The notes under the pieces: model-generated
What the model was told of the DNA's origin: nothing
What the model saw: only the letters and a program-made list of their open reading frames with translations
Databases searched by the model: none
Origin: Solirubrobacteraceae bacterium
GTDB lineage: Bacteria > Actinomycetota > Thermoleophilia > Solirubrobacterales > Solirubrobacteraceae
Assembly (NCBI GenBank): GCA_036510915.1
Contig: DATCDC010000027.1
Location: forward strand, 457-64,456
Direction of reading: 5' to 3'
Length of the DNA: 64,000 nucleotides
Shown: positions 1 through 64,000 of the stretch, piece after piece
Layout of the letters: every line of letters begins with the position of its first letter
How positions within the stretch are numbered: the first letter of the stretch is position 1
Position numbers and translations under genes: made by a program

Positions 1-711
1 GGTCAGGACGTTGCGGCGGCGGATCGTGAAGCTGCGCTCCCCGCTCGCGCGATCCATGCGGGTGCCGAGCAGATCCTCGGCGTCGAGTTGCAGGCCGAGG
101 ACAGCGAGCCGTGCTCGGACCTGGGTGTCCATGCCATGCTCGCCGAAGACGACGTCGGGCGCAGGCGGCGGCGCGGGCGGTGAGCGTCCCGGCCGCACCA
201 GCCACCCGTTGCGCCCGCCGGTCGGCACGACCGCGGCGATCCGGCGCAGCAGCTCCTCGGCAGCGGCCGGGCCGCGCAGGTGCCACACGCGCCCCTGACC
301 GAACCGGCCCTCGGCGCTCCCGCCGAGCGTGACGCCGATGGAGTGCTCACCGAACCCGAGCTCGGCGCCGATGCTCGCCTCCAGCCCCGCCGCCCCGCCG
401 TTGATCAGCGTCACGACCTCCGAGCCGTCCGAGCGGCGCTCGCGCACGACCGTGCGCCCCCCGGAGAGCCGCACGAGGGCGAGCCGCACGCTGAGCTGGT
501 CACTGGTCGAGCGCGAGGCGACGACGCACGGCGCGCGGTCACGGTCGCAGTCCCCCGCGCCGACCACGCAGATCGCACGCGCGAACTGGGCGGCGATGAT
601 CTCGGCCAGGCCGGCCGCCGAGACCGCCGCGGCGCCGGCGGCCAGCACGACGAGCGCCAGCAGGACCAGCGCGACGTACTCCAGCGTGGACTGACCGCTC
701 CGGGTGCGCAC
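1..711 (-). CDS. TadE/Flp-pseudopilin-like membrane-anchored protein, partial (3' end outside window)
   Basis: My own translation of the minus frame that ends at nt 1; it is absent from the ORF track because there is no stop in the window. GTG at 711 (alternative GTG at 747) is followed by VRTRSGQSTLEYVALVLLALVVLAAGAAAV, a G-x4-EY Tad-type prepilin-like N-terminus plus a hydrophobic helix. The next 237 codons are stop-free. Confidence 0.5.
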   Translation of the reverse strand, partial: MRTRSGQSTLEYVALVLLALVVLAAGAAAVSAAGLAEIIAAQFARAICVVGAGDCDRDRAPCVVASRSTSDQLSVRLALVRLSGGRTVVRERRSDGSEVVTLINGGAAGLEASIGAELGFGEHSIGVTLGGSAEGRFGQGRVWHLRGPAAAEELLRRIAAVVPTGGRNGWLVRPGRSPPAPPPAPDVVFGEHGMDTQVRARLAVLGLQLDAEDLLGTRMDRASGERSFTIRRRNVLT

Positions 712-775
712 GCGTCGACCCTCGCGCCGATCCGGTGACGGCGCCACGACACGGGTGCGACGCGACGGCGCACGA

Positions 776-1021
776 TCAGCGGTGGCGGAACCACGATCCG
801 GCCTCCAGGTCGCGGAACACGACGAGGTCGCGTCCGTCGATCGTCACGACCTCCCAGTAGCGCCGGCGCAGCGGCGTGCCCGTCCACCAGCGGTCCTCGA
901 TCAGCCACGACTCGCGCACGGCGACGACCTCGTGCCCGTCGACGTCGATCGGCCGCCCGCCGCGGCCGGCGAGCACCTGCGCAGAGCGCGGGACGGCCAG
1001 GCGGCGGGCCCCCGGCGTCAT
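776..1021 (-). CDS. small conserved-looking hypothetical protein (81 aa) coupled to the imuB-like gene
   Basis: ATGA start/stop overlap with the upstream gene at 1018-1021. Trp/Arg-rich core IEDRWWTGTPLRRRYWEVVTIDG. I cannot name a family with certainty. Confidence 0.6.
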   Translation of the reverse strand: MTPGARRLAVPRSAQVLAGRGGRPIDVDGHEVVAVRESWLIEDRWWTGTPLRRRYWEVVTIDGRDLVVFRDLEAGSWFRHR

Positions 1022-2202
1022 CCCTCGCCCCCTTCGAACGGCGTCAGCACGGCGCGGCGCTCGGGCACCCGCGAGTCGGGGTCCACCGCCAGGACGCGCA
1101 GCGCGGCGTCGGGCCCGGCGGCGGCGCGCGCCTGGCCGACCGCCTCGCGCAGGCGCAGCGCGCGCTGGGCGCGCTTGTCGTCGAACAGGGCGCGGCCGGG
1201 CGCGGCCGGGGGCCCGAGCCGCTCCGCGGCCAGGCGCAGCGACTCGGCGGGAGCAGGGAGCAGCGCGAGGCGCGAGGTCAGCGCGAGCCGCATCCGCAGC
1301 GGGTCGGCGAGCGGCTCGCGGAAGACGACGCGCTCACGCCACGTCCCCCCTTCGACGAGCACCGCGGAGAGGACCGCCGCGCGCAGCGTCCGCCCGCGTC
1401 GCTCGCGGCGCGCCAGCAGACGATCGATCAGCAGCCCGAGCGCGCGCTCGAGCTGCTGGCCCGAAGCGGACTCCTCGAGGTCGAGCGTCTCCTCGAGCAG
1501 CTCGCCGGGCACGCGCGGGCGCAGCGGCGCGTCACGGCCGCGGGCGAGGTCGTGGGCCTCGAGCCCGGCGGGGCCGAAGCGGTCGGCGACGGCGGCGCGC
1601 GGCAGGGCGGCGAGCTGCCCGAGCGTGACGATGCCCAGGCGCTCGAGCGCCGTCGGCAGCGCCGCCGTCCCCGGCCGGCGGCGCAGGAGGGCGACCGGCT
1701 CGCTCGCCAGGCCCTCGGCGCCGGCGATGACGTGGGCGCTGCGCGTGCGGGCGCGCGTGGCGGCGGCCAGCGCGCAGAAGCGCGAGGGTCCGGCGCCGAT
1801 CCGCGCGGGGGTCCGCAGCGCGCCGCGGACGGCCTGCACGACCCCGTCGAGCGAGCCGCCGTGCAGGCGCCCCAGCCCGCGCGCCTCGAAGCACGCGACG
1901 CCGGGCTGCTCGCTCTCGACCGCCGCGCCGACGGCCTCCAGGCGCGCCAGCACGCGCTCCCAGGCGTCCGCAACGCCCACCGGGTCGGGCGGCGTGAGGG
2001 CCAGACGGGGAGCGCGCGCGAGCGCCTCTCCCAGCCGCATCCCCGGATGGATCCCGAGCGCCTCGGCCGCCTGCGAGACCTCGCCGACGACCTGCCGGCG
2101 CCCGGGCTCGGGAGCGAGCGCCATCGGCCCCTGGGCGAGCGCCTCCCGCCCGCCTGCGGCGACGACGAGCTCGAAGCGTGGCAGGAGAACGCAGACGATC
2201 AT
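1018..2202 (-). CDS. imuB: ImuB-like Y-family DNA polymerase homolog, probably catalytically inactive
   Basis: 394 aa with Y-family-like sequence (GIHPGMRLGEA and others). The N-terminus MIVCVLLPRFEL lacks the acidic DxD catalytic motif of DinB, as in ImuB. A LexA box lies 4 nt upstream. The track ORF starts at GTG 2214 inside the box; ATG 2202 is preferred. Confidence 0.75.
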   Translation of the reverse strand: MIVCVLLPRFELVVAAGGREALAQGPMALAPEPGRRQVVGEVSQAAEALGIHPGMRLGEALARAPRLALTPPDPVGVADAWERVLARLEAVGAAVESEQPGVACFEARGLGRLHGGSLDGVVQAVRGALRTPARIGAGPSRFCALAAATRARTRSAHVIAGAEGLASEPVALLRRRPGTAALPTALERLGIVTLGQLAALPRAAVADRFGPAGLEAHDLARGRDAPLRPRVPGELLEETLDLEESASGQQLERALGLLIDRLLARRERRGRTLRAAVLSAVLVEGGTWRERVVFREPLADPLRMRLALTSRLALLPAPAESLRLAAERLGPPAAPGRALFDDKRAQRALRLREAVGQARAAAGPDAALRVLAVDPDSRVPERRAVLTPFEGGEG

Positions 2203-2206
2203 CGAA

Positions 2207-2221
2207 TCGAACACATGTTCG
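2207..2221. promoter_or_regulatory. LexA (SOS) box TCGAACACATGTTCG
   Basis: Palindrome TCGAAC-N4-GTTCG between the divergent imuB-like gene and the PEP-mutase-family gene. Nearly identical, including the CGAA prefix, to the box upstream of lexA at 5491-5505. Confidence 0.75.
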
Positions 2222-2265
2222 CATCAGGGGTATCCGTGTGCAAGGGTCCGTGCGAGGATGGCGTG

Positions 2266-3033
2266 GTGACCGACGCCGCCGCCAGCCTGCGCAGCCTCCT
2301 CGTCCCCGGCGACCCGCTGCTGCTCGTCAACGCCTGGGATGCCGCGAGCGCGCGCCGCTTCGCCGAGCTCGGCGCACGGGCGATCGCGACGACGAGCGGC
2401 GGCGTGGCGCGCGCGCTCGGCTTCGACGACGGCCAGAACACGCCGGTCGACGAGATGCTCGAGGCCGTCGAGCGCATCACGGCCGTCGTCGACGTGCCCG
2501 TGACCGCGGACATGGAGGCCGGCTACGACCTGCCGGCCGGCGAGCTCGCCGAGCGCCTGCTCGCCACCGGCGCCGCCGGCCTGAACTTCGAGGACAGCGA
2601 CCACGCCCATCCGGGGACGCTCGTCCCGGCCGAGGACCATGCCGAGCGCATCGCGGTGCTCGCGCAGGCCGGCCTCGTCGTCAACGCGCGCATCGACGTG
2701 CACCTGAACGGCGTCGGCGCACCCGAGGCGCGCCTCGACGAGGCGCTGCGCCGCGCCGCCCTGTACCTCGAGGCCGGCGCGGACTGCGTCTTCCCGATCC
2801 TGCTCGACGATCCGGTGGATCTCGGCGCGTTCGTCGCCGCCGCCGGCGGCCCGGTCAACGCGCTGCTCTACGCCGGCAGCCCGCCGCTCGCGCGCCTGCG
2901 CGAGCTCGGCGTCGCGCGCGTGAGCGTCGGCTCGGGGCTGGCCAGCGCCGCGCTCGACCACGCCGCCGGCATCGCCCGCGCACTGCTCGGCGGCGACGAC
3001 GAGCCGCTGCGCCGCGCGGACGGCGAGCTGTAG
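2266..3033 (+). CDS. isocitrate lyase / PEP mutase family protein
   Basis: Real part of track ORF 1552..3033: LLLVNAWDAASARRFAELGARAIATTSGGVA...VPVTADMEAGY...AAGLNFEDS. The start is uncertain (GTG 2263/2266 or ATG 2215). Confidence 0.8.
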   Translation: MTDAAASLRSLLVPGDPLLLVNAWDAASARRFAELGARAIATTSGGVARALGFDDGQNTPVDEMLEAVERITAVVDVPVTADMEAGYDLPAGELAERLLATGAAGLNFEDSDHAHPGTLVPAEDHAERIAVLAQAGLVVNARIDVHLNGVGAPEARLDEALRRAALYLEAGADCVFPILLDDPVDLGAFVAAAGGPVNALLYAGSPPLARLRELGVARVSVGSGLASAALDHAAGIARALLGGDDEPLRRADGEL

Positions 3034-3036
3034 CGC

Positions 3037-3681
3037 GTGGCTGCGCCGCCGACGCGGCCGGCCGCCTCGGCGCTGCGCGAGGCGACGTGGCGTCCCTCGC
3101 CTCCCCAGCTCATCCGCCTGCTCGCCGGCCTGGCGCTGTTCGGGTTCGGCGAGGCGCTGCTCGTCCTCTCGAAGCTCGGGAACTCGCCGTGGACCGTGCT
3201 CGCCTCGGGCGTCTCGAAGCAGACCGGACTGGCGATCGGCACGGCGACGATCCTCATCAGCGTGATCGTCCTACTGATCTGGATCCCGCTGCGCGAGCGC
3301 CCGGGCTTCGGGACGGTCGCCAACGCGATCCTCGTCGGGCTGGCGATCGACGCCACGCTCGGCGTGCTCGCGCCGCCGTCGGCGCTCGCCGCTCGCGTGC
3401 TGCTCGTCGGCGCGGGCATCGGCATCGTCGGCCTGGGCAGCGGGCTCTACATCAACGCCGCGCTCGGGCGCGGCCCGCGCGATGGGCTCATGACCGCGAT
3501 CCACCATCGCACCAGCCGGCCGATCGCGCTCGTGCGGACCGTGATCGAGGTCGGCGTCCTGGTCGCGGGGATCGCGCTCGGCGGGCTCTTCGGCCCGGCG
3601 ACGATCGCCTTCGCGCTGCTGATCGGGCCGTCGGTCCATCTGGCGCTGCACCTGCTGCCGGCGTCCTCGCGCACGGCCTGA
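3037..3681 (+). CDS. YczE/YitT-like integral membrane protein
   Basis: 214 aa, multi-TM, with GFGEALLVLSKLGNSPWTVLASG and a GRGPRDGLM motif. Only 3 nt separate it from the upstream gene. Confidence 0.65.
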   Translation: MAAPPTRPAASALREATWRPSPPQLIRLLAGLALFGFGEALLVLSKLGNSPWTVLASGVSKQTGLAIGTATILISVIVLLIWIPLRERPGFGTVANAILVGLAIDATLGVLAPPSALAARVLLVGAGIGIVGLGSGLYINAALGRGPRDGLMTAIHHRTSRPIALVRTVIEVGVLVAGIALGGLFGPATIAFALLIGPSVHLALHLLPASSRTA

Positions 3682-3697
3682 GAGCGCCGCCGGCGTC

Positions 3698-4111
3698 CTA
3701 CTCCGGGGTGCTGAACATCCTGGCCAGGCGCATCGCCACGCCCCAGTCGCCCGAGAGGTCGAGCCGGCCCGCGAGCAGCGCGCTCGCCGGACCGAACTCG
3801 CCGGCGGCCATCCGGACGACGTCGGCGACGTCCGAGGAGATCGTGACCGCGGGCGTCGTCGCGGGCCCGCGGCGGCAGACCGCGCGATCCTCCTCGACGG
3901 CGATCGTCCACGTGTTCACGCGACCGTCGGTGCGGCGCAGGTCGAACTGCAACTCGCCGTTGAAGCCGCGTGCCCCGCTCGGATCGAAGCGCCGGGCCAG
4001 CTGCGCGAAGACGAGCCCCTGCGCGCGGCGCGAGCCGGCCAGGCGGTCGAGTCGGCGGTCGTCCGAGTGGACGACGAAGGACTCGAAGAGGCTCTGGATG
4101 CGGGCGCGCAT
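3698..4111 (-). CDS. SCP2 sterol-binding domain protein
   Basis: C-terminus VVRMAAGEFGPASALLAGRLDLSGDWGVAMRLARMF. The track ORF 3698..4216 was trimmed to ATG 4111 because its N-terminal extension overlaps rnpB and its hairpin. Confidence 0.7.
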   Translation of the reverse strand: MRARIQSLFESFVVHSDDRRLDRLAGSRRAQGLVFAQLARRFDPSGARGFNGELQFDLRRTDGRVNTWTIAVEEDRAVCRRGPATTPAVTISSDVADVVRMAAGEFGPASALLAGRLDLSGDWGVAMRLARMFSTPE

Positions 4112-4147
4112 GCGACGGCGGAGGGTACGCGCCCACGCGCGCACGTA

Positions 4148-4175
4148 GGACGGGCCCCCTTGCGGAGGCCCGTCC
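4148..4175 (-). terminator. 9-bp GC hairpin just 3' of rnpB
   Basis: GGACGGGCC / GGCCCGTCC stem with a 10-nt loop. There is no U-tract, so its terminator function is uncertain. Confidence 0.4.
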
Positions 4176-4177
4176 CG

Positions 4178-4520
4178 TAGCACGCCTGTAAGCCGGATTC
4201 TGTCGTGGACAGCCATCCATCTGTGCGACCTACCTGGACCTCGGCGGGCAGCCTGCGAACGGTCCTGCTTGGTCTTGCATCCGGTGGGGTTTGCCTGGCC
4301 GCCGTGTCACCACGACGCCGGTGCGCTCTTACCGCACCTTTTCACCCTTGCCTGTGCGCGGATGGGCGGACGTCCAGCCCACCCACGCCATCGGCGGTGT
4401 GTTTCTGTGGCACTTTCCCGCGGGTTTCCCCGGGTCGGTCTCCCGACCACCGCGCCCTGCGATGTCCGGACTTTCCTCGAAGGGATGTCTCTCCCTCCGC
4501 GGCTGTCCAGCGTGCATCAG
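4178..4520 (-). ncRNA. rnpB: RNase P RNA, bacterial type A
   Basis: Universal motifs on the minus strand: GAGGAAAGTCCGG (4466-4478), GGGTGAAAAGGTGCGGTAAGAGCGCACCG (about 4318-4347) and ACAGAATCCGGCTTACAGGCGTGC (about 4181-4204). P1 and P2 pairings are identifiable (GCACGCTGG/CAGGCGTGC, ACAGCC/GGCTGT). The ends are accurate to about 5 nt. Confidence 0.88.
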
Positions 4521-4555
4521 GGAGCGTACCGCTGCGACGCCGGATGCGGAACCCG

Positions 4556-4834
4556 TCAGGACAGCTTTGCTCCGCAACTCGTGCAACCGCCACCGACAGG
4601 CCGCGACCCGTGTCCGTGGCGGGGCGTCATCGCCCCACCGCAGACCGGGCACGCGGCCGTCCGGTCGGAGCGGAGGCCCTCCCATACGCCGACGAGGAGC
4701 TCGTCGAGCGTGAGCCTGCCGCGGTCGTCGAGCTGCGGAAGCACGCGCTGGTCGCCGGGGTCGACGAGGTCGCGGTGATCCAGCTCGAAGCTGAAGGTCG
4801 TCTCGCGCCTGAAGAGCGTCGTAGCGCCAGCCAT
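4556..4834 (-). CDS. small zinc-ribbon protein (92 aa) translationally coupled to lexA
   Basis: TGATG stop/start overlap with lexA at 4832-4836. High GC3 in frame. C-terminus CPVCG-x18-CTSCG (CxxC-x18-CxxC). Confidence 0.55.
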   Translation of the reverse strand: MAGATTLFRRETTFSFELDHRDLVDPGDQRVLPQLDDRGRLTLDELLVGVWEGLRSDRTAACPVCGGAMTPRHGHGSRPVGGGCTSCGAKLS

Positions 4835-5469
4835 CAGGACACGCTCCGGAAGAGCCCGACGACGCGGCCCAGGACGCGAACGTCCTTCGAGCGGATCGGC
4901 TCCATCGTGCGGTTCTCCGGCTGCAGGCGGACGTGGTCGTGTTCGCGGAAGAAGCGCTTGACCGTCGCCTCCTCGCCCACGAGCGCGACGATGATCTCGC
5001 CGTCGGTCGCCGTCTCCTGGGGGCGCACCACGACGTAGTCGCCCTCGAGGATCCCGGCGTCGACCATCGAGTCGCCGCGTACGCGCAGGACGTACTCGCC
5101 GTCCTCGCCGCCGGCGGCCTGCGGCACCTGGACGTACTCCTCGATGTTCTCCTCGGCGAGGATCGGCTGGCCGGCGGCGACGGCGCCGACGACGGGCAGC
5201 CCCGGGCTGACGACCTTGCCGATCGCCTCCTGCACGGCCGCGCCCGCCCCCCGCGTGGCGCGATCGAGCAGCTCGAGCGCGCGGGGCTTGGACGGATCAC
5301 GCCGCAGCAGCCCCAGCTTCTCGAGGTTCGCCAGGTGCGCATGCACCGTCGAGGACGACGTCAGCCCCACGGCCTTCCCGATGTCGCGCACGGTCGGCGG
5401 ATACCCGTACTTCGCCGAGTAGCTCTTGATGAAGTCGAAGATCTCCTGCTGGCGCTTCGTCAGATCCAT
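4834..5469 (-). CDS. lexA: LexA repressor
   Basis: MDLTKRQQEIFDFIKSY... wHTH domain, cleavage region VAAGQP, and S24 peptidase motifs GDSM and KRF. ATG 5469 is preferred over GTG 5481. An SOS box lies 22 nt upstream. Confidence 0.95.
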   Translation of the reverse strand: MDLTKRQQEIFDFIKSYSAKYGYPPTVRDIGKAVGLTSSSTVHAHLANLEKLGLLRRDPSKPRALELLDRATRGAGAAVQEAIGKVVSPGLPVVGAVAAGQPILAEENIEEYVQVPQAAGGEDGEYVLRVRGDSMVDAGILEGDYVVVRPQETATDGEIIVALVGEEATVKRFFREHDHVRLQPENRTMEPIRSKDVRVLGRVVGLFRSVS

Positions 5470-5490
5470 GGTGGCCCTCACCGGCTCGAA

Positions 5491-5505
5491 TCGAACATGT
5501 GTTCG
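5491..5505. promoter_or_regulatory. LexA (SOS) box TCGAACATGTGTTCG (lexA autoregulation)
   Basis: TCGAAC-N4-GTTCG palindrome directly upstream of lexA. Confidence 0.8.
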
Positions 5506-5649
5506 CTACGGTAGCGCGCCTGATGGACGGAACGCAAACGCGGGCGGGATCAGTCGTTTGCAGGGCGTCCCGGACGCCGTGAGGAGCCGCTCGGGAGCCG
5601 GAAGTCGCTGCTATCCTCGCCGTCCCCGCACGTCAGCGGGCCCGCTCTC

Positions 5650-5735
5650 GCGCCGATGGCGGAATTGGTAGACGCGCCAGGTTGAGGGCCTGGTGGGCTT
5701 CACGGCCCGTGGAGGTTCGAGTCCTCTTCGGCGCA
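5650..5735 (+). tRNA. tRNA-Leu (anticodon GAG)
   Basis: Manual cloverleaf: acceptor GCGCCGA/TCGGCGC, anticodon stem CCAGG/CCTGG with loop TTGAGGG, long variable arm, T-loop GGTTCGAGTCC. CCA is not encoded. Confidence 0.9.
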
Positions 5736-5752
5736 TGTGCGACGCACGGCAG

Positions 5753-5773
5753 CGGCCCCCGCTCAGGGGGCCG
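5753..5773 (+). terminator. hairpin after tRNA-Leu
   Basis: CGGCCCCC gctca GGGGGCCG, an 8-bp GC stem with a weak T-tail (tcgtcgtt). Confidence 0.4.
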
Positions 5774-5804
5774 TCGTCGTTCCCGGCCGACACGAAGAAA
5801 CGGC

Positions 5805-5917
5805 GAGGTCAGGCAACAGAAGCGTCAGGCAGGGCCAGACGCCCAACGAGCCGTCCACCACCAACCCGAGCGAGGGATCGTGGATGCATGAGGCGCCACG
5901 AGACCCGCGAGCAAGGC
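5805..5917 (+). repeat. copy A of a conserved structured intergenic element (candidate sRNA) of about 115 nt
   Basis: Aligns with 18598-18769: GAGkTCAGGCAmCAG..GCGTCAGGC..GACGCCCmAC.GAGCCGTCCACCACCAAsCCGAGC...GGATCGTGGATGC.TG.GCGCC..CGAGACCCGCGAGCArGC. Both copies follow a terminator hairpin on the plus strand. Confidence 0.6.
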
Positions 5918-6862
5918 TCAGACGGCGAGCTTGAGCGCGGTGCGCTGCTCGGCGAACTCGTCGCCGACCGCGCGCAGGACCTCGAGCATGGCGGCCCTGG
6001 CCGGCGAGGCCCAGGCGTCGGCGAGGGTCGCGGCGACGATGCGCCGGTGCGGAGCGCTCGCGCCGAGCGACCGCACGACGACGTCGTCGCGCACGGTCAC
6101 GAGCGCCAGGTCGGGGATCAGCGAGACGCCGACCCCGGCCGCGATGAAGCCCTGGATCGCGAGGTAGTCGTCGCTCTGGAAGGCGACGTTGGGCTCGAAG
6201 CCGGCCTTGGCGCACGCGCGCAGCAGGATCCGCGCGTCGGGGCACGTGCCCGAGTTGGAGCCCATGATCCACTCCTCGCCCGCAAGCTCCTCGAGGCGCA
6301 GCCGTCGGCGCCCGGCGAGCGGGTGGCCGCGCGGGAGCACGAGGAACATCGGGTCGTCGAGCAGCGCCATGCGCTCGAGGCCCTCGATCGCGGCGGCCGC
6401 ATGGTCGTCGGCGGTCTCGATCGTGAGCGCGACGTCGGCCTCGCCGGCCTTGACGAGCGCCATCCCGTCCCCGGGCTCGGCGGGTCGCAGGGTCAGCTCG
6501 ACGGCCGGGTGCGCGGCGCGGAAGCGCGCGATCGCAGGCGGCATCAGCGAGGAGGCGACGCTCGGGAAGGCGACGACGCGCAGGCGCCCGCCCCGCAGGC
6601 CGGCGATCGCCTCGAGCTCGGACTGCGCGTCGTCGAGGCGCGCGAGGATCGCATCCGTGTGGTCGACGAGCGCGCGGCCCGCATCGGTCAGCCGCACGCC
6701 GCGCGCCCCGCGCTCGACGAGCTTCGTGCCGGTCTCGCGCTCGAGCGCGGCCACCTGCTGGGAGATCGCGGACTGCGTGTAGGCCAGCGACTCGGCGGCG
6801 GCGGAGAACGAACCGCGGGCCGCGACCTCGCGCAGGACTCGCATGCGGCGGATGTCGAGCAT
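5918..6862 (-). CDS. LysR family transcriptional regulator
   Basis: N-terminal HTH MLDIRRMRVLREVAARGSFSAAAESLAYTQSAISQQVAALE plus a LysR substrate-binding domain. Confidence 0.9.
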   Translation of the reverse strand: MLDIRRMRVLREVAARGSFSAAAESLAYTQSAISQQVAALERETGTKLVERGARGVRLTDAGRALVDHTDAILARLDDAQSELEAIAGLRGGRLRVVAFPSVASSLMPPAIARFRAAHPAVELTLRPAEPGDGMALVKAGEADVALTIETADDHAAAAIEGLERMALLDDPMFLVLPRGHPLAGRRRLRLEELAGEEWIMGSNSGTCPDARILLRACAKAGFEPNVAFQSDDYLAIQGFIAAGVGVSLIPDLALVTVRDDVVVRSLGASAPHRRIVAATLADAWASPARAAMLEVLRAVGDEFAEQRTALKLAV

Positions 6863-6924
6863 CAGCGAAGCTTATACCCGGTGCGAGCTTCTGTCATTTG
6901 TGCTTCTAGGCCGTCGGTGGCACT

Positions 6925-7266
6925 GTGCCCGCCATGAGCACGTCACAGACCCCCACACTCCGCCGGCACGACGGCGAGACCGTCGTGCTGCGCCCCGCCC
7001 ACCAGGGCGACGCCGAGGCCCTGCGCCGCCTCGCGATCATCGACAGCGCCGAGCCGCTCGACGGCGACGTCCTCGTCGCCGAGCGCGACGGCGTGATCCT
7101 CGCCGCGCACGAAATGCACGGCCCGCGCGTCATCGCCGACCCGTTCGCCCCGACGGCCGACCTCGTCGATCTCCTGCAGGCGCGCATCGCGCTGCTGCGG
7201 CGCGCCGGCGTCCGCCGGCGCGCCCGCTTCGCGCGGCGCCGCACCCACCCCCTCGCCGCACGGTGA
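6925..7266 (+). CDS. small hypothetical protein divergent from the LysR gene
   Basis: 113 aa in the classic LysR-divergent position. Plausible composition in the first 85 aa, with an Arg-rich tail. No family recognised. Confidence 0.45.
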   Translation: MPAMSTSQTPTLRRHDGETVVLRPAHQGDAEALRRLAIIDSAEPLDGDVLVAERDGVILAAHEMHGPRVIADPFAPTADLVDLLQARIALLRRAGVRRRARFARRRTHPLAAR

Positions 7267-7276
7267 GCGGCGTCGT

Positions 7277-8251
7277 GTGACACGCGCCGGCCACACCTCG
7301 GTCTCCCCTCCTCCCTGGCAGGTGTGGTCGGCGCTCGGTGCCATCTACGTGATCTGGGGCTCGACGTACCTCGCGATCCGCGTGATGGTGCGCGACATCC
7401 CGCCCCTGCTCGGCGCCGGCGTGCGCTTCGTGATCGCCGGAGCGCTGCTGCTCGCGATCCTGCGGGTGCGCGGCGGCCGCGGCGCGGTCGCCGTCGGCCG
7501 GCGCGAGCTGCTGGCCGCCGCGCTGGTGGGGCTGCTGCTGGCGGCGGGCGGCAACGGGCTCGTCACCCTCGCCGAGGAGCAGGTGCCCTCGGCGCTGGCC
7601 GCGCTGCTCGTCGCTACGGTCCCGCTGTGGGTGATCGTGCTGCGCCGGTTCGCCGGCCGCGAGCGCATCGGCGCGGCGACGCTCGTCAGCGTCGGCGTCG
7701 GGTTCTGCGGCGTGGCACTGCTGCTGCTCCCGGGCAGCCGGCCCGCGGGCGTGACGCTCGGCGGCATGGCCATCGTGCTCGCGGCAGCCGTCAGCTGGGC
7801 CTCGGGATCGTTCGCCTCGCCGCGGTTGCGGCTGCCCCGCGACCCGCTGCTGTCGACCGGCTGGCAGCTCACGATCGGAGGCCTCGTCCTGGTGGCGGTC
7901 GGCCTCGTCGCGGGCGAGGGCGCCCGCGTGCATCCCGGCCACACCTCCGCGGACGCCTGGCTGTCGCTCGCCTATCTGGTCGTGGTCGGCTCCGTCATCG
8001 GCTACAGCGCGTACTCGTGGCTGCTGCAGCACGTCGCGCTCTCGCGCGTGGCGACCTATGCCTACGTGAACCCCGTCGTCGCGGTCGTCCTCGGCTGGTG
8101 GCTGCTCGACGAGCATCTGCGGCCTGCGACGGTCGCGGCCGCCATCGTCATCGTCGGGTCGGTCGCGGTGACCGTGCGGCCGCGGACGGATGCGGCCGCG
8201 CTCGAGCCGGCGCCGGTCGCGGCGGCTACGCGGGCGTCGTCGTCGCCGTGA
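7277..8251 (+). CDS. EamA/DMT family transporter
   Basis: About 10 TM segments. WSALGAIYVIWGSTYLAIRV is a typical EamA repeat, and there is a second EamA half. Confidence 0.85.
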   Translation: MTRAGHTSVSPPPWQVWSALGAIYVIWGSTYLAIRVMVRDIPPLLGAGVRFVIAGALLLAILRVRGGRGAVAVGRRELLAAALVGLLLAAGGNGLVTLAEEQVPSALAALLVATVPLWVIVLRRFAGRERIGAATLVSVGVGFCGVALLLLPGSRPAGVTLGGMAIVLAAAVSWASGSFASPRLRLPRDPLLSTGWQLTIGGLVLVAVGLVAGEGARVHPGHTSADAWLSLAYLVVVGSVIGYSAYSWLLQHVALSRVATYAYVNPVVAVVLGWWLLDEHLRPATVAAAIVIVGSVAVTVRPRTDAAALEPAPVAAATRASSSP

Positions 8252-8714
8252 CGCGCTGGCCCGGCACCGCGCCGGGACCGGCGACCACCACGACCTGCCG
8301 GCCGCGCAGGCCGGTCGCACCGCACTGCTCGCAGACGAGTGCGGCGTTGACCGTGCCGCCGCAGCCCTCGTGGAGGATCAGCGTCGGCGGGCCGGCAGGC
8401 GCGCGGTGCCGGTCGCCCCAGCCCATCAGGGCGATCAGGACGGGAAGCAGGTCCAGCCCGGCCTCCGTCAGCCGGTACTCGTAGCGCGGCGGGCGCTCCT
8501 GGTAGCGCCGGCGCTCGAGCACGCCCTCCTCGACGAGGCGCTCGAGCCGCGCCTGGAGCACGTTGCGCGCGATCCCCAGCTGCTTCTGGAAGTCGTCGAA
8601 GCGGCGCGTGCCGAGGAGGCACTCGCGCAGCACGAGCAGCGTCCAGCGCTCGCCGACGATCTCCAGCGTGCGCGCGATCGAGCAGTTCTGGGTGGCGTAG
8701 TCGCGCCCGAGCAT
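8226..8714 (-). CDS. HxlR family transcriptional regulator
   Basis: CSIARTLEIVGERWTLLVLRECLLGTRRFDDFQKQLGIARNVLQARLERLVEEGVLERR. Trimmed from track ORF 8226..9485 to ATG 8714. Confidence 0.9.
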   Translation of the reverse strand: MLGRDYATQNCSIARTLEIVGERWTLLVLRECLLGTRRFDDFQKQLGIARNVLQARLERLVEEGVLERRRYQERPPRYEYRLTEAGLDLLPVLIALMGWGDRHRAPAGPPTLILHEGCGGTVNAALVCEQCGATGLRGRQVVVVAGPGAVPGQRVTATTTPA

Positions 8715-8774
8715 CGCCGCCGAGTCTACCTGAGTTGCACGATGCGACTCGGAGGGCATGCGAGGCTGTGCACC

Positions 8775-9767
8775 ATGGCTGAGGACTTCACCTGGCGCGA
8801 CGGCGAGCGCACGATCCGCTTCGGGCGCGGGGCGCTCGCCGACGCCCCGGGGCTGCTCGGCGAGGGCTACACGCTGCTGACGACCGAGCGCGCGCGCTCC
8901 GCCGCGCCGGACGTGGTGGCCGCCGCGGCGACGGTCGTCGTGATCGGGCCCGGCCGCGTCGACGACCTCGCGGGCGACCTGCTCGACGACGGCCCCGTCG
9001 CCGGACCGCTCGTCGCGCTCGGCGGCGGCCGCGTGATCGACGTCGCGAAGGCGCTCGGCGCCGCGGGCGGGGACGGGGTCATCGTCGCCGCGATCCCCAC
9101 GACGCTCAGCGCCGCGGAGATGACATGGGTCCACCGCCATGCACGCGGGGTCGACGCGTCGACGCCGCGCCTGCGCCCCCGGCTCGTGCTGAACGACCCC
9201 GCGCTGTCCGCCTCGCAGCCGCTCGCCGAGCTCGCCGCGAGCGCCGCCAACGCGCTCGGGCACGCGGTCGAGGGCAGCCTCACCGCGATGGCGACGCCCG
9301 TCCCGACGCTCGCCGCGCGCGACGCGGCGCGGCGCCTCGCCGCGGCGCTGCCGGCTTCCGGCGAGCCCGACCGCGACGAGCTGGCGCTCGGCGCGCTGCT
9401 CTCCGGCTACGCGATCGACGCCAACTGGTACGGCCTGCACCACGTCATGAGCCAGACGCTCGTGCGCGAGGCCGGCGCGGGCCACGGCCCGGCGAACGCC
9501 GCGGTCCTTCCCGTCTCCGCGGCCGCGCTCCGGCGGCGCAACCCCGAGGCGCTGGCCGAGCTCGACACGGTGATCGGCGAACCGGTCGAGGACGTCGCGC
9601 GGCGCTTCGCGAGCCTCGCGGGCGCCGCGCGGCTGCGCGACATCGGCATCGACGAGTCGGTGCTGGGGGCATGCGCCGACATCGCCGCGCAGCGCGCCGA
9701 GCTGGCGCTCACGCCGCCGCCGGCCGGCCCGCGCGAGCTCGGCGAGCTCTACCGCGAGGCGTGGTAG
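8775..9767 (+). CDS. iron-containing alcohol dehydrogenase family protein (maleylacetate-reductase-like)
   Basis: GGGRVIDVAKAL, TTLSAAEMT and HGPANAAVLP motifs. Divergent from the HxlR gene. ATG at 8775 within track ORF 8190..9767. Confidence 0.8.
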   Translation: MAEDFTWRDGERTIRFGRGALADAPGLLGEGYTLLTTERARSAAPDVVAAAATVVVIGPGRVDDLAGDLLDDGPVAGPLVALGGGRVIDVAKALGAAGGDGVIVAAIPTTLSAAEMTWVHRHARGVDASTPRLRPRLVLNDPALSASQPLAELAASAANALGHAVEGSLTAMATPVPTLAARDAARRLAAALPASGEPDRDELALGALLSGYAIDANWYGLHHVMSQTLVREAGAGHGPANAAVLPVSAAALRRRNPEALAELDTVIGEPVEDVARRFASLAGAARLRDIGIDESVLGACADIAAQRAELALTPPPAGPRELGELYREAW

Positions 9768-9774
9768 CAGCGCG

Positions 9775-10005
9775 CTACCAGGGACTCGTGACGAGCAGCG
9801 TGCAGCTGATCGCCCAGGCGATCGTGACGCCGACGGTCCAGCGGTTCAGGTTGCGCTCGACCAGGGAGCCGCCGCCGAGGTTGCCCTGGCCGGTGCCGAC
9901 GCCGAAGGCGCCGGAGAGGCCCGCGTCCTTGCCCGAGTGCATGAGGATCAGGAAGATCACCACGATCGAGAGCAGCACGGTGAGGGCGTCGAAGAAGAAC
10001 GTCAT
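9775..10005 (-). CDS. secG: preprotein translocase subunit SecG
   Basis: 76 aa, two TM segments, with LMHSGKDAGLSGAFGVGTG typical of SecG. Confidence 0.85.
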   Translation of the reverse strand: MTFFFDALTVLLSIVVIFLILMHSGKDAGLSGAFGVGTGQGNLGGGSLVERNLNRWTVGVTIAWAISCTLLVTSPW

Positions 10006-10373
10006 CGCTCGGCGATGGTAGCGACCGGATCGTCCTCGTGCGCGGGAACGTCGGGTGCCGGCTCGGGCACCTGGAGCGCGTCGGCCTCCCCCGGCGTGAG
10101 CGTGTCGAGCTCGTGCAGGATGTCGACGGCCTCGGCCCGCAGCTGGCGATCGAGCGTGCGCCAGTCCTCCTCGGAGAGCTTGCCTGTCCGGTAGTCCATC
10201 TCCGCGTCGCGGATCTCGCCGTACTTCGCCAGCCGCGCCGCGCGCAGGTCGGCGATGCGGCCCTCGTCGGCCTCGCGCACGGGTGTCATCGCCCCGCGGC
10301 GCAGCGGCTGGCCCACGAACAGCACGGCCAGTCCGACGAGCACGATCACGATGATGAGGGCGGCGACGTCCAT
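10002..10373 (-). CDS. small single-TM protein downstream of ccmF (CcmI/CycH N-terminal-like)
   Basis: MDVAALIIVIVLVGLAVLFVGQPLRR TM segment followed by a charged helical region. Lies 17 nt after ccmF and has an ATGA overlap with secG. Confidence 0.5.
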   Translation of the reverse strand: MDVAALIIVIVLVGLAVLFVGQPLRRGAMTPVREADEGRIADLRAARLAKYGEIRDAEMDYRTGKLSEEDWRTLDRQLRAEAVDILHELDTLTPGEADALQVPEPAPDVPAHEDDPVATIAER

Positions 10374-10390
10374 GGGGCTCCCGCTTCGCC

Positions 10391-12586
<2,196 letters not shown>

Positions 12587-12588
12587 GT

Positions 12589-13005
12589 CTAGGCGGGCTG
12601 GGCTGCGCTGCTCTTCGGGTCCGCGAACTTCGAGGGGCACTTCGTCACCAGCGAGTCCTTCTCGCCGACGTACGCGCTCCCGTCCTTCTTGACGTTCACG
12701 ATGACTTCGCGCCCGTCGCGGAACGGGTCGGGGATCGCGCCGGTGTAGCGGACCGGCACCGAGGTCGACCCTGCGCGGTCGCGTACGCGGAAGGTGATGC
12801 CGTCGCCGACGTGCACGATCGAACCGTTGACGACCTTCCCCGTGAGCTGGTAGCTCTGCCCCGCGTGCGCCGACGTGAGCAGCTGGCTCGGCGTGACGGC
12901 GGAGCTCGATGCGGAGAAGCTCGTGTACGCGAGGGCGCCAGCCAACAGCAGGGCGGCGGTCAGCGCTACGACGAGCCGGATGAGGCGCTTCCGGGCAGGG
13001 TCCAT
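12589..13005 (-). CDS. ccmE: cytochrome c maturation heme chaperone CcmE, Cys-type variant
   Basis: 138 aa with an N-terminal anchor and OB-fold region YTGAIPDPFRDGREVIV. The heme-binding position reads TKCPSKF, where E. coli has AKHDENY. Confidence 0.85.
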   Translation of the reverse strand: MDPARKRLIRLVVALTAALLLAGALAYTSFSASSSAVTPSQLLTSAHAGQSYQLTGKVVNGSIVHVGDGITFRVRDRAGSTSVPVRYTGAIPDPFRDGREVIVNVKKDGSAYVGEKDSLVTKCPSKFADPKSSAAQPA

Positions 13006-13160
13006 AGACGTACCCCAGTATCCCAAACATCGCCGCATTCCGGCCTCACCTGCCCGGACCTGGCGCAGAAATGGCCTGCGCGGCTCAAGATTGGGCAGGA
13101 CTTTCCGATGATGTGAGAAACCTCTTCGCCGGTATGGCGTTTCTCTCCCCAGCAACCACC

Positions 13161-13430
13161 ATGCGCCCGCAGCTCTCCACCACGACCTCCAACCCCCGGC
13201 GCCGCGCCCTGCGCCGGCGCGCGGCGAAGCGCCCGGCGCCGCTGGTCGCGGAGAGCGTCGCAGCGCCGGCGCAGCCGCTCGAGCCGCGCGTGGCGATGCA
13301 GCGGCGGATCCGCGAGGCCGGCGGCCCCGAGGATCACGCGCTGTACACCTGCGGCTGCGGCTACGTGTTCGAGGCCGACGTCAGCACCGGCGTCGCGTGC
13401 CCGAACTGCGGCGTCGAGCAGTCCTGGTAG
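13161..13430 (+). CDS. small zinc-ribbon protein (89 aa)
   Basis: Basic N-terminus, then YTCGCGYVFEADVSTGVACPNCG (CxC-x14-CxxC). The start was chosen at the internal ATG of track ORF 13071..13430. Confidence 0.45.
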   Translation: MRPQLSTTTSNPRRRALRRRAAKRPAPLVAESVAAPAQPLEPRVAMQRRIREAGGPEDHALYTCGCGYVFEADVSTGVACPNCGVEQSW

Positions 13431-13431
13431 C

Positions 13432-13884
13432 TCAGCCCTTGGCCAGCACGACGTGCCAGGTGCCGCCGAAGCTCTGGACGCCGTCGCCCGTCGCCACGCC
13501 CGCCTTCGTGTCGCCGACGAAAGTGTAGACCGGCACGCCGCGCAGCGTCGCCTGGAACGAGCCCGCGCCGCGGCTCAGACGGCCGAGCTTGCCGCTGATC
13601 CCCTTGCCGGCGACGAGCCTGCCGGTCTTCGGTGCCCTGACGACGGGCCAGTACGGCAGGCAGCTCGCCGTGCACAGCAGCTTCCTGGCCGTCTCCGGTG
13701 TGAGCACGTAGAGCGCGTGCCCGCGCCGATCGACCACGATCGTCTTCCCGCCGACCTTCGCCGTCTTCACGAGCGGGGCCGTGCCGCCGGCGAGCGCCGG
13801 GCCGGCGAGCGCGCCGGCGAGAACGGCGAGGGCGAGGGCGAGGGCGAGCGTGGCGCGGTGTGGCTGCATGGAGAGTGAGGTCAT
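13432..13884 (-). CDS. secreted protein with COG4315/Lipoprotein_15-like repeats
   Basis: Signal peptide MTSLSMQPHRATLALALALAVLAGALAGPALA. Repeats GHALYVLTPE...CTASCLPYWPV and GVPVYTFVGDTKAG. Confidence 0.7.
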   Translation of the reverse strand: MTSLSMQPHRATLALALALAVLAGALAGPALAGGTAPLVKTAKVGGKTIVVDRRGHALYVLTPETARKLLCTASCLPYWPVVRAPKTGRLVAGKGISGKLGRLSRGAGSFQATLRGVPVYTFVGDTKAGVATGDGVQSFGGTWHVVLAKG

Positions 13885-13892
13885 GGGTCGTA

Positions 13893-13920
13893 GGACGCCG
13901 GCGGCGGTCGATTCCTTCCC
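13893..13920 (-). promoter_or_regulatory. ECF-type promoter candidate GGGAAGG-N16-CGTCC facing the secreted-protein gene
   Basis: The minus strand reads CGGGAAGGAATCGACCGCCGCCGGCGTCC, then 8 nt, then ATG 13884. It nearly duplicates the plus-strand motif at 13971-13997. Confidence 0.4.
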
Positions 13921-13970
13921 GCCGAGCCGGCCGATCTGCTCGGCCACGCTATCCGACGGCTGAGGACGGC

Positions 13971-13997
13971 GGGAAGGTTTCGGGCGCCGCGGCGTCC
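13971..13997 (+). promoter_or_regulatory. ECF-type promoter candidate GGGAAGG-N15-CGTCC facing the sigma factor gene
   Basis: CGGGAAGGTTTCGGGCGCCGCGGCGTCC, then 7 nt, then TTG/ATG starts at 14005-14014. Confidence 0.4.
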
Positions 13998-14004
13998 TTG
14001 GTCG

Positions 14005-14616
14005 TTGATGATGATGTCGATTGCGGGCGCGAGCGCCCTTTCCAGAGCTACAGTTCGAGACGTGACCGATGCGATGCCCGGCGGCTCGGTCCGCCGGCTC
14101 GATCCGCGACACGTCGGCGACCATCTCGATCGCCTGTTCCGCGCGGCCTGGGCGCTCTCGGGCGACCGCGACGATGCGGAGGAGCTGGTCCAGGAGACGT
14201 ACGCGCGCGTGCTCGCCCGCCCGCGCTGGCTGCGCAGCGACGACGACCTGGGCTACCTCCTGCACGCGCTGCGCAACACCCACCTGGACCGCCTGCGCAC
14301 CAGGAGCCGGCGGCCGTCGGAGGTCCCGCTCGAGGAGCAGGCCGAGCCCCACGCCCGCACGAGCACCTCCGAGCCGCAGACCGCGCTGGAGGCATCGGCG
14401 CTGTTCGCGGTGATCGCCGAGCTCCCCCAGCCGTTCCGCGAGGCGCTCGTCGCGATCGACGTCGCCGGGCTCTCCTACCGCGAGGCCGCCAAGGCCTTCG
14501 GGGTGCGCGAGGCGACGATCACCACCCGCCTGCACCGGGCGCGGGCCCGCGTCGCCGCGCAGCTGCGCGAGCCGGACCCCGCCCCCACGACGATCACCGG
14601 AGGTCACGATGCCTGA
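14005..14616 (+). CDS. ECF (sigma-70 family) RNA polymerase sigma factor
   Basis: Region 2 (DDAEELVQETYARVL) and region 4 (LPQPFREALVAIDVAGLSYREAAKAFGVREATITTRLHRAR). The start is ambiguous (TTG 14005, ATG 14008-14014 or ATG 14074). Confidence 0.85.
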   Translation: MMMMSIAGASALSRATVRDVTDAMPGGSVRRLDPRHVGDHLDRLFRAAWALSGDRDDAEELVQETYARVLARPRWLRSDDDLGYLLHALRNTHLDRLRTRSRRPSEVPLEEQAEPHARTSTSEPQTALEASALFAVIAELPQPFREALVAIDVAGLSYREAAKAFGVREATITTRLHRARARVAAQLREPDPAPTTITGGHDA

Positions 14617-15268
14617 CGAGCGCCTTGAAGCCCATGAGGACATCGGCGCGCGCATCCGCGAGCTGTCCGGGCAGGTCTCCGCACCGCCGCAGCTGCGCGC
14701 GGCCGTCGCCCGCGAGCGCCTCGCGGGCGCTCCTGGCGCACGCCGGCGCCGCACCGCGCGGCGGCCGCTGCTGGCGGCCGCAGCGGGCCTGGCGGCCGTC
14801 GTCGCCGTGACGGTCGCGCTGCTCGGTGGCTCCGGCGCCGAGGCGCCCTCGGCGGCGCAGGCTGCGGCCCTCGCGCTGCGTCCCGCGACGCAGCCGCCGC
14901 CGCCCGTCGACGCCCGCAACGCCCGCTTCGTCGCCCGCTCGGTCGGCACGGTGCGCTTCCCGAACTACGGCTACGAGGCATCGTGGCCCGCCGTCGGCTC
15001 GCGCAGCGACGTGCTCGCGGGCCACGGCGCGACGACCGTGGTCTACGGCCGGGGCCCCGCACGCGTGGGCTACACCGTCGTCGACGGCAGCCCGCTGCGC
15101 ACGCCGGTCTCTGCGCCGCGCGCGAGCTTCCGGCAGATCCACGCCCGCGTCATCCGCCGCGACGGCGGGCTGGCGGTCGTGTGGCAGCAGGGCGGCCACA
15201 CCTGCATCGTCGCCTCACGCGACGCCGGGCTCGCCCAGTTGCTGCGGTTCGCGGCGTGGCGGGTGTAG
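14609..15268 (+). CDS. putative membrane-spanning anti-sigma factor
   Basis: 8-nt overlap with the sigma gene. One TM segment (LLAAAAGLAAVVAVTVALLG) and an extracytoplasmic C-terminal domain. Confidence 0.65.
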   Translation: MPDERLEAHEDIGARIRELSGQVSAPPQLRAAVARERLAGAPGARRRRTARRPLLAAAAGLAAVVAVTVALLGGSGAEAPSAAQAAALALRPATQPPPPVDARNARFVARSVGTVRFPNYGYEASWPAVGSRSDVLAGHGATTVVYGRGPARVGYTVVDGSPLRTPVSAPRASFRQIHARVIRRDGGLAVVWQQGGHTCIVASRDAGLAQLLRFAAWRV

Positions 15269-15279
15269 GACGCACTGTT

Positions 15280-15321
15280 GTACCGCATAGGCGGTACGTC
15301 GATGTACCGCCTAGCCGGTAC
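15280..15321. repeat. pair of 18-bp palindromes GTACCG-N6-CGGTAC (3' flank of the ATPase gene)
   Basis: 15280-15297 GTACCGCATAGGCGGTAC and 15304-15321 GTACCGCCTAGCCGGTAC. The second overlaps the TAG stop at 15311-15313. Confidence 0.8.
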
Positions 15322-16522
15322 GTTCGTCATCGATGCCGACCGGCCGCTCGGCCATTGGCGATGCGCGTCGCAGCCATTCGTCGAACAGTGGGTCGACGAT
15401 GTACCAGCTCCCGTCGCGCTCGTCGACCAGCCCGCGGCCGCGGAGGCGCTCGAGCGCCGGCCGGACGCGCGAGTGGCTGGAGAAGCCGTACAACGTCGCC
15501 AGACCCCGCCCCGTGACCTTCTCTCCGCCGCGGTCGGCGAGCAGTTGCAGCGCGCGCACCTCGTTGGCCTCGGCCTCGTCGCCGTTCATGAGCACGTTGA
15601 GCACCGCCGCGAACTCCGATCGCTCGATCGTCCGAACGAGCCGGTCGTGGGCTCGGCCGACCGTCTCCAGCGTGACGGCCTCCCCCGGCGCCGTGTCCAT
15701 CCAGCACTCCCAGGCGAGCTGCTGCGTGCTGCGCGGGTGCAGAGCGGTCAGGTTGAGCAGGTGCTCGAGGGCCGGCTCCTGCGCGGGCCTGCCGGTGGCC
15801 TCGAACTGGAAGTCGAGGTACTCGAAGAACTCCACACGCCCGATCTCGGGCAGCTGCAGCTGGACCGCCTCACCGAAGATCGGCTGCTCGGAGTCCTCGA
15901 GCATCATCTTCAGCGCGTTGCGGATCGAGCCCGTGAAGAGCAGCGACACGTGGTTGGCGCCGGAGCTCATCAACGCCGAGCGGATGGTGGACAGCGGCTC
16001 GCCCGGGCAGTGGCGCAGGCGCTGGAACTCGTCGAACACGACGACCAGGCGCTCGGAGAGCGAGCGCAGCGCGATGAGCTGGGCGTGCAGGGTCTCGGCG
16101 TCGTGCTCGGGCTTGACGGCGGTGCGCTTCGCCGAGCCCCGGAACAGCTTGATGTCGAAGCCGATCTCCTGCTCGAGCACGCTGATCTGCCGCTGCGCGA
16201 GGCGGCGCAGCCGCTTCGTGGGATGGGTCGTCATCGCGTCGTGCACGCAGCCGATGAAGCCGGGGATGCTCACGACCCGCTGCAGGTTCACCCGGACGAC
16301 GTCGAACGGCGGGGCGTCATCGCCGTGGGCCTTCTCGAGCTCGAGCGCGAGCTGGTTGGTGAAGGTCGTCTTGCCGGTGTCCCTCGGGCCGAACAGCGCC
16401 ACGTTCGTCTGGCCCTTGAGCACGAGCGCCACGGTGTTGGCGAACGACTCCATGCCGACGATCTTCGCGGGGTCGTCGATCGGCCGATCCCAGACGAACG
16501 GGTTGAGCGCACTTCCCGGCAT
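15311..16522 (-). CDS. Walker A/B ATPase with C-terminal winged-helix-like domain (ATPase_2/DUF234-like)
   Basis: 403 aa. Walker A GPRDTGKTT, Walker B LVVVFDEFQ, C-terminus RPALERLRGRGLVDERDGSWYIVDPLFDEWL. Track ORF 15311..16792 was trimmed to ATG 16522 because its extension runs through tRNA-Gly. Confidence 0.8.
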   Translation of the reverse strand: MPGSALNPFVWDRPIDDPAKIVGMESFANTVALVLKGQTNVALFGPRDTGKTTFTNQLALELEKAHGDDAPPFDVVRVNLQRVVSIPGFIGCVHDAMTTHPTKRLRRLAQRQISVLEQEIGFDIKLFRGSAKRTAVKPEHDAETLHAQLIALRSLSERLVVVFDEFQRLRHCPGEPLSTIRSALMSSGANHVSLLFTGSIRNALKMMLEDSEQPIFGEAVQLQLPEIGRVEFFEYLDFQFEATGRPAQEPALEHLLNLTALHPRSTQQLAWECWMDTAPGEAVTLETVGRAHDRLVRTIERSEFAAVLNVLMNGDEAEANEVRALQLLADRGGEKVTGRGLATLYGFSSHSRVRPALERLRGRGLVDERDGSWYIVDPLFDEWLRRASPMAERPVGIDDERTG

Positions 16523-16532
16523 GGGCAGGATA

Positions 16533-16574
16533 GTACCGTCTGCCCGGTACGTTTCGGTACCGCCTGCCCGGTAC
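16533..16574. repeat. pair of 18-bp palindromes GTACCG-N6-CGGTAC (5' flank / promoter of the ATPase gene)
   Basis: 16533-16550 GTACCGTCTGCCCGGTAC and 16557-16574 GTACCGCCTGCCCGGTAC. Same 24-bp spacing as the 3' pair. Confidence 0.8.
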
Positions 16575-16597
16575 AGCTTCGGCGTCCCCTCAAGGCA

Positions 16598-16623
16598 GGA
16601 AGCCCGCAGGTCTGCGGGCTTCC
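16598..16623 (-). terminator. hairpin downstream of tRNA-Gly
   Basis: GGAAGCCCGCAG gt CTGCGGGCTTCC, a near-perfect 11-12 bp stem 4 nt after the tRNA 3' end. Confidence 0.5.
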
Positions 16624-16626
16624 GAG

Positions 16627-16699
16627 AGCGGCGGACGAGGCTCGAACTCGCGACCCTCAGCTTGGGAAGCTGATGCTCTACCAACTGAGCTACCGCCGC
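16627..16699 (-). tRNA. tRNA-Gly (anticodon CCC)
   Basis: Manual fold of the reverse complement: GCGGCGG TA GCTC AGTTGGTA GAGC A TCAGC TTCCCAA GCTGA GGGTC GCGAG TTCGAGC CTCGT CCGCCGC T. Confidence 0.9.
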
Positions 16700-16761
16700 A
16701 GAGCCGCGAAGGATACCGACGAGGCGCCGGCTCAGCGTGCGGCCCGCCGGTCTACCCTTCG

Positions 16762-17337
16762 TTGCCGGTGAAGCGTCCCGGGCTCGTGCCAACCATCGTC
16801 ATCGTCCTGACCGCCGGCCTGATCGGCCTGCTCGTCTACGGCGTCGCGCACACGGGCAGCGACACGGGGCTGGACACCGCGGTCAAGGCGGGCAAGCGCC
16901 CCGTCGCTCCCGGGCGGACCGTCTCGCTGCCCGGCCTCGAGGGCAACCCGGCGACCTCGCTCGCGGCCCTGCGCGGCAAGGTCGTCGTGCTGAACTTCTG
17001 GGCGTCGTGGTGCGACCCATGCCGCGCCGAGGCGCCGACGCTCGAGAAGGCCCAGCGCCGGCTGCTGAAGGAGAACGGGACGGTCCTGGGCGTGACCTAC
17101 AAGGACTTCGCGGGCGACTCGCGCAAGTTCGTCAGCCAGTACCACCTGACCTACCCGTCGCTGCGCGACGACCAGCTGCAGCTCGCGCCGAAGTTCGGGA
17201 CGACGAAGCTGCCGGAGACGTTCGTGATCGATCGCAGCGGGCGAATCGTCGCGATCTCGCGCGGTCAGCTCGACGCGACCTTCCTCGACGCCGCGATCGG
17301 GCGCGCGCTGAGGAGCGGGAACGGGACGGCGGCATGA
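16762..17337 (+). CDS. ccmG: thiol:disulfide oxidoreductase CcmG/DsbE (TlpA/ResA family)
   Basis: N-terminal TM segment and thioredoxin motif [10 protein letters not shown]. The start is TTG 16762 or GTG 16768. Confidence 0.85.
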
Positions 17338-17810
17338 GGCCGCGCGTGGCGCTGCTGCTGGCGTTTGCCGCCTGCGCGCTGGCGCTGCTGCCGGCCGTCG
17401 CCGGGGCCGTGCAGCCGCGGGTGTCGTTCCCCGACATCGAGGACGAGGTGATGTGCGACACGTGCAACGTGCCGCTGAACATCGCCGAGTCGCCGCGCGC
17501 CGACCAGCTGCGCCGTGAGATCAGGGCGATGATCGCGCGCGGCATGACCAAGCCGCAGATCAAGGCGCAGCTGAAGTCCGAGTACGGGCCCAACATCCTG
17601 CCGCTGCCGCCGAAGCACGGCTTCGACCTCGCGGCCTACCTCGTGCCGATCGTCGTGGCGCTCGGCCTGCTCGTGCTCGGGCTGGTGCTCGTGCCGCGCT
17701 GGCGCCGGCGCAGCCGCGCCGAGGGCGGGCGACCGGACGCCGCCGCGCCGCCGATCGACACGATCGACGAGCGCCGGCTCGAGGACGAGCTCGCGCAGTT
17801 CGACGCCTGA
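17334..17810 (+). CDS. ccmH: cytochrome c-type biogenesis protein CcmH
   Basis: ATGA overlap with ccmG. Signal peptide, CxxC (VMCDTCNVPLNIAESPRADQLRREIRAMIARGMTKPQI) and a C-terminal TM segment. Confidence 0.8.
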   Translation: MRPRVALLLAFAACALALLPAVAGAVQPRVSFPDIEDEVMCDTCNVPLNIAESPRADQLRREIRAMIARGMTKPQIKAQLKSEYGPNILPLPPKHGFDLAAYLVPIVVALGLLVLGLVLVPRWRRRSRAEGGRPDAAAPPIDTIDERRLEDELAQFDA

Positions 17811-17814
17811 CCGG

Positions 17815-18564
17815 ATGCCGATCGCCACCGCCGACACCACCGTCGTGGCCGCGTTCGCGGTCGGCTTCGTGTCGTTCATCTCGCCGTGCGTGCTGCCGCT
17901 GGTGCCCGGATACCTGTCGGCGATCTCCGGCATCAGCCTCGCCGAGATCCGCGGCGGCGAGAAGCGCCTGTCGCACGTCCTGCTGCCCGCGATCATCTTC
18001 TGCCTGTCGTTCACGATCATGTTCGTGGCGCTCGGCATGACCGCGACCGGACTGGGTTCGACGCTCAGCGACCACAAGGCGACGCTGGACAGGATCTCCG
18101 GCTTCGTGATCATCGCGCTCGGCCTGTTCTTCATGCTCACGCCGTTCATCGCGCGCTTCAATCAGGAATGGCGCCCGGAGACGCTGATCCGCCGCGCGGG
18201 CGCCGGCAGCCCGGTGATCGCCGGCCTGGCGTTCGCCGTCGCCTGGACGCCGTGCGTCGGCCCGACCCTCGCCGCCGTGCTCGCGGCCGCCTCGACCTCC
18301 GACTCGGTCGCCCACGGCGGCGTCCTGCTCGCGTTCTACTCCGCCGGGCTCGCCGTCCCGTTCCTGCTGACCGCCGTGGCGTTCGACAAGGCGACCGGCG
18401 CGTTCCGCTGGCTGCGCGACCGCTACCTCCTGATCACGTTCATCTCCGGCGCGGTGCTCGTCGCGATGGGCGTCCTGATCCTCAGCGGCGAGCTCACCCG
18501 CCTGAACTCGGAGGCGCAGACGTTCCTCAACTCGATCGGCCTGGACTTCCTCTACAACATCTAG
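17815..18564 (+). CDS. ccdA: cytochrome c biogenesis thiol reductant transporter CcdA (DsbD_2 family)
   Basis: FISPCVLPLVPGYL and TPCVGP motifs, six TM segments. Confidence 0.9.
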   Translation: MPIATADTTVVAAFAVGFVSFISPCVLPLVPGYLSAISGISLAEIRGGEKRLSHVLLPAIIFCLSFTIMFVALGMTATGLGSTLSDHKATLDRISGFVIIALGLFFMLTPFIARFNQEWRPETLIRRAGAGSPVIAGLAFAVAWTPCVGPTLAAVLAAASTSDSVAHGGVLLAFYSAGLAVPFLLTAVAFDKATGAFRWLRDRYLLITFISGAVLVAMGVLILSGELTRLNSEAQTFLNSIGLDFLYNI

Positions 18565-18597
18565 AGAGCGGCCAAAGGGGCCGCAGCAGCCGTCGGT

Positions 18598-18769
18598 GAG
18601 TTCAGGCACCAGCGGCGTCAGGCCGAACCGGACGCCCCACAGAGCCGTCCACCACCAAGCCGAGCCCGGGATCGTGGATGCCTGGCGCCGCACGCGGGAG
18701 CGGGTGCTGTGCGAATGCACTGCCCCCGACCGCGGGTGGCGCCAGGCGCCGCGAGACCCGCGAGCAGGC
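18598..18769 (+). repeat. copy B of the conserved structured element, with an extra hairpin of about 55 nt inserted
   Basis: Same core as 5805-5917. Segment 18681-18748 forms GCCTGGCGCC...GGCGCCAGGC, enclosing an inner stem absent from copy A. Confidence 0.6.
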
Positions 18770-18803
18770 AGGGACCCACGCAACAACAACGAACACCGCG
18801 TAC

Positions 18804-20336
18804 ATGGCCGCCAGAACAGGCGGGCTTCAGCTGCCCTCCCCGCTCCCCGCCCGCCCCCGCACCCGCGGTGCGCTCCCGCTGTTCCTGGCGCGCAACTGGG
18901 CGCTGCTGACGCTGGTCGCCATCGTCGCCCTCGGCGCGGGGCTGCGCGTGCACCAGGCCGCGACCCCGGGCCGCTACCTCTCGGCGGACGAGCGCTCGTA
19001 CGCGCGGATCGCGATGAGCCTCGCCGACCAGGGCACGTACGCCGCCGACGGGCTGGCCGACCCATGGCACTGGGCACCGGGCACGCCGGCGCTGTTCGCG
19101 GCGGCGCACCTGCTGGCGCCCGGCGCCGACGGCGACGGCTCGCCGCAGCAGCTGCGCAGCGCGTTCTGGGCGCAGGCCGCCGTCGGCTCGGCGCTCATCG
19201 TCGTCGTCTTCCTGCTCGCCGCGGGCATCGGCGGGCCCATCGCCGGGCTGCTCGCCGCGGGCACGATCGCCGCCTATCCCCCGCTCGCCACCGCGACGGG
19301 TGACCTCGTCAGCGAGCCGTTCGGCGCGCTGACCCTCGGGTTGGCGCTGCTCGCGCTGCTCGGCGCCTGGCGCAGGCCGACGTGGCGCCGGCTGGCGCTC
19401 ACCGGAGCGGCGCTCGGCCTCGCGCTGCTCGTCCGCGCGGACATCCTCGTGCTGCCGGCGCTGCTCGGCGTGGCCTGGGTCCTGCTCGCGCGCCGGCGCA
19501 CGACGACGCGCGCCGCGCTCGCCCAGGGCGCCGTCATCGCGCTCGTCCCGCTGCTCGTCGCCGCGCCGTGGATCGCCTACGCCTCGGGCGAGGCCGGGCG
19601 CCTGATTCCCGTCGCCAGCAGCGGCCCCTCGACCCTCTTCGTCGGCACGTACCTCCCGGGGCAGGGCGGCCTCAGCGGCACGCGCCGCGTCCTCGAGCCG
19701 TACGTGCGTCGCCATATGTCGAATCTCCACGCCGTCCCGGTCTCGAGCATCCCCGGCGAGTTCGTCCTGCGAGCCTACATCCGCGAGCGCCACCCCGAGC
19801 TCGTGCCCGGTCCCTACCGCGCGATCCCGGAGACCGCGCTGCGCCACGCGCTGACCTTCGAGGCCGAGCGCAACCTGAAGACCTACGCGGTCGGGCAGCC
19901 GGTCGCCTACGCCGGCATGGAGCTGCGCAAGGTCGCGCGCATGTGGGGCGGCTACTACCGCGGCGGGACGCGCAACCCGCGCGACTGGCTGACGGCGTGG
20001 CACCGCACGCTGCTCGGGCTCGCCCTGGCGGGCGCGCTGGCGGGGCTGCTGCTCGCCCGCCGCCGCCGGCCGGAGCTCGCGCTGCTGCTCGTCCCGGTTC
20101 TCGCGAGCACGGCGGTCAACGTCGCGTTCGTCGCCCAGCCGCGCCACAACCTGCCGGTGCTCGGGCTGCTCGTCGCCGCGGGCGCCGCCGGCGGCGTCCT
20201 CGCGCTGCTGGCGCTGCGCTCGCGTCGCGGCGGCCTGCCGCCCGAGGCCGACCCTCCGGGCGACCAGATCACCGTCGAGCGCCGCGCGCTCGATCCCGAG
20301 ATCGTCGTCACGCGCCGCAGCCGCACGCGCGCGTAA
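18804..20336 (+). CDS. glycosyltransferase family 39 (ArnT/PMT_2-like) membrane protein
   Basis: 510 aa, polytopic. The N-terminal region LRVHQAATPGRYLSADERSYARIAMSLA is typical of GT-C enzymes. ATG at 18804 within track ORF 18678..20336. Confidence 0.75.
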   Translation: MAARTGGLQLPSPLPARPRTRGALPLFLARNWALLTLVAIVALGAGLRVHQAATPGRYLSADERSYARIAMSLADQGTYAADGLADPWHWAPGTPALFAAAHLLAPGADGDGSPQQLRSAFWAQAAVGSALIVVVFLLAAGIGGPIAGLLAAGTIAAYPPLATATGDLVSEPFGALTLGLALLALLGAWRRPTWRRLALTGAALGLALLVRADILVLPALLGVAWVLLARRRTTTRAALAQGAVIALVPLLVAAPWIAYASGEAGRLIPVASSGPSTLFVGTYLPGQGGLSGTRRVLEPYVRRHMSNLHAVPVSSIPGEFVLRAYIRERHPELVPGPYRAIPETALRHALTFEAERNLKTYAVGQPVAYAGMELRKVARMWGGYYRGGTRNPRDWLTAWHRTLLGLALAGALAGLLLARRRRPELALLLVPVLASTAVNVAFVAQPRHNLPVLGLLVAAGAAGGVLALLALRSRRGGLPPEADPPGDQITVERRALDPEIVVTRRSRTRA

Positions 20337-20351
20337 CGCGCCGGGGGCGTC

Positions 20352-21968
20352 CTACATCTCATCCGGCGCGGCGACCCCGAGCAGGTCGAGCGACCGCGCA
20401 AGGACCTGCTGCGCGGCCGTGCAGAGCTGCACGCGGAAGCCGAGGTCCTCGGCCGGCGCGCCGACGACCTGACAGTCGCGGTAGAAGGCGCTGAAGGACT
20501 GCGCGGTCTCCAGCGCGTAGGCGACGATGCGATGCGGCGCGCGCTTCTCGGCGGCCTCGCCGACCTCGTCGGGGAACTCGAGCAGCCGCTGGACGAGCGC
20601 ACGCTCGCTGGGGTGCAGCGTGCGCGCAGCATCGGGGGGCGGGACGGCACCGGCCTCGTGCACACGCCGCAGGATCGAGGCGATGCGCGCGTGGGCGTAC
20701 TGCACGTAGTAGACGGGGTTCTCGTTGGACTGGCTGCGCGCGAGCTCGAGATCGAGCTCCATCGTCGTGTCGTGCGAGCGCGCGAGCAGGAACCAGCGCG
20801 CGGCGTCCACGCCGATGTCGTCGACGAGGTCGTCGAGCGTGACGAACTCGCCCGCGCGCTTGCTCATCCGCGCGCGCTCGCCGCCCTCGACGAGATGGAC
20901 GAGCTGCATGATCAGCAGCTCGAGCTCACCGGGGGCACCGCCGAGCGCCTGGTAGGCGGCGTGCATGCGCGAGACGTAGCCATGGTGGTCGGCGCCCCAG
21001 ATGTCGATCAGCAGGTCGAAGCCGCGCTCGCGCTTCTCCTGGTGGTAGGCGATGTCCGAGGCGAAGTACGTGTGCTCGCCGCTGGAGCGCTCCAGCACGC
21101 GGTCCTTGTCGTCGCCGAACTCGGTCGTGCGCAGCCACAGCGCGCCGTCCCGGCGGAACGTGCGCCCCTGCGCCTCGAGCGCGTCGAACGCGCGCTGGAC
21201 GGCCGTCGGCGACCCTTCGTGGAGCGTGTGCTCGCGAAACCACGTGTCGAAGACGATTCTGAAGCGCGCGAGGCTGCGCTCGGCCTGGCCGAGCAGCAGC
21301 TGCACGCCGAGCCGCGCCACCTCATCGGCGGGCAGGTCCGCGGCACCGTCGATCTCGCGCGCGAGCTCGACGACGTAGTCGCCGACGTAGCCGCCCTCCG
21401 GCGGCTCCTCGCCGCGTGCCCGCGCCTGGATCGAGGCGCCGAGCAGCTGGCTCTGCGACCCGAAGTCGTTGACGTAGAACTCGCGATGGACGCGGTGCCC
21501 GCGGAACGCGAGCAGGCGCGCGAGCGCGTCCCCGTAGGCGGCGTTGCGCGTGCCGCCGACGTGGACCGGGCCCGTCGGGTTCGCGCTGACGAACTCGATG
21601 TTCACGGTGCGCACGGGGTCCGCGCCGCCGCCGCCCCAGCCGTCGCCCGCGGCCGCGATCGCGCCGAGCGCCTCGACGTACCAGGCGTCCGAAAGCACGA
21701 GGTTCAGGAATCCGGGCCCGGCGACGTCGGAGCCCGCGAGCGCCGGGCCGAGCCGGCCGGCGAGCTCGTCCGCCAGCCGCGCGGCCACCTCGCGCGGCGG
21801 CGCGCCGACGGCCTTGGCGATCATCAGCGCGGCGTTCGTCGCGTAGTCGCCGTGCTCGGGCTGGCGCGGGCGCTCGAGCGTCGGCGCCGAGCGCGCAGCC
21901 ACACCGTCGGCGACGGCGTCGACCGCGCCGTGCAGCGCGGCGCGCAGGTCGTCGAGCGGGGGCGTCAT
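20352..21968 (-). CDS. argS: arginine--tRNA ligase
   Basis: 538 aa with HGDYATNAA, SANPTGPVHVGGTRNA (HIGH-like) and MSKRAG (KMSKS) motifs. Confidence 0.95.
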   Translation of the reverse strand: MTPPLDDLRAALHGAVDAVADGVAARSAPTLERPRQPEHGDYATNAALMIAKAVGAPPREVAARLADELAGRLGPALAGSDVAGPGFLNLVLSDAWYVEALGAIAAAGDGWGGGGADPVRTVNIEFVSANPTGPVHVGGTRNAAYGDALARLLAFRGHRVHREFYVNDFGSQSQLLGASIQARARGEEPPEGGYVGDYVVELAREIDGAADLPADEVARLGVQLLLGQAERSLARFRIVFDTWFREHTLHEGSPTAVQRAFDALEAQGRTFRRDGALWLRTTEFGDDKDRVLERSSGEHTYFASDIAYHQEKRERGFDLLIDIWGADHHGYVSRMHAAYQALGGAPGELELLIMQLVHLVEGGERARMSKRAGEFVTLDDLVDDIGVDAARWFLLARSHDTTMELDLELARSQSNENPVYYVQYAHARIASILRRVHEAGAVPPPDAARTLHPSERALVQRLLEFPDEVGEAAEKRAPHRIVAYALETAQSFSAFYRDCQVVGAPAEDLGFRVQLCTAAQQVLARSLDLLGVAAPDEM

Positions 21969-23050
21969 GTGCGGTGCTCGGCAGTCCGGCCCGGGTCAGG
22001 ATGCCCGACCGCGAACGCGCCCTCGAGGCGCTCCATGGTCGCGAGGGCGCCCATCGCGAGGATGACGTCACCCGCCGCGAGGCTCGTCCCCCCAGGGGGC
22101 TGGGTCAGGAAGCTGCCGTCGGGACGCCGCACGGCCACGATGATCGCAGCGCCGCGCACGTCGACGATCGTCGCCCCGTCCGCGGCCGACCCGGCGTCGA
22201 CCTCGATCTCCTCGAGGCGGTACTCGGGCGCGACGTCGAGCGTGCCCGAGACCTGGGGGGTCAGCGCCCAGCGCGCCATCTCCGAGCCGCTCGAGCGGTA
22301 CGGAGAGATCACGCGGTTGGCGCCGGCGAGCAGGAGCTTGGGCTCGGTGTCGCGGTCGGACGCGCGCGCGATGATCGAGAGCTCCGGGTTCAGCTGCCGT
22401 GCGGAGAGGGTGATGAAGACGTTCTCGGCGTCGCTGTCGACCGCCGCGATGAGCGTCTTCGCCCGCCGGATGCCCGCCTGCTCGAGCACGTCGTCGACCG
22501 TCGCGTTGCCCTCGATGAAACGCACCCCGACGCCGCGCGCCTCCTCCAGGTTCTCGTGGTGGGGGTCGATCACGACGTAGCGCGACCCGGCGGCGCGGAG
22601 ATCCGCGGCGGCCTGGCGGCCCACGCGGCCGAAGCCGCAGATGATCACGTGGTCGGTGAGGGCGTCGATGGCCTGCTGCTCGCGTCGGTCGTCGAGAAGG
22701 GTGCGGACGTGCCCGGAGACGAGGACCTCGACCGCCGTCACCAGGGCGTAGAGCAGCGTACCGACGCCCAGCACGATCAGCACGACCCAGACGATCTCCC
22801 CGCCGGTCGTCTGCGGCCGGTTGCGGGCGCCCTCGGTCGCGACGGTGTCGAGCGACCACAGGAAGCCGTTCCAGGGCGAGACGCCCTCGAAGACCGCGTA
22901 GCCGAGCGCGCCGAGCGCGAGCAGCACCACCACCGCCACGGCGACCCAGGCGAAGCGCCGCAGGAAGTGGCGCAGCTCGTGGCGGGAGAGGTCGCGCGGG
23001 ACCGACGGATCCGGACCGGGCCTGCGCCGGCGCGCGTCGAACGTCGGCAT
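21965..23050 (-). CDS. 2-TM pore-loop ion channel with RCK/TrkA-N domains, non-canonical filter
   Basis: TM1-pore-TM2 followed by the Rossmann motif HVIICGFGRVGRQ and a TrkA-C-like C-terminus. The pore reads LDTVATEGARN instead of TVGYGD. ATGA overlap with argS. Confidence 0.8.
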   Translation of the reverse strand: MPTFDARRRRPGPDPSVPRDLSRHELRHFLRRFAWVAVAVVVLLALGALGYAVFEGVSPWNGFLWSLDTVATEGARNRPQTTGGEIVWVVLIVLGVGTLLYALVTAVEVLVSGHVRTLLDDRREQQAIDALTDHVIICGFGRVGRQAAADLRAAGSRYVVIDPHHENLEEARGVGVRFIEGNATVDDVLEQAGIRRAKTLIAAVDSDAENVFITLSARQLNPELSIIARASDRDTEPKLLLAGANRVISPYRSSGSEMARWALTPQVSGTLDVAPEYRLEEIEVDAGSAADGATIVDVRGAAIIVAVRRPDGSFLTQPPGGTSLAAGDVILAMGALATMERLEGAFAVGHPDPGRTAEHRT

Positions 23051-23457
23051 CAGTGGTGGTAGGGCTCGCCGGCGATGATCTTGTGGGCGCGATAGAGCTG
23101 TTCGAGCAGCACGACACGGGCCATCTGGTGGGGCAGCGTCATCGGCCCGAACGACAGCGTCTGGTCCGGGCTGGGCAGGTCGAGCCCGTACGCACCGCCG
23201 ATCACGAAGCACCAGTCGCGCGCGCTCATCCGCCGCTCCTCGAGTTCGCGGCTGAACCCGACGCTGTCGAACGTCGTGCCGCCGGCGTCGAGCAGCGTGA
23301 CGAACGCGCGCTCGGGAATCCGCTTCTCGACCTTGTCGTTCTCGCGCACCTCGACGATCTCCAGCCGGCAGTGGCCGGCCAGCATACGCTGGTAATGCTG
23401 GACGTCGTCGACGAACGGCGGCCGCAGGCGGCCCACGGCGATGACGACGATCTTCAC
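23050..23457 (-). CDS. rlmH: 23S rRNA (pseudouridine1915-N3)-methyltransferase RlmH
   Basis: VKIVVIAVGRLR... FVIGGAYGL... LPHQMARVVLLEQLYRA, SPOUT family. GTG 23457 chosen as the start (alternative ATG 23481). Confidence 0.85.
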   Translation of the reverse strand: MKIVVIAVGRLRPPFVDDVQHYQRMLAGHCRLEIVEVRENDKVEKRIPERAFVTLLDAGGTTFDSVGFSRELEERRMSARDWCFVIGGAYGLDLPSPDQTLSFGPMTLPHQMARVVLLEQLYRAHKIIAGEPYHH

Positions 23458-23479
23458 AACGCGGGATACTAGGCGGACC

Positions 23480-23788
23480 ATGGCCGACGAACCCCACGAG
23501 CCCGAGCGGCACATCAACATCCACATCGAGCCGCAACAGATGGCGGGCCACTACGCGAACTTCGCGAATGTGAGCCACTCCGACTACGAGTTCACGGTGA
23601 CGTTCGCGCGCGTGGACCACGAGGTCGAGGAGGGCGAGATTCCCGGCGTGGTCGTCTCGCGCGTCAACCTGTCGCCGCGCTTCATGCGCGAGCTGCTGGA
23701 CGCGATGGAGGACAACTACGGGCGCTGGAAGGCCCGCGAGAACATCAAGAACCTCCCGGAGGTCGACCAGCAGCGCGAGGACTTCTGA
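23480..23788 (+). CDS. DUF3467-like small protein
   Basis: MADEPHE... GHYANFANVSHSDYEFTVTFARV is characteristic of DUF3467. Confidence 0.7.
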   Translation: MADEPHEPERHINIHIEPQQMAGHYANFANVSHSDYEFTVTFARVDHEVEEGEIPGVVVSRVNLSPRFMRELLDAMEDNYGRWKARENIKNLPEVDQQREDF

Positions 23789-23852
23789 GCGGCCGCTCCC
23801 GATTTCTGCATGGCGCGCGTGACGCTACGGTCGTGACGAGCGTTTGAACACC

Positions 23853-24584
23853 ATGCAGGTCGCCGTCGTCTCCGACATCCACGCGAATCGCCAGGCCCTC
23901 GAGGCCGTCCTCGAGGACGTCGAGGGCACGGCCGCGCGTGAGCTGTGGTGCCTGGGCGACCTCGTCGGCTACGGGGCCGACCCCAACGACTGCGTCGCGC
24001 TGATCCGCGACCACGCGACCCTCTGCATCGCCGGGAATCACGACCTGGCGGTCACGGGCGACATCCCGCTCGACGAGTTCTCCCGTGGCGCCGCGCTGGC
24101 GGCGCGCTGGACGCAGGACGTCATCGAGGCGGAGAACCTCGAGTGGCTGGCGACCCTGCGGCCCGAGGCGGATGCCGGGGAGGTCGGGCTGTTCCACGGC
24201 AGCCCGCGCGATCCGATCTGGGAATACGTCATCAGCGCCCTGCTGGCCGAGCTCTGCTTCGACGAGCTGCACGAGCGGATCGGCCTCGTCGGGCACAGCC
24301 ACGTCGCGCTGTCCTTCGAGCGCCAGGAGGGGAGCCCGGCGACCGGATCGGCACGCCGCGAGGACGAGACGGTCGACATCTCCGCCGGCAACTGGCTGCT
24401 GAACCCCGGCAGCGTCGGGCAGCCCCGCGACGGCGACCCGCGCGCGGCGTGGCTGATGCTCGACCTGACCTCGGGCCTGGCCTCGTGGCACCGCACCGAG
24501 TACGACATCGACGGTGCCGCCGCGGCGATCCGCGCCGCCCGGCTGCCGGACTCCCTCGCCGAACGGCTTCAGTACGGTCAATGA
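23853..24584 (+). CDS. metallophosphoesterase family protein
   Basis: MQVAVVSDIHAN, CLGDLVGYG, AGNHD and GHSH motifs. Confidence 0.85.
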   Translation: MQVAVVSDIHANRQALEAVLEDVEGTAARELWCLGDLVGYGADPNDCVALIRDHATLCIAGNHDLAVTGDIPLDEFSRGAALAARWTQDVIEAENLEWLATLRPEADAGEVGLFHGSPRDPIWEYVISALLAELCFDELHERIGLVGHSHVALSFERQEGSPATGSARREDETVDISAGNWLLNPGSVGQPRDGDPRAAWLMLDLTSGLASWHRTEYDIDGAAAAIRAARLPDSLAERLQYGQ

Positions 24585-25108
24585 CCGTGCGTCATCATCT
24601 CGCACTCCTGCTGGCCCTCGCGCTCGGTGCACTCAGCGCCGGGCTCGTGGCGTGCGGCAGCAGCTCCAAGCTGCTGCCCGCGAACGACGCTGCGGCGATG
24701 GACAACGCGCTCGCCAACGTCTCCGACGCGACCGCCGCGGGCGACTGCGCGAAGGCGGTCTCCGCGCTGCACGACGCCCAGCAGGCCTATGCCTCGCTGC
24801 CCGCGAGCGTCGACGCGCAGCTGAGCGCCCGCATCCGCCAGGGTCTGGCCGCGCTCGCGAGCACGGTGCCGACGCAGTGCAAGGGCGCGACGACGCCGGC
24901 GCCCACGCCGACGCCGAGCACGACGGGGTCGTCGACCGCGACGCCGACGACCACGACCGGCACCACGACGACCACCACCACCACGCCGACCACGACGACC
25001 TCGACCGGCACCACGACGACCACGACGTCCCCGACCACGACGTCGACGACCACCCCGACGAACCCCGGCGGCGTCAGCCCCGATCAGACGACGACGGGGG
25101 CCAAGTGA
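24581..25108 (+). CDS. lipoprotein with Thr/Pro-rich low-complexity tail
   Basis: ATGA overlap with the upstream gene. Lipobox LSAGLVAC. Residues 103-160 are almost entirely T/P/S/G (nt 24887-25060). Confidence 0.7.
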   Translation: MTVRHHLALLLALALGALSAGLVACGSSSKLLPANDAAAMDNALANVSDATAAGDCAKAVSALHDAQQAYASLPASVDAQLSARIRQGLAALASTVPTQCKGATTPAPTPTPSTTGSSTATPTTTTGTTTTTTTTPTTTTSTGTTTTTTSPTTTSTTTPTNPGGVSPDQTTTGAK

Positions 25109-26310
25109 GCGCCCAGCTGCTGGCCGATCGCTACGAGCTCGGCGAGCGCCTCGGCAGCGGCGGCATGTCCACCGTCGTCCTCGCCCTCGACCGCCGCCTC
25201 GAGCGCCACGTCGCGATCAAGCTGCTCGCCGAGCACCTCGCCGACGACCGCCAGTTCGTCGCGCGCTTCCGCCGCGAGGCGCTGAGCGTCGCGCGACTCG
25301 TGCACCCGAACATCGTCCAGGTCTTCGACTTCGGACTCGACGAGCACAGCGGCCGCCAGTACATCGTCATGGAGTACGTGCAGGGCCAGTCCTGCGCCGA
25401 GATCCTGCGCGAGCGCGGCCAGCTGCCCGTCCCCGAGGCGCTGGGGATCATCTCGCAGGCCTGCCGCGGCCTGGACTACGCCCACCAGGGCGGCGTCGTG
25501 CACCGGGACGTCAAGCCCGGCAACCTGCTGCGCTCCGACGACGGCGTCGTGAAGCTCGCCGACTTCGGGATCGCCAAGGCGATCAGCGAGGAGTCCTCGA
25601 TCACGCAGGTCGGCTCGGTGCTCGGAACCGCCGCCTATCTGGCGCCCGAGCAGGCGACCGGCCAGGAGGCGACCGCGCGCTCGGACATCTACGGGCTCGG
25701 GGTCGTGACCTACCAGCTGCTCTCCGGGCGCCTGCCCTACGAGGCGGCGACGCTGACCGAGCTCGCGCTCAAACAGCAGCGCGAGGCGCCCGCGCTGCTC
25801 GACCAGCTGAACCCGGAGGTCACGCCGGAGCTCGCCGCGGCCGTCGACCGTGCGCTCGCGCTCGAGCCCGAGGACCGCTACGCGACCGCCGAGGAGCTGC
25901 GCCAGGCGCTCAGCGACGGCGCACGCGGCATCGCCTGGGACGACGGCCACACGGGCGCCGCCCGCGCCACGGCGTCCGCGACGCACGCGACGAGCATCGT
26001 CCCGCGGGCGGCCGCCGGGGCGATCGCGGCAGGGCCCGCGACACCGGTGCAGCGCCGCCAGCCGATCCAGCCCGCGCAGCCGCGCAACCAGCCGCCGCCC
26101 GCGATCGTCCCCCCCTCCCAGGCCCCGGCCCGGCGCCGGCGCCGGCTCGGCCCGCTGGTCGTCCTGCTGCTCGCACTCGCCGCGGGCGCCGCGGTGGTCG
26201 TCATCGCAACGACCTCGAGCAACACCGTGCGCCTGCGCCAGGTCGTCTATCCCAAGGTCGAGCGCACCGTCACCGAGCTGCAGCAGCTCATCCGCCAGAA
26301 CACGCGCTGA
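25105..26310 (+). CDS. Ser/Thr protein kinase (Hanks type) with C-terminal TM anchor
   Basis: GTGA overlap with the lipoprotein gene. GSGGMSTV...AIK, HRDVKPGN, DFG and APE motifs. TM segment LGPLVVLLLALAAGAAVVVIA and a short ectodomain. Confidence 0.9.
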   Translation: MSAQLLADRYELGERLGSGGMSTVVLALDRRLERHVAIKLLAEHLADDRQFVARFRREALSVARLVHPNIVQVFDFGLDEHSGRQYIVMEYVQGQSCAEILRERGQLPVPEALGIISQACRGLDYAHQGGVVHRDVKPGNLLRSDDGVVKLADFGIAKAISEESSITQVGSVLGTAAYLAPEQATGQEATARSDIYGLGVVTYQLLSGRLPYEAATLTELALKQQREAPALLDQLNPEVTPELAAAVDRALALEPEDRYATAEELRQALSDGARGIAWDDGHTGAARATASATHATSIVPRAAAGAIAAGPATPVQRRQPIQPAQPRNQPPPAIVPPSQAPARRRRRLGPLVVLLLALAAGAAVVVIATTSSNTVRLRQVVYPKVERTVTELQQLIRQNTR

Positions 26311-26314
26311 GCGA

Positions 26315-26908
26315 CTACGACTCGTCGGGAGCCTGACGAGCCCTGAGCAGTGGATGGCTGAGCGTCACCGCCTCAGCGACCTCGACGACGCTGGTGCTGG
26401 TGCTCCTGGCGCGACTGCGGAGCTCTTCGAATGCCTCGTCGGCGGTGATGCCGTGACGTTCCATGAGGATGCCCTTCGCCTGCTCGATCAGGGCACGGCG
26501 TCCGAAGGCGCCTTCTAGGCGGCTGAACTCGGCGTAGCGCTGCAGGACGATGTCGATCGCGTTGGCCATGTCGGGCGGCCTGCCGTGCTTGACGTAGGCG
26601 AAGATGCCGCGTCGCGCGGCGTTGTCGACGAAGACGCTGTCCTCGGTCTCGAGATCCGCGATCACCGGGCAGGCGGCCTGCCTGACGATCTCCGAGATCA
26701 GGGCCAGCGCGTGCTCGCTCTCGTCGCCCAGGCCGACGATCGCCACGTCGGGATGATTTCGCCGGGTCTCCTCGGCGATCCGCGACACGTCCAGCACCCG
26801 CGCGACGACCGTGTGGCCCAGACCGTCGACGACCTCCGCGATCTCGTCGAGACGAGACCCGAGCTCATCGGCGATCAGGATGCGCAGGTGGGCCGTGTCC
26901 TCGACCAT
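26315..26908 (-). CDS. ANTAR-domain response regulator (PdtaR/AmiR-like)
   Basis: Receiver-like N-terminus plus the ANTAR helix region RRALIEQAKGILMERHGITADEAFEELRSRAR. Confidence 0.85.
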   Translation of the reverse strand: MVEDTAHLRILIADELGSRLDEIAEVVDGLGHTVVARVLDVSRIAEETRRNHPDVAIVGLGDESEHALALISEIVRQAACPVIADLETEDSVFVDNAARRGIFAYVKHGRPPDMANAIDIVLQRYAEFSRLEGAFGRRALIEQAKGILMERHGITADEAFEELRSRARSTSTSVVEVAEAVTLSHPLLRARQAPDES

Positions 26909-27080
26909 CGCCGAGCAGCATGGCGCACAGGCGCTCTTGGTGGTACTCTTATATATCGTTCGCCCAATCGTCGAATGGCGCGGCGAGCGCTTGCTCGGCC
27001 CGATCCCGGTGGCCGTTCCCCGTCAGCCGACCGCAGGTGCCTGCCCACCGGGCGCCCACGGGACCGAGGAGCCGAAGAGC

Positions 27081-27311
27081 GTGACCGACACGACGCGATG
27101 GACGAGTGAACCGGAGTGGATCGGACTGACCAGGCATGAGGCTGCGGTCAGGCGGTCGCTCGAGTGGGCCGACGAGGCGGCGGCGCTGCTGGACTTCTCC
27201 GGTGCGCTGCAGTGGCTCGCCGCGATCACCGCGAGCGGCGATCGGCTCCCGGACGAGTACCTCGTGAAGCAGAGCCTCTGGGCGCTCGCCGCGTGCGAGG
27301 CCACGCCATGA
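27081..27311 (+). CDS. small hypothetical protein (76 aa)
   Basis: GTG start preceded by GAGGAG 9 nt upstream. Helical-looking, Trp-rich sequence. ATGA overlap with the next ORF. Confidence 0.4.
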   Translation: MTDTTRWTSEPEWIGLTRHEAAVRRSLEWADEAAALLDFSGALQWLAAITASGDRLPDEYLVKQSLWALAACEATP

Positions 27312-27586
27312 GCCACGCAGAATCGGCGGGACCGGCACCGGAGCGCGTGCCCCCGAGAGCGCGGGCGGGAAGCCTGCGGCTGGCCGCCCACGACGCTCCG
27401 GCGACCCGGCTGCTCGGCCGCTGCAAGGGCTGTGGGCGGCTCGTCTTCGACCGCACGCCCCACCAGTGGGCGAACCGGGACACGCAGGAGCTCTGCCGGC
27501 CCCACGACATCGGCGCCGCCCTCTACTGCAGCCCCTGCTCCGACGACCTGCCGGCACCTGCCGGACAGCGCGCGCCGAAACGGTAG
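27308..27586 (+). CDS. small Cys-rich protein (92 aa)
   Basis: CKGC-x20-C-x11-CSPC arrangement, high GC3, coupled to the preceding ORF. Confidence 0.45.
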   Translation: MSHAESAGPAPERVPPRARAGSLRLAAHDAPATRLLGRCKGCGRLVFDRTPHQWANRDTQELCRPHDIGAALYCSPCSDDLPAPAGQRAPKR

Positions 27587-27653
27587 CTCCTACGGATGGG
27601 CGGCGCACGTCGTGCATCTACCGTCGGGCGACCACCGGTCCTCCGAGGAAGGA

Positions 27654-28103
27654 ATGCCGATGTTCCCCGAGCGCATCCGAGAGCACGCACCTGCCGGTCG
27701 CCGGGCGACGCGCGTCGCGTTGGCGCTGATCGCCCTCGTCGCACTGGGCGCGGCAGCCGGCTGCGGCAGCAGCAGCAAGCCGGCGTACTGCAAGGACCGC
27801 GCCAACCTCGAGAACGCCGTCAAGAGCATCCCGAGCGCCGCGTCGAGCAGCGGCGTCAGCGGACTGGAGTCGCAGCTGACGACGATTCAGAGTGACGCGA
27901 AGGCGGCCGTGGACTCCGCCAAGTCCGACTTCCCCAGCGAGACGAGCGCGCTCAAGTCCTCGGTCGACACGCTCAGCAGCGCTGCCAAGGCGCTCCCGTC
28001 GAGTCCATCGGCCACGCAGATCGCCGCAGTCGCGCTCGACGCCGCGAACGTCGTGAGCGCGGTCAAGACGTTCGCGTCCGCCACCAAGTCGAAGTGCGGC
28101 TAG
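27654..28103 (+). CDS. lipoprotein, Ser/Ala-rich helical
   Basis: GGAAGGA Shine-Dalgarno sequence, signal peptide plus lipobox LGAAAGC. ATG at 27654 within track ORF 27432..28103. Confidence 0.65.
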   Translation: MPMFPERIREHAPAGRRATRVALALIALVALGAAAGCGSSSKPAYCKDRANLENAVKSIPSAASSSGVSGLESQLTTIQSDAKAAVDSAKSDFPSETSALKSSVDTLSSAAKALPSSPSATQIAAVALDAANVVSAVKTFASATKSKCG

Positions 28104-28127
28104 GACACCAGCGCAGGATTCCCGCCG

Positions 28128-29876
28128 CTACGGCTGCATCTCGTACGCGCCGGCGAGCGCGGTGACCTGGCCCCAGACGCGGGCGAAGCGCTCGGCGTCC
28201 GTCGCCGGCTTGCGCACGTGGTCGAGCGCCCACGCCTGCTGCTGGAGCGTCGAGGACGTCTTGCCGTGCAGCGCGACGGCGTAGGCCGAGAAGTCGCGTA
28301 CGAGCACGTCGAAGATCTGGTCGACGACGTCGAGGTCGGCGCCGGTCAGCTCCGCCTGCTCGAGGATCAGCTGCCCGTAGACGACGAGCGTGAAGAGCTC
28401 GCCGAGCGTCAGCATGAAGTCGAGGTCGCGCTGCTGGTCCTCGCCGGGCGGCGCGGTCTGCAGCAGCACCGTCAGGCCGCGCGCCTGCTCGAGGAGGCGC
28501 GCGACGTTCGGCACGGCCGCGGAGCGCTCGTAGGCCGCCTGCCAGTCGTGGAAGCGGATCTTCGAGAGGCCCTTGGCCGGACCCTGGTGGAAGAGGAAGG
28601 CGTCGTCGGCGGCCTCGCGGCGCGACGGGACGGGCGCGTGCTCCTCGGGCGCGAACAGGTAGCTCGCCATGAACTTCAGGACGAGCGCCATGTTCACGTG
28701 CACCGTCCCCTCGAGCTTCGGCAGCGCGCGGATGTCCGTCGCAGCCATCTCGAAGTACGTGTCCTGCTCGAACCCGCGCGCGGCCACGACGTCCCACAGG
28801 AGGTCGATGACACGCTCGCCCTCCGTCGTGACCTTCATCTTCGTGATCGGGTTGTAGAGCAGGTAGCGCCGGTCCTCGGCGGTCGCCGAGCGGAAGTAGT
28901 CGATCGCCCGGTCGCCGAAGAGCTTCATCGCCAGCAGCCGCGCGTAGGCGTCGGTGAACATCTGGGCGACGTGTGGGAAGTCGGTCACGCGCCGGCCGTA
29001 GAGGACCCGGTTGTGGGCGTGGGTGATCGCCTCGTAGAACGCGTGCTCGCAGATCCCGATCGACGCGAAGCCGAGGTTGAACTTGCCGACGTTGACGGTG
29101 TTGAGCGCCGCGTCGAATGCCGCCGGGCCGGTGTGCAGGACGTCGTCGGGCCCGACCGGGTAGTCGTGCAGACGGAACTCGCTGACGTACATCTGCGAGT
29201 CGACGACGTTCTTGACGAGCTCGTAGGCCGGGCTCTGGCTGTCGGCGGCGAAGAAGACGTAGCCCTCGGGGCCCTCGACATCGCCGCGGCGCCCGAAGAC
29301 GGACACCATCCCCGCCAGGTTGCCGTTGCCGATGTAGTACTTGCCGCCGTTGGCACGGAAGCCGCCCTCGCCGTCGGGCGTGAGCACCATGTCCGTCGAG
29401 TAGATGTCGGCGCCGTGCTCCTTCTCGGAGAGGCCGAACGCGAAGATCGCGCCCTCCTCGAGCAGGGCCGCCGCGCGGGCGCGGGCGGCGGCGTTGGCGC
29501 TCTGCCAGATCGGGCCGAGCCCGAGGATCGAGACCTGCCACGTGTACCAGTAGGCCAGGCCGTAGAAGGCCGTGATCTCGTTGAACGCGCAGATCCGCGC
29601 CGTGTCCCAGCGCTTGTCGGGGTCGCCCCCGGCCTCAGCGGCCGGGGTCAGCAGCGTCGCGAAGACGCGTTCGCGCGCGATGAACTCGAGGAAGTCCGCG
29701 TACCAGGTGCGTTCGTGGTGATGGGCCTTCAGCGCGACCTTGCCGCGCGTCTCGAACCACTCGATCGTCGCGAGCAGGACGCGCCGCGTCTGCGGATCGA
29801 ACTCGGCGGCGTCGAACGTGCGCGGGTTGAACAGCGACGTGGAGGCTGCGCTGGTCGCGGGCTCGGCGGCGGACAT
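28128..29876 (-). CDS. acyl-CoA dehydrogenase family protein (long form)
   Basis: 582 aa with FGLSEKEHGADI, GKYYIGNGN and ACAD middle and C-terminal domains. Confidence 0.88.
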   Translation of the reverse strand: MSAAEPATSAASTSLFNPRTFDAAEFDPQTRRVLLATIEWFETRGKVALKAHHHERTWYADFLEFIARERVFATLLTPAAEAGGDPDKRWDTARICAFNEITAFYGLAYWYTWQVSILGLGPIWQSANAAARARAAALLEEGAIFAFGLSEKEHGADIYSTDMVLTPDGEGGFRANGGKYYIGNGNLAGMVSVFGRRGDVEGPEGYVFFAADSQSPAYELVKNVVDSQMYVSEFRLHDYPVGPDDVLHTGPAAFDAALNTVNVGKFNLGFASIGICEHAFYEAITHAHNRVLYGRRVTDFPHVAQMFTDAYARLLAMKLFGDRAIDYFRSATAEDRRYLLYNPITKMKVTTEGERVIDLLWDVVAARGFEQDTYFEMAATDIRALPKLEGTVHVNMALVLKFMASYLFAPEEHAPVPSRREAADDAFLFHQGPAKGLSKIRFHDWQAAYERSAAVPNVARLLEQARGLTVLLQTAPPGEDQQRDLDFMLTLGELFTLVVYGQLILEQAELTGADLDVVDQIFDVLVRDFSAYAVALHGKTSSTLQQQAWALDHVRKPATDAERFARVWGQVTALAGAYEMQP

Positions 29877-29886
29877 GCGGCGCAGC

Positions 29887-31068
29887 CTACGGGAGCGCGC
29901 CCGCGCGCAGGGAGGAGGCGGTCTGCGTCAGCGTCCCGTCCGCGATCGCGTCGCGCAGGCGGCGCATCAGGCGCTCGACGAAGGCGAGGTTGTGCAGCGT
30001 CAACAGCCGCTGCGCCGTGATCTCGCGCGCCTTGGCCATGTAGCGCAGGTAGCCGCGGCTGTAGCCGATCGCGCACGCCGGGCACGGGCAGCCCTCGAGG
30101 ATCGGCTCGTCGCTCGTCTTCCAGCGGGCAGCGGTCAGGTCGACGCGCCAGCGCTGCTCGGGCGACGGGATCAGCGCCATCCCGTGCCGCCCCAGGCGCG
30201 TCGGCATCGCGCAGTCGAACGTGTCGATGCCGAGCTCGACGCCGGCGATCAGGTCGTCGATGTCGCCGATGCCGAGCAGATGGCGGGGACGGGCGTCCGG
30301 CAGGACGGCGGTCGTCCACCCCACGACCTCGTACATCTGCGGCTTGTCGGCGCCCAGCGAGCCGCCGATCGCGATGCCGTCGCAGCCGCTCGCGGCGATC
30401 GCCTGGGCGCTCCCGACCCGCAGGTCCTCGTGGACGCCGCCCTGCACGATGCCGTAGACCAGCTGGCCCGCCGGGCCGTGCGCGGCGTGCCAGCCCAGGC
30501 AGCGGGCGAGCCAGCGGTGCGTGCGCTCGGTCGAGCGCGCCGTGTACTCGCGGTCGACGTGGAAGGGCGTGCACTCGTCGAAGACGAGCGCGAGGTCCGA
30601 GCCGAGGTTCGCCTGGATCTGCATCGACGTCTCGGGCGCCATGAACTTCTCGCTGCCGTCGAGGTAGGAGCGGTAGCGCACCCCGTCCTCCTCGATCGCG
30701 AGGATCCGGCCCTGGCGCTCGGCGCCGTGGGAGGCGCGGCCCTTGATCTCGTCGGCGACGGTCCCGTGGCCCATGGAGAAGACCTGGAAGCCGCCGGAGT
30801 CCGTGACGATCGGCCGGTCCCAGGCCATGAAGCGGTGCAGGCCGCCGAGCCCCGCGATCAGCTCGTCGCCCGGGTCGAGGTGCAGGTGGAACGTGTTGCC
30901 GAGCACCATGTCGAACCCCAGGCCCGCCACCTCCGCGGGCAGCAGGCCCTTGACCGTCGCCTTCGTCGCCAGCGGCACGAACGCGGGCGTCCGCACGGTG
31001 CCATGCGCGGTCGTCAGGACGCCTGCGCGCGCGCGGGACCCCGGGTCGCGCGCGTCGATCTGGAACAC
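29887..31068 (-). CDS. tgt: queuine tRNA-ribosyltransferase
   Basis: RTPAFVPLATKATVKG, DSGGFQV and LGIGD motifs and the zinc site CPCPAC...H. GTG 31068 chosen within track ORF 29887..31704. Confidence 0.9.
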   Translation of the reverse strand: MFQIDARDPGSRARAGVLTTAHGTVRTPAFVPLATKATVKGLLPAEVAGLGFDMVLGNTFHLHLDPGDELIAGLGGLHRFMAWDRPIVTDSGGFQVFSMGHGTVADEIKGRASHGAERQGRILAIEEDGVRYRSYLDGSEKFMAPETSMQIQANLGSDLALVFDECTPFHVDREYTARSTERTHRWLARCLGWHAAHGPAGQLVYGIVQGGVHEDLRVGSAQAIAASGCDGIAIGGSLGADKPQMYEVVGWTTAVLPDARPRHLLGIGDIDDLIAGVELGIDTFDCAMPTRLGRHGMALIPSPEQRWRVDLTAARWKTSDEPILEGCPCPACAIGYSRGYLRYMAKAREITAQRLLTLHNLAFVERLMRRLRDAIADGTLTQTASSLRAGALP

Positions 31069-31073
31069 CAGAT

Positions 31074-31760
31074 CTAGTTTCGGTTGCCGCCGAGGAACAC
31101 GGTCGCGAAGTAGAGCAGCTGGGCCAGCGAGGCGAGCGCCCCGGCGACGTAGGTCAGCGCGGCGCTCGTGAGCACCTTGCGCACGCCGACGCTCTCGTCG
31201 GGGTTGGCGATGCCGAGCGTCTTGAGCTGCACGGCCGCGCGGCGCGAGGCGTCGAATTCGACGGGCAACGTCACGAACTGGAAGAGCACGACGGCCGCGA
31301 ACAGGATCACGGCGACGAGGATGAGGTTCAGCGACTGCAGGATGAACCCGACGAGCAGCAGGATCGACCACGTGCTCGACGCGAATGCGGTCACGGGCCA
31401 CAGCGCCGAGCGCACGGTCATCGGCGCGTAGGCCTTCGCGTGCTGGATCGCGTGGCCACACTCGTGCGCGGCGACGGCCGTCGAGCTGATCGTCGCCGCG
31501 CCGTAGACCGGCTCGGAGAGGTTCACCGCGCGGGTGCGCGGGTCGTAGTGGTCGGTCAGCGCGCCCGGGACGGCATTGACGGGGACGCCCTGCAGCCCGT
31601 TGGCGTCGAGCACGCGGCGCGCGACCTCGGCGCCCGTCAGGCCGGTGTCCTCCGGCACCTGCGAGTACTGCTGGAAGGTGGCCTTGACCTTGTGCTGGGC
31701 CCACAGGCCGAGCAGCAGCGGGACGGCGAAGCAGATGACGTACAGGCCGATGTTGTTCAT
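31074..31760 (-). CDS. YugP-like membrane zinc metallopeptidase
   Basis: 228 aa with HECGHAIQH (HExxH) between TM segments. ATG at 31760 within track ORF 31074..32999. Confidence 0.85.
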   Translation of the reverse strand: MNNIGLYVICFAVPLLLGLWAQHKVKATFQQYSQVPEDTGLTGAEVARRVLDANGLQGVPVNAVPGALTDHYDPRTRAVNLSEPVYGAATISSTAVAAHECGHAIQHAKAYAPMTVRSALWPVTAFASSTWSILLLVGFILQSLNLILVAVILFAAVVLFQFVTLPVEFDASRRAAVQLKTLGIANPDESVGVRKVLTSAALTYVAGALASLAQLLYFATVFLGGNRN

Positions 31761-31901
31761 CGAGCTCCAGGATACGAGGCCGACGGCGGCTCCCCAGGCG
31801 CTCCCCCCGCGCCAGGACCGTCCGTTTCGGGGAACGACGCAGCGCGCTGTATGGGCACGAGCGGACTCCGCACCGCGCCGGGGCCTAGCATCCATGCGGT
31901 G

Positions 31902-32984
31902 ATGCCCGCAACCGAGGACCTCGATCCCCAGGGCTCCGGCTCGCTGCTCGTCCGCGCGATGCGGGGGCAGCCCGTGGAGCAGCGTCCGGTGTGGTTCATG
32001 CGGCAGGCCGGCAGGTCGCTGCCGGAGTACCGTGCGCTGCGCCGCTCCGGCGGCCTGCTCGAGCTCTGCCGTGATCCCGAGCTCGCCGCCGAGGTCACGA
32101 TGCAGCCCGTCCGCCGGCACGGCGTCGACGCCGCGATCCTGTTCTCGGACATCGTCTTCCCGCTGCACGCGATCGGCGTCGGTGTCGAGATCCGCCCCGG
32201 CATCGGCCCGGTCCTCGACGAGCCGGTCCGCACGCGCGCCGACCTCGCGCGGCTGCGCCCGTTCGAGCCCGACGTCGACGCGCCCGAGCTCGGCGCGGCC
32301 GTGCGCCTCGTGCGCGAGGGGCTGTCCGTGCCGGTCATCGGCTTCGCCGGCGCGCCGTTCACGGTCGCCAGCTACCTCGTCGAGGGTGGCCCGTCGAAGG
32401 TCCAGGCCCGTACCAGGGCATTGATGCTCTCCGACCCGGAGCTCTGGCACGACATCTGCGAGCGGCTCGCCGACCATGCGGTCACCTCGCTCGAGGCGCA
32501 GGTCCGCGGCGGCGCCGCCGCCGTGCAGCTCTTCGACAGCTGGGCCGGCTCCCTGTCCGCCGAGCGCTACGAGGCGCAGGTGCTGCCGATCATGCGCACG
32601 ATCGTCGCCCGCCTGAAGCCGCTCGGCGTCCCGGTCGTCTCCTTCGCCCTGGGCGGCGGGCACCTGCTCGAGCTGCTCGCCGCAGCTGGCCCCGACGTCG
32701 TCGGCGTCGACTGGCGCACGCCGCTCACGCAGGCCCGCGCGCGTCTCGGCGAGGACGTCGCGCTGCAGGGCAACCTCGACCCGGCCACCTGCCTGGCCGA
32801 GTGGCCGATCGCACGCGCGGCGGCCGACGCGGTGCTGGCCGATGCGCCCGAGCGCGGGCACGTCTTCAATCTCGGGCACGGCGTCTTCCCGGAGACCGAC
32901 CCCGGCATCCTCACCGCCGTCGTCGAGCACGTCCACGAGCGCACCGCGACCACAACGATCCCGGCAGGAGCCCATGTCAGCTGA
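31902..32984 (+). CDS. hemE: uroporphyrinogen decarboxylase
   Basis: RPVWFMRQAGRSLPEYR signature and FNLGHGV near the C-terminus. Confidence 0.92.
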   Translation: MPATEDLDPQGSGSLLVRAMRGQPVEQRPVWFMRQAGRSLPEYRALRRSGGLLELCRDPELAAEVTMQPVRRHGVDAAILFSDIVFPLHAIGVGVEIRPGIGPVLDEPVRTRADLARLRPFEPDVDAPELGAAVRLVREGLSVPVIGFAGAPFTVASYLVEGGPSKVQARTRALMLSDPELWHDICERLADHAVTSLEAQVRGGAAAVQLFDSWAGSLSAERYEAQVLPIMRTIVARLKPLGVPVVSFALGGGHLLELLAAAGPDVVGVDWRTPLTQARARLGEDVALQGNLDPATCLAEWPIARAAADAVLADAPERGHVFNLGHGVFPETDPGILTAVVEHVHERTATTTIPAGAHVS

Positions 32985-33921
32985 ACCCACCACCCCCATC
33001 GGCGTCCTCGTGATGGCCTACGGCACGCCCGACGGGCTCGACGACGTCGAGCGCTACTACACGAAGATCCGCCACGGGCGCCCGCCGACGCCCGAGCTGC
33101 TGACCGAGCTGCAGGACCGCTACGCGGCGATCGGCGGCGTCTCGCCGCTGCTGGAGATCACGCAGGCCCAGGTCGCCGGCATCGCCGCCGGCCTCGAGGC
33201 GGCCGAACCCGGCCGCTACGTCGTCACGCTCGGCCAGAAGTACACCGCGCCGCTCATCGAGGACGGCGTCGAGACGCTGATCGGCCTGGGCGTCGAGCGG
33301 ATCATCGGCATCGTCCTCGCGCCGCACTTCTCGACGATGAGCATCGCCCAGTACGCCGACCGCGCGATCACCACCGCGGCCGGCCGCGTGCCGGTCAGCG
33401 TCGTGCGCTCCTGGCACCTGGAGCCCGGCTACCTCGACCTGCTGACCGGCTACGTGCGCGACGCGATCGCGCGCGCCGGCGGACAGGAGGGCTGCGAGGT
33501 CCTCTTCACCGCGCACAGCCTGCCCCAGCGCATCCTCGAGAACGGCGACCCGTACCCCGACCAGCTCGCCGAGACGGCCGCCGCGCTCGCCGAGCGCGCC
33601 CACGTCGAGCACTGGTCGGTCGCCTGGCAGAGCGCCGGGCGCACCGCCGACCCGTGGATCGGCCCCGACGTGCTCGACGTGCTGCGCGACCGCTCGGCCG
33701 CCGGCGCTCGCGCCGTCGTCGTGTGCTCGTGCGGCTTCGTCGCCGACCACCTCGAGGTGCTCTACGACCTGGACATCGAGGCGCAGGCCCTCGCCGACGA
33801 GCTCGGCCTGACCTTCGCCCGCACCGCCTCGCCGAACGCCGACCCGGCGTTCACGCAGACGCTCGCAGGCATCGTGCTCGACCACGCCCGCGCTCCGGCC
33901 GCCGAAGGGGTCGCCGGGTGA
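32974..33921 (+). CDS. hemH: ferrochelatase (likely coproporphyrin ferrochelatase)
   Basis: GVLVMAYGTPD, FTAHSLP and ADHLEVLYDLD motifs. 11-nt overlap with hemE. Confidence 0.9.
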   Translation: MSAEPTTPIGVLVMAYGTPDGLDDVERYYTKIRHGRPPTPELLTELQDRYAAIGGVSPLLEITQAQVAGIAAGLEAAEPGRYVVTLGQKYTAPLIEDGVETLIGLGVERIIGIVLAPHFSTMSIAQYADRAITTAAGRVPVSVVRSWHLEPGYLDLLTGYVRDAIARAGGQEGCEVLFTAHSLPQRILENGDPYPDQLAETAAALAERAHVEHWSVAWQSAGRTADPWIGPDVLDVLRDRSAAGARAVVVCSCGFVADHLEVLYDLDIEAQALADELGLTFARTASPNADPAFTQTLAGIVLDHARAPAAEGVAG

Positions 33922-35345
33922 GCCGCCACGTCGTCATCGTCGGCGCCGGGATCGCCGGCCTCGCGGCGGCGCACGAGCTGCTGGGTGCGCCGGACCCGCC
34001 CCAGGTGACGATCCTCGAGGCCTCCGACCGCGCCGGCGGGCGCATCCGCTCGGTGCGGTTCGCCGGTGTCGCGCTCGACGTCGGCCCCGATGCGCTGCTC
34101 ACGCGGGCCCCCGGCGCGGTCGACCTCTGCCGTGAGCTCGGGCTCGGCGACGACCTCGTCCCGGCGTCCGACGCCGGCGCGTTCATCTGGACGCGCGGAG
34201 CGCTGCGCCCGCTGCCCGCCGGCCTGCTCGCCGGCCTGCCCGCCGGGCCGGGCGAGCTGCTGCGCTCGCGCATCCTCTCCGCCACGGGCCTCGTGCGTGC
34301 CGGCATGGACCTCGTGCTGCCGGCCAACGCGCCGCGCGGCGATGGCGACGAGGCGATCGGCGCGCTCGTACGCCGGCGTCTCGGCGGCCAGGTGCTCGAG
34401 CGCCTGATCGACCCGCTGCTGGGCGGGATCAACGCCGGCCACTGCGACGCGCTCAGCGTCGCCGCCGGCGCGCCGCACCTCGGCGCCGCCGCCCGCGCGA
34501 ACCGCAGCCTGATCCGCGGCCTGCGCGCGACCGTCCCTGCGCCGCCGCCGGGCGCGGCGCGCCCGCCGATGTTCCTCAGCGTGCGCGGCGGGCTCGAGCG
34601 CCTCGTGGCCGCGCTCACGACGGAGCTCGGCGACGCCGACCTGCGCCTGGACGCCCCGGTCGCGCGCATCGAGCGCGCCGAGCGCGGCGCCCTCGTCGTG
34701 CTCGCCTCCGGCGAGCGGATCGAGGCGGACGGCGTCGTCCTCGCGACGCCCGCCGGCCCCGCGGCCGGCGTGGTGCGCACGGCGGCGCCCGCCGCGGCAG
34801 CCGAGCTCGACGGCATCCGGACGGCCTCGGTCGCGCTGGTCGCGCTGGCCTACCCGCGTGAGCAGGCGTCCGTCCCCGCCGGCACGGGCTTCCTCGTCGC
34901 GCGCGACGAGCAGCTCGCGATCACCGCGTGCACGTGGGCGACCGCGAAGTGGCCGCACCTTGCCGAGGGCTCGACGCATGCGATCTTCAAGTGCTCCTTC
35001 GGGCGCGCCGGCGAGGACGACGTCGTCGACCTGCCGGATGCGGAGCTCGTCGCACGCGCACGCGCCGCGCTGGCGCAGACGATGGGTCTGCGGGAAGCCC
35101 CCGCCGAGACGCTCGTGGTACGCCACCACGACGCGTTCCCCCAGTACGCCGTCGGCCACCTCGAGCGCGTCGCGCGCATCGAGGATGCGCTCGACGCGGC
35201 ACTGCCGGCGCTCGCCGTCGCCGGCAGCCCCTACCGCGGCGTGGGCGTTCCCAGCTGCGTCACGAGCGGCCGCGCGGCCGCCCGGCGCCTGCTCGGCCTC
35301 TGGAGCGCCGCCCCCGCCCAACCGCAGTCGACCATCAGGAGCTGA
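33918..35345 (+). CDS. hemY: protoporphyrinogen/coproporphyrinogen III oxidase (HemY/CgoX)
   Basis: GTGA overlap with hemH. FAD motif VVIVGAGIAGLAAA and amine-oxidase fold. Confidence 0.85.
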   Translation: MSRHVVIVGAGIAGLAAAHELLGAPDPPQVTILEASDRAGGRIRSVRFAGVALDVGPDALLTRAPGAVDLCRELGLGDDLVPASDAGAFIWTRGALRPLPAGLLAGLPAGPGELLRSRILSATGLVRAGMDLVLPANAPRGDGDEAIGALVRRRLGGQVLERLIDPLLGGINAGHCDALSVAAGAPHLGAAARANRSLIRGLRATVPAPPPGAARPPMFLSVRGGLERLVAALTTELGDADLRLDAPVARIERAERGALVVLASGERIEADGVVLATPAGPAAGVVRTAAPAAAAELDGIRTASVALVALAYPREQASVPAGTGFLVARDEQLAITACTWATAKWPHLAEGSTHAIFKCSFGRAGEDDVVDLPDAELVARARAALAQTMGLREAPAETLVVRHHDAFPQYAVGHLERVARIEDALDAALPALAVAGSPYRGVGVPSCVTSGRAAARRLLGLWSAAPAQPQSTIRS

Positions 35346-35351
35346 ACACCG

Positions 35352-36026
35352 ATGAGCACCTCGAGCGAGGGCCACCACTACACCGTCTATGCCGCCTACC
35401 AGGCGCCGCTGACGGCCGGGACGCCGGCGGGCGACGCCGCCGAGGGAGCAGCTGCCGAGGCCGTCCTCACCGGCGTGGAGGACGTGACCCTGCGCGGCGC
35501 CTACCACCTGACCGCGTTCCGCGCCGAGGCCGACGTGATGATCTGGCTGACTGGCACGAGCGCGGACGCGATGCAGGACACGATCGCGGCCTTCCGGCGC
35601 ACGCCGTTCGGGCGCAGCCTCGTCCCGTACTGGAGCGCGATCGGCGTCCATCGCGAGGCGGAGTTCAACCGCGCGCACATCCCCGCCTTCCTGGCCGGCG
35701 AGGATCCCCACACGTACCTCTGCGTGTACCCGTACGTGCGCTCGCTCGAGTGGTACCTGCTCCCCGCCGAGGAGCGGCGCGAGATGCTCGCCGAACACGG
35801 CGTGATGGGCCGCGAGTACCCCGACGTGCGGGCCAACACCGTCAGCTCGTTCGCGCTGGGCGACTACGAGTGGCTGCTCGCCTTCGAGGCGGAGGATCTC
35901 GGCCGCATCGTCGACGTCATGCGCCACCTGCGCGGGGCCAAGGCACGGGCGCACACGCGCGAGGAGCTGCCGTTCCTCACGGGCATCCGCAAGCCGCTGG
36001 CGGACATCGCCGCGGCGATCGGCTGA
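35352..36026 (+). CDS. hemQ: chlorite dismutase family protein, coproheme decarboxylase (HemQ/ChdC)
   Basis: YLCVYPYVRSLEWYLLP and ANTVSSFALGDYEWLLAFE are typical of HemQ. Confidence 0.85.
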   Translation: MSTSSEGHHYTVYAAYQAPLTAGTPAGDAAEGAAAEAVLTGVEDVTLRGAYHLTAFRAEADVMIWLTGTSADAMQDTIAAFRRTPFGRSLVPYWSAIGVHREAEFNRAHIPAFLAGEDPHTYLCVYPYVRSLEWYLLPAEERREMLAEHGVMGREYPDVRANTVSSFALGDYEWLLAFEAEDLGRIVDVMRHLRGAKARAHTREELPFLTGIRKPLADIAAAIG

Positions 36027-36125
36027 CGCTCACGCGCTGCTCGACCGCTCCCAGAGGTCGAGCCCGGCCGGGACCGCATGGCGATCGAGCTGCGCGAGCT
36101 CGTGATCAGGGGATGATCAGCGCGC

Positions 36126-36632
36126 TCAGCCGCAGGGCGGCACGTCGTCCACGTCGTCGACGTCGTCGCCGGCGAGCACGCGATCCCAGACGTCGCCCAG
36201 GACGTCCAGCTCGTCCGCCGTCACGCGGTCCAGGAACCGCAGGCGGACGCCCGCCAGGTGCGTGCGCCGCGCGGCCTGCAGCTTCGTGGCGCCGTCGGGG
36301 GTGAGCCGCGCGAACGAGCCGCGCGCGTCGCTCGGGCAGGACTCGCGGGCGACGAGGCCCTCGCGCTCGAGCCGGTCGATCAGGCGCGTGAGCCCGCTGC
36401 GGCTGAGGATGACGGAGTCGGCGAGATCGCACATGCGCATGCGCTGGTCCTCGGCGTGGGCGACATGGAGCAGCACCTCGTAGGAGCTCAGCGGCAGCGA
36501 GTGCTCGCGCTCGAGCTCGGCGTCGAGCGCCTTCGTCAGCGCGGCGTGGGCGCGGAGCATGCCGCGCCAGGCGCGCAGCTCCTGCGTGTCGAACGCGACG
36601 CTGGGATCGGTGGTGGAGCTGGTGATGGCCAT
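36126..36632 (-). CDS. MarR family transcriptional regulator
   Basis: LPLSSYEVLLHVAHAEDQRMRMCDLADSVILSRSGLTRLIDRLEREGLV. ATG at 36632 within track ORF 36126..37595. Confidence 0.9.
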   Translation of the reverse strand: MAITSSTTDPSVAFDTQELRAWRGMLRAHAALTKALDAELEREHSLPLSSYEVLLHVAHAEDQRMRMCDLADSVILSRSGLTRLIDRLEREGLVARESCPSDARGSFARLTPDGATKLQAARRTHLAGVRLRFLDRVTADELDVLGDVWDRVLAGDDVDDVDDVPPCG

Positions 36633-36692
36633 GGTGAGCAGGGCTTTCGTGGGGGCTGCGCGGCCTGAAGGTACCAGGGACGGCGGAGCTGT

Positions 36693-36718
36693 TTGCATCG
36701 CTATTGTTGCACATGCAA
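36693..36718. promoter_or_regulatory. AT-rich inverted-repeat operator/promoter candidate (TTGCA..TGCAA)
   Basis: TTGCATCGCTATTGTTGCACATGCAA in the 93-bp divergent region between the MarR and dioxygenase genes. It is the only AT-rich patch there. Confidence 0.4.
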
Positions 36719-36725
36719 TCATTCG

Positions 36726-37661
36726 ATGATGCCACTCCAGGGTCTGCACCACATCACAGCCATCACGGCGGACGCGCCGGCCAACGTCGACTTCTACGCG
36801 CGACTCCTCGGGCTGCGACTCGTCAAGAAGACGGTGAACTTCGACGAGCCCTCGGTCTACCACCTCTACTTCGGCGACGAGGCGGGCGCGCCCGGCTCGA
36901 TCCTGACCTTCTTCGAGTTCCCCGGCGCGGCCCCCGGTCGCGCCGGGGACGGCGAGCTGCATGCCATCCAATGGCGCGTCGGGAGCGACGCGGCGCTGTT
37001 CTTCTGGGAGGCCCGCCTGGGCGCCGCGGGCATCGCGACCGCCCGCGACCGGGCCGCCGTCCTGTTCCGCGACCCGGAGGGCCTGGCGCACGAGCTGCAT
37101 GCGCCGCCGCACGCGGGGAGCGCCGACGCGCCGCTCGTCGCGCGCGCACCGGACATCCCCGTCGAGCACGCGCTCCAGGGCTTCGAGGGCGTGCGCGCCT
37201 ACGCCTCCGTCCCGGATCGCAGCGCGCCGCTCCTGGAGACGCTCGGCTTCCGCCGCGGAGGGACCGACGACGAGCACTGGCTGCTCGGCGGCGAGGAGCG
37301 CACGGCGCGGCTCGTCTACGACCGCCCGCCGGGGGATCGCGGGCGCCAGGGCGCCGGCAGCATCCACCACGTCGCCTGGTCGGCGGCCGACGACGCCGAG
37401 CTGCAGGCCGTCGGCGCACAGGCCGCCGCGGCCGGCGCGCGCCCGACGCCGGTGATCGACCGCCAGTACTTCCACTCGGTCTACTTCCGCGAGCCCAGCG
37501 GCGTCCTCTTCGAGCTGGCCACGCGCGACATCGGGTTCGCCGTCGACGAGCCCGCTGCGAGCCTCGGCGAGGCCCTGAAGCTGCCGCCGCAGCACGAGAG
37601 CCGGCGTGCGCAGATCGAGCCGCTGCTGACGCCGCTCGTCAACCCGCGGGCGGCGGCGTGA
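36726..37661 (+). CDS. VOC/glyoxalase-family ring-cleaving dioxygenase (MhqA/MhqO-like)
   Basis: GLHHITAITADAPANVDFYARLLGLRLVKKTVNFD and a second VOC repeat IHHVAW...YFHSVYFREPSGVLFELAT. Confidence 0.85.
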   Translation: MMPLQGLHHITAITADAPANVDFYARLLGLRLVKKTVNFDEPSVYHLYFGDEAGAPGSILTFFEFPGAAPGRAGDGELHAIQWRVGSDAALFFWEARLGAAGIATARDRAAVLFRDPEGLAHELHAPPHAGSADAPLVARAPDIPVEHALQGFEGVRAYASVPDRSAPLLETLGFRRGGTDDEHWLLGGEERTARLVYDRPPGDRGRQGAGSIHHVAWSAADDAELQAVGAQAAAAGARPTPVIDRQYFHSVYFREPSGVLFELATRDIGFAVDEPAASLGEALKLPPQHESRRAQIEPLLTPLVNPRAAA

Positions 37662-38317
37662 CCGTCGCCCTGCCCGACTCGCTCGTCCATCGCGTCCGCC
37701 CCGCGACGGGCGCGCCGCAGGGCGCGCTCGTCCTGCTGCACGGGCGCGGGGCCGACGAGGCGGACCTCGTGCCGTTCCTCGACCTGCTCGACCCGCGGCG
37801 GCGGCTGGTCGGCATCACGCCCGGCGGCCCGCTGTTCCTCCCACCCGGTGGGCGCCACTGGTACGCCGTGCCGCGCGTCGGCCACCCCGACCCCGCGACG
37901 TTCGCCGAGACCTGGGCCACGCTGACGGCGTTCGTCGACGCGATCCCCGAGGCCACGGGCGTCTCGTGGGAGCGGATCGTCCTCGGCGGCTTCTCGCAGG
38001 GCTCGGTGATGGCCTACGCGCTCGGCCTGGGCGCCGGGCGCCCGCGGCCCGCGGGAATCGTCGCGATGAGCGGCTTCGTCCCGACGGTCGCCGGCTGGGA
38101 GCCCGATCTCGCCGCGCGCGCCGGCCTGCCGGTCTGGATCGCCCACGGCCGCAACGACCCCGTCATCAGCGTCGAGTTCGGGCGCGCGGCGCGCGACCTG
38201 CTCACGGCCGCCGGCCTCGACGTGACCTACCGCGAGAGCGACGCGGCCCATCACGTCGACCCGCGCGCGATCGCGGCGCTCCCGGCCTGGGTCGACCGCG
38301 TGCTGCCGGCGGCCTGA
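37658..38317 (+). CDS. phospholipase/carboxylesterase family alpha/beta hydrolase (MhqD-like)
   Basis: GTGA overlap with the dioxygenase gene. LLHGRGADE and the nucleophile elbow GFSQGS. Confidence 0.85.
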   Translation: MTVALPDSLVHRVRPATGAPQGALVLLHGRGADEADLVPFLDLLDPRRRLVGITPGGPLFLPPGGRHWYAVPRVGHPDPATFAETWATLTAFVDAIPEATGVSWERIVLGGFSQGSVMAYALGLGAGRPRPAGIVAMSGFVPTVAGWEPDLAARAGLPVWIAHGRNDPVISVEFGRAARDLLTAAGLDVTYRESDAAHHVDPRAIAALPAWVDRVLPAA

Positions 38318-38384
38318 CCGCCAGATGGTTGATTCCACGCCGCCGTGGATCACTCATCTCGTGGGTCTTCTCGGAATGTCGGGC

Positions 38385-38500
38385 CGGAAATGCCGCGGCG
38401 GCGGCGCCGTCAGGCAAGGACGCAGGATCGGTGCAATGCCGGTGGCATTGCCCGATTCGAGGACGCCGCATGACGGTGATCGCCGTCCGGCATTCCCGGT
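38385..38500. other. rod-like imperfect hairpin of about 116 nt in a convergent intergenic region
   Basis: Nested stems: CCGGAAATGCCG/CGGCATTCCCGG, GCCGTCA/TGACGGT, ATCGG/CCGAT, GCAATGCC/GGCATTGC. A symmetric internal loop carries AGGACGC on both arms. Confidence 0.45.
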
Positions 38501-38521
38501 CAGACGTTTTGAGAAGGGCCA

Positions 38522-40039
38522 CTAGCCGGCGATCAGGGAGCGCCCGGTCATCCCCGCCGGCTGCTCGATCCCGAGCAGCTGCAGGATCGTCGGCGCGACG
38601 TCGGCGAGCGCGCCGCCCTCACGGAGCGTCAGGCCATCGTGCGTGACGATCAGCGGGACCGGGTTGAGCGAGTGCGCCGTGTTCGGGGTGCCGTCGTCGT
38701 TGAGCATGTGGTCGGCGTTGCCGTGGTCGGCGGTGATGACCAGCACGCCGCCGTCCTCCTCCACCGCGCGCACGACCTCGCCCAGGCACGCGTCGACCGT
38801 CTCGATCGCCGTCACCGCGGCCGGGATCACGCCGGTGTGCCCGACCATGTCGGCGTTGGCGAAGTTGATGATCCCGAAGCGGGGCCCGTCCTGCGCCCAG
38901 GCGGCGACGAACGCGTCGGCCGCCTCGCGCGCGCTCATCTGCGGCTTGAAGTCGTAGGTCGGCACGTCGCGCGGCGAGGCGACGAGCTCACGCCGCTCGC
39001 CCGTCTCCGGGGTCTCCTCGCCGCCGCCGAAGAAGTACGTCACGTGCGGGTACTTCTCGGTCTCCGCGACGTGCAGCTGGCGCCCGCCGGCGGCGGCGAT
39101 CACGTGCGGCAGCGTCACGCTCGGGTGCGCGGGCGGGAAGGCGACCGGGTAGGGCCAGCCCTCCTCGTACTCGGTCAGGCAGGCATAGCGCTCGATCGTC
39201 CCGGCGCCGGCGCGATCGATCTCCGTGAACGCCGGGTCGGCGAGCGCGAGCGTGATCTCGCGCATGCGATCGGGGCGGAAGTTGAACGCGATGACGCTGT
39301 CGCCGGGCCGGATCCGCGCCTCCGCGCCGACCGTCGTCGCCGTCACGAACTCATCGGTCTCCGCGCGCGCGTACGCGGCGATGCAGGCCTCGGGCCCGTT
39401 CTGCGCGTGGTGGGCGCCGGTGCCGTGGACGAGGAGGTCGTAGGCCTGCTGCAGGCGGTCCCAGCGCTTGTCGCGATCCATCGCGAAGTACCGGCCGATG
39501 ACACTGCCGATCCGGGCGCACGGCGTCTCCGCGCACCACGTGTCCACGCTCGCGAGGTACCCGGCGCCGCCGGTCGGCGAGGTGTCGCGGCCGTCGGTGA
39601 AGGCGTGGATCACGAGATCCTCCACCCCCAGGTCGGCGCCCATGCGGATCAGCGCCTGCAGGTGGTCCATGCTCGAGTGCACGCCGCCGTCGCTGACCAG
39701 GCCGATCAGGTGCACGCGCGGTGCGCCGCGCAGCGCGTCGCGCAGGACGGGGTTCTCGTCGAGCTCGCCGTCGCGCACCGCGTCGTCGATCCGCGTCAGG
39801 TCCTGGCGGATGACCGAGCCGGCGCCGAGGTTCAGGTGGCCGACCTCGGAGTTGCCCATCTGGCCGTCCGGCAGGCCGACCGCGCGCCCGCAGGCGGTCA
39901 GCTGCGTGTGCGGGTACTCGGCCCAGAGCGCGTCGAAGACGGGCGTGTGCGCGAGCCCCACCGCGTTGCCGGGCCCGGGCTCGGCGATGCCCCAGCCGTC
40001 GAGGACGATCAGGACCGCGGACGGGGCCGGGAGGCTCAC
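38522..40039 (-). CDS. gpmI: 2,3-bisphosphoglycerate-independent phosphoglycerate mutase
   Basis: LIVLDGWG, GNSEVGH, SDGGVHS and TADHGNA motifs. GTGA overlap with tpiA. Confidence 0.92.
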   Translation of the reverse strand: MSLPAPSAVLIVLDGWGIAEPGPGNAVGLAHTPVFDALWAEYPHTQLTACGRAVGLPDGQMGNSEVGHLNLGAGSVIRQDLTRIDDAVRDGELDENPVLRDALRGAPRVHLIGLVSDGGVHSSMDHLQALIRMGADLGVEDLVIHAFTDGRDTSPTGGAGYLASVDTWCAETPCARIGSVIGRYFAMDRDKRWDRLQQAYDLLVHGTGAHHAQNGPEACIAAYARAETDEFVTATTVGAEARIRPGDSVIAFNFRPDRMREITLALADPAFTEIDRAGAGTIERYACLTEYEEGWPYPVAFPPAHPSVTLPHVIAAAGGRQLHVAETEKYPHVTYFFGGGEETPETGERRELVASPRDVPTYDFKPQMSAREAADAFVAAWAQDGPRFGIINFANADMVGHTGVIPAAVTAIETVDACLGEVVRAVEEDGGVLVITADHGNADHMLNDDGTPNTAHSLNPVPLIVTHDGLTLREGGALADVAPTILQLLGIEQPAGMTGRSLIAG

Positions 40040-40794
40040 GCGCGCGCCGCCTCGACGATCGCGGCGAACGAGGCCGGCTCGAGCGCGGCACCGCCGACGA
40101 GCGCGCCGTCGATGTCCGGCAGTGCCAGCAGCTCGGCCGCGTTGTCGGGCTTGACGCTGCCGCCGTACTGGATCCGCATCGCGGCGGCGGCGTCGGCGTC
40201 GATCCCGGCGACCAGCGCCCGGACGAACGAGCACGCCTCCTGCGCCTGTTCGGGCGTGGCGACCTTGCCGGTGCCGATCGCCCAGATCGGCTCGTACGCG
40301 ATGACGACCTCGTGCAGGCGCTCGACGGGAACCTTCTCGAGGTCCTCCTGCACCTGGTGGCGCAGCTTGCGCTGCATCGCGCCCGCCTCGCGCTCGGCCT
40401 CCGTCTCGCCGACGCAGAGGATCGGGATGAGCCCGGCATCGAGTGCGGCCGGCACCTTGTCGGCGAGCGCCCTGTCCGTCTCGTTGAAGTACTGGCGGCG
40501 CTCGGAGTGGCCCAGGACGACGCCGTGGACGTCGAGGTCGGCGAGCATCGGGGCGCTGACCTCGCCGGTGAACGCGCCGCTGGCGGCCTCGTGCATGTTC
40601 TGCGCGAAGACCTGCACCCGCGAGCCGCGCGTGGAGTCGACCATCGCCTGCAGGTCGGTGAACGGCACGCAGATCGCGACGTCCACGCCCTCCGAGGAGG
40701 AGACCCGCGGGAGCAGGCCGGAGATGAACATCTCGGCCTCCCCCACCGTCTTGAACATCTTCCAGTTGCCCGCGACGAACGGTGTCCGCGTCAT
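40036..40794 (-). CDS. tpiA: triosephosphate isomerase
   Basis: FVAGNWKM, GHSERR, AYEPIWAIGTG and YGGSV motifs. Confidence 0.95.
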   Translation of the reverse strand: MTRTPFVAGNWKMFKTVGEAEMFISGLLPRVSSSEGVDVAICVPFTDLQAMVDSTRGSRVQVFAQNMHEAASGAFTGEVSAPMLADLDVHGVVLGHSERRQYFNETDRALADKVPAALDAGLIPILCVGETEAEREAGAMQRKLRHQVQEDLEKVPVERLHEVVIAYEPIWAIGTGKVATPEQAQEACSFVRALVAGIDADAAAAMRIQYGGSVKPDNAAELLALPDIDGALVGGAALEPASFAAIVEAARA

Positions 40795-41966
40795 GTGCTG
40801 AGTGCCTCCACGCCCGGCAGGGTTCGTCCTTCGACGAGCTCGAGTGTCGCGCCCCCGCCGGTGGAGAGGTGCGTGACCCGGTCCTCGAGCCCGAAGGCCT
40901 TGAGCGCCGCGGCGCTGTCACCGCCGCCGACCACGGTCGTTCCGGGGCATGCGGCGACGGCCTCGGCGACCGCGCGCGTCCCGGCCGCGAACGGCTCCAG
41001 CTCGAACGCCCCCATCGGGCCGTTCCAGAAGACGCTGCCGGCGCCGGCGATCTCCAGCGCGTAGGCCTCCGCCGTCCGCGGGCCGACGTCGAGGCCCATC
41101 CAGCCCGCCGGCACGTCGATGCCGTCGAGCGCACGGCGCTCGGCCTCGGCGGCGAAGCGGTCGCCGAGCACGAGGTCGACCGGGAGCAGCAGGCGGCTGC
41201 CGCGCTGCTGCGCGTCGGCGAGCACGCGGCGCGCCGGCTCGAGGTCGTCCTCGGAGCAGAGCGACGCGCCGACCTCGTGACCCTGGGCGCGGAAGAACGG
41301 GAAGCACATCGCCCCGCCGATCAGGACGGCGTCGGCGATGCTGAGGAACCGGTCGAGAACGCCGATCTTGTCGCCGACCTTCGCACCGCCGACGATCGCG
41401 ACGAGCGGCCGCGGCGGGTCGGACAGGATGGCGCCGATCGTGTCGACCTCGCGCTGCAGGAGCAGGCCGGCCGCGCTGGGCGAGAGGTGCCTGACGATCC
41501 CGACGTTCGAGGCGTGGGCGCGGTGCGCAACGCCGAACGCGTCGTCGACGAAGGCCTCCGCGAGCCGGCCGTAGGCCGCAGCGAGATCGGGGTCGTTCTT
41601 CGTCTCCCCCGGCTCGAAGCGCACGTTCTCCAGCATCAGCACGTCGCCGGGCTCGAGGTTGCGCGCGAACGCCTCGACCTGCTCGCCGACGACGTCGGGG
41701 GCGAGCGTGACGTCCCAGCCCGTGAGCTCCGCCAGGCGGTCGGCCGCGGGCCGCAGCGAGAACGCAGGGTCGACGCCCTTGGGCCGCCCGAGGTGGGCGG
41801 CGAGGACGAGCGAGCACCCGGCGTCGCGCAGGCGGTTGAGCGTCGGCAGCGCGGCGCGGATGCGAGCGTCGTCCGTGACGACGCGGTCCGCGTCGAGCGG
41901 GACGTTGAAGTCGACGCGCACGAAGACGCGGCGGCCCTCGACGTCGATGTCATCGAGCGTTCTCAT
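40791..41966 (-). CDS. pgk: phosphoglycerate kinase
   Basis: RVDFNVP, HLGRPKG and STGGGA motifs. ATG at 41966 within track ORF 40791..42041. Confidence 0.95.
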   Translation of the reverse strand: MRTLDDIDVEGRRVFVRVDFNVPLDADRVVTDDARIRAALPTLNRLRDAGCSLVLAAHLGRPKGVDPAFSLRPAADRLAELTGWDVTLAPDVVGEQVEAFARNLEPGDVLMLENVRFEPGETKNDPDLAAAYGRLAEAFVDDAFGVAHRAHASNVGIVRHLSPSAAGLLLQREVDTIGAILSDPPRPLVAIVGGAKVGDKIGVLDRFLSIADAVLIGGAMCFPFFRAQGHEVGASLCSEDDLEPARRVLADAQQRGSRLLLPVDLVLGDRFAAEAERRALDGIDVPAGWMGLDVGPRTAEAYALEIAGAGSVFWNGPMGAFELEPFAAGTRAVAEAVAACPGTTVVGGGDSAAALKAFGLEDRVTHLSTGGGATLELVEGRTLPGVEALST

Positions 41967-41992
41967 GCTGCAGGACTCCGCCGCGGCGGCGT

Positions 41993-43126
<1,134 letters not shown>

Positions 43127-43187
43127 TCAGGCCGGGCTGCACCGGTGAGGAGATCGTCCGCCGGACCCGCGAGCAGCCGCCACAGGG

Positions 43188-44072
43188 TCAGGAGTCGCGG
43201 TGCACGACGTCGGCGACGACGTCCGGATTCCCCTCATACCGCCGACCCAGCGCCTCCGTGATCGCCACGGACCGATGGCGCCCTCCGGTGCATCCGACGG
43301 CGATGGTCATGTGCGCCTTGCCCTCCGCGACGTACTGGGGGATGAGGAAGTCGAGCAGCGGCAGGAGCCGGTCGTAGAACGCGTCGAGGGCACCCCCGCG
43401 CGCGACGTACTCGACGATCCGCTCGTCGCGGCCGGTGAGCGCACGCAGCTCGGGGACGTAGTGCGGGTTGGGCAGGAAGCGCACGTCGAGCACCATGTCG
43501 GCGTCGCGCGCCGGGCCGTTCTTGAAGCCGAAGCTCTGGAACGTGAGCGCCATCCGGGTGACGCTGGAGCGCGGCAGCAGCTCGTCGGCGAGCTTGCGGC
43601 GCAGCTCGTGCGCCTTGAGCCCCGTCGAGTCGACGATGACGCCGGCGCGGGCGCGCAGCGGCTCCACGAGCCGGCGCTCGGTCTCGATCCCCTCGGCGAC
43701 GCTCCCGGCGGGGCTGAGCGGATGGCGCCGGCGCGTCTCCTTGTAGCGGGTCTGCAGCGCTTCGTCGCTCGCGTCGAGGAACAGCACGCGGTGGTTGATG
43801 CCCGAGGCGTCGAGCTCGTCGAGCACGGCGGACATCTGCTGGAAGTACGCGCCCCCGCGCGCGTCGGAGACGATCGCGGCGCGCTGCACCTTCGAGCCTT
43901 CGTGCAGGAAGAGATCGACGAGGCCGCGGATCATCTCCGGCGGGAGGTTGTCGACGCAGAAGTAGCCGGCGTCCTCGAAGACGTCCATCGCGGTCGACTT
44001 GCCGGCACCGGAGAGGCCGGAGATGACGACGAGATCGGCGAGGGCGATGTCGTTTGCGGAAGCCACTGCCAT
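43188..44072 (-). CDS. rapZ: RNase adapter protein RapZ (YvcJ family)
   Basis: VISGLSGAGKSTA, CVDNLP and IAVGCTGGRHRSV motifs. Confidence 0.9.
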   Translation of the reverse strand: MAVASANDIALADLVVISGLSGAGKSTAMDVFEDAGYFCVDNLPPEMIRGLVDLFLHEGSKVQRAAIVSDARGGAYFQQMSAVLDELDASGINHRVLFLDASDEALQTRYKETRRRHPLSPAGSVAEGIETERRLVEPLRARAGVIVDSTGLKAHELRRKLADELLPRSSVTRMALTFQSFGFKNGPARDADMVLDVRFLPNPHYVPELRALTGRDERIVEYVARGGALDAFYDRLLPLLDFLIPQYVAEGKAHMTIAVGCTGGRHRSVAITEALGRRYEGNPDVVADVVHRDS

Positions 44073-44129
44073 GAAGTATCGACGCTCGCGCGGCCGGTCA
44101 GGCGAACCGGGCGTGAACGAACGAGCGCC

Positions 44130-46028
44130 TCACGGTGTCGGCCGGCGCAGGAAGGTGTGGACGTCGCGGGCGATCTTCGGCGGCAGCCCGGGCACGCCCT
44201 CGAGCTCCTCGCGGCTGGCGGCCAGGACGGCGTCGGGCGAGCCGAAGTGCGCCAGCAGCGCCTTCTTGCGTGACGGGCCGACGCCGGGCAGCGCGTCGAG
44301 CGCGGACGTCGTCATCGCTCGGTCGCGGCGTGTGCGGTGGTGGCCGATCGCGAAGCGGTGCGCCTCGTCGCGGACGCGCTGCAGCAGTTGCAGCGCGGAC
44401 GTGTCGTGCTCGAGCACGATCGGCGCCGCGCTGCCCGGCAGGAACACCTCCTCGATGCGCTTGGCGAGCGAGACGACGGCGACGCCGCGCTCGCGGAAGT
44501 CCTGCAGCACGTCGAGCCCCGCGGACAGCTGGCCCTTGCCGCCGTCGATCACGACGAGGTTCGGCAGCGCCGCGAACGACTCGTTGTAGGCGGGGTCGTG
44601 CGGGGAGAGCTCGCGCTGGCTCTCCCAGTTGCGGATCCGGCGGGTGAGCACCTCGCGCATGGCCGCGAAGTCGTCCGGCACGCCGTCCTCGAGCGAGCGC
44701 AGCGTGAAGCGCCGGTAGTCGGACTTCTTGGTCGCGCCGCCCTCGAAGACGACCATCGAGGCGACGGTGTGCGTGCCCATGAGGTTCGAGATGTCGAAGC
44801 ACTCGATCCGCACGGGCAGCGTCTCGAGGCCGAGCGCGGCCTGCAGCTCGTCGAGCGCCTCGACGCGCTGGCGCCGCGAGCGCTCGGCCTTCAGGCGCTC
44901 CTGGTCGAGCGCGAGCAGCGCATTGCGCTCGGCGAGCTCGAGGATCCGCCGCTTGTCGCCGCGCTCGGCGGCGCGCACCTCGACGGCCGCGCCGCGGCGT
45001 TCTCCCAGCGCCTCGCCGAGTGTCTCGCGATCGGCGGCGCTCAGCTCCTGCTGGACGATGACCTGCGCGGGGATGCCGTGGCGCCCGGCGTAGTACTGGG
45101 CGATGAACTCGAGCGAGACCTCCGCGGGCTCGAGCTCCCCGGGGTTCTCGAGGTAGAACGACTGGCGGTCGGCGAGCACCCCGTCGCGCACCTGGAAGAC
45201 CTGGGCATTGGCGTCCACCCCGTCGACGGCGACGGCGATCGCGTCGAGCGTGCCGACCGCCTCGTTGGCGACCCGCTGACGCTCGAGCAGCGAGCGCACG
45301 GCGCGCAGGCGGTTGCGCTCGAGCGCGGCGGTCTCGTACTCCCGGGCCTCGGCCGCCGTGGTCATCCGGTCCTCGAGGTCGCGCTCGATCTCGCGGTAGC
45401 GACCCGACAGGAACGCGATGACGCCGTCGATCGCCTCCATGTACTCGGCGCGCGTGACGTACCCGACGCACGGTGCCCCGCAGCGATTGATGTGGTAGTC
45501 GAGGCACGGCGAGCCGGAGCGCCGCCCGGGCTCCGTGCCGGTGCACGAGCGGTACTGGAAGACCTTGCTGAGCACGTCGAGCGTCGCGCGCGTGCGCTTG
45601 GCGTTCGAATACGGCCCGAAGTAGAGCCGGTTGCGCCGGTGCCGCTCACGCGTGAAGTAGACCCGCGGATACTCCTCGTCCATCGAGATCGCGATGTACG
45701 GATAGCTCTTGTCGTCGCGCAGGCGGATGTTGAAGCGCGGCTGGTGGCGCTTGATCAGGTTCTGCTCGGCGAGCAGTGCCTCCGCCTCGGTCGCGAGCAG
45801 CAGGAACTCGATGTCGGCCGCCTCGCCGACCATCTCGGTCGCGCCCCGGGTCACCGGATTGCTGAAGTGGCTCGCGACGCGCTTGCGCAGCGACCGCGCC
45901 TTGCCGACGTAGATGACCTCGCCCTGCGCGTCGCGGAAGAGGTAGACGCCCGGGCCGTCGGGAAGCTGCCTGCGCTGGTCGCGCAGGCGCCGTTCGCGCT
46001 CGCTGCTGTCCCCGTTCGAGGCCACCAC
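44130..46028 (-). CDS. uvrC: excinuclease ABC subunit C
   Basis: GIY-YIG (PGVYLFRD...VIYVGKA), UVR domain, endonuclease domain and C-terminal (HhH)2. GTG 46028 chosen within track ORF 44130..47414. Confidence 0.93.
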   Translation of the reverse strand: MVASNGDSSERERRLRDQRRQLPDGPGVYLFRDAQGEVIYVGKARSLRKRVASHFSNPVTRGATEMVGEAADIEFLLLATEAEALLAEQNLIKRHQPRFNIRLRDDKSYPYIAISMDEEYPRVYFTRERHRRNRLYFGPYSNAKRTRATLDVLSKVFQYRSCTGTEPGRRSGSPCLDYHINRCGAPCVGYVTRAEYMEAIDGVIAFLSGRYREIERDLEDRMTTAAEAREYETAALERNRLRAVRSLLERQRVANEAVGTLDAIAVAVDGVDANAQVFQVRDGVLADRQSFYLENPGELEPAEVSLEFIAQYYAGRHGIPAQVIVQQELSAADRETLGEALGERRGAAVEVRAAERGDKRRILELAERNALLALDQERLKAERSRRQRVEALDELQAALGLETLPVRIECFDISNLMGTHTVASMVVFEGGATKKSDYRRFTLRSLEDGVPDDFAAMREVLTRRIRNWESQRELSPHDPAYNESFAALPNLVVIDGGKGQLSAGLDVLQDFRERGVAVVSLAKRIEEVFLPGSAAPIVLEHDTSALQLLQRVRDEAHRFAIGHHRTRRDRAMTTSALDALPGVGPSRKKALLAHFGSPDAVLAASREELEGVPGLPPKIARDVHTFLRRPTP

Positions 46029-46073
46029 GATCGAGGATACGAGCGCCGTGGACGGCGGGCGTAGGATTCGCGC

Positions 46074-48338
46074 ATGACGACGACGGCGCTGCGCACGTGC
46101 CCACTCTGCGAGGCCACCTGCGGCCTCGAGCTGACGATCGAGGACGGGCGGGTGACGAAGGTCCGGGGCGATGCGGGCGACGTCTTCAGCAAGGGGTTCA
46201 TCTGCCCGAAGGGGGCGAGCCTGAACGAGCTGCACGACGACCCGGATCGGCTGCGCTCGCCGATGCGCCGCCGCGCCGACGGCACGTTCGAGGCCGTCTC
46301 CTGGGAGGAGGCGTTCACCGAGATCGACGAGCGCCTGCGCGCGGTCGACGCCGCCCATGGCCGCCAGGCGTTCGCGGCGTATCTCGGGAACCCGACGGCG
46401 CACTCGCTGGGCGGCCTGCTCTACGGCCGCGCGCTGCTGAAGGCGCTGGGCACGCGCAACATCTACTCGGCGAGCACCGTCGATCAGTTCCCCAAGCAGC
46501 TGGCGTCCGCACTGATGTTCGGCACGGGCCTGAGCGTGGCGATCCCCGACCTCGACCGCACCGATCACCTGCTGGTCCTCGGCGCCGACCCGATGGTCTC
46601 CAACGGCTCGCTGATGACCGCGCCGGACGTGCGCGGGCGCCTGCGCGCGATCCGCGCCCGCGGCGGGAAGGTCGTCGTCGTCGACCCGCGCCGCTCGCGG
46701 ACCGCGGGCGAGGCCGACGAGCACCACTTCGTCCGTCCCGGCAGCGACGCGCTGCTGCTGTTCGCGATGGTCAACGTCCTGTTCGCCGAGGGCCTCGCCG
46801 ACCCGGGCGCGCACCTCGCGCCGCACCTCGCGGGGCTCGACGAGGTCCGCGCGCTCGCCGCGCCGTTCACGCCGGAGGCCGTCGCGCCGGCGACCGGGAT
46901 CGCCGCCGCGGAGATCCGCCGCATGGCGCGCGAGCTTGCCGCGGCGCCGACGGCCGCCGTCTACGGGCGGATCGGCACGACGACGCAGAGCTTCGGCACC
47001 GCGACCAGCTGGCTGATCGACGTGCTCAACGTCCTCACCGGCAACCTCGACCGCCCCGGCGGCGCGATGTTCAACCGGCCGGCGGCCGGATCGGGCAACA
47101 CGCAGGGCGAGCCGGGGCGCGGGCGCGGGACCGCGATCCACCGCTGGAGCTCGCGCGTCAGCGGGCGCGGCGAGGTCTTCGGCGAGCTCCCCGTCGCGTG
47201 CCTGACGGAGGAGATCACGACGCCGGGCGAGGGCCAGGTCCGCGCGCTCTTCACGATCGCGGGCAACCCGGTGCTGTCGACGCCCAACGGCGACCGGCTC
47301 GCCGAGGCGCTCGACGCGCTCGACCTCATGGTCTGCGTCGACATCTACCTCAACGAGACCACGCGCCACGCCCACGTGATCCTCCCCGTGCCCTCGACCC
47401 TCGAGCGCGCGCACTACGACGTCGCGCTCTACCCCTTCGCGATCCGCAACATCGCGAACTGGTCACCGCCCGTCTTCGACCTCCCGGCCGGCGCGCTGGA
47501 CGAGTGGGAGATCCTCGCGAAGCTGGCGGCGATCGCCGGCGGCGCCGGGCCGGATGCCGAGGTCGCCGTGATCGACGACGTCATCGCCGGCGAGGCGGTG
47601 CGGCGCGCGGTGCGCACCGCGGCGTCCCCGGTCACCGGGCGCGACCCCGACGAGCTGCTCGCCGAGCTCGCGCCGCGCGTGGGCCCGGCGCGGCTCGTCG
47701 ACCTGATGCTGCGGATCGGGCCCTACGGCGACGGCTTCGGCGCGAACCCGGGCGGCCTGTCGCTCGCGACGCTCGAGGCGGCGCCCCACGGCGTCGACCT
47801 CGGCGCGCTGGAGCCGCGGATCCCCGAGGTGCTGCGCACCGAGAGCGGGAAGATCGAGCTCGCGCCCGAGCCGCTCGTCGCCGAAGCCGAGCGCCTGGTC
47901 GCCGCGCTCGCCGCCGCGGTGCCCGCCGGCGACGGCATGCTGCTGATCGGCCGCCGGCAGCTGCGGTCGAACAACTCGTGGATGCACAACATCCCGAAGC
48001 TCGTCTCGGGCCCGGAGGGCTGCACCGTGCTCGTCCACCCCGACGACGCCGAGCGGCTCGGCCTGGCCGACGGCGAGCCGGCGGTCGTCTCGACCGCGCG
48101 CGGCGAGATCCGGCTGACCGCGCAGGTGACCGACGACATGATGCCCGGCGTCGTCTCGGTCCCCCACGGCTGGGGCCACGACCTCGACGGCGCCCAGCTC
48201 GACGTCGCCCGCGCGCACGCGGGCGCCAACGTCAACGTCCTGGGCGACTCCGGCGAGCTCGAGCCGCTGACCGGGACGGCCGTGCTGAACGCGATCCCGG
48301 TCGAGCTCGCACCGGCGCGCCAGCCGGCGCCTGCCTGA
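46074..48338 (+). CDS. molybdopterin-dependent oxidoreductase (MopB superfamily, formate-dehydrogenase-like)
   Basis: N-terminal 4Fe-4S motif CPLCEATCG...C (FICPKG), molybdopterin-binding domains and a C-terminal MopB_CT-like barrel. Confidence 0.88.
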   Translation: MTTTALRTCPLCEATCGLELTIEDGRVTKVRGDAGDVFSKGFICPKGASLNELHDDPDRLRSPMRRRADGTFEAVSWEEAFTEIDERLRAVDAAHGRQAFAAYLGNPTAHSLGGLLYGRALLKALGTRNIYSASTVDQFPKQLASALMFGTGLSVAIPDLDRTDHLLVLGADPMVSNGSLMTAPDVRGRLRAIRARGGKVVVVDPRRSRTAGEADEHHFVRPGSDALLLFAMVNVLFAEGLADPGAHLAPHLAGLDEVRALAAPFTPEAVAPATGIAAAEIRRMARELAAAPTAAVYGRIGTTTQSFGTATSWLIDVLNVLTGNLDRPGGAMFNRPAAGSGNTQGEPGRGRGTAIHRWSSRVSGRGEVFGELPVACLTEEITTPGEGQVRALFTIAGNPVLSTPNGDRLAEALDALDLMVCVDIYLNETTRHAHVILPVPSTLERAHYDVALYPFAIRNIANWSPPVFDLPAGALDEWEILAKLAAIAGGAGPDAEVAVIDDVIAGEAVRRAVRTAASPVTGRDPDELLAELAPRVGPARLVDLMLRIGPYGDGFGANPGGLSLATLEAAPHGVDLGALEPRIPEVLRTESGKIELAPEPLVAEAERLVAALAAAVPAGDGMLLIGRRQLRSNNSWMHNIPKLVSGPEGCTVLVHPDDAERLGLADGEPAVVSTARGEIRLTAQVTDDMMPGVVSVPHGWGHDLDGAQLDVARAHAGANVNVLGDSGELEPLTGTAVLNAIPVELAPARQPAPA

Positions 48339-50447
48339 TCAGTAACTCCAGTCCTGTGTGTGACAGCCGCGGTCGACCGGGCAGACCTCGGTCAGCCTGC
48401 CGGTCGGCTGCAGGAAGTCGGACTTCTGCCGGCGCGCGGCGACGGTGTTGCGGACGAGCTCGTGCGGGTCGTTGCCGGTGCGCGGCGGGAGGTTGCCGAG
48501 CGGCGGGACGTCCGTGCCGAGCGCGCCGCCGTCGCGGATGGGGCCGCTGTCCCACATGACGATCGCCGAGCCGACGGTCAGGCCGCCGGCGGGCGTGATC
48601 CCGTAGAGCGGGATCTTGTCGAACGTGCGGCCGGGGTCGTAGCCCGGGAGGCGCGCGGCGGCGCCCGCGGTGTGGCCGTCGCCGATCGTGCGCGCCTCGT
48701 TCTCGGCGGTGATCTGCGCCACCTGGTGGTCGCCGACCGCCACGTCGAGCAGCACGCTGTGCAGCGGCGTGCTCTCCGGCGGTGAGCCGGTCATGTGGGC
48801 GGCCCAGCCGTCGGCCTCCCCGCGATCCCACAGGCTCTGGATGACCGTCAGGATCAGCATGCGGTCGAAGCGGTCGGGGTAGGCGGGCACGAAGAACGCG
48901 TTGTAGGCGTCGAAGTCGACGCTGCGGGGCAGCAGCAGGCTGTAGTTCATCCCGGGCACGCCGAGCACCGCGCGCCGGAAGTCGGGCGCGATCGCCGTGA
49001 GCGCGCCGCCGAAGATCCCGCCCTGGCTGTTGCCGTCGTAGTACAGGTTCGAGGTGTCGATCAGGGGGGCGCCCGTGGGGCCCTGGAAGGCGGCCTGGCC
49101 GGCGAGGCCCTGCGGGTGGATCATCAGGCGCCCGAGCAGCAGGCCGTTGAGCAGGCCCTGCTGCAGGCGGTCGGCCAGTGACGGGAAGCCGGAGAAGTTC
49201 TTCAGGATCGAGATCGCGTTCGGCACGTCCTCGTCGGCCATGCCGATCTCACGTGTGGCGCAGTAGACGAAGTCGTGCTCCTGGGCCATCGCCTGGACGT
49301 TGCCGGCCATGACCTCGTCGGGGCTGCCGAGCAGCCCGTGCCCGTAGAGGCTGAGCCGCGCCGGGGCGGTGAGCGCCGCGCGCGGGATCACGCAGTAGAA
49401 CTGCGCCTTCATCGTGTTCCCCTTGATGCGCTGGGGGATCCAGCTGAAGGCCGTGGGCTTCGTCTTGCGGAAGGCGAACCGCGAGCCGGGCGGGCAGCCC
49501 GGCCTGTCCAGGTAGCAGGGCGCGATCATCGTCCCGACGACCTCGCGTGCGAGCTTGTCGTTCTGGCCGTCCTTGCACCCGTCGGCGTCGCACGGCGCGA
49601 AGTCCGTGACGGTGTCGATGTGGAACGCCGGCGCGCGGCCGGCGACCTTGCCGTCGACGAGGTTGTCGTCCCCGAGGCCCGCGAACGCGTTGTCGCGGAT
49701 CGCGAGCGTGCGCTCCTCGATGTTGCGCTCGCTGGCGACGGTGAAGTCCCAGGCGAGGTAGAGCGACGAGCGCTTGATCTTGGCCTTGCGTTCGAGCGTC
49801 GAGAAGATCCGGGCGAAGTGCGCGCGGCGCAGCGCGAGCTTCGGGTCGCTGGTCTTCAGGTTGTCGCGCAGCGCCCTGAACGCGGGGCCGGGCTGGATGA
49901 TCGAGCCGTTCGCCCTGCGCAGGTTGCTCAGCGCGACGATGTAGCGGTGACCCTCGGTGAAGTTCCTGGCCGGGTGGATCATGAGGATCCGGTCCCTGGC
50001 CGTCTTCGCCCCGGAGTCGAGCTCGGCCCAGACGAGCTGACGCTTGCCGGTCGCCGCGTCGATGACGGCGATCGGCTGGCCCGGGTCGAGGCTCTGGCGC
50101 AGGTCGTTGATCGGGACCGCGCCCGTCTTCTTCAGGTCGATCCCCGGGACGTCGGTGAGGATGCCGCTGCCCGGGCTGAAGCCGTCGCTGTGGTCCAGGT
50201 CGGTCGTGTCGATCTGCTGGCCCTGCCGGTTCGCCGGCAGCTGCGCGGGACGCAGGTTCAGCCGCCGGCCGGTGTCGCTGCGCCTGTCCGGGACGGTGAA
50301 GTGGTCGTTGGGGTAGGGCAGCAGGCAGGCACGCGGATCGATCGGGTCGCAGCCGCGCGGCGGCGCGGTCTTCGCGACGGCGGGGGCGACGGCGGTCAGC
50401 GCCATGACGATGGCGCCGAGGACAACGGCGCGGCTGGGCCTGCTCAC
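48339..50447 (-). CDS. secreted 702-aa protein with alpha/beta-hydrolase-like C-terminal half, function unknown
   Basis: Signal peptide MSRPSRAVVLGAIVMALTAVAPAVA. GNSQGG (GxSxG) nucleophile elbow and several Cys pairs. No named family recognised. Confidence 0.75.
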   Translation of the reverse strand: MSRPSRAVVLGAIVMALTAVAPAVAKTAPPRGCDPIDPRACLLPYPNDHFTVPDRRSDTGRRLNLRPAQLPANRQGQQIDTTDLDHSDGFSPGSGILTDVPGIDLKKTGAVPINDLRQSLDPGQPIAVIDAATGKRQLVWAELDSGAKTARDRILMIHPARNFTEGHRYIVALSNLRRANGSIIQPGPAFRALRDNLKTSDPKLALRRAHFARIFSTLERKAKIKRSSLYLAWDFTVASERNIEERTLAIRDNAFAGLGDDNLVDGKVAGRAPAFHIDTVTDFAPCDADGCKDGQNDKLAREVVGTMIAPCYLDRPGCPPGSRFAFRKTKPTAFSWIPQRIKGNTMKAQFYCVIPRAALTAPARLSLYGHGLLGSPDEVMAGNVQAMAQEHDFVYCATREIGMADEDVPNAISILKNFSGFPSLADRLQQGLLNGLLLGRLMIHPQGLAGQAAFQGPTGAPLIDTSNLYYDGNSQGGIFGGALTAIAPDFRRAVLGVPGMNYSLLLPRSVDFDAYNAFFVPAYPDRFDRMLILTVIQSLWDRGEADGWAAHMTGSPPESTPLHSVLLDVAVGDHQVAQITAENEARTIGDGHTAGAAARLPGYDPGRTFDKIPLYGITPAGGLTVGSAIVMWDSGPIRDGGALGTDVPPLGNLPPRTGNDPHELVRNTVAARRQKSDFLQPTGRLTEVCPVDRGCHTQDWSY

Positions 50448-50552
50448 GGGTGATCTCCTCAGGAACGTCCGTGGGTGCGCGTTCCTACGACCCCCGGGAT
50501 GCGCGAAGGTAGCACGGGTCCGGCGCCCGCCGCGCCACCTGGACGGGGCCTC

Positions 50553-50966
50553 TCATCCGGCCGCGAAGGGGCTCAGCGCCTCGCGGACCGGCGCCGGGAT
50601 CGGGGTCTTCGTCCAGGCCTGAGCGTCGACGAACACGTGGCGCAGCTCGCCCTCCACGAGCAGCTCCCCGTCGCGCCGCACGCGCATCCGCGTCGTCATG
50701 CCGGTCGTGCCCAGGCGGATGATCCCCGCCTCGACGTCGATGAGGTCGTCGAAGCGCGCCGAGCCCAGGTATCGCGCGGTCGCCTCGGCGACGACCATGT
50801 CGATGCCGTGGTCGGCGATCATCGTCGCGTAGGAACGGTCGAACGCCGCGCGCCAGAGCTCGGTGATCGCGATGTCGAAGTAGGCGAAGTACTGCGCGTT
50901 GAAGACGATCGCCTGCGGGTCGCACTCGTGGTAGCGCACGCGCAGGGCGTGGGTGAACGGGGGCAT
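50553..50966 (-). CDS. acyl-CoA thioesterase (YbgC/4HBT hot-dog fold)
   Basis: RVRYHECDPQAIVFNAQYFAYFD is typical of 4HBT class II thioesterases. Confidence 0.85.
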   Translation of the reverse strand: MPPFTHALRVRYHECDPQAIVFNAQYFAYFDIAITELWRAAFDRSYATMIADHGIDMVVAEATARYLGSARFDDLIDVEAGIIRLGTTGMTTRMRVRRDGELLVEGELRHVFVDAQAWTKTPIPAPVREALSPFAAG

Positions 50967-50987
50967 GCGGCGGCAGTCTGCCGGTTC

Positions 50988-52256
50988 TCAGGCCACGAGT
51001 CGCACGAGCGGGCCTCCTCCGCCCGCGCCGAGCCCGCCGCCGCGGGCCAGCGCGACGATCCGCTGCACGTAGGACTGCGTCTCGGCGATCGCCGGCACGC
51101 ACCAGCACGAGGCGACCGCTCCCGGGCCCGCGTTGTAGGCGGCGAGCGCGAGCGGCACCGAGCCGAAGCGCCGCAGCAGGTCGTGCATGAGATGCGCCTG
51201 GGCGTCGATCGCGGCGACCGGATCGAACGGGTCCGCGAGCCCGTACGTCCGCGCCGTCGCGGGCATGAACTGCGCGATCCCGAGCGCTCCCGCCGCCGAC
51301 CGCGCATGCGGATCGAAGCCCGACTCCTGTTGCAGCTGTGCGGCGAGCAGCGCCGCGCCGACGGCCCAGCGGCTCGACGCGGTCCGCAGCGGCGCCGCGA
51401 ACGCCGCCGGCACGTACCCCGGCACGGCGCTCGCCGCCCCCCGGCCGGCCGGCGCGAACCCGACGGACGCGCTGCCGGGGTCGCGCACGTAGCCGAGGTG
51501 CCACGGCTCCCATGGGTACCGGCGCAGGAACCCGTAGGCACGGGCGTGGGCCAGCAGCCACCCGTAGGCGAGCGCCGGGCCGAGGTCGAGCTCGGTCGCG
51601 AGGCGGTGCAGCGACGTGCCCGGCGGCGCCACCCATCTCGGGTCCGGGTGCGCCGCGAACAGCCGCGCCTGCTCGGCGTTCGAGCGGAAGGCGCTCACGA
51701 CCACCAGCCCGAGCCCGGCGCGCCGTGCCGCCGCCGCGAGCCGGTCGAACGCGAGCGCCACATCGGGGCGCATCGGGCGGCCCTGGCGATACGCGAACGG
51801 CCCGCGGTACTCGCCGTCGCCGATCGGCGCCGCGGCGATCGCCGACAGCTCGGCCTCGGCGCTCGCCCGGTCGCCGATCGCGCCGGCGCCCGGCACGGCG
51901 AGCACGCCGCGCACCTCGACGCGCACGCGCTCGGGCAGCGCACCGGCCACGAACGCGACCTGCACGTCGACCGCGCCGTTGCGCGCCGCGGTGCGCTCGG
52001 CCACGGCGCGCGCGAGCGCCAGGTAGGCGGCCGTGCTGAGCCTGCGCGATCCGCGATCGAGGACCCGCGGGCGCGCGTCGAGCAGCGCCCGCGCGCCGGC
52101 GAGCGCGGCGAGGTCGGCGGCGCGCTGGCGCGCGCCGTGCGCCGCGATGCCCGCGGCGACCCAGCCGAGCGCGAGCGCGCCGGCGAGGACGGCGGCCAGG
52201 CCGCCGACGAGCAGCAGCAGCGCCTGCCCCCGCTCGCGGGGCCTTCCGCCGCTCAC
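50988..52256 (-). CDS. TadG-like N-terminal anchor fused to an M15 (VanY-type) peptidase and an SLT lytic transglycosylase domain
   Basis: GTG 52256 (GTGA overlap with the upstream ORF). N-terminus RERGQALLLLVGGLAAVLAGALALGWV...QRAADLAALAGA (Tad_N-like). SAFRSNAEQARLF...PGTSLHRLATELD...EPWH (M15). QQESGFDPHARSAAGALGIAQFMPATA (SLT). Confidence 0.75.
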   Translation of the reverse strand: MSGGRPRERGQALLLLVGGLAAVLAGALALGWVAAGIAAHGARQRAADLAALAGARALLDARPRVLDRGSRRLSTAAYLALARAVAERTAARNGAVDVQVAFVAGALPERVRVEVRGVLAVPGAGAIGDRASAEAELSAIAAAPIGDGEYRGPFAYRQGRPMRPDVALAFDRLAAAARRAGLGLVVVSAFRSNAEQARLFAAHPDPRWVAPPGTSLHRLATELDLGPALAYGWLLAHARAYGFLRRYPWEPWHLGYVRDPGSASVGFAPAGRGAASAVPGYVPAAFAAPLRTASSRWAVGAALLAAQLQQESGFDPHARSAAGALGIAQFMPATARTYGLADPFDPVAAIDAQAHLMHDLLRRFGSVPLALAAYNAGPGAVASCWCVPAIAETQSYVQRIVALARGGGLGAGGGGPLVRLVA

Positions 52257-52822
52257 GCCAGGCCCTCCAGGAGCGGCCCCAGCCTGCGGCGCAGCGGCGC
52301 CGGCGCGAGCAGGCCGCTGCGCACGAGCAGCGCGGCGCCCGGCGGCGCAGGCGGCAGGCAGTGCGGCGCGAACCCCCCGTCCACGAGCCCGTCGAGCGCG
52401 AGCGCCGCCAGCGGAGCGTCGGGGTCGCTCACGAGCGCCACGCGCGGGACGGCGTCGAGCAGGCGCTCGAACGCCTCCTCGCGCACGCCGGCCATCGCGA
52501 GCACGCACGGCACGCCCAGCGCCCCCGCGACGCGCTCGGCCGCGGCGCCCGCCGCCACGTCGTCCTCCGGCAGCAGCACGCGCACGAGCCGCCCGCGCGC
52601 TGCGGACTCGACGCCGAGCGCCGCCACCCGCGCCGCCATCGCGGCCGCCGCACCACGCGCCGGCGAGGGTGCGGCCAGCGCAGCCGCCGGCCCGCCCTGC
52701 CGGCACGCCCACCACAGGACGACGCCGGCACCGGCCTCGCGACCGAGCATCAGCGCCGCCGCGGCCGCCCACGGCTCGACGGCCGGCCGGCGGCCCAGCA
52801 GCGCACAGGCGATCAGGCTCAC
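52253..52822 (-). CDS. hypothetical protein (189 aa) inside the Tad-like operon
   Basis: 4-nt overlaps at both ends support translation. Ala-rich, no recognisable motif. Confidence 0.45.
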   Translation of the reverse strand: MSLIACALLGRRPAVEPWAAAAALMLGREAGAGVVLWWACRQGGPAAALAAPSPARGAAAAMAARVAALGVESAARGRLVRVLLPEDDVAAGAAAERVAGALGVPCVLAMAGVREEAFERLLDAVPRVALVSDPDAPLAALALDGLVDGGFAPHCLPPAPPGAALLVRSGLLAPAPLRRRLGPLLEGLA

Positions 52823-53154
52823 GCCGGCGGTCCGGCGTCGGCGACCACGACCGTGCGCAGCCGGCCGGCGAGGCCCGGGAGCAGCGACGGCGGGCGCAGC
52901 TCGACGCGGACGACCCGTCCGCGCACGCGCACCGACAGGCGCGCGCGCGACCAGCCCGGCAGGGCCGCCCGCGCCGCCGCCGCGGCGTCACGGTCCTGCA
53001 GCAGCGCTGCGGCACCCGCCCCGGCCGCGTTCCCGGCGAGCTCCCGGCAGGCCCCCGCTGCCAGCAGCTGCGCGACGACGAGCGCGACGAGCAGCACGAG
53101 CGGCGCGACGGCCAGCAGCTCGATCGTGGCCTGTCCGCGCACGCTTCGCATCAC
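52819..53154 (-). CDS. TadE-like pseudopilin
   Basis: MMRSVRGQATIELLAVAPLVLLVALVVAQLL, a G-x4-E prepilin-like N-terminus plus hydrophobic helix. 4-nt overlap with the upstream ORF. Confidence 0.65.
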   Translation of the reverse strand: MMRSVRGQATIELLAVAPLVLLVALVVAQLLAAGACRELAGNAAGAGAAALLQDRDAAAAARAALPGWSRARLSVRVRGRVVRVELRPPSLLPGLAGRLRTVVVADAGPPA

Positions 53155-53495
53155 TCCGCCCCCGCGGGCCCGGCGACCGCGCGGACGCTGCCCAGGCGCG
53201 CGCCGCCGACCACGGCGCGGATCGGGAGCAGCACCTCGATCCGCCCGTCGGCGCGCCGGGTCACGCGCGCCGCTTCGCCGAGCCCGCCCGGCAGCGCGGT
53301 GCGGGCGGCGCGTCGCGGGTCGCGTCCGACGAGGCCGGCGCGGGCGCCGGCGCGGGCGGCGGAGGCGGCCAGCGCATGCTCCTGTCCGGCCACGACGCCC
53401 TGCCAGGCGGCGAGCGCGAGCGCGGCGATCAGCGGGAGCAGCGCGACGAGTTCGACGCTCGCCTGGCCCGCCTCTCCCGTCCCGGCTCGATCCAT
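53151..53495 (-). CDS. TadE-like pseudopilin
   Basis: MDRAGTGEAGQASVELVALLPLIAALALAAWQGVV. ATG 53495 preferred over the track start 53531. Confidence 0.6.
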   Translation of the reverse strand: MDRAGTGEAGQASVELVALLPLIAALALAAWQGVVAGQEHALAASAARAGARAGLVGRDPRRAARTALPGGLGEAARVTRRADGRIEVLLPIRAVVGGARLGSVRAVAGPAGAE

Positions 53496-53561
53496 GCCCG
53501 CAGGCTCGTGCGCGGCGCGTGACGCCGCCACGCCGAGCCTGTCACGAGACTGCGACGCAGC

Positions 53562-54137
53562 TCAGGCGGTCTCGGCGCGCCGGCGGTCGAGCCCGCCGAT
53601 CAGCATCGCCACGAGCGCCGCGAAGGACGCGTCCAGGTCGAGCGGGAGCGCGAACCCCCGGCCGGCCTCGAGCGCGATGAACCCGTGCAGGGCGCTGCGG
53701 ATCACGCGGACGGCGTGCAGCTCGTCATCGGGGCCGAGCTCCCATGGCCGGATCACGGCGACGACGATGCCGACCGGCTCGGCGGCGGCCGCCGCGTGCT
53801 CGGCGTCACCGCCGAGGGGTGCCGCCACCGTCGCCGCGTAGCAGCCGGGATGCTCCGCCGCGTAGGCGCGATAGGCGTGTGCCATCGCCTCCAGCGCCTC
53901 GTCCCCGGAGCGCCCGACGGTCGCGCGCGACAGTGCCGCGGCGAGCCCCGCGATGCCGCGCAGCGACACCTCCCGCAACAGCGCCTCACGACCGTCGACG
54001 TGGTTGTACAGCGACGGCGCGCGGACGCCGAGATCGGCCGCGACGCGCGCCAGCGTGACCCGCTCCAGCCCCTCGTCGTCGGCGATCGCGATCGCCGCGT
54101 CGACGACCTGCTCGCGATCCAGGCCCCGGCGCGGCAC
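53562..54137 (-). CDS. TetR/AcrR family transcriptional regulator
   Basis: HTH region VTLARVAADLGVRAPSLYNHV and a TetR C-terminal domain. Confidence 0.9.
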   Translation of the reverse strand: MPRRGLDREQVVDAAIAIADDEGLERVTLARVAADLGVRAPSLYNHVDGREALLREVSLRGIAGLAAALSRATVGRSGDEALEAMAHAYRAYAAEHPGCYAATVAAPLGGDAEHAAAAAEPVGIVVAVIRPWELGPDDELHAVRVIRSALHGFIALEAGRGFALPLDLDASFAALVAMLIGGLDRRRAETA

Positions 54138-54138
54138 G

Positions 54139-54813
54139 TCAGCTCGCCCGCGCGATCGCCGCGTCCATCGCAGCGCCGGGCTGCTCGACGACGGGCCCGT
54201 GCCCGGGGGCCAGCCGGGCCGGGTCGAGCGCGCGCATCGCGATCGCGCTGTTCAGCGCCGTCGGGCGGTCCCAGGTCGCCATCGCCGCGAGTGGGAACCG
54301 CCAGTTCGTCGCGGAGGTCGTGGCCACCCGGCTGACCGTCGTGTACGTGTCGGCGCAGTAGAGCGTGCCGTCGCGGGCGTCGAGGTACGCGACCTGCCCC
54401 GGCGTGTGGCCCGGTGCGGCGTGCACCTCGAGCGAACCGATGCGGTCGCCGGGGACGACGGTCGCCGTGGGCGCCGTCGTCGCCCCCGGGAAGCTCCCGC
54501 GCAGCTTCGAGGCCGGCTCGCCGGGGTCCAGGGACCTGTCCTTGTGCAGCAGGCGCGCCTCGCGCTCGGAGATCAGCACCTCGACCCCCGGGAGCGCCTC
54601 GGCGAGCGCGTCGAGCGAGCCGATGTGGTCGCCGTGGGCGTGAGTGAGCGCGATCCGCGTGATCGGCGCGCCGAGGCCCTCGGCGGCGCGCAGGATCGCC
54701 GGCGCGCTGCGCGGGAGGTTCGCGTCGACGAGCGTGAGCCCGTCGTCCTCGACCACGAGGTAGGCGTTCATCAGCCCAAAGCGGGTGACGGGGGTGACGG
54801 CGACAGGGGTCAT
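54139..54813 (-). CDS. MBL-fold metallo-hydrolase
   Basis: THAHGDH motif and APGHTPG. ATG 54813 preferred over the track start 54870, which overlaps the palindromic operator candidate. Confidence 0.85.
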   Translation of the reverse strand: MTPVAVTPVTRFGLMNAYLVVEDDGLTLVDANLPRSAPAILRAAEGLGAPITRIALTHAHGDHIGSLDALAEALPGVEVLISEREARLLHKDRSLDPGEPASKLRGSFPGATTAPTATVVPGDRIGSLEVHAAPGHTPGQVAYLDARDGTLYCADTYTTVSRVATTSATNWRFPLAAMATWDRPTALNSAIAMRALDPARLAPGHGPVVEQPGAAMDAAIARAS

Positions 54814-54838
54814 CGTGCGGGCTCCGTTCTCGGTTGGA

Positions 54839-54872
54839 CTATGCAGCATAGTTTTAAGACTAGCATGCATAG
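54839..54872. promoter_or_regulatory. AT-rich palindromes CTATGCaGCATAG and CTAGCATGCATAG (TetR operator/promoter candidate)
   Basis: Two related palindromes 8 bp apart, directly upstream of the MBL-TetR gene pair. This is the only AT-rich patch in the area. Confidence 0.45.
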
Positions 54873-54893
54873 CTCCGCGCCGTCAAGGACGCG

Positions 54894-55253
54894 TCAGAGC
54901 AGCGCGCGGTACTGGCGCCAGACGTACACGAGGGCCAGCACCGCCAGTCCGACGATCGCCGCGAATTCCAGGCCGCCGGCTGCCGTCGCGGTCATCCGCG
55001 AATACCCGGCGAACGCCAGCACCAGCGCCCCGACCGCCGCGTAGCCGAGCGCGCGCACCGGCGCGGGCAGCGTCTCCAGGTCCATGCGGTGGCGGCGATA
55101 GAGGTACGCGGCGCCGAGCGCGAAGACCCCGATGAATGCGAGCGACAGCGTGCGCGAGATGATGCGCGCGGTGTCCCCGCCCCCGGGCAGGAACTGGATC
55201 GCCGCGGCGATCGCCAGGACGATCAGGATGTTGCGGGCGGCGACCACGCCCAC
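54894..55253 (-). CDS. small integral membrane protein (119 aa, about 4 TM)
   Basis: Hydrophobic segments NILIVLAIAAAIQFL, LSLAFIGVFALGAAYL, ALGYAAVGALVLAFAGY and FAAIVGLAVLALVYV. Confidence 0.5.
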   Translation of the reverse strand: MGVVAARNILIVLAIAAAIQFLPGGGDTARIISRTLSLAFIGVFALGAAYLYRRHRMDLETLPAPVRALGYAAVGALVLAFAGYSRMTATAAGGLEFAAIVGLAVLALVYVWRQYRALL

Positions 55254-55286
55254 AGCGTACGGCCTGGCGCGCGCGGCCCGCGCGCG

Positions 55287-56126
55287 CTACAGCGCGGCGC
55301 GCTCGGGCATCGCGACCGGCGCCGCGGCTGCGCCGACGTCGGCCGGGAGGCTGTCGGGCACGACGATCGCGCCCTCGGCCGGCTCGGCCGCGAAGCGGTA
55401 GCCGACGCCGAAGTGCGTGTGGATGTAGCGCCACTGCGGCGAGGCCTTCTCGAGCTTCTGGCGCAGCTTTCGCACGAAGACGTCGACCGAGCGGTCGCCG
55501 CGCGCCATCGCGTAGCCCCAGACGCGCTGGTAGATCTCCTCGCGCTCGAGGACGCGGCCCTCGGCGCCGGACAGGAGCTCGATCAGCTCGAACTCGCGGC
55601 GCGTCAGGTCGACCGAGCGGCCCGCGACGAACGCCTGGAAGCGGTCGGCACGGATCTCGAGCTCGCCCGCCTCGAACGGGGCGGCCTCGGCGCGCGACTC
55701 CGTGCGCTTGCGGCGGCGGATCACGGCCTCGACCCGCGCGATCAGCTCCTCCGGGTGGCAGGGCTTCGCCAGCCAGTCGTCGGCGCCGAGCCGCAGGCCG
55801 CGGACGCGCTGGGCGACCGACGAGCGGCCGCAGACGACGATGCCCATCCCGGGCATCCCGGACGCCAGGCGCTCGAGGTACTCCCAGGCCTGGGGGCCGA
55901 GGACGTTGAGGTCGACAATCAGCGCGCTCACGCGCATCGCGACGAGGTCTTCGACCGGGACGGGGCTGGCGAGCGTGCGATGCTCCCAGCCGAGCCGGTC
56001 GAGGCGCTTGGTCAGCACCTGGAGGAAGCCGGAGTCGGTGTCGATGATGGCGACGCGCGGCGGCGCGCCTGCGGCCGGTGCCCCCGGACGGTCCGTGTCG
56101 GGGCGGGCGCTGGACGATGAGTTCAT
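55287..56126 (-). CDS. OmpR/PhoB-family response regulator
   Basis: Receiver (IIDTDS...LIVDLN...LAKP) plus wHTH (REFELIELL...VDVFVRKLRQKL...IHTHFGVGYRF). ATG 56126. Confidence 0.85.
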   Translation of the reverse strand: MNSSSSARPDTDRPGAPAAGAPPRVAIIDTDSGFLQVLTKRLDRLGWEHRTLASPVPVEDLVAMRVSALIVDLNVLGPQAWEYLERLASGMPGMGIVVCGRSSVAQRVRGLRLGADDWLAKPCHPEELIARVEAVIRRRKRTESRAEAAPFEAGELEIRADRFQAFVAGRSVDLTRREFELIELLSGAEGRVLEREEIYQRVWGYAMARGDRSVDVFVRKLRQKLEKASPQWRYIHTHFGVGYRFAAEPAEGAIVVPDSLPADVGAAAAPVAMPERAAL

Positions 56127-56220
56127 GACGCCGCGGAGTCTAGGGGTCTTCGGCATCCCGGGCGCAGTATCCGCGAGCGGTTCACCGGATCTTCACAGCG
56201 GGCCGGGGCACCTGCCGGGC

Positions 56221-56901
56221 TCAGAGCGGCGGAGCGTCGATCGGAAACTCGCGGAACAGCCCGGTCTTGACGAAGATGACCTGCTCCCCGACGCCGACCG
56301 CGTTGTCGCCGACACGCTCGAGCGCGCGCGCGACCATCGTCATCATCATGGCCCACTCGCGCTTGTCCTCCGAGTCGCCGGCCATGACCGCCATGCGGAA
56401 GACCTCCTTGTTGAGGCGGTTGACCTCGCGATCCTGGCGCGAGAGATCCGCGGCGAGGTCGACGTCCCGGTCCTGGAAGGCGAGCTTGGCCTCGACGACC
56501 TGGGCGCGCGCGGCGACGCCCATGCGCAGGACGCGCTCCTGCAGTTCCGGCACGACCGGCGGCTCGTTCCCGACCAGCGGGATGAGCTTGGCGATGTTCA
56601 CGCACTGGTCGCCCATGCGCTCGGCGTGCTTGATCACGTGCAGCAGCGCGGCGACCAGCCGCAGGTCCGTCGCGACGGGCGCCTGCAGGGCCAGCAGCGA
56701 GAGGATGCCCTGATGGACCTCCAGGTAGCGCCCGTCGATGCGGTCGTCGTCGGCGATCACGAAGGTCGCGAGCTCGACGTCCTGCTGCTCGAGCGCTTCG
56801 AGCGCGCGATCGAGCTGCTCGACGACGAGGTCGAGCGCGCCCAGCGCGCCGACCTCGAGTTCGGCCAGGCGTTCGTGGAATTCGTGGCGCAGCTCGGCCA
56901 T
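56221..56901 (-). CDS. phoU: phosphate signaling complex protein PhoU
   Basis: Two PhoU repeats (DDRIDGRYLEV... and SRQDREVNRLNKEV...). GGAGGG Shine-Dalgarno sequence. ATG 56901. Confidence 0.92.
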   Translation of the reverse strand: MAELRHEFHERLAELEVGALGALDLVVEQLDRALEALEQQDVELATFVIADDDRIDGRYLEVHQGILSLLALQAPVATDLRLVAALLHVIKHAERMGDQCVNIAKLIPLVGNEPPVVPELQERVLRMGVAARAQVVEAKLAFQDRDVDLAADLSRQDREVNRLNKEVFRMAVMAGDSEDKREWAMMMTMVARALERVGDNAVGVGEQVIFVKTGLFREFPIDAPPL

Positions 56902-56915
56902 CGAGGTGGTCCCTC

Positions 56916-57827
56916 CTACCCGAACTTCCCGGTGACGTACTCCTCGGTGCGAGGGTCGTCGGGGTTCGTGAAGATCTTCTCGGTGTCCGCGTGCTCGACG
57001 AGCTCGCCCATCAGCATGAATGCGGTGGTGTCGGAGACGCGCGCCGCCTGCTGCATGTTGTGCGTGACGATGACGATCGTGTAGCGCTGCTTGAGCTCGT
57101 GGATCAGCTCCTCGATCTTCAGCGTCGCGATCGGGTCGAGCGCCGAGCACGGCTCGTCCATCAGCAGCACCTCCGGCTCGTTGGCGATCGCCCGCGCGAT
57201 GCACAGGCGCTGCTGCTGGCCACCCGACAGTCCGATGCCCGGCGTCTCGAGCCGGTCCTTGACCTCGTCCCAGAGCCCGGCTCCACGCAGCGAGGCCTCC
57301 ACGAGCTCCCCCACGTCGTCCGAGCGCTTGCTCGTGAGCCGCAGGCCGGCGGCGACGTTGTCGTGGATCGACATCGTCGGGAACGGGTTGGGCTTCTGGA
57401 AGACCATGCCGATCGCGCGACGCACCGCGGTCACGTCGACGCCGGCGTCGTAGAGGTCGTTGTCGTCGAGCAGGACCCTGCCCTCGCAGCGCGCTCCGGG
57501 GATCTCCTCGTGCATGCGGTTGATGCAGCGCACGAGCGTCGACTTGCCGCAGCCGGAGGGGCCGATCATCGCGGTGACGCGATTGGCGGCGTACTCGAGG
57601 TTGACACCCTTCACCGCGCGCGCGTCGCCGTAGTAGGCGTCGACGTTCTCGAGCGTGATCGTATGCCCGGTCTGCTCGGGCTGGTCGCGCTCGGCGGTCG
57701 CGTTCTCGGCGGTCAGCCTGGCAAGCGACCCGCCACCGAGGTCGGGACCGGCCTGCGGTTCCGGTTCAGTGCTCACGGATGACTCCTTGACGGGGCTGTC
57801 CGGGTGGATTCTGACATCTTCGGTCAT
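56916..57827 (-). CDS. pstB: phosphate ABC transporter ATP-binding protein PstB
   Basis: [23 protein letters not shown] and LLMDEP motifs, with an N-terminal extension of about 45 aa. Confidence 0.95.
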
Positions 57828-58708
57828 GAGAGCCTGCTCCTTCGGGAGTAGAGCCGGGCGACGATGTTCAGGATGAGGATCATCGTGACGAGCGTCAACG
57901 CCGCGCCCCAGGCGCGCGTCACGAGCCGGTCCTGCGCCTGGCCGACGTCGGCGAAGATCTGCGCGGGGAGCGAGTTCATCCGGGCGTTGAGGTTGTAGGT
58001 CGTCCCCTGCACGATCGCCGCGGTGAACAGCAGCGGCGCCGTCTCCCCCGCTCCACGCGCGATCGCGAGCAGCGAGCCCGTGATCAGACCCGGCTTGGCC
58101 GTCGGCAGCACGACGCGCCAGACGACCTTCCAGCGCGGCGCGCCCAGCGCGAGCGCCGCCTCGCGCAGGTCGTCGGGTACGAGCAGCAACACGACCTCGG
58201 CCGAGCGCGTGACCACCGGCAGCATCAGCAGCGCAACGGCGAGGGCGCCCTTCCAGCCGGCGAACCCGGACCCTCCGACCTTGCTCACGACGAGCGCCGC
58301 GTACACGAACAGGCCGAAGACGATCGACGGGACGCCGGTGAGCACGTCGACGAAGTAGCGCACGACGGAGGCGAAGCGGCCGGCCTTGCCGTACTCGACG
58401 AGGTACAGGGCGACGCCGATCCCGATCGGGATCGAGAAGGCCGACGCGACCGCGATGATCTCGAGCGTCCCCAGGATCGCGCTCTTGATGCCGCCGGGAT
58501 CGCCCAGGAAGCTGCCCGTCGGGTCGGTCGTGAAGAACTTCCAGCTCAGCGCCTTGAGCCCCGAGCCGAGCAGCTTGACGATCACGAGCACGAGCGGGAC
58601 CAGCGCGACGAGCGTCAGGACGAGCAGGACGACGCGCATGACCCGGTCGGTCTGACGCCGCCGGCCGCCGGTGGGCTCGAGCGCGACCGATGAGGGCGTC
58701 GTGCTCAT
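57824..58708 (-). CDS. pstA: phosphate ABC transporter permease PstA
   Basis: [11 protein letters not shown] permease signature. 4-nt overlaps with pstC and pstB. Confidence 0.92.
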
Positions 58709-59748
58709 TTGGTGAGCCCCGTGCCCATCAGCGGCGCCGCCGTCGGCATGCCGATCTCCGCCTCGGTCGGTGAGATGTTGCGCAGCCGGTCGCCGCGCAT
58801 CACGATGTACCGCGCGATGCCGTTGATCAACAGCGTCAGCACGAACAGGACCAGGCCGGCGGCGATCAGCGCCGCGGAGTGGAGCTTGTTGTTGGCGGCC
58901 TCGCCGAACTCGTTGGCGATCACCGCGGCGAGCGTGTACCCCTGGTCGAAGAGCTGCTTGCCGATCTTCGGCGAGTTGCCGATCACCAGCGTCACCGCGA
59001 TCGTCTCGCCGACGGCGCGCCCGAGGCCGAGCATCGTCGCGCCGACGATTCCGGCGCGCGAGTAGGGCAGCACCGCCATCCGGATCATCTCCCAGCGCGT
59101 CGCGCCGAGCGCGAGCGAGCCCTCCTTGATCTCGGCCGGGACCGTCGAGATGACCTCGCGGCTGATGGCGCTCACGATCGGCAGGATCATGATCGCGAGG
59201 ATCAGGCCGGCGATGAAGTAGTTGGGGCCCGCGACCGGCCCGCCGACGAACGGCAGGAAGCTGAAGGTGTCCGCGAACCACTGCGACGGCGCGCGGAGCT
59301 TGGGAATCAGGAAGAAGACGCCCCACAGGCCGTAGACCACCGACGGCACGGCGGCCAGCAGCTCGAGCAGCATCGTGAGCGGCGCGCGCAACCTGACCGG
59401 GCACAGCTCGCTGACGTACAGCGCCGTCGCGATGGCGATCGGAACGCCGATCACCAGCGCGACGGTGGAGGTGATGATCGTCCCCGCCAGGAGCGGCCAC
59501 GCGCCGAAGACGTTGCGCGAGACGTCCCAGTCGTTGCCGAACGTGAAGCCGAAGACCCCGAACTTCGAGATCGCCGGCGTCGCCTTGTTGATGAGGAAGA
59601 CGAAGAAGAAGACGATCAGCGCGAGGATCAGCGCCGCGAGGATCGTCAGGAGCCAGCGGAAGGCGGGGTCGGCCAGGCGCCCGCGCGACGTGCCCCGGAG
59701 CCCGAGGGCCCCGGAGTCGCCGCGCGGTGCGAGGGCGCCGGCCTCCAT
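58705..59748 (-). CDS. pstC: phosphate ABC transporter permease PstC
   Basis: [12 protein letters not shown] permease signature, six or more TM segments. Confidence 0.92.
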
Positions 59749-59752
59749 GCGG

Positions 59753-60841
59753 CTAGGAGATCGCCGTGCCGTTGCAGGTCAGCTTGGCCGCAGCGGCCTT
59801 CGCCGGCGTGAGCACCGACGACGGGAGCGCCGCGTAGGAGAGCTGCTTGAGCACGGGCTGCCCGTCGCCGAGGCCGTAGTCGACGAACGCCTTCATCGCC
59901 TTCGCGTTCGAGGACGTCATGCCGCCGTCCTTGCACAGGTCCGTGTACATGACGACGAACGTCTGGGAGGTGATGGGGTAGGCCTGCGGGTTCGGGGAGT
60001 TGATCGCCACGATCCCGAGGTCCGGCGGCACGGTGATGCCGTCGGCCGCGGCCGACGTCGAGTCGAGCGTCGGCGCGATGTAGTTGCCGCTGCTGTTCTT
60101 CACGCTCGCGTAGGTGAAGTTGTTCTGCAGCGCGTAGGCCTGCTCGACATACCCGACCGCGCCGGGCGTCTGCTTGATCGCGGCGGCGACGCCGTCGTTG
60201 CCCTTGGCGCCGGTGCCGGTCGGCCACTTGAGCGTCTTGTCGACGCCGACCTGGCTCTTCCACTGCGGGCTGAAGTCCGCAAGGAACTGGGCGAAGCCCT
60301 TCGTCGTCCCCGAGGAGTCCGAGCGGTGCACGACGGTGATCGCCGTGCTCGGCAGGGTGATGCCCGGGTTGAGCTTGGCGATCGCGGGGTCGTTCCACTT
60401 CGTGATCTTCTTCAGGAAGATGTCGGCGATCGTCGCACCGTCGAGCTTCAGGCCGGCCTTCACGCCCGAGAGGTTGTAGGAGACCGTGATCGCGCCGAGC
60501 GCCATCGGGAGCTGGGTGACCGGGCCCTTCTTCAGGAGCGCCTTGTCGGCGGGCGCGAGCGGCGGGTCGCTGCCGGCGAAGTCGACGGTGCCGGCCTGGA
60601 GCTGCGCGATACCGGCCCCCGAGCCGACGCCCTGGTAGTTGACCGTCACGCCCTGGCCCTTGAGCGTGCTGCCCCACTGCATGTAGATCGGCGCCGAGAA
60701 CGTCGCACCCGCTCCGTTGACCGTCCCGCTGGCACCGGACGAGCCGGAGCCCGTGCTGGTCGTCGAACTGCTCGAACCGCAGGCCGCAAGGGCGAGCGTG
60801 AGGATGGCGGCGATGGCGATCGCCGGGATCGAACGTCTCAT
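59753..60841 (-). CDS. pstS: phosphate ABC transporter substrate-binding lipoprotein PstS
   Basis: Lipobox LALAAC; GAGATF, YQGVGSGAG and SDSSGTT motifs. AGGAG Shine-Dalgarno sequence before ATG 60841. Confidence 0.92.
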   Translation of the reverse strand: MRRSIPAIAIAAILTLALAACGSSSSTTSTGSGSSGASGTVNGAGATFSAPIYMQWGSTLKGQGVTVNYQGVGSGAGIAQLQAGTVDFAGSDPPLAPADKALLKKGPVTQLPMALGAITVSYNLSGVKAGLKLDGATIADIFLKKITKWNDPAIAKLNPGITLPSTAITVVHRSDSSGTTKGFAQFLADFSPQWKSQVGVDKTLKWPTGTGAKGNDGVAAAIKQTPGAVGYVEQAYALQNNFTYASVKNSSGNYIAPTLDSTSAAADGITVPPDLGIVAINSPNPQAYPITSQTFVVMYTDLCKDGGMTSSNAKAMKAFVDYGLGDGQPVLKQLSYAALPSSVLTPAKAAAAKLTCNGTAIS

Positions 60842-60917
60842 TGCATCTCCTGTTTCGGGGTCCATTCCGACCGCGCGCACGCCGAGGGAATCGTGAGAGG
60901 TACTAGCCGGATGCGAG

Positions 60918-61283
60918 CTAGTCTGGGTGAAGTACCTGTGAACGTTCCGGCGCGAACCGGTAGCCGAACCCCACGTGTGTGTGGATGAAACGCCACTGCG
61001 GCAGCGTCCGCTCGAGCTTGACGCGCAGCTTCCGGACGTAGACGTCGACCGTGCGGTCACCGTCGCGCAGGGGCGCACCCCAGACGCGCTCGTAGAGATC
61101 CTCGCGGCGGACGATCCGCCCCTCGCTGCGCGCGAGCTCCGTGAGCAGTCCGAACTCGCGCACGGAGAGCCTGATCGCCCGGCCACCCGCGGTCGCCAGC
61201 CCTTCGGCGGGTCGCACCTCGAGCACGCCGACCCGAAGCACGTCCGGTCCGCCGTCGTGGCGGGTTTCTCCAGCGAGAGTCAT
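60918..61283 (-). CDS. stand-alone OmpR/PhoB-type winged-helix DNA-binding protein (no receiver domain)
   Basis: 121 aa: LSVREFGLLTELA...RTVDVYVRKLRVKLE...IHTHVGFGYRF. A paralog of the C-terminal half of the regulator at 55287-56126. Confidence 0.75.
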   Translation of the reverse strand: MTLAGETRHDGGPDVLRVGVLEVRPAEGLATAGGRAIRLSVREFGLLTELARSEGRIVRREDLYERVWGAPLRDGDRTVDVYVRKLRVKLERTLPQWRFIHTHVGFGYRFAPERSQVLHPD

Positions 61284-61331
61284 CGCTGTCGGACAGCATC
61301 GGGGCTGCGCGGCGTGAGAACGTTACGCGGC

Positions 61332-61359
61332 TGTGAACCCTTTGTGAATCCGTGGTGAT
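61332..61359. promoter_or_regulatory. Pho-box-like direct repeats TGTGAA-N5-TGTGAA-N5-GGTGAT (11-bp phasing)
   Basis: TGTGAA at 61332 and 61343, and a degenerate third unit at 61354, in the divergent region between the wHTH-pst operon and the DUF47 gene. Confidence 0.4.
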
Positions 61360-61401
61360 CCGGTGCCCGGGCATCGGAGCGCCCACTACCGTTCGCCCCG
61401 C

Positions 61402-62049
61402 ATGCCCTTCCCGCGCCGCGCATTCGACCGCCAGCTTCTCGACCTGTTCGAGGAGTCGGGGCGCAACGTGCAGCGCGCCACGCTGCTGCTGCGCGACGTC
61501 ATCACCGACTACCCCGAGCGCGCCGAACTGGCGAACGATCTCGTGATCAGCGAGCACGAGGGTGACCGGATCACCCACGACATCATCCACCGTCTCGGAG
61601 CGGGCAGGGTCCGTGCGCCGTTCGGGTTCGCCGACGGCTACGCGCTGGCGACCGCGCTCGACGACGTCGTCGACTACGCCGAGCAGACGGCCGACACGCT
61701 CGGCGTCTACCAGGTGGAGGCGCCGATGGAGCAGGCGGTCCTGATGTGCGACGTGCTCGTCGGCGCCGGTGAGCAGGTGGCGCTGGCGCTGCGCAGCCTG
61801 CGCTCGGGCGCGGACGTCGGCCCGGCGCTGGTGGAGATCCACCGGCTCGAGAACGAGGGCGACCGCCTCAGCCGCGACGCCGTCGGCTCGCTGTTCCGCG
61901 GCGGGATCGACCCCATGGTCGTCATCCGCTGGAAGGACCTGTTCGGGTCGCTGGAGCACTCCATCGACGCGTGTGAGCACGTCGCGCACCTGCTGGAGGG
62001 CATCGCCATCAAGCGCGGGCGCCGGCGGGACGGCGGCCGCGATCAGTGA
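61402..62049 (+). CDS. DUF47 family (PhoU-like, YkaA-type) protein
   Basis: FDRQLLDLFEESGRNVQRATLLL, HEGDRITHDIIHRL and ENEGDRLSRDAV helices typical of DUF47. ATG 61402. Confidence 0.8.
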   Translation: MPFPRRAFDRQLLDLFEESGRNVQRATLLLRDVITDYPERAELANDLVISEHEGDRITHDIIHRLGAGRVRAPFGFADGYALATALDDVVDYAEQTADTLGVYQVEAPMEQAVLMCDVLVGAGEQVALALRSLRSGADVGPALVEIHRLENEGDRLSRDAVGSLFRGGIDPMVVIRWKDLFGSLEHSIDACEHVAHLLEGIAIKRGRRRDGGRDQ

Positions 62050-62131
62050 TGCACGCGCCCCTGCGGCCGCGGGGGTTCCCGGCGAACCTGCTGCACGCGG
62101 CGGCCGTTTCCGATACAAACGCGTGATCGTG

Positions 62132-64000
62132 ATGCGGAGGAGAACCGCCACGGCCGCATCAGCGGCCGCCCTCGTTGCTGCGGCCGCGCTGGCCGCCAAC
62201 GCCTCCGCGCAGGACGCCGGACAGGCGGCGACGACCACGGACACGACCGCTGCGACGCCGGCCCCCCCGGCGGTGGGGCCCGCGTCGACCACCCCGCAGC
62301 CGGCGACCCCCGCGCCGGGTCCAGCCGCCCCCGGGACGACCGACCTCGGCACGCTCGACGTGCAGGTCACAACGCCGCCGCCCTCCGCGAAGGACACGAA
62401 GAGCGCCGCGCAGAAGCGCCGTGAGGGCGCCGCGAAGTTCCTCGCGCAGGAGCGCAGGGCCCAGCAGCTGCAGGCCAGGCAGCAGCAGGCCGCCGCCGCG
62501 GCCCCGTTCGCCAACCTCCCTTCGCCGCTGAACGCCCCGCCGGTCACCGGCGTGCCGGACGTGCTGATCGACAGCTTCCGCGTGCCGCCGTTCCTGCTGC
62601 CGATCTACCAGGCGGCTGGCGTCGAGTACGGCATCCGCTGGGAGGTCCTGGCGGCGATCAACGAGATCGAGACCGACTACGGGCGCAACCTCAGCGTGAG
62701 CACCGCCGGCGCGCTCGGCTGGATGCAGTTCATGCCGGGGACGTGGGCCACCTACGGCGTCGACGCCAACAACGACGGCCGCAAGGATCCCTACAACCCG
62801 GTCGACGCGATCTTCGCCGCCGCGCGCTACCTCAAGGCCGCCGGCGGAGACACGAACCTGCAGGCCGCGATCTTCTCCTACAACCACGCCCAGTGGTACG
62901 TCGACTCGGTGATGCAGCGCGCCGCCTCGCTGGCCGCGCTGCCCAGCGACCTCGTCGGCGCGCTCACCGGCCTGACGATGGGGCGCTTCCCCGTCGCGGG
63001 CGACAGCTCGTACGCGAACGCCTACGACGCCTCTGCGCCGGCCTCCGCGGTGCAGGCGGGCGGCAACGCCTCGGTGGCGATCGCCCCGACCGCCGGGCGC
63101 CACGCGATCGACGTCTACGCCAGGCCCGGGGCCGCCGCGGTCGCGGTCCAGGATGGCAGCGTCGTCGCCGTCGGCGCGAGCAGGCGCCTCGGCCGCTTCG
63201 TGCAGCTGCGCGACGTGTACGGCAACACCTACACCTACGGCCACCTTGAGTCGGTCAGCGCGCTCCACGTCGTCCCGCGTGCCGACGCCAAGGCCGCGAG
63301 CGCCACGGTCCGCACGCCGCGCCAGGATCCGCGGCCGAGCGCGCCGGCGACCGCGGGAGCCCGCGGGAGCGCGGCGGCGTCGAGCGCCTCACGGCGCACC
63401 GTCCGGTCGGGAGCGGTGCGCCACACCGTGCGCCCGAAGGTCCTCAAGGAGCGCCTGTTCGCCGACCCCGCGCGCGTCAACGCCTACCACGCCGGCGGCC
63501 GGCGCCAGCTCGTCGCCGCCGCGAAGGCCGCCCCGGTCGTCGTGCGCTCCGTGCAGACGAGCGACCTGGGCCGCTACCTGGCGGCGCCGTACGCGCTGCG
63601 CCGCTCGCAGGTCGCGCTGCTGCCCCTGAAGCAGGGCTCGCGCGTGATCGCCGGGTCGATCCTCGGCCGCGTCGGCAGCGCCTCGCTGCAGTGGGACACC
63701 CAGACGGCGGCGAGCGTCGCGGCCGCCAGGCACCTGCACCTCGCGCGCGCGCCGCACCTGCGCTTCGAGATCCGGCCGGCCGGGACGGGCGCGCCGCGCA
63801 TCGACCCGACGCCGATCCTCGACGGCTGGCACCTGCTCGCCTCCACCAACGTCTACGGCTCCCAGAACCCGCTGCTCGCCGGCACCGCCGCGGCGGGCGA
63901 GGGCGCGACGATCGGCCAGATCCTGCTGATGAGCAAGGAGACGCTCGAGCGCCGCGTGCTCGCCGACCCCGCCGTCGCGATCTACGCCTGCGGGCGCCAG
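62132..64000 (+). CDS. secreted lytic transglycosylase + M23 (LytM) peptidase multidomain protein, partial (3' end outside window)
   Basis: My own translation; absent from the ORF track because there is no stop in the window. Signal peptide MRRRTATAASAAALVAAAALAANASA, a Pro/Thr linker, GALGWMQFMPGTWATYGVDANNDGRKDPYNPVDAIFAAARYL (transglycosylase) and HAIDVYARPGAAAVAVQDGSVVAV...GRFVQLRDVYGNTYTYGHL (M23). 623 stop-free codons. Confidence 0.75.
   Translation, partial: MRRRTATAASAAALVAAAALAANASAQDAGQAATTTDTTAATPAPPAVGPASTTPQPATPAPGPAAPGTTDLGTLDVQVTTPPPSAKDTKSAAQKRREGAAKFLAQERRAQQLQARQQQAAAAAPFANLPSPLNAPPVTGVPDVLIDSFRVPPFLLPIYQAAGVEYGIRWEVLAAINEIETDYGRNLSVSTAGALGWMQFMPGTWATYGVDANNDGRKDPYNPVDAIFAAARYLKAAGGDTNLQAAIFSYNHAQWYVDSVMQRAASLAALPSDLVGALTGLTMGRFPVAGDSSYANAYDASAPASAVQAGGNASVAIAPTAGRHAIDVYARPGAAAVAVQDGSVVAVGASRRLGRFVQLRDVYGNTYTYGHLESVSALHVVPRADAKAASATVRTPRQDPRPSAPATAGARGSAAASSASRRTVRSGAVRHTVRPKVLKERLFADPARVNAYHAGGRRQLVAAAKAAPVVVRSVQTSDLGRYLAAPYALRRSQVALLPLKQGSRVIAGSILGRVGSASLQWDTQTAASVAAARHLHLARAPHLRFEIRPAGTGAPRIDPTPILDGWHLLASTNVYGSQNPLLAGTAAAGEGATIGQILLMSKETLERRVLADPAVAIYACGRQ

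Follow-up and report, generated by a model that had tools for sequence, protein, structure and literature searches.

Is the short open reading frame (ORF) that begins within the stop codon of lexA in this Solirubrobacteraceae bacterium a gene of the SOS response and, if so, how might its product act? Genes with a physical link to lexA tend to be important, such as those for a division inhibitor or a mutagenesis factor, and SOS regulons outside model organisms still hold effectors without an assigned function. A first-pass annotation of the window, i.e. the whole stretch of 64,000 nucleotides analysed here, had described the ORF as encoding a soluble zinc-ribbon protein that is translationally coupled to lexA, and had considered it a candidate SOS effector.

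The ORF (4556..4834, minus strand) comprises 92 codons plus the stop codon and encodes a protein of 9.9 kDa with a pI of 6.3; as described, the A of its ATG (4834-4832) is also the last base of the lexA TGA (4836-4834), giving TGATG. lexA itself (4834..5469, minus strand; 211 codons; TIGR00498 1e-67, Peptidase_S24 5e-33, LexA_DNA_bind 7.5e-24) is listed as an ORF with a GTG start at 5481 (4834..5481, minus strand); its true start is likely the ATG at 5469, which has GAGGG 5 nt upstream. The LexA translation contains the Ala-Gly cleavage site (VAAGQP) as well as the Ser (GDSM) and the Lys (VKRF). The divergent neighbour upstream of lexA is tRNA-Leu(GAG) (5650..5735, plus strand), and the downstream neighbour of the zinc-ribbon gene is rnpB, encoding the class A RNase P RNA (4173..4518, minus strand; Rfam RF00010, 214 bits). 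The adjacency to rnpB was described correctly, while the distance is 37 nt rather than 36 nt. The order tRNA-Leu, lexA, zinc-ribbon gene and rnpB is kept across Solirubrobacterales.

Upstream of lexA, we found a Cheo-type SOS (LexA) box, CGAACACATGTTCG, a perfect palindrome (5492..5505, no strand assigned) directly 3' of a probable -10 element of the TAnnnT type, TACCGT (5508..5513, minus strand); the probable -35 element is TTGCGT (5532..5537, minus strand). Both assignments follow from consensus among related loci: of 73 distinct related loci, 70 have a TAnnnT hexamer that begins 7-9 nt before the SOS box, and TTGcgTtCCGTCC is kept 18 nt upstream of the -10 element in most of the 73. Among 75 related loci, 73 carry a CGAAC-N4-GTTCG box 31-67 nt ahead of lexA, and in 56 of these its sequence is identical. 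Allowing up to one mismatch, the window holds 10 copies of the SOS-box pattern versus 3.2 expected; just two of them are perfect. Moreover, uvrA, dinB and an imuB-like gene of the same genome are each preceded by the same box. The SOS-box promoter that had been proposed is thus borne out by a perfect and conserved box and, taking an operator at the driving promoter as the mark of the LexA regulon, the zinc-ribbon gene stands behind a predicted LexA site.

The coupling to lexA extends to the ribosome-binding site. A GGAG sequence (4844..4847, minus strand) lies within the final codons of lexA, 9 nt upstream of the zinc-ribbon ATG, and, after loci L004 and L022 were corrected by hand, the final 18 nt of lexA contained GGAG, GAGG or AGGA in 92 of the 103 distinct loci that carry the zinc-ribbon gene, versus 0 of 7 loci truly without it. 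lexA is directly upstream of the zinc-ribbon gene in 75 of the 77 loci fetched; the two genes overlap by 4 nt (ATGA/GTGA) in 31 and by 1 nt (TGATG) in 20, and are 0-10 nt apart in 23. The zinc-ribbon gene has no promoter of its own, and the overlapping stop and start codons leave no room for a promoter or a terminator, so that co-transcription with lexA is implied by the layout of the sequence. The first-pass annotation had also taken the nearness of rnpB as a reason for co-transcription. This part does not hold because rnpB has its own conserved promoter: its -10 element, TACGCT (4523..4528, minus strand), is outside the logic of the operon, and all 51 distinct loci compared have a TAnnnT hexamer that begins 9-11 nt before the 5' end of rnpB (at -10 in 40, at -9 in 9 and at -11 in 2), often with cTTGACg ~18 nt further upstream; the gCTAnnnT type is common to the rnpB and lexA promoters. 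In total, we conclude with near certainty that the zinc-ribbon gene is a real gene and the second cistron of the Solirubrobacterales lexA operon.

Genomes of high GC content yield many long spurious frames, several of which overlap this locus, and an untranslated chance frame would be the simplest explanation of the ORF. GC by codon position is 0.72, 0.57 and 0.86, in agreement with the high GC3 reported before. The frame is open and coupled to lexA in more than 100 distinct related loci, rather than broken by frameshifts or stops, and in 67 close pairs pN/pS was 0.34 in frame versus 1.5-2.0 in the two shifted frames used as controls. In these close pairs, 54% of the differences fall at codon position 3. 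Indels are of whole codons. (An NG86 estimate over all 2775 pairs, median 0.53, was set aside because most pairs are saturated at a GC3 of 86%.) The frame is under purifying selection. Moreover, the frame, four cysteines, the coupled start and the Shine-Dalgarno-like site are kept over ~900 clusters at 50% identity, and AF2 gives a confident fold. A chance frame is thus extremely improbable and, judged by conservation, refuted for practical purposes.

The zinc-ribbon family was found only in Solirubrobacterales. Among 24 genomes of the same genus, 20 have a homologue, and the four without one are 50-81% complete; across the order, homologues were seen in 30 of the 36 genomes sampled. The gene is single copy per genome and was never seen apart from lexA; seven lineages of the order have kept lexA with the same box and lost the zinc-ribbon gene. 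In a scan of the class, a single borderline match (E 7.5e-4) fell outside the order; it contains an internal stop, and we treated it as spurious. The sole outside match in a scan of the phylum was a DnaJ zinc finger, and a match in Pirellulales was a knuckle match of 29 residues. Searches of phage and plasmid collections gave no match to the family, and literature searches returned nothing on it.

AF2, supplied with an alignment of 148 sequences, divides the protein into two parts. Codons 1-40 (4715..4834, minus strand) form a disordered N-terminal tail (pLDDT ~50-57), and codons 41-92 (4559..4714, minus strand) form a conserved core in which a helix at residues 43-55 (TLDELLVGVWEGL) is followed by a C4 zinc ribbon with strands at residues 60-61, 68-73, 79-84 and 90-91 (pLDDT 94-98). 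The first zinc knuckle, CPVC, is at residues 62-65 (4640..4651, minus strand) and the second, CTSC, at residues 84-87 (4574..4585, minus strand); as had been read from the sequence, CPVCG (62-66) and CTSCG (84-88) place 18 residues between the CxxC knuckles. C62, C65, C84 and C87 are invariant in the 148 sequences, and T42, L43, W51, L54, P63 and G82 nearly so. Of 226 members, 179 share this spacing of 18 residues (range across members 14-25), compared with ~5-11 residues in sister families. The two CxxC knuckles, the beta hairpins and one predicted four-Cys metal site together make up a zinc-ribbon fold in the model. The core is slightly acidic (pI ~5.5). The maximal 19-residue hydropathy is 0.49 in the window protein and exceeds 1.6 in only 4 of 226 members; by this measure the product is soluble and without a membrane segment, consistent with the first-pass annotation.

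The fold points to no known family. Pfam and NCBIfam scans of the window protein and a Pfam scan of 148 members gave only sub-threshold matches to generic zinc ribbons, and the DksA/TraR C4 zinc finger, YacG, DinI and anti-sigma ZAS were absent from these scans (E up to 1 for the window protein). The best match in a PDB profile search was a generic zinc knuckle (E 0.0057), and Foldseek searches of two models against the PDB returned nothing below E 0.09, leaving the core without an informative structural neighbour. Generic zinc ribbons, i.e. those of the Rpb9/TFIIS type, of NudC and of FmdB/Zn_ribbon_8, likewise carry two CxxC knuckles on beta hairpins and gave the best Foldseek and Pfam matches, but all of these are below significance (Foldseek E at least 0.098; Pfam under the gathering cut-offs). 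By contrast, the helix TLD(D/E)LxxGxWEGL and the loop PRYGxGxxPVGGRC are specific to the lexA-linked family.

The N-terminal tail varies from 11 to 182 aa across the family and is far less conserved than the core. About half of the members have a tail motif, [R/Q]-P-S-[L/I]-[F/L]-D. De novo Gibbs sampling of 224 tails yielded [RQAP]-P-[SART]-[LIV]-[LF]-[DG] at 7.2 bits versus 4.5-4.7 bits on shuffled tails, and 47% of the members versus 3.7% of shuffles reached at least 7 bits. Strong motifs, for example in the tails beginning MTATLSLFRPSILDP and MSVAVAERVDRPPSLFD, start within the first 20 residues in 89 of 105 cases, mostly at residues 5-20. The window copy has a weak motif of 5.6-5.8 bits, either ATTLFRR (residues 4-10, 4805-4825) or HRDLVDP (residues 20-26). 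In sister families, xPRLFE/D directly precedes the core. The most conserved feature of the tail is the extreme N terminus, M-[STA]-[AT]-[LAV]-[TAL]-L.

In two proteins of the same bacteria, DnaE1 and the ImuB-like protein, the motifs for binding the sliding clamp resemble the tail motif. When a matrix derived solely from the tails was run over 30 orthologues of the ImuB-like protein, the presumed clamp site (residue ~335 of 394) was the best of ~390 heptamers in 13 of them, which cover 6 distinct variants; the orthologues are not independent of one another, and this site is called a clamp motif by its position and pattern only. In mycobacterial ImuB, the clamp motif is at 352-357, just after the polymerase-like fold (PMC10421592). 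The internal clamp motif of DnaE1, QGSIFD, ranked 4th of ~1190 heptamers. The top match in DnaE1 was RPTVFDD (residue 646), which is not the clamp site, and the matrix is thus not very specific. The clamp motifs of the two DinB proteins of the same genome, QLELPF and QLELPV, scored poorly. The clamp consensus is of the QL[SD]LF or QLxLxL type and usually sits in a disordered terminal segment; the tail motif fits its positions 3-5 and mostly has R-P where the canonical motif has Q-L. Short hydrophobic motifs are degenerate, and the tail motif might just as well serve as a degron or for contact with some other partner. As a separate observation, the ImuB-like gene has a partner of 81 aa, and neither imuA nor dnaE2 is adjacent to it within the window.

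Altogether, these observations make it quite likely that the zinc-ribbon protein is an SOS effector that acts through protein contacts. More tentatively, we suggest that, once induced in the SOS response, it docks as a protein-protein adaptor on the beta clamp, the clamp being the target of the tail motif; from the motif comparison, we consider this a serious possibility at odds below even. DNA damage would lead to RecA-stimulated self-cleavage of LexA and open the lexA operon, and ribosomes that finish lexA would reinitiate on the zinc-ribbon gene. Its product would, unlike LexA, remain uncleaved and would accumulate while the SOS signal lasts. As a two-handed adaptor, it would dock in the peptide cleft of the beta clamp with the hydrophobic tail motif (degenerate in the window copy as TTLF) in the same manner as the clamp motifs QGSIFD of DnaE1 and QRALLDE/GRALFDD of the ImuB-like protein, and the zinc-ribbon module would then occupy the fork or recruit a second partner there. 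The outcome could be a replication brake or a gate for polymerase traffic during the SOS response.

Known clamp-binding regulators of the SOS response or of replication, i.e. ImuB, Pol IV, UmuC, Hda, the SocB toxin and B. subtilis YabA, offer parallels in a short hydrophobic motif at a flexible tail end, in small size and in an SOS context, and YabA pairs a zinc-binding module with clamp binding, a pairing that is only predicted here. None is homologous to the zinc-ribbon protein; moreover, compared with their motifs (QL[SD]LF, QMSLL, QGSIFD), [R/Q]-P-S-[L/I]-[F/L]-D usually has Arg-Pro in place of the canonical Gln-Leu, and the window copy is degenerate. For the full reading, i.e. a new, order-specific class of SOS effector in which a LexA-coupled zinc-ribbon adaptor is held on the beta clamp by its N-terminal peptide and brakes replication or chooses the polymerase, we estimate a probability of roughly 0.3.

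Several other roles have to be weighed against docking on the clamp. The gene adjoining lexA encodes a division inhibitor in several Gram-positive bacteria and actinobacteria (YneA of B. subtilis, SosA of S. aureus, ChiZ of M. tuberculosis and DivS of C. glutamicum), and the first-pass annotation had guessed at such a function; a cytoplasmic inhibitor would build up after damage and block assembly of the Z-ring, either through direct contact with FtsZ or by taking the place of the FtsZ C-terminal peptide on its anchor SepF, which is present in the genome. The known inhibitors are, like the zinc-ribbon protein, small, lineage-restricted, LexA-controlled and lexA-adjacent, and they are mutually unrelated. 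Moreover, one subclade has ERPAFLD or ERPSFLE tails, in which P-A-F-L is common to the FtsZ1 tail of the same genome, DDLDIPAFLK. Mimicry of the FtsZ C-terminal peptide, a candidate prompted by these tails, was kept only as a rival: the tail matrix is negative on both FtsZ tails (-22 and -2 bits) and positive on the ImuB-like and DnaE1 clamp sites. The zinc-ribbon protein also lacks the single transmembrane segment and the extracytoplasmic, often LysM, part of YneA, SosA, ChiZ and DivS, which are divergent from lexA, whereas here a soluble protein is encoded on the same transcript; LysM gave no match in the Pfam and NCBIfam scans of the window protein or in the Pfam scan of the 148 members. 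Likewise, SulA (PF03846) had no Pfam match in the window protein or any of the 148 members, there was no PADLOC-type match, and basal co-expression with LexA would be awkward for a division poison. A soluble protein in the lexA operon is a different design from YneA, ChiZ and DivS, as had been stated, but it has precedents: sulA lies just downstream of lexA in Pseudomonas, and E. coli has lexA-dinF, i.e. an SOS effector gene directly downstream on the same strand with a lexA operator. SulA is soluble and cytoplasmic as well; however, it has ~170 aa, a RecA-like fold and no zinc, and is unrelated to the zinc-ribbon protein in sequence and fold. The layouts also differ in that the genes here overlap and are translationally coupled, and the tail motif is unlike known FtsZ binders. 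All in all, a division inhibitor seems unlikely to us.

We also think it unlikely that the protein tunes the amplitude or shut-off of the SOS switch by binding LexA, as a co-repressor or cleavage inhibitor like gp7 of phage GIL01, or the RecA filament, like DinI or RecX. These precedents are soluble proteins of small size that are linked to the SOS response and work purely by contacting other proteins, and the core is small and slightly acidic, as is DinI. Strict translational coupling in more than 100 loci, with a single-copy gene that is never away from lexA, would also suit a modulator, such coupling often marking proteins that act together in fixed proportion. However, the seven lineages that lost the gene and kept lexA with the same box indicate that LexA works without it, and a simple clamp on LexA would not need a disordered tail of variable length with a terminal motif. 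Moreover, gp7, DinI and RecX lack any sequence or fold similarity to the protein, and none is a zinc ribbon or translationally coupled to lexA. SOS effectors such as SulA and UmuD are commonly short-lived, and the tail motif may instead mark the protein for a Clp/Lon-type protease, as a degradation or adaptor tag, with the activity residing wholly in the zinc-ribbon core and directed against some target. The greater conservation of the core and the well-conserved extreme N terminus are consistent with such a tag, but position 2 is partly fixed by the ATGA overlap with lexA, and the resemblance to clamp motifs would be a coincidence; we know of no degron rule for Solirubrobacterales, and we rate this explanation as decidedly improbable. 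Finally, the position of the gene just before rnpB, in an order widespread in Solirubrobacterales, could by analogy with the archaeal zinc-ribbon subunit Rpp21 suggest an RNase P accessory protein. The gene is only loosely linked to rnpB, with other genes intervening (e.g. ~800 nt in L007), whereas its link to lexA is absolute; Rpp21 gave no match in the Pfam, PDB profile or Foldseek searches. Since rnpB has its own promoter and is inverted or unmoved where the zinc-ribbon gene is lost, this role was rejected as exceedingly improbable.

The lexA-coupled zinc-ribbon gene is, on the strength of its sequence context, a solid candidate for a new player in the SOS response: a family of ~900 clusters that has no name in any curated library and is tied to lexA across an order of abundant soil actinobacteria. 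If the link to the clamp is true, it would represent a new way to couple the SOS switch directly to the replisome. If the protein binds LexA or RecA instead, it would be a cellular counterpart of the anti-SOS and co-repressor proteins of phages and, if neither applies, it would still be a newly delimited SOS gene for annotation.

On the minus strand of the window, lexA, the zinc-ribbon gene and rnpB follow one another in this order, and tRNA-Leu(GAG) (5650..5735) is divergent from this row. lexA is listed at 4834..5481 (minus strand; TIGR00498, 1e-67; LexA_DNA_bind and Peptidase_S24 domains); its true start is likely the ATG at 5469, preceded by GAGGG at a distance of 5 nt. The first-pass annotation had described a 92-codon frame overlapping the lexA stop codon, and this frame is present at 4556..4834 (minus strand), where its ATG has one base in common with the lexA TGA in a TGATG junction; GGAG (4847-4844, minus strand) lies within the final lexA codons, 9 nt ahead of the ATG. 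The high GC3 described for the frame also held (GC of 0.72, 0.57 and 0.86 at codon positions 1, 2 and 3), as did the two CxxC knuckles (CPVCG-x18-CTSCG) with 18 residues between them; the product reads ...LTLDELLVGVWEGLRSDRTAACPVCGG-x-...-CTSCGAKLS. The ORF ends just before rnpB (4173..4518, minus strand; RF00010, 214 bits), and the gap measures 37 nt rather than 36 nt.

A word-based homology search with the zinc-ribbon protein gave 18 matches, all of ~75-102 aa and with a common core. The gene is present in 20 of 24 same-genus genomes, the four others being 50-81% complete, and in all 20 loci fetched it follows lexA, joined by ATGA, GTGA or TGATG or separated by no more than 10 nt. Among 77 loci from GTDB species genomes, lexA lies directly 5' of the gene in 75, the spacing being -4 nt (31 loci), -1 nt (20 loci) or 0 to +10 nt (23 loci); in one locus an assembly frameshift also disrupts lexA, and the two without lexA directly upstream are a contig end and a spurious match. 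An SD-like GGAG, GAGG or AGGA occurs in the final 18 nt of lexA in 92/103 distinct gene-bearing loci and in 0/7 loci that truly lack the gene (counts corrected by hand for L004 and L022). In 67 close pairs, pN/pS was 0.34 in frame as opposed to 1.49 and 1.96 in the shifted frames, and codon position 3 held 54% of the differences. Moreover, the four cysteines are invariant across 148 sequences, and T42, L43, W51, L54, P63 and G82 are nearly so. L004/L081 (genome G024, CAWAHX010000005.1) has frameshifts in both lexA and the zinc-ribbon gene; because both are intact in the sister MAG L079, these are likely assembly indel errors rather than pseudogenes.

When 1.84 billion cluster representatives were searched with a profile, 905 matched at E <=1e-3 and 357 at E <=1e-10. 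The gene-bearing genome loci were assigned to Solirubrobacteraceae, Baekduia, Conexibacter and Patulibacter, and cultured carriers include Patulibacter defluvii DM4, P. brassicae SD and Conexibacter sp. CPCC 206217. Diverged copies follow lexA in genomes missed by the profile (L054-L058 and L065), and the gene is truly absent in seven genomes (L053 and L059-L064). Scans that covered 201 genomes from the class and 401 from the phylum found it in Solirubrobacterales alone, two false matches aside: a single borderline match in the class, taken as spurious, and a single match in the phylum, which is a DnaJ zinc finger. Nor was the family found in phage and plasmid collections; no family in Pfam, NCBIfam or PDB covers the protein, and a literature search found no mention of it. 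The locus L094 (CAMCVN010000019.1) is labelled 'MAG: Bifidobacterium breve' yet has a typical Solirubrobacterales tRNA-lexA-zinc-ribbon arrangement; its nearly identical zinc-ribbon protein and its lexA junction closely match freshwater Solirubrobacteraceae MAGs, and the label looks wrong. In total, we conclude that the zinc-ribbon ORF is a real, conserved and order-specific gene, and that a spurious ORF is extremely improbable. The predicted transcriptional and translational link of the gene to lexA is obligatory.

The minus-strand sequence ahead of lexA runs TTGCGT, 18 nt, TACCGT, AG and then CGAACACATGTTCG, a 14-mer that forms a perfect Cheo-type LexA box. Among 75 related loci, 73 have a CGAAC-N4-GTTCG box 31-67 nt ahead of lexA (56 sequence-identical), placing the zinc-ribbon gene behind a conserved, predicted LexA operator. 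A TAnnnT hexamer begins 7-9 nt 5' of the box in 70 of 73 distinct loci, with a TTGnnT-CCGTCC block farther 5'; the operator would therefore cover the likely transcription start, the classical layout of LexA autoregulation. The window's own genome (G000) contains eight perfect boxes, including those at uvrA, a dinB, lexA and an imuB-like gene in the window, which argues that the box marks a genuine SOS regulon. LexA would bind at this box and DNA damage would induce the zinc-ribbon gene, the product of which would build up during LexA cleavage. Four more perfect boxes lie beyond the window in G000 (C111:146, C100:34449, C101:18471 and C83:8984); one is 18 nt ahead of a 123-aa Cys-rich (multi-CxxC) ORF, and two others coincide with ORF starts, one of 130 aa and one of 247 aa, the latter Ala/Lys/Thr-rich and histone-like. 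The ATG within the box (ACATGTTCG) could serve as start codon in several SOS genes.

A gCTAnnnT-type hexamer starts 9-11 nt 5' of the rnpB 5' end in 51/51 distinct loci, often with cTTGACg ~18 nt farther 5', which indicates that rnpB is served by a separate, strongly conserved promoter. In the window, this hexamer lies at 4523-4528, and the promoter is located partly in the 37-nt gap and partly in the 3' end of the zinc-ribbon gene. How far rnpB lies from the gene differs among loci, and other genes are sometimes inserted. Among loci without the zinc-ribbon gene, rnpB is inverted, and thus convergent to lexA, in L061, L063 and L064 (genomes G202, G040 and G123) and directly follows lexA in L053; the lexA/rnpB neighbourhood predates the loss of the zinc-ribbon gene and outlasts it. 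Because rnpB has its own promoter and is variable in spacing and orientation, the zinc-ribbon gene is functionally linked to lexA and not to rnpB, and a role in RNase P is highly improbable. A listed 172-aa SCP2-domain ORF (3698-4216, minus strand) overlaps the rnpB 3' end (4173-4216); its first ~25 residues 'match' other loci only at the position of rnpB and are therefore translated rnpB, and the ORF probably starts farther 3'. A c-di-AMP riboswitch (RF00379) occurs some hundreds of bases past rnpB in other families of the order (L021-L025, L061 and L063).

AlphaFold2 with the 148-sequence alignment predicted residues 41-92 at pLDDT 94-98 as a helix (43-55) followed by a zinc ribbon, and residues 1-40 at pLDDT ~50-57; a shallower alignment gave the same topology. 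Foldseek against PDB returned generic zinc ribbons only (E >=0.098). The core has a slightly acidic median pI of 5.5, the tail is 11 to 182 residues long and Ala-, Arg-, Pro- and Gly-rich, and no membrane segment was found in the protein. This predicted build is that of a protein-protein adaptor and not of a DNA binder or membrane protein, and the protein probably works via protein contacts.

Gibbs sampling of the tails initially returned the extreme N-terminus, M-[STA]-[AT]-[LAV]-[TAL]-L, in which the ATGA overlap with lexA partly determines position 2. Once the first five residues were masked, it returned [RQAP]-P-[SART]-[LIV]-[LF]-[DG]-x at 7.2 bits, as opposed to 4.5-4.7 bits for shuffled tails. 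A motif of at least 7 bits is present in 47% of members and 3.7% of shuffles, and 89 of 105 such motifs begin among the first 20 residues. ERPSILDP, RPSLFDD, QPSLLDP, TLSLF and APTLFE are typical forms, and sister families of the order have xPRLFE/D immediately ahead of the core; in the window protein the motif is weak (ATTLFRR, 5.6 bits; HRDLVDP, 5.8 bits). We conclude that the product combines a soluble zinc-ribbon core and a flexible tail, the latter bearing a conserved short motif.

We compared this motif with peptides of the ImuB-like protein, DnaE1 and FtsZ tails from the same bacteria, and also scored DinB proteins. The imuB-like gene (1018..2202, minus strand), which belongs to the Y-family with PF00817 at only 1.2e-9, lies behind a second perfect box, CGAACACATGTTCG, at 2208-2221; its stop codon and the start of an 81-aa Trp-rich ORF (776-1021, minus strand) overlap, and the imuB-like gene is present in 58/61 sampled genomes of the order. 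Its product has GRALFDD at residue 335 of 394, right after the polymerase-like fold, and the corresponding position in orthologues holds QRALLDE, QGRLLDE or DQLSF. This Q-x-x-L-L-D / RALFDD site is located where mycobacterial ImuB has its clamp motif (352-QLPLWG-357; PMC10421592) and, by analogy only, is a putative clamp motif. With the tail-only matrix, which was trained and judged on related sequences, the site was the best of ~390 heptamers in 13/30 orthologues (six distinct variants) and among the top five in 17/30. In DnaE1 of G000, the internal clamp motif QGSIFD (~residue 939 of 1196) ranked 4th of ~1190 heptamers, and the top heptamer, RPTVFDD at residue 646, is not a clamp site. The peptides of the two DinB proteins, QLELPF and QLELPV, scored poorly, and the FtsZ tails DDLDIPAFLK and LDVPEFVPRG were both negative. 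These scores suggest that the tail motif is most like clamp-binding peptides of the x-x-S/A-L-[FL]-D class, a partial resemblance with Arg-Pro for Gln-Leu. G000 has two FtsZ paralogues (C117:21436-21720 and C50:37958-38233), one with the canonical tail DDLDIPAFLK and the other with a long Pro/Ala-rich N-terminal extension and the variant tail LDVPEFVPRG.

It is this partial resemblance to clamp peptides that carries the assignment of a target, and the beta sliding clamp is the most likely candidate for binding by the tail, at a probability of roughly 0.35. With both FtsZ tails negative on the matrix, we consider a cytoplasmic division inhibitor unlikely. A modulator of LexA or RecA, as the coupling to lexA might suggest, is likewise unlikely, and an effector whose tail would serve as a degron and not bind its target is quite unlikely. 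Comparison systems for the zinc-ribbon protein are gp7, DinI, RecX, YabA and SocB.

An SOS effector carried on the lexA transcript is already known as a kind, and Pseudomonas lexA-sulA and E. coli lexA-dinF are precedents for an effector gene behind lexA. None of the libraries searched describes the zinc-ribbon family, the way it is strictly coupled to lexA, or its architecture. The hypothesis is directly testable, since there are relatives in culture and it comes down to a question of peptide binding. If the tail binds the clamp, the zinc-ribbon protein would be an SOS-timed brake or gatekeeper at the replisome.
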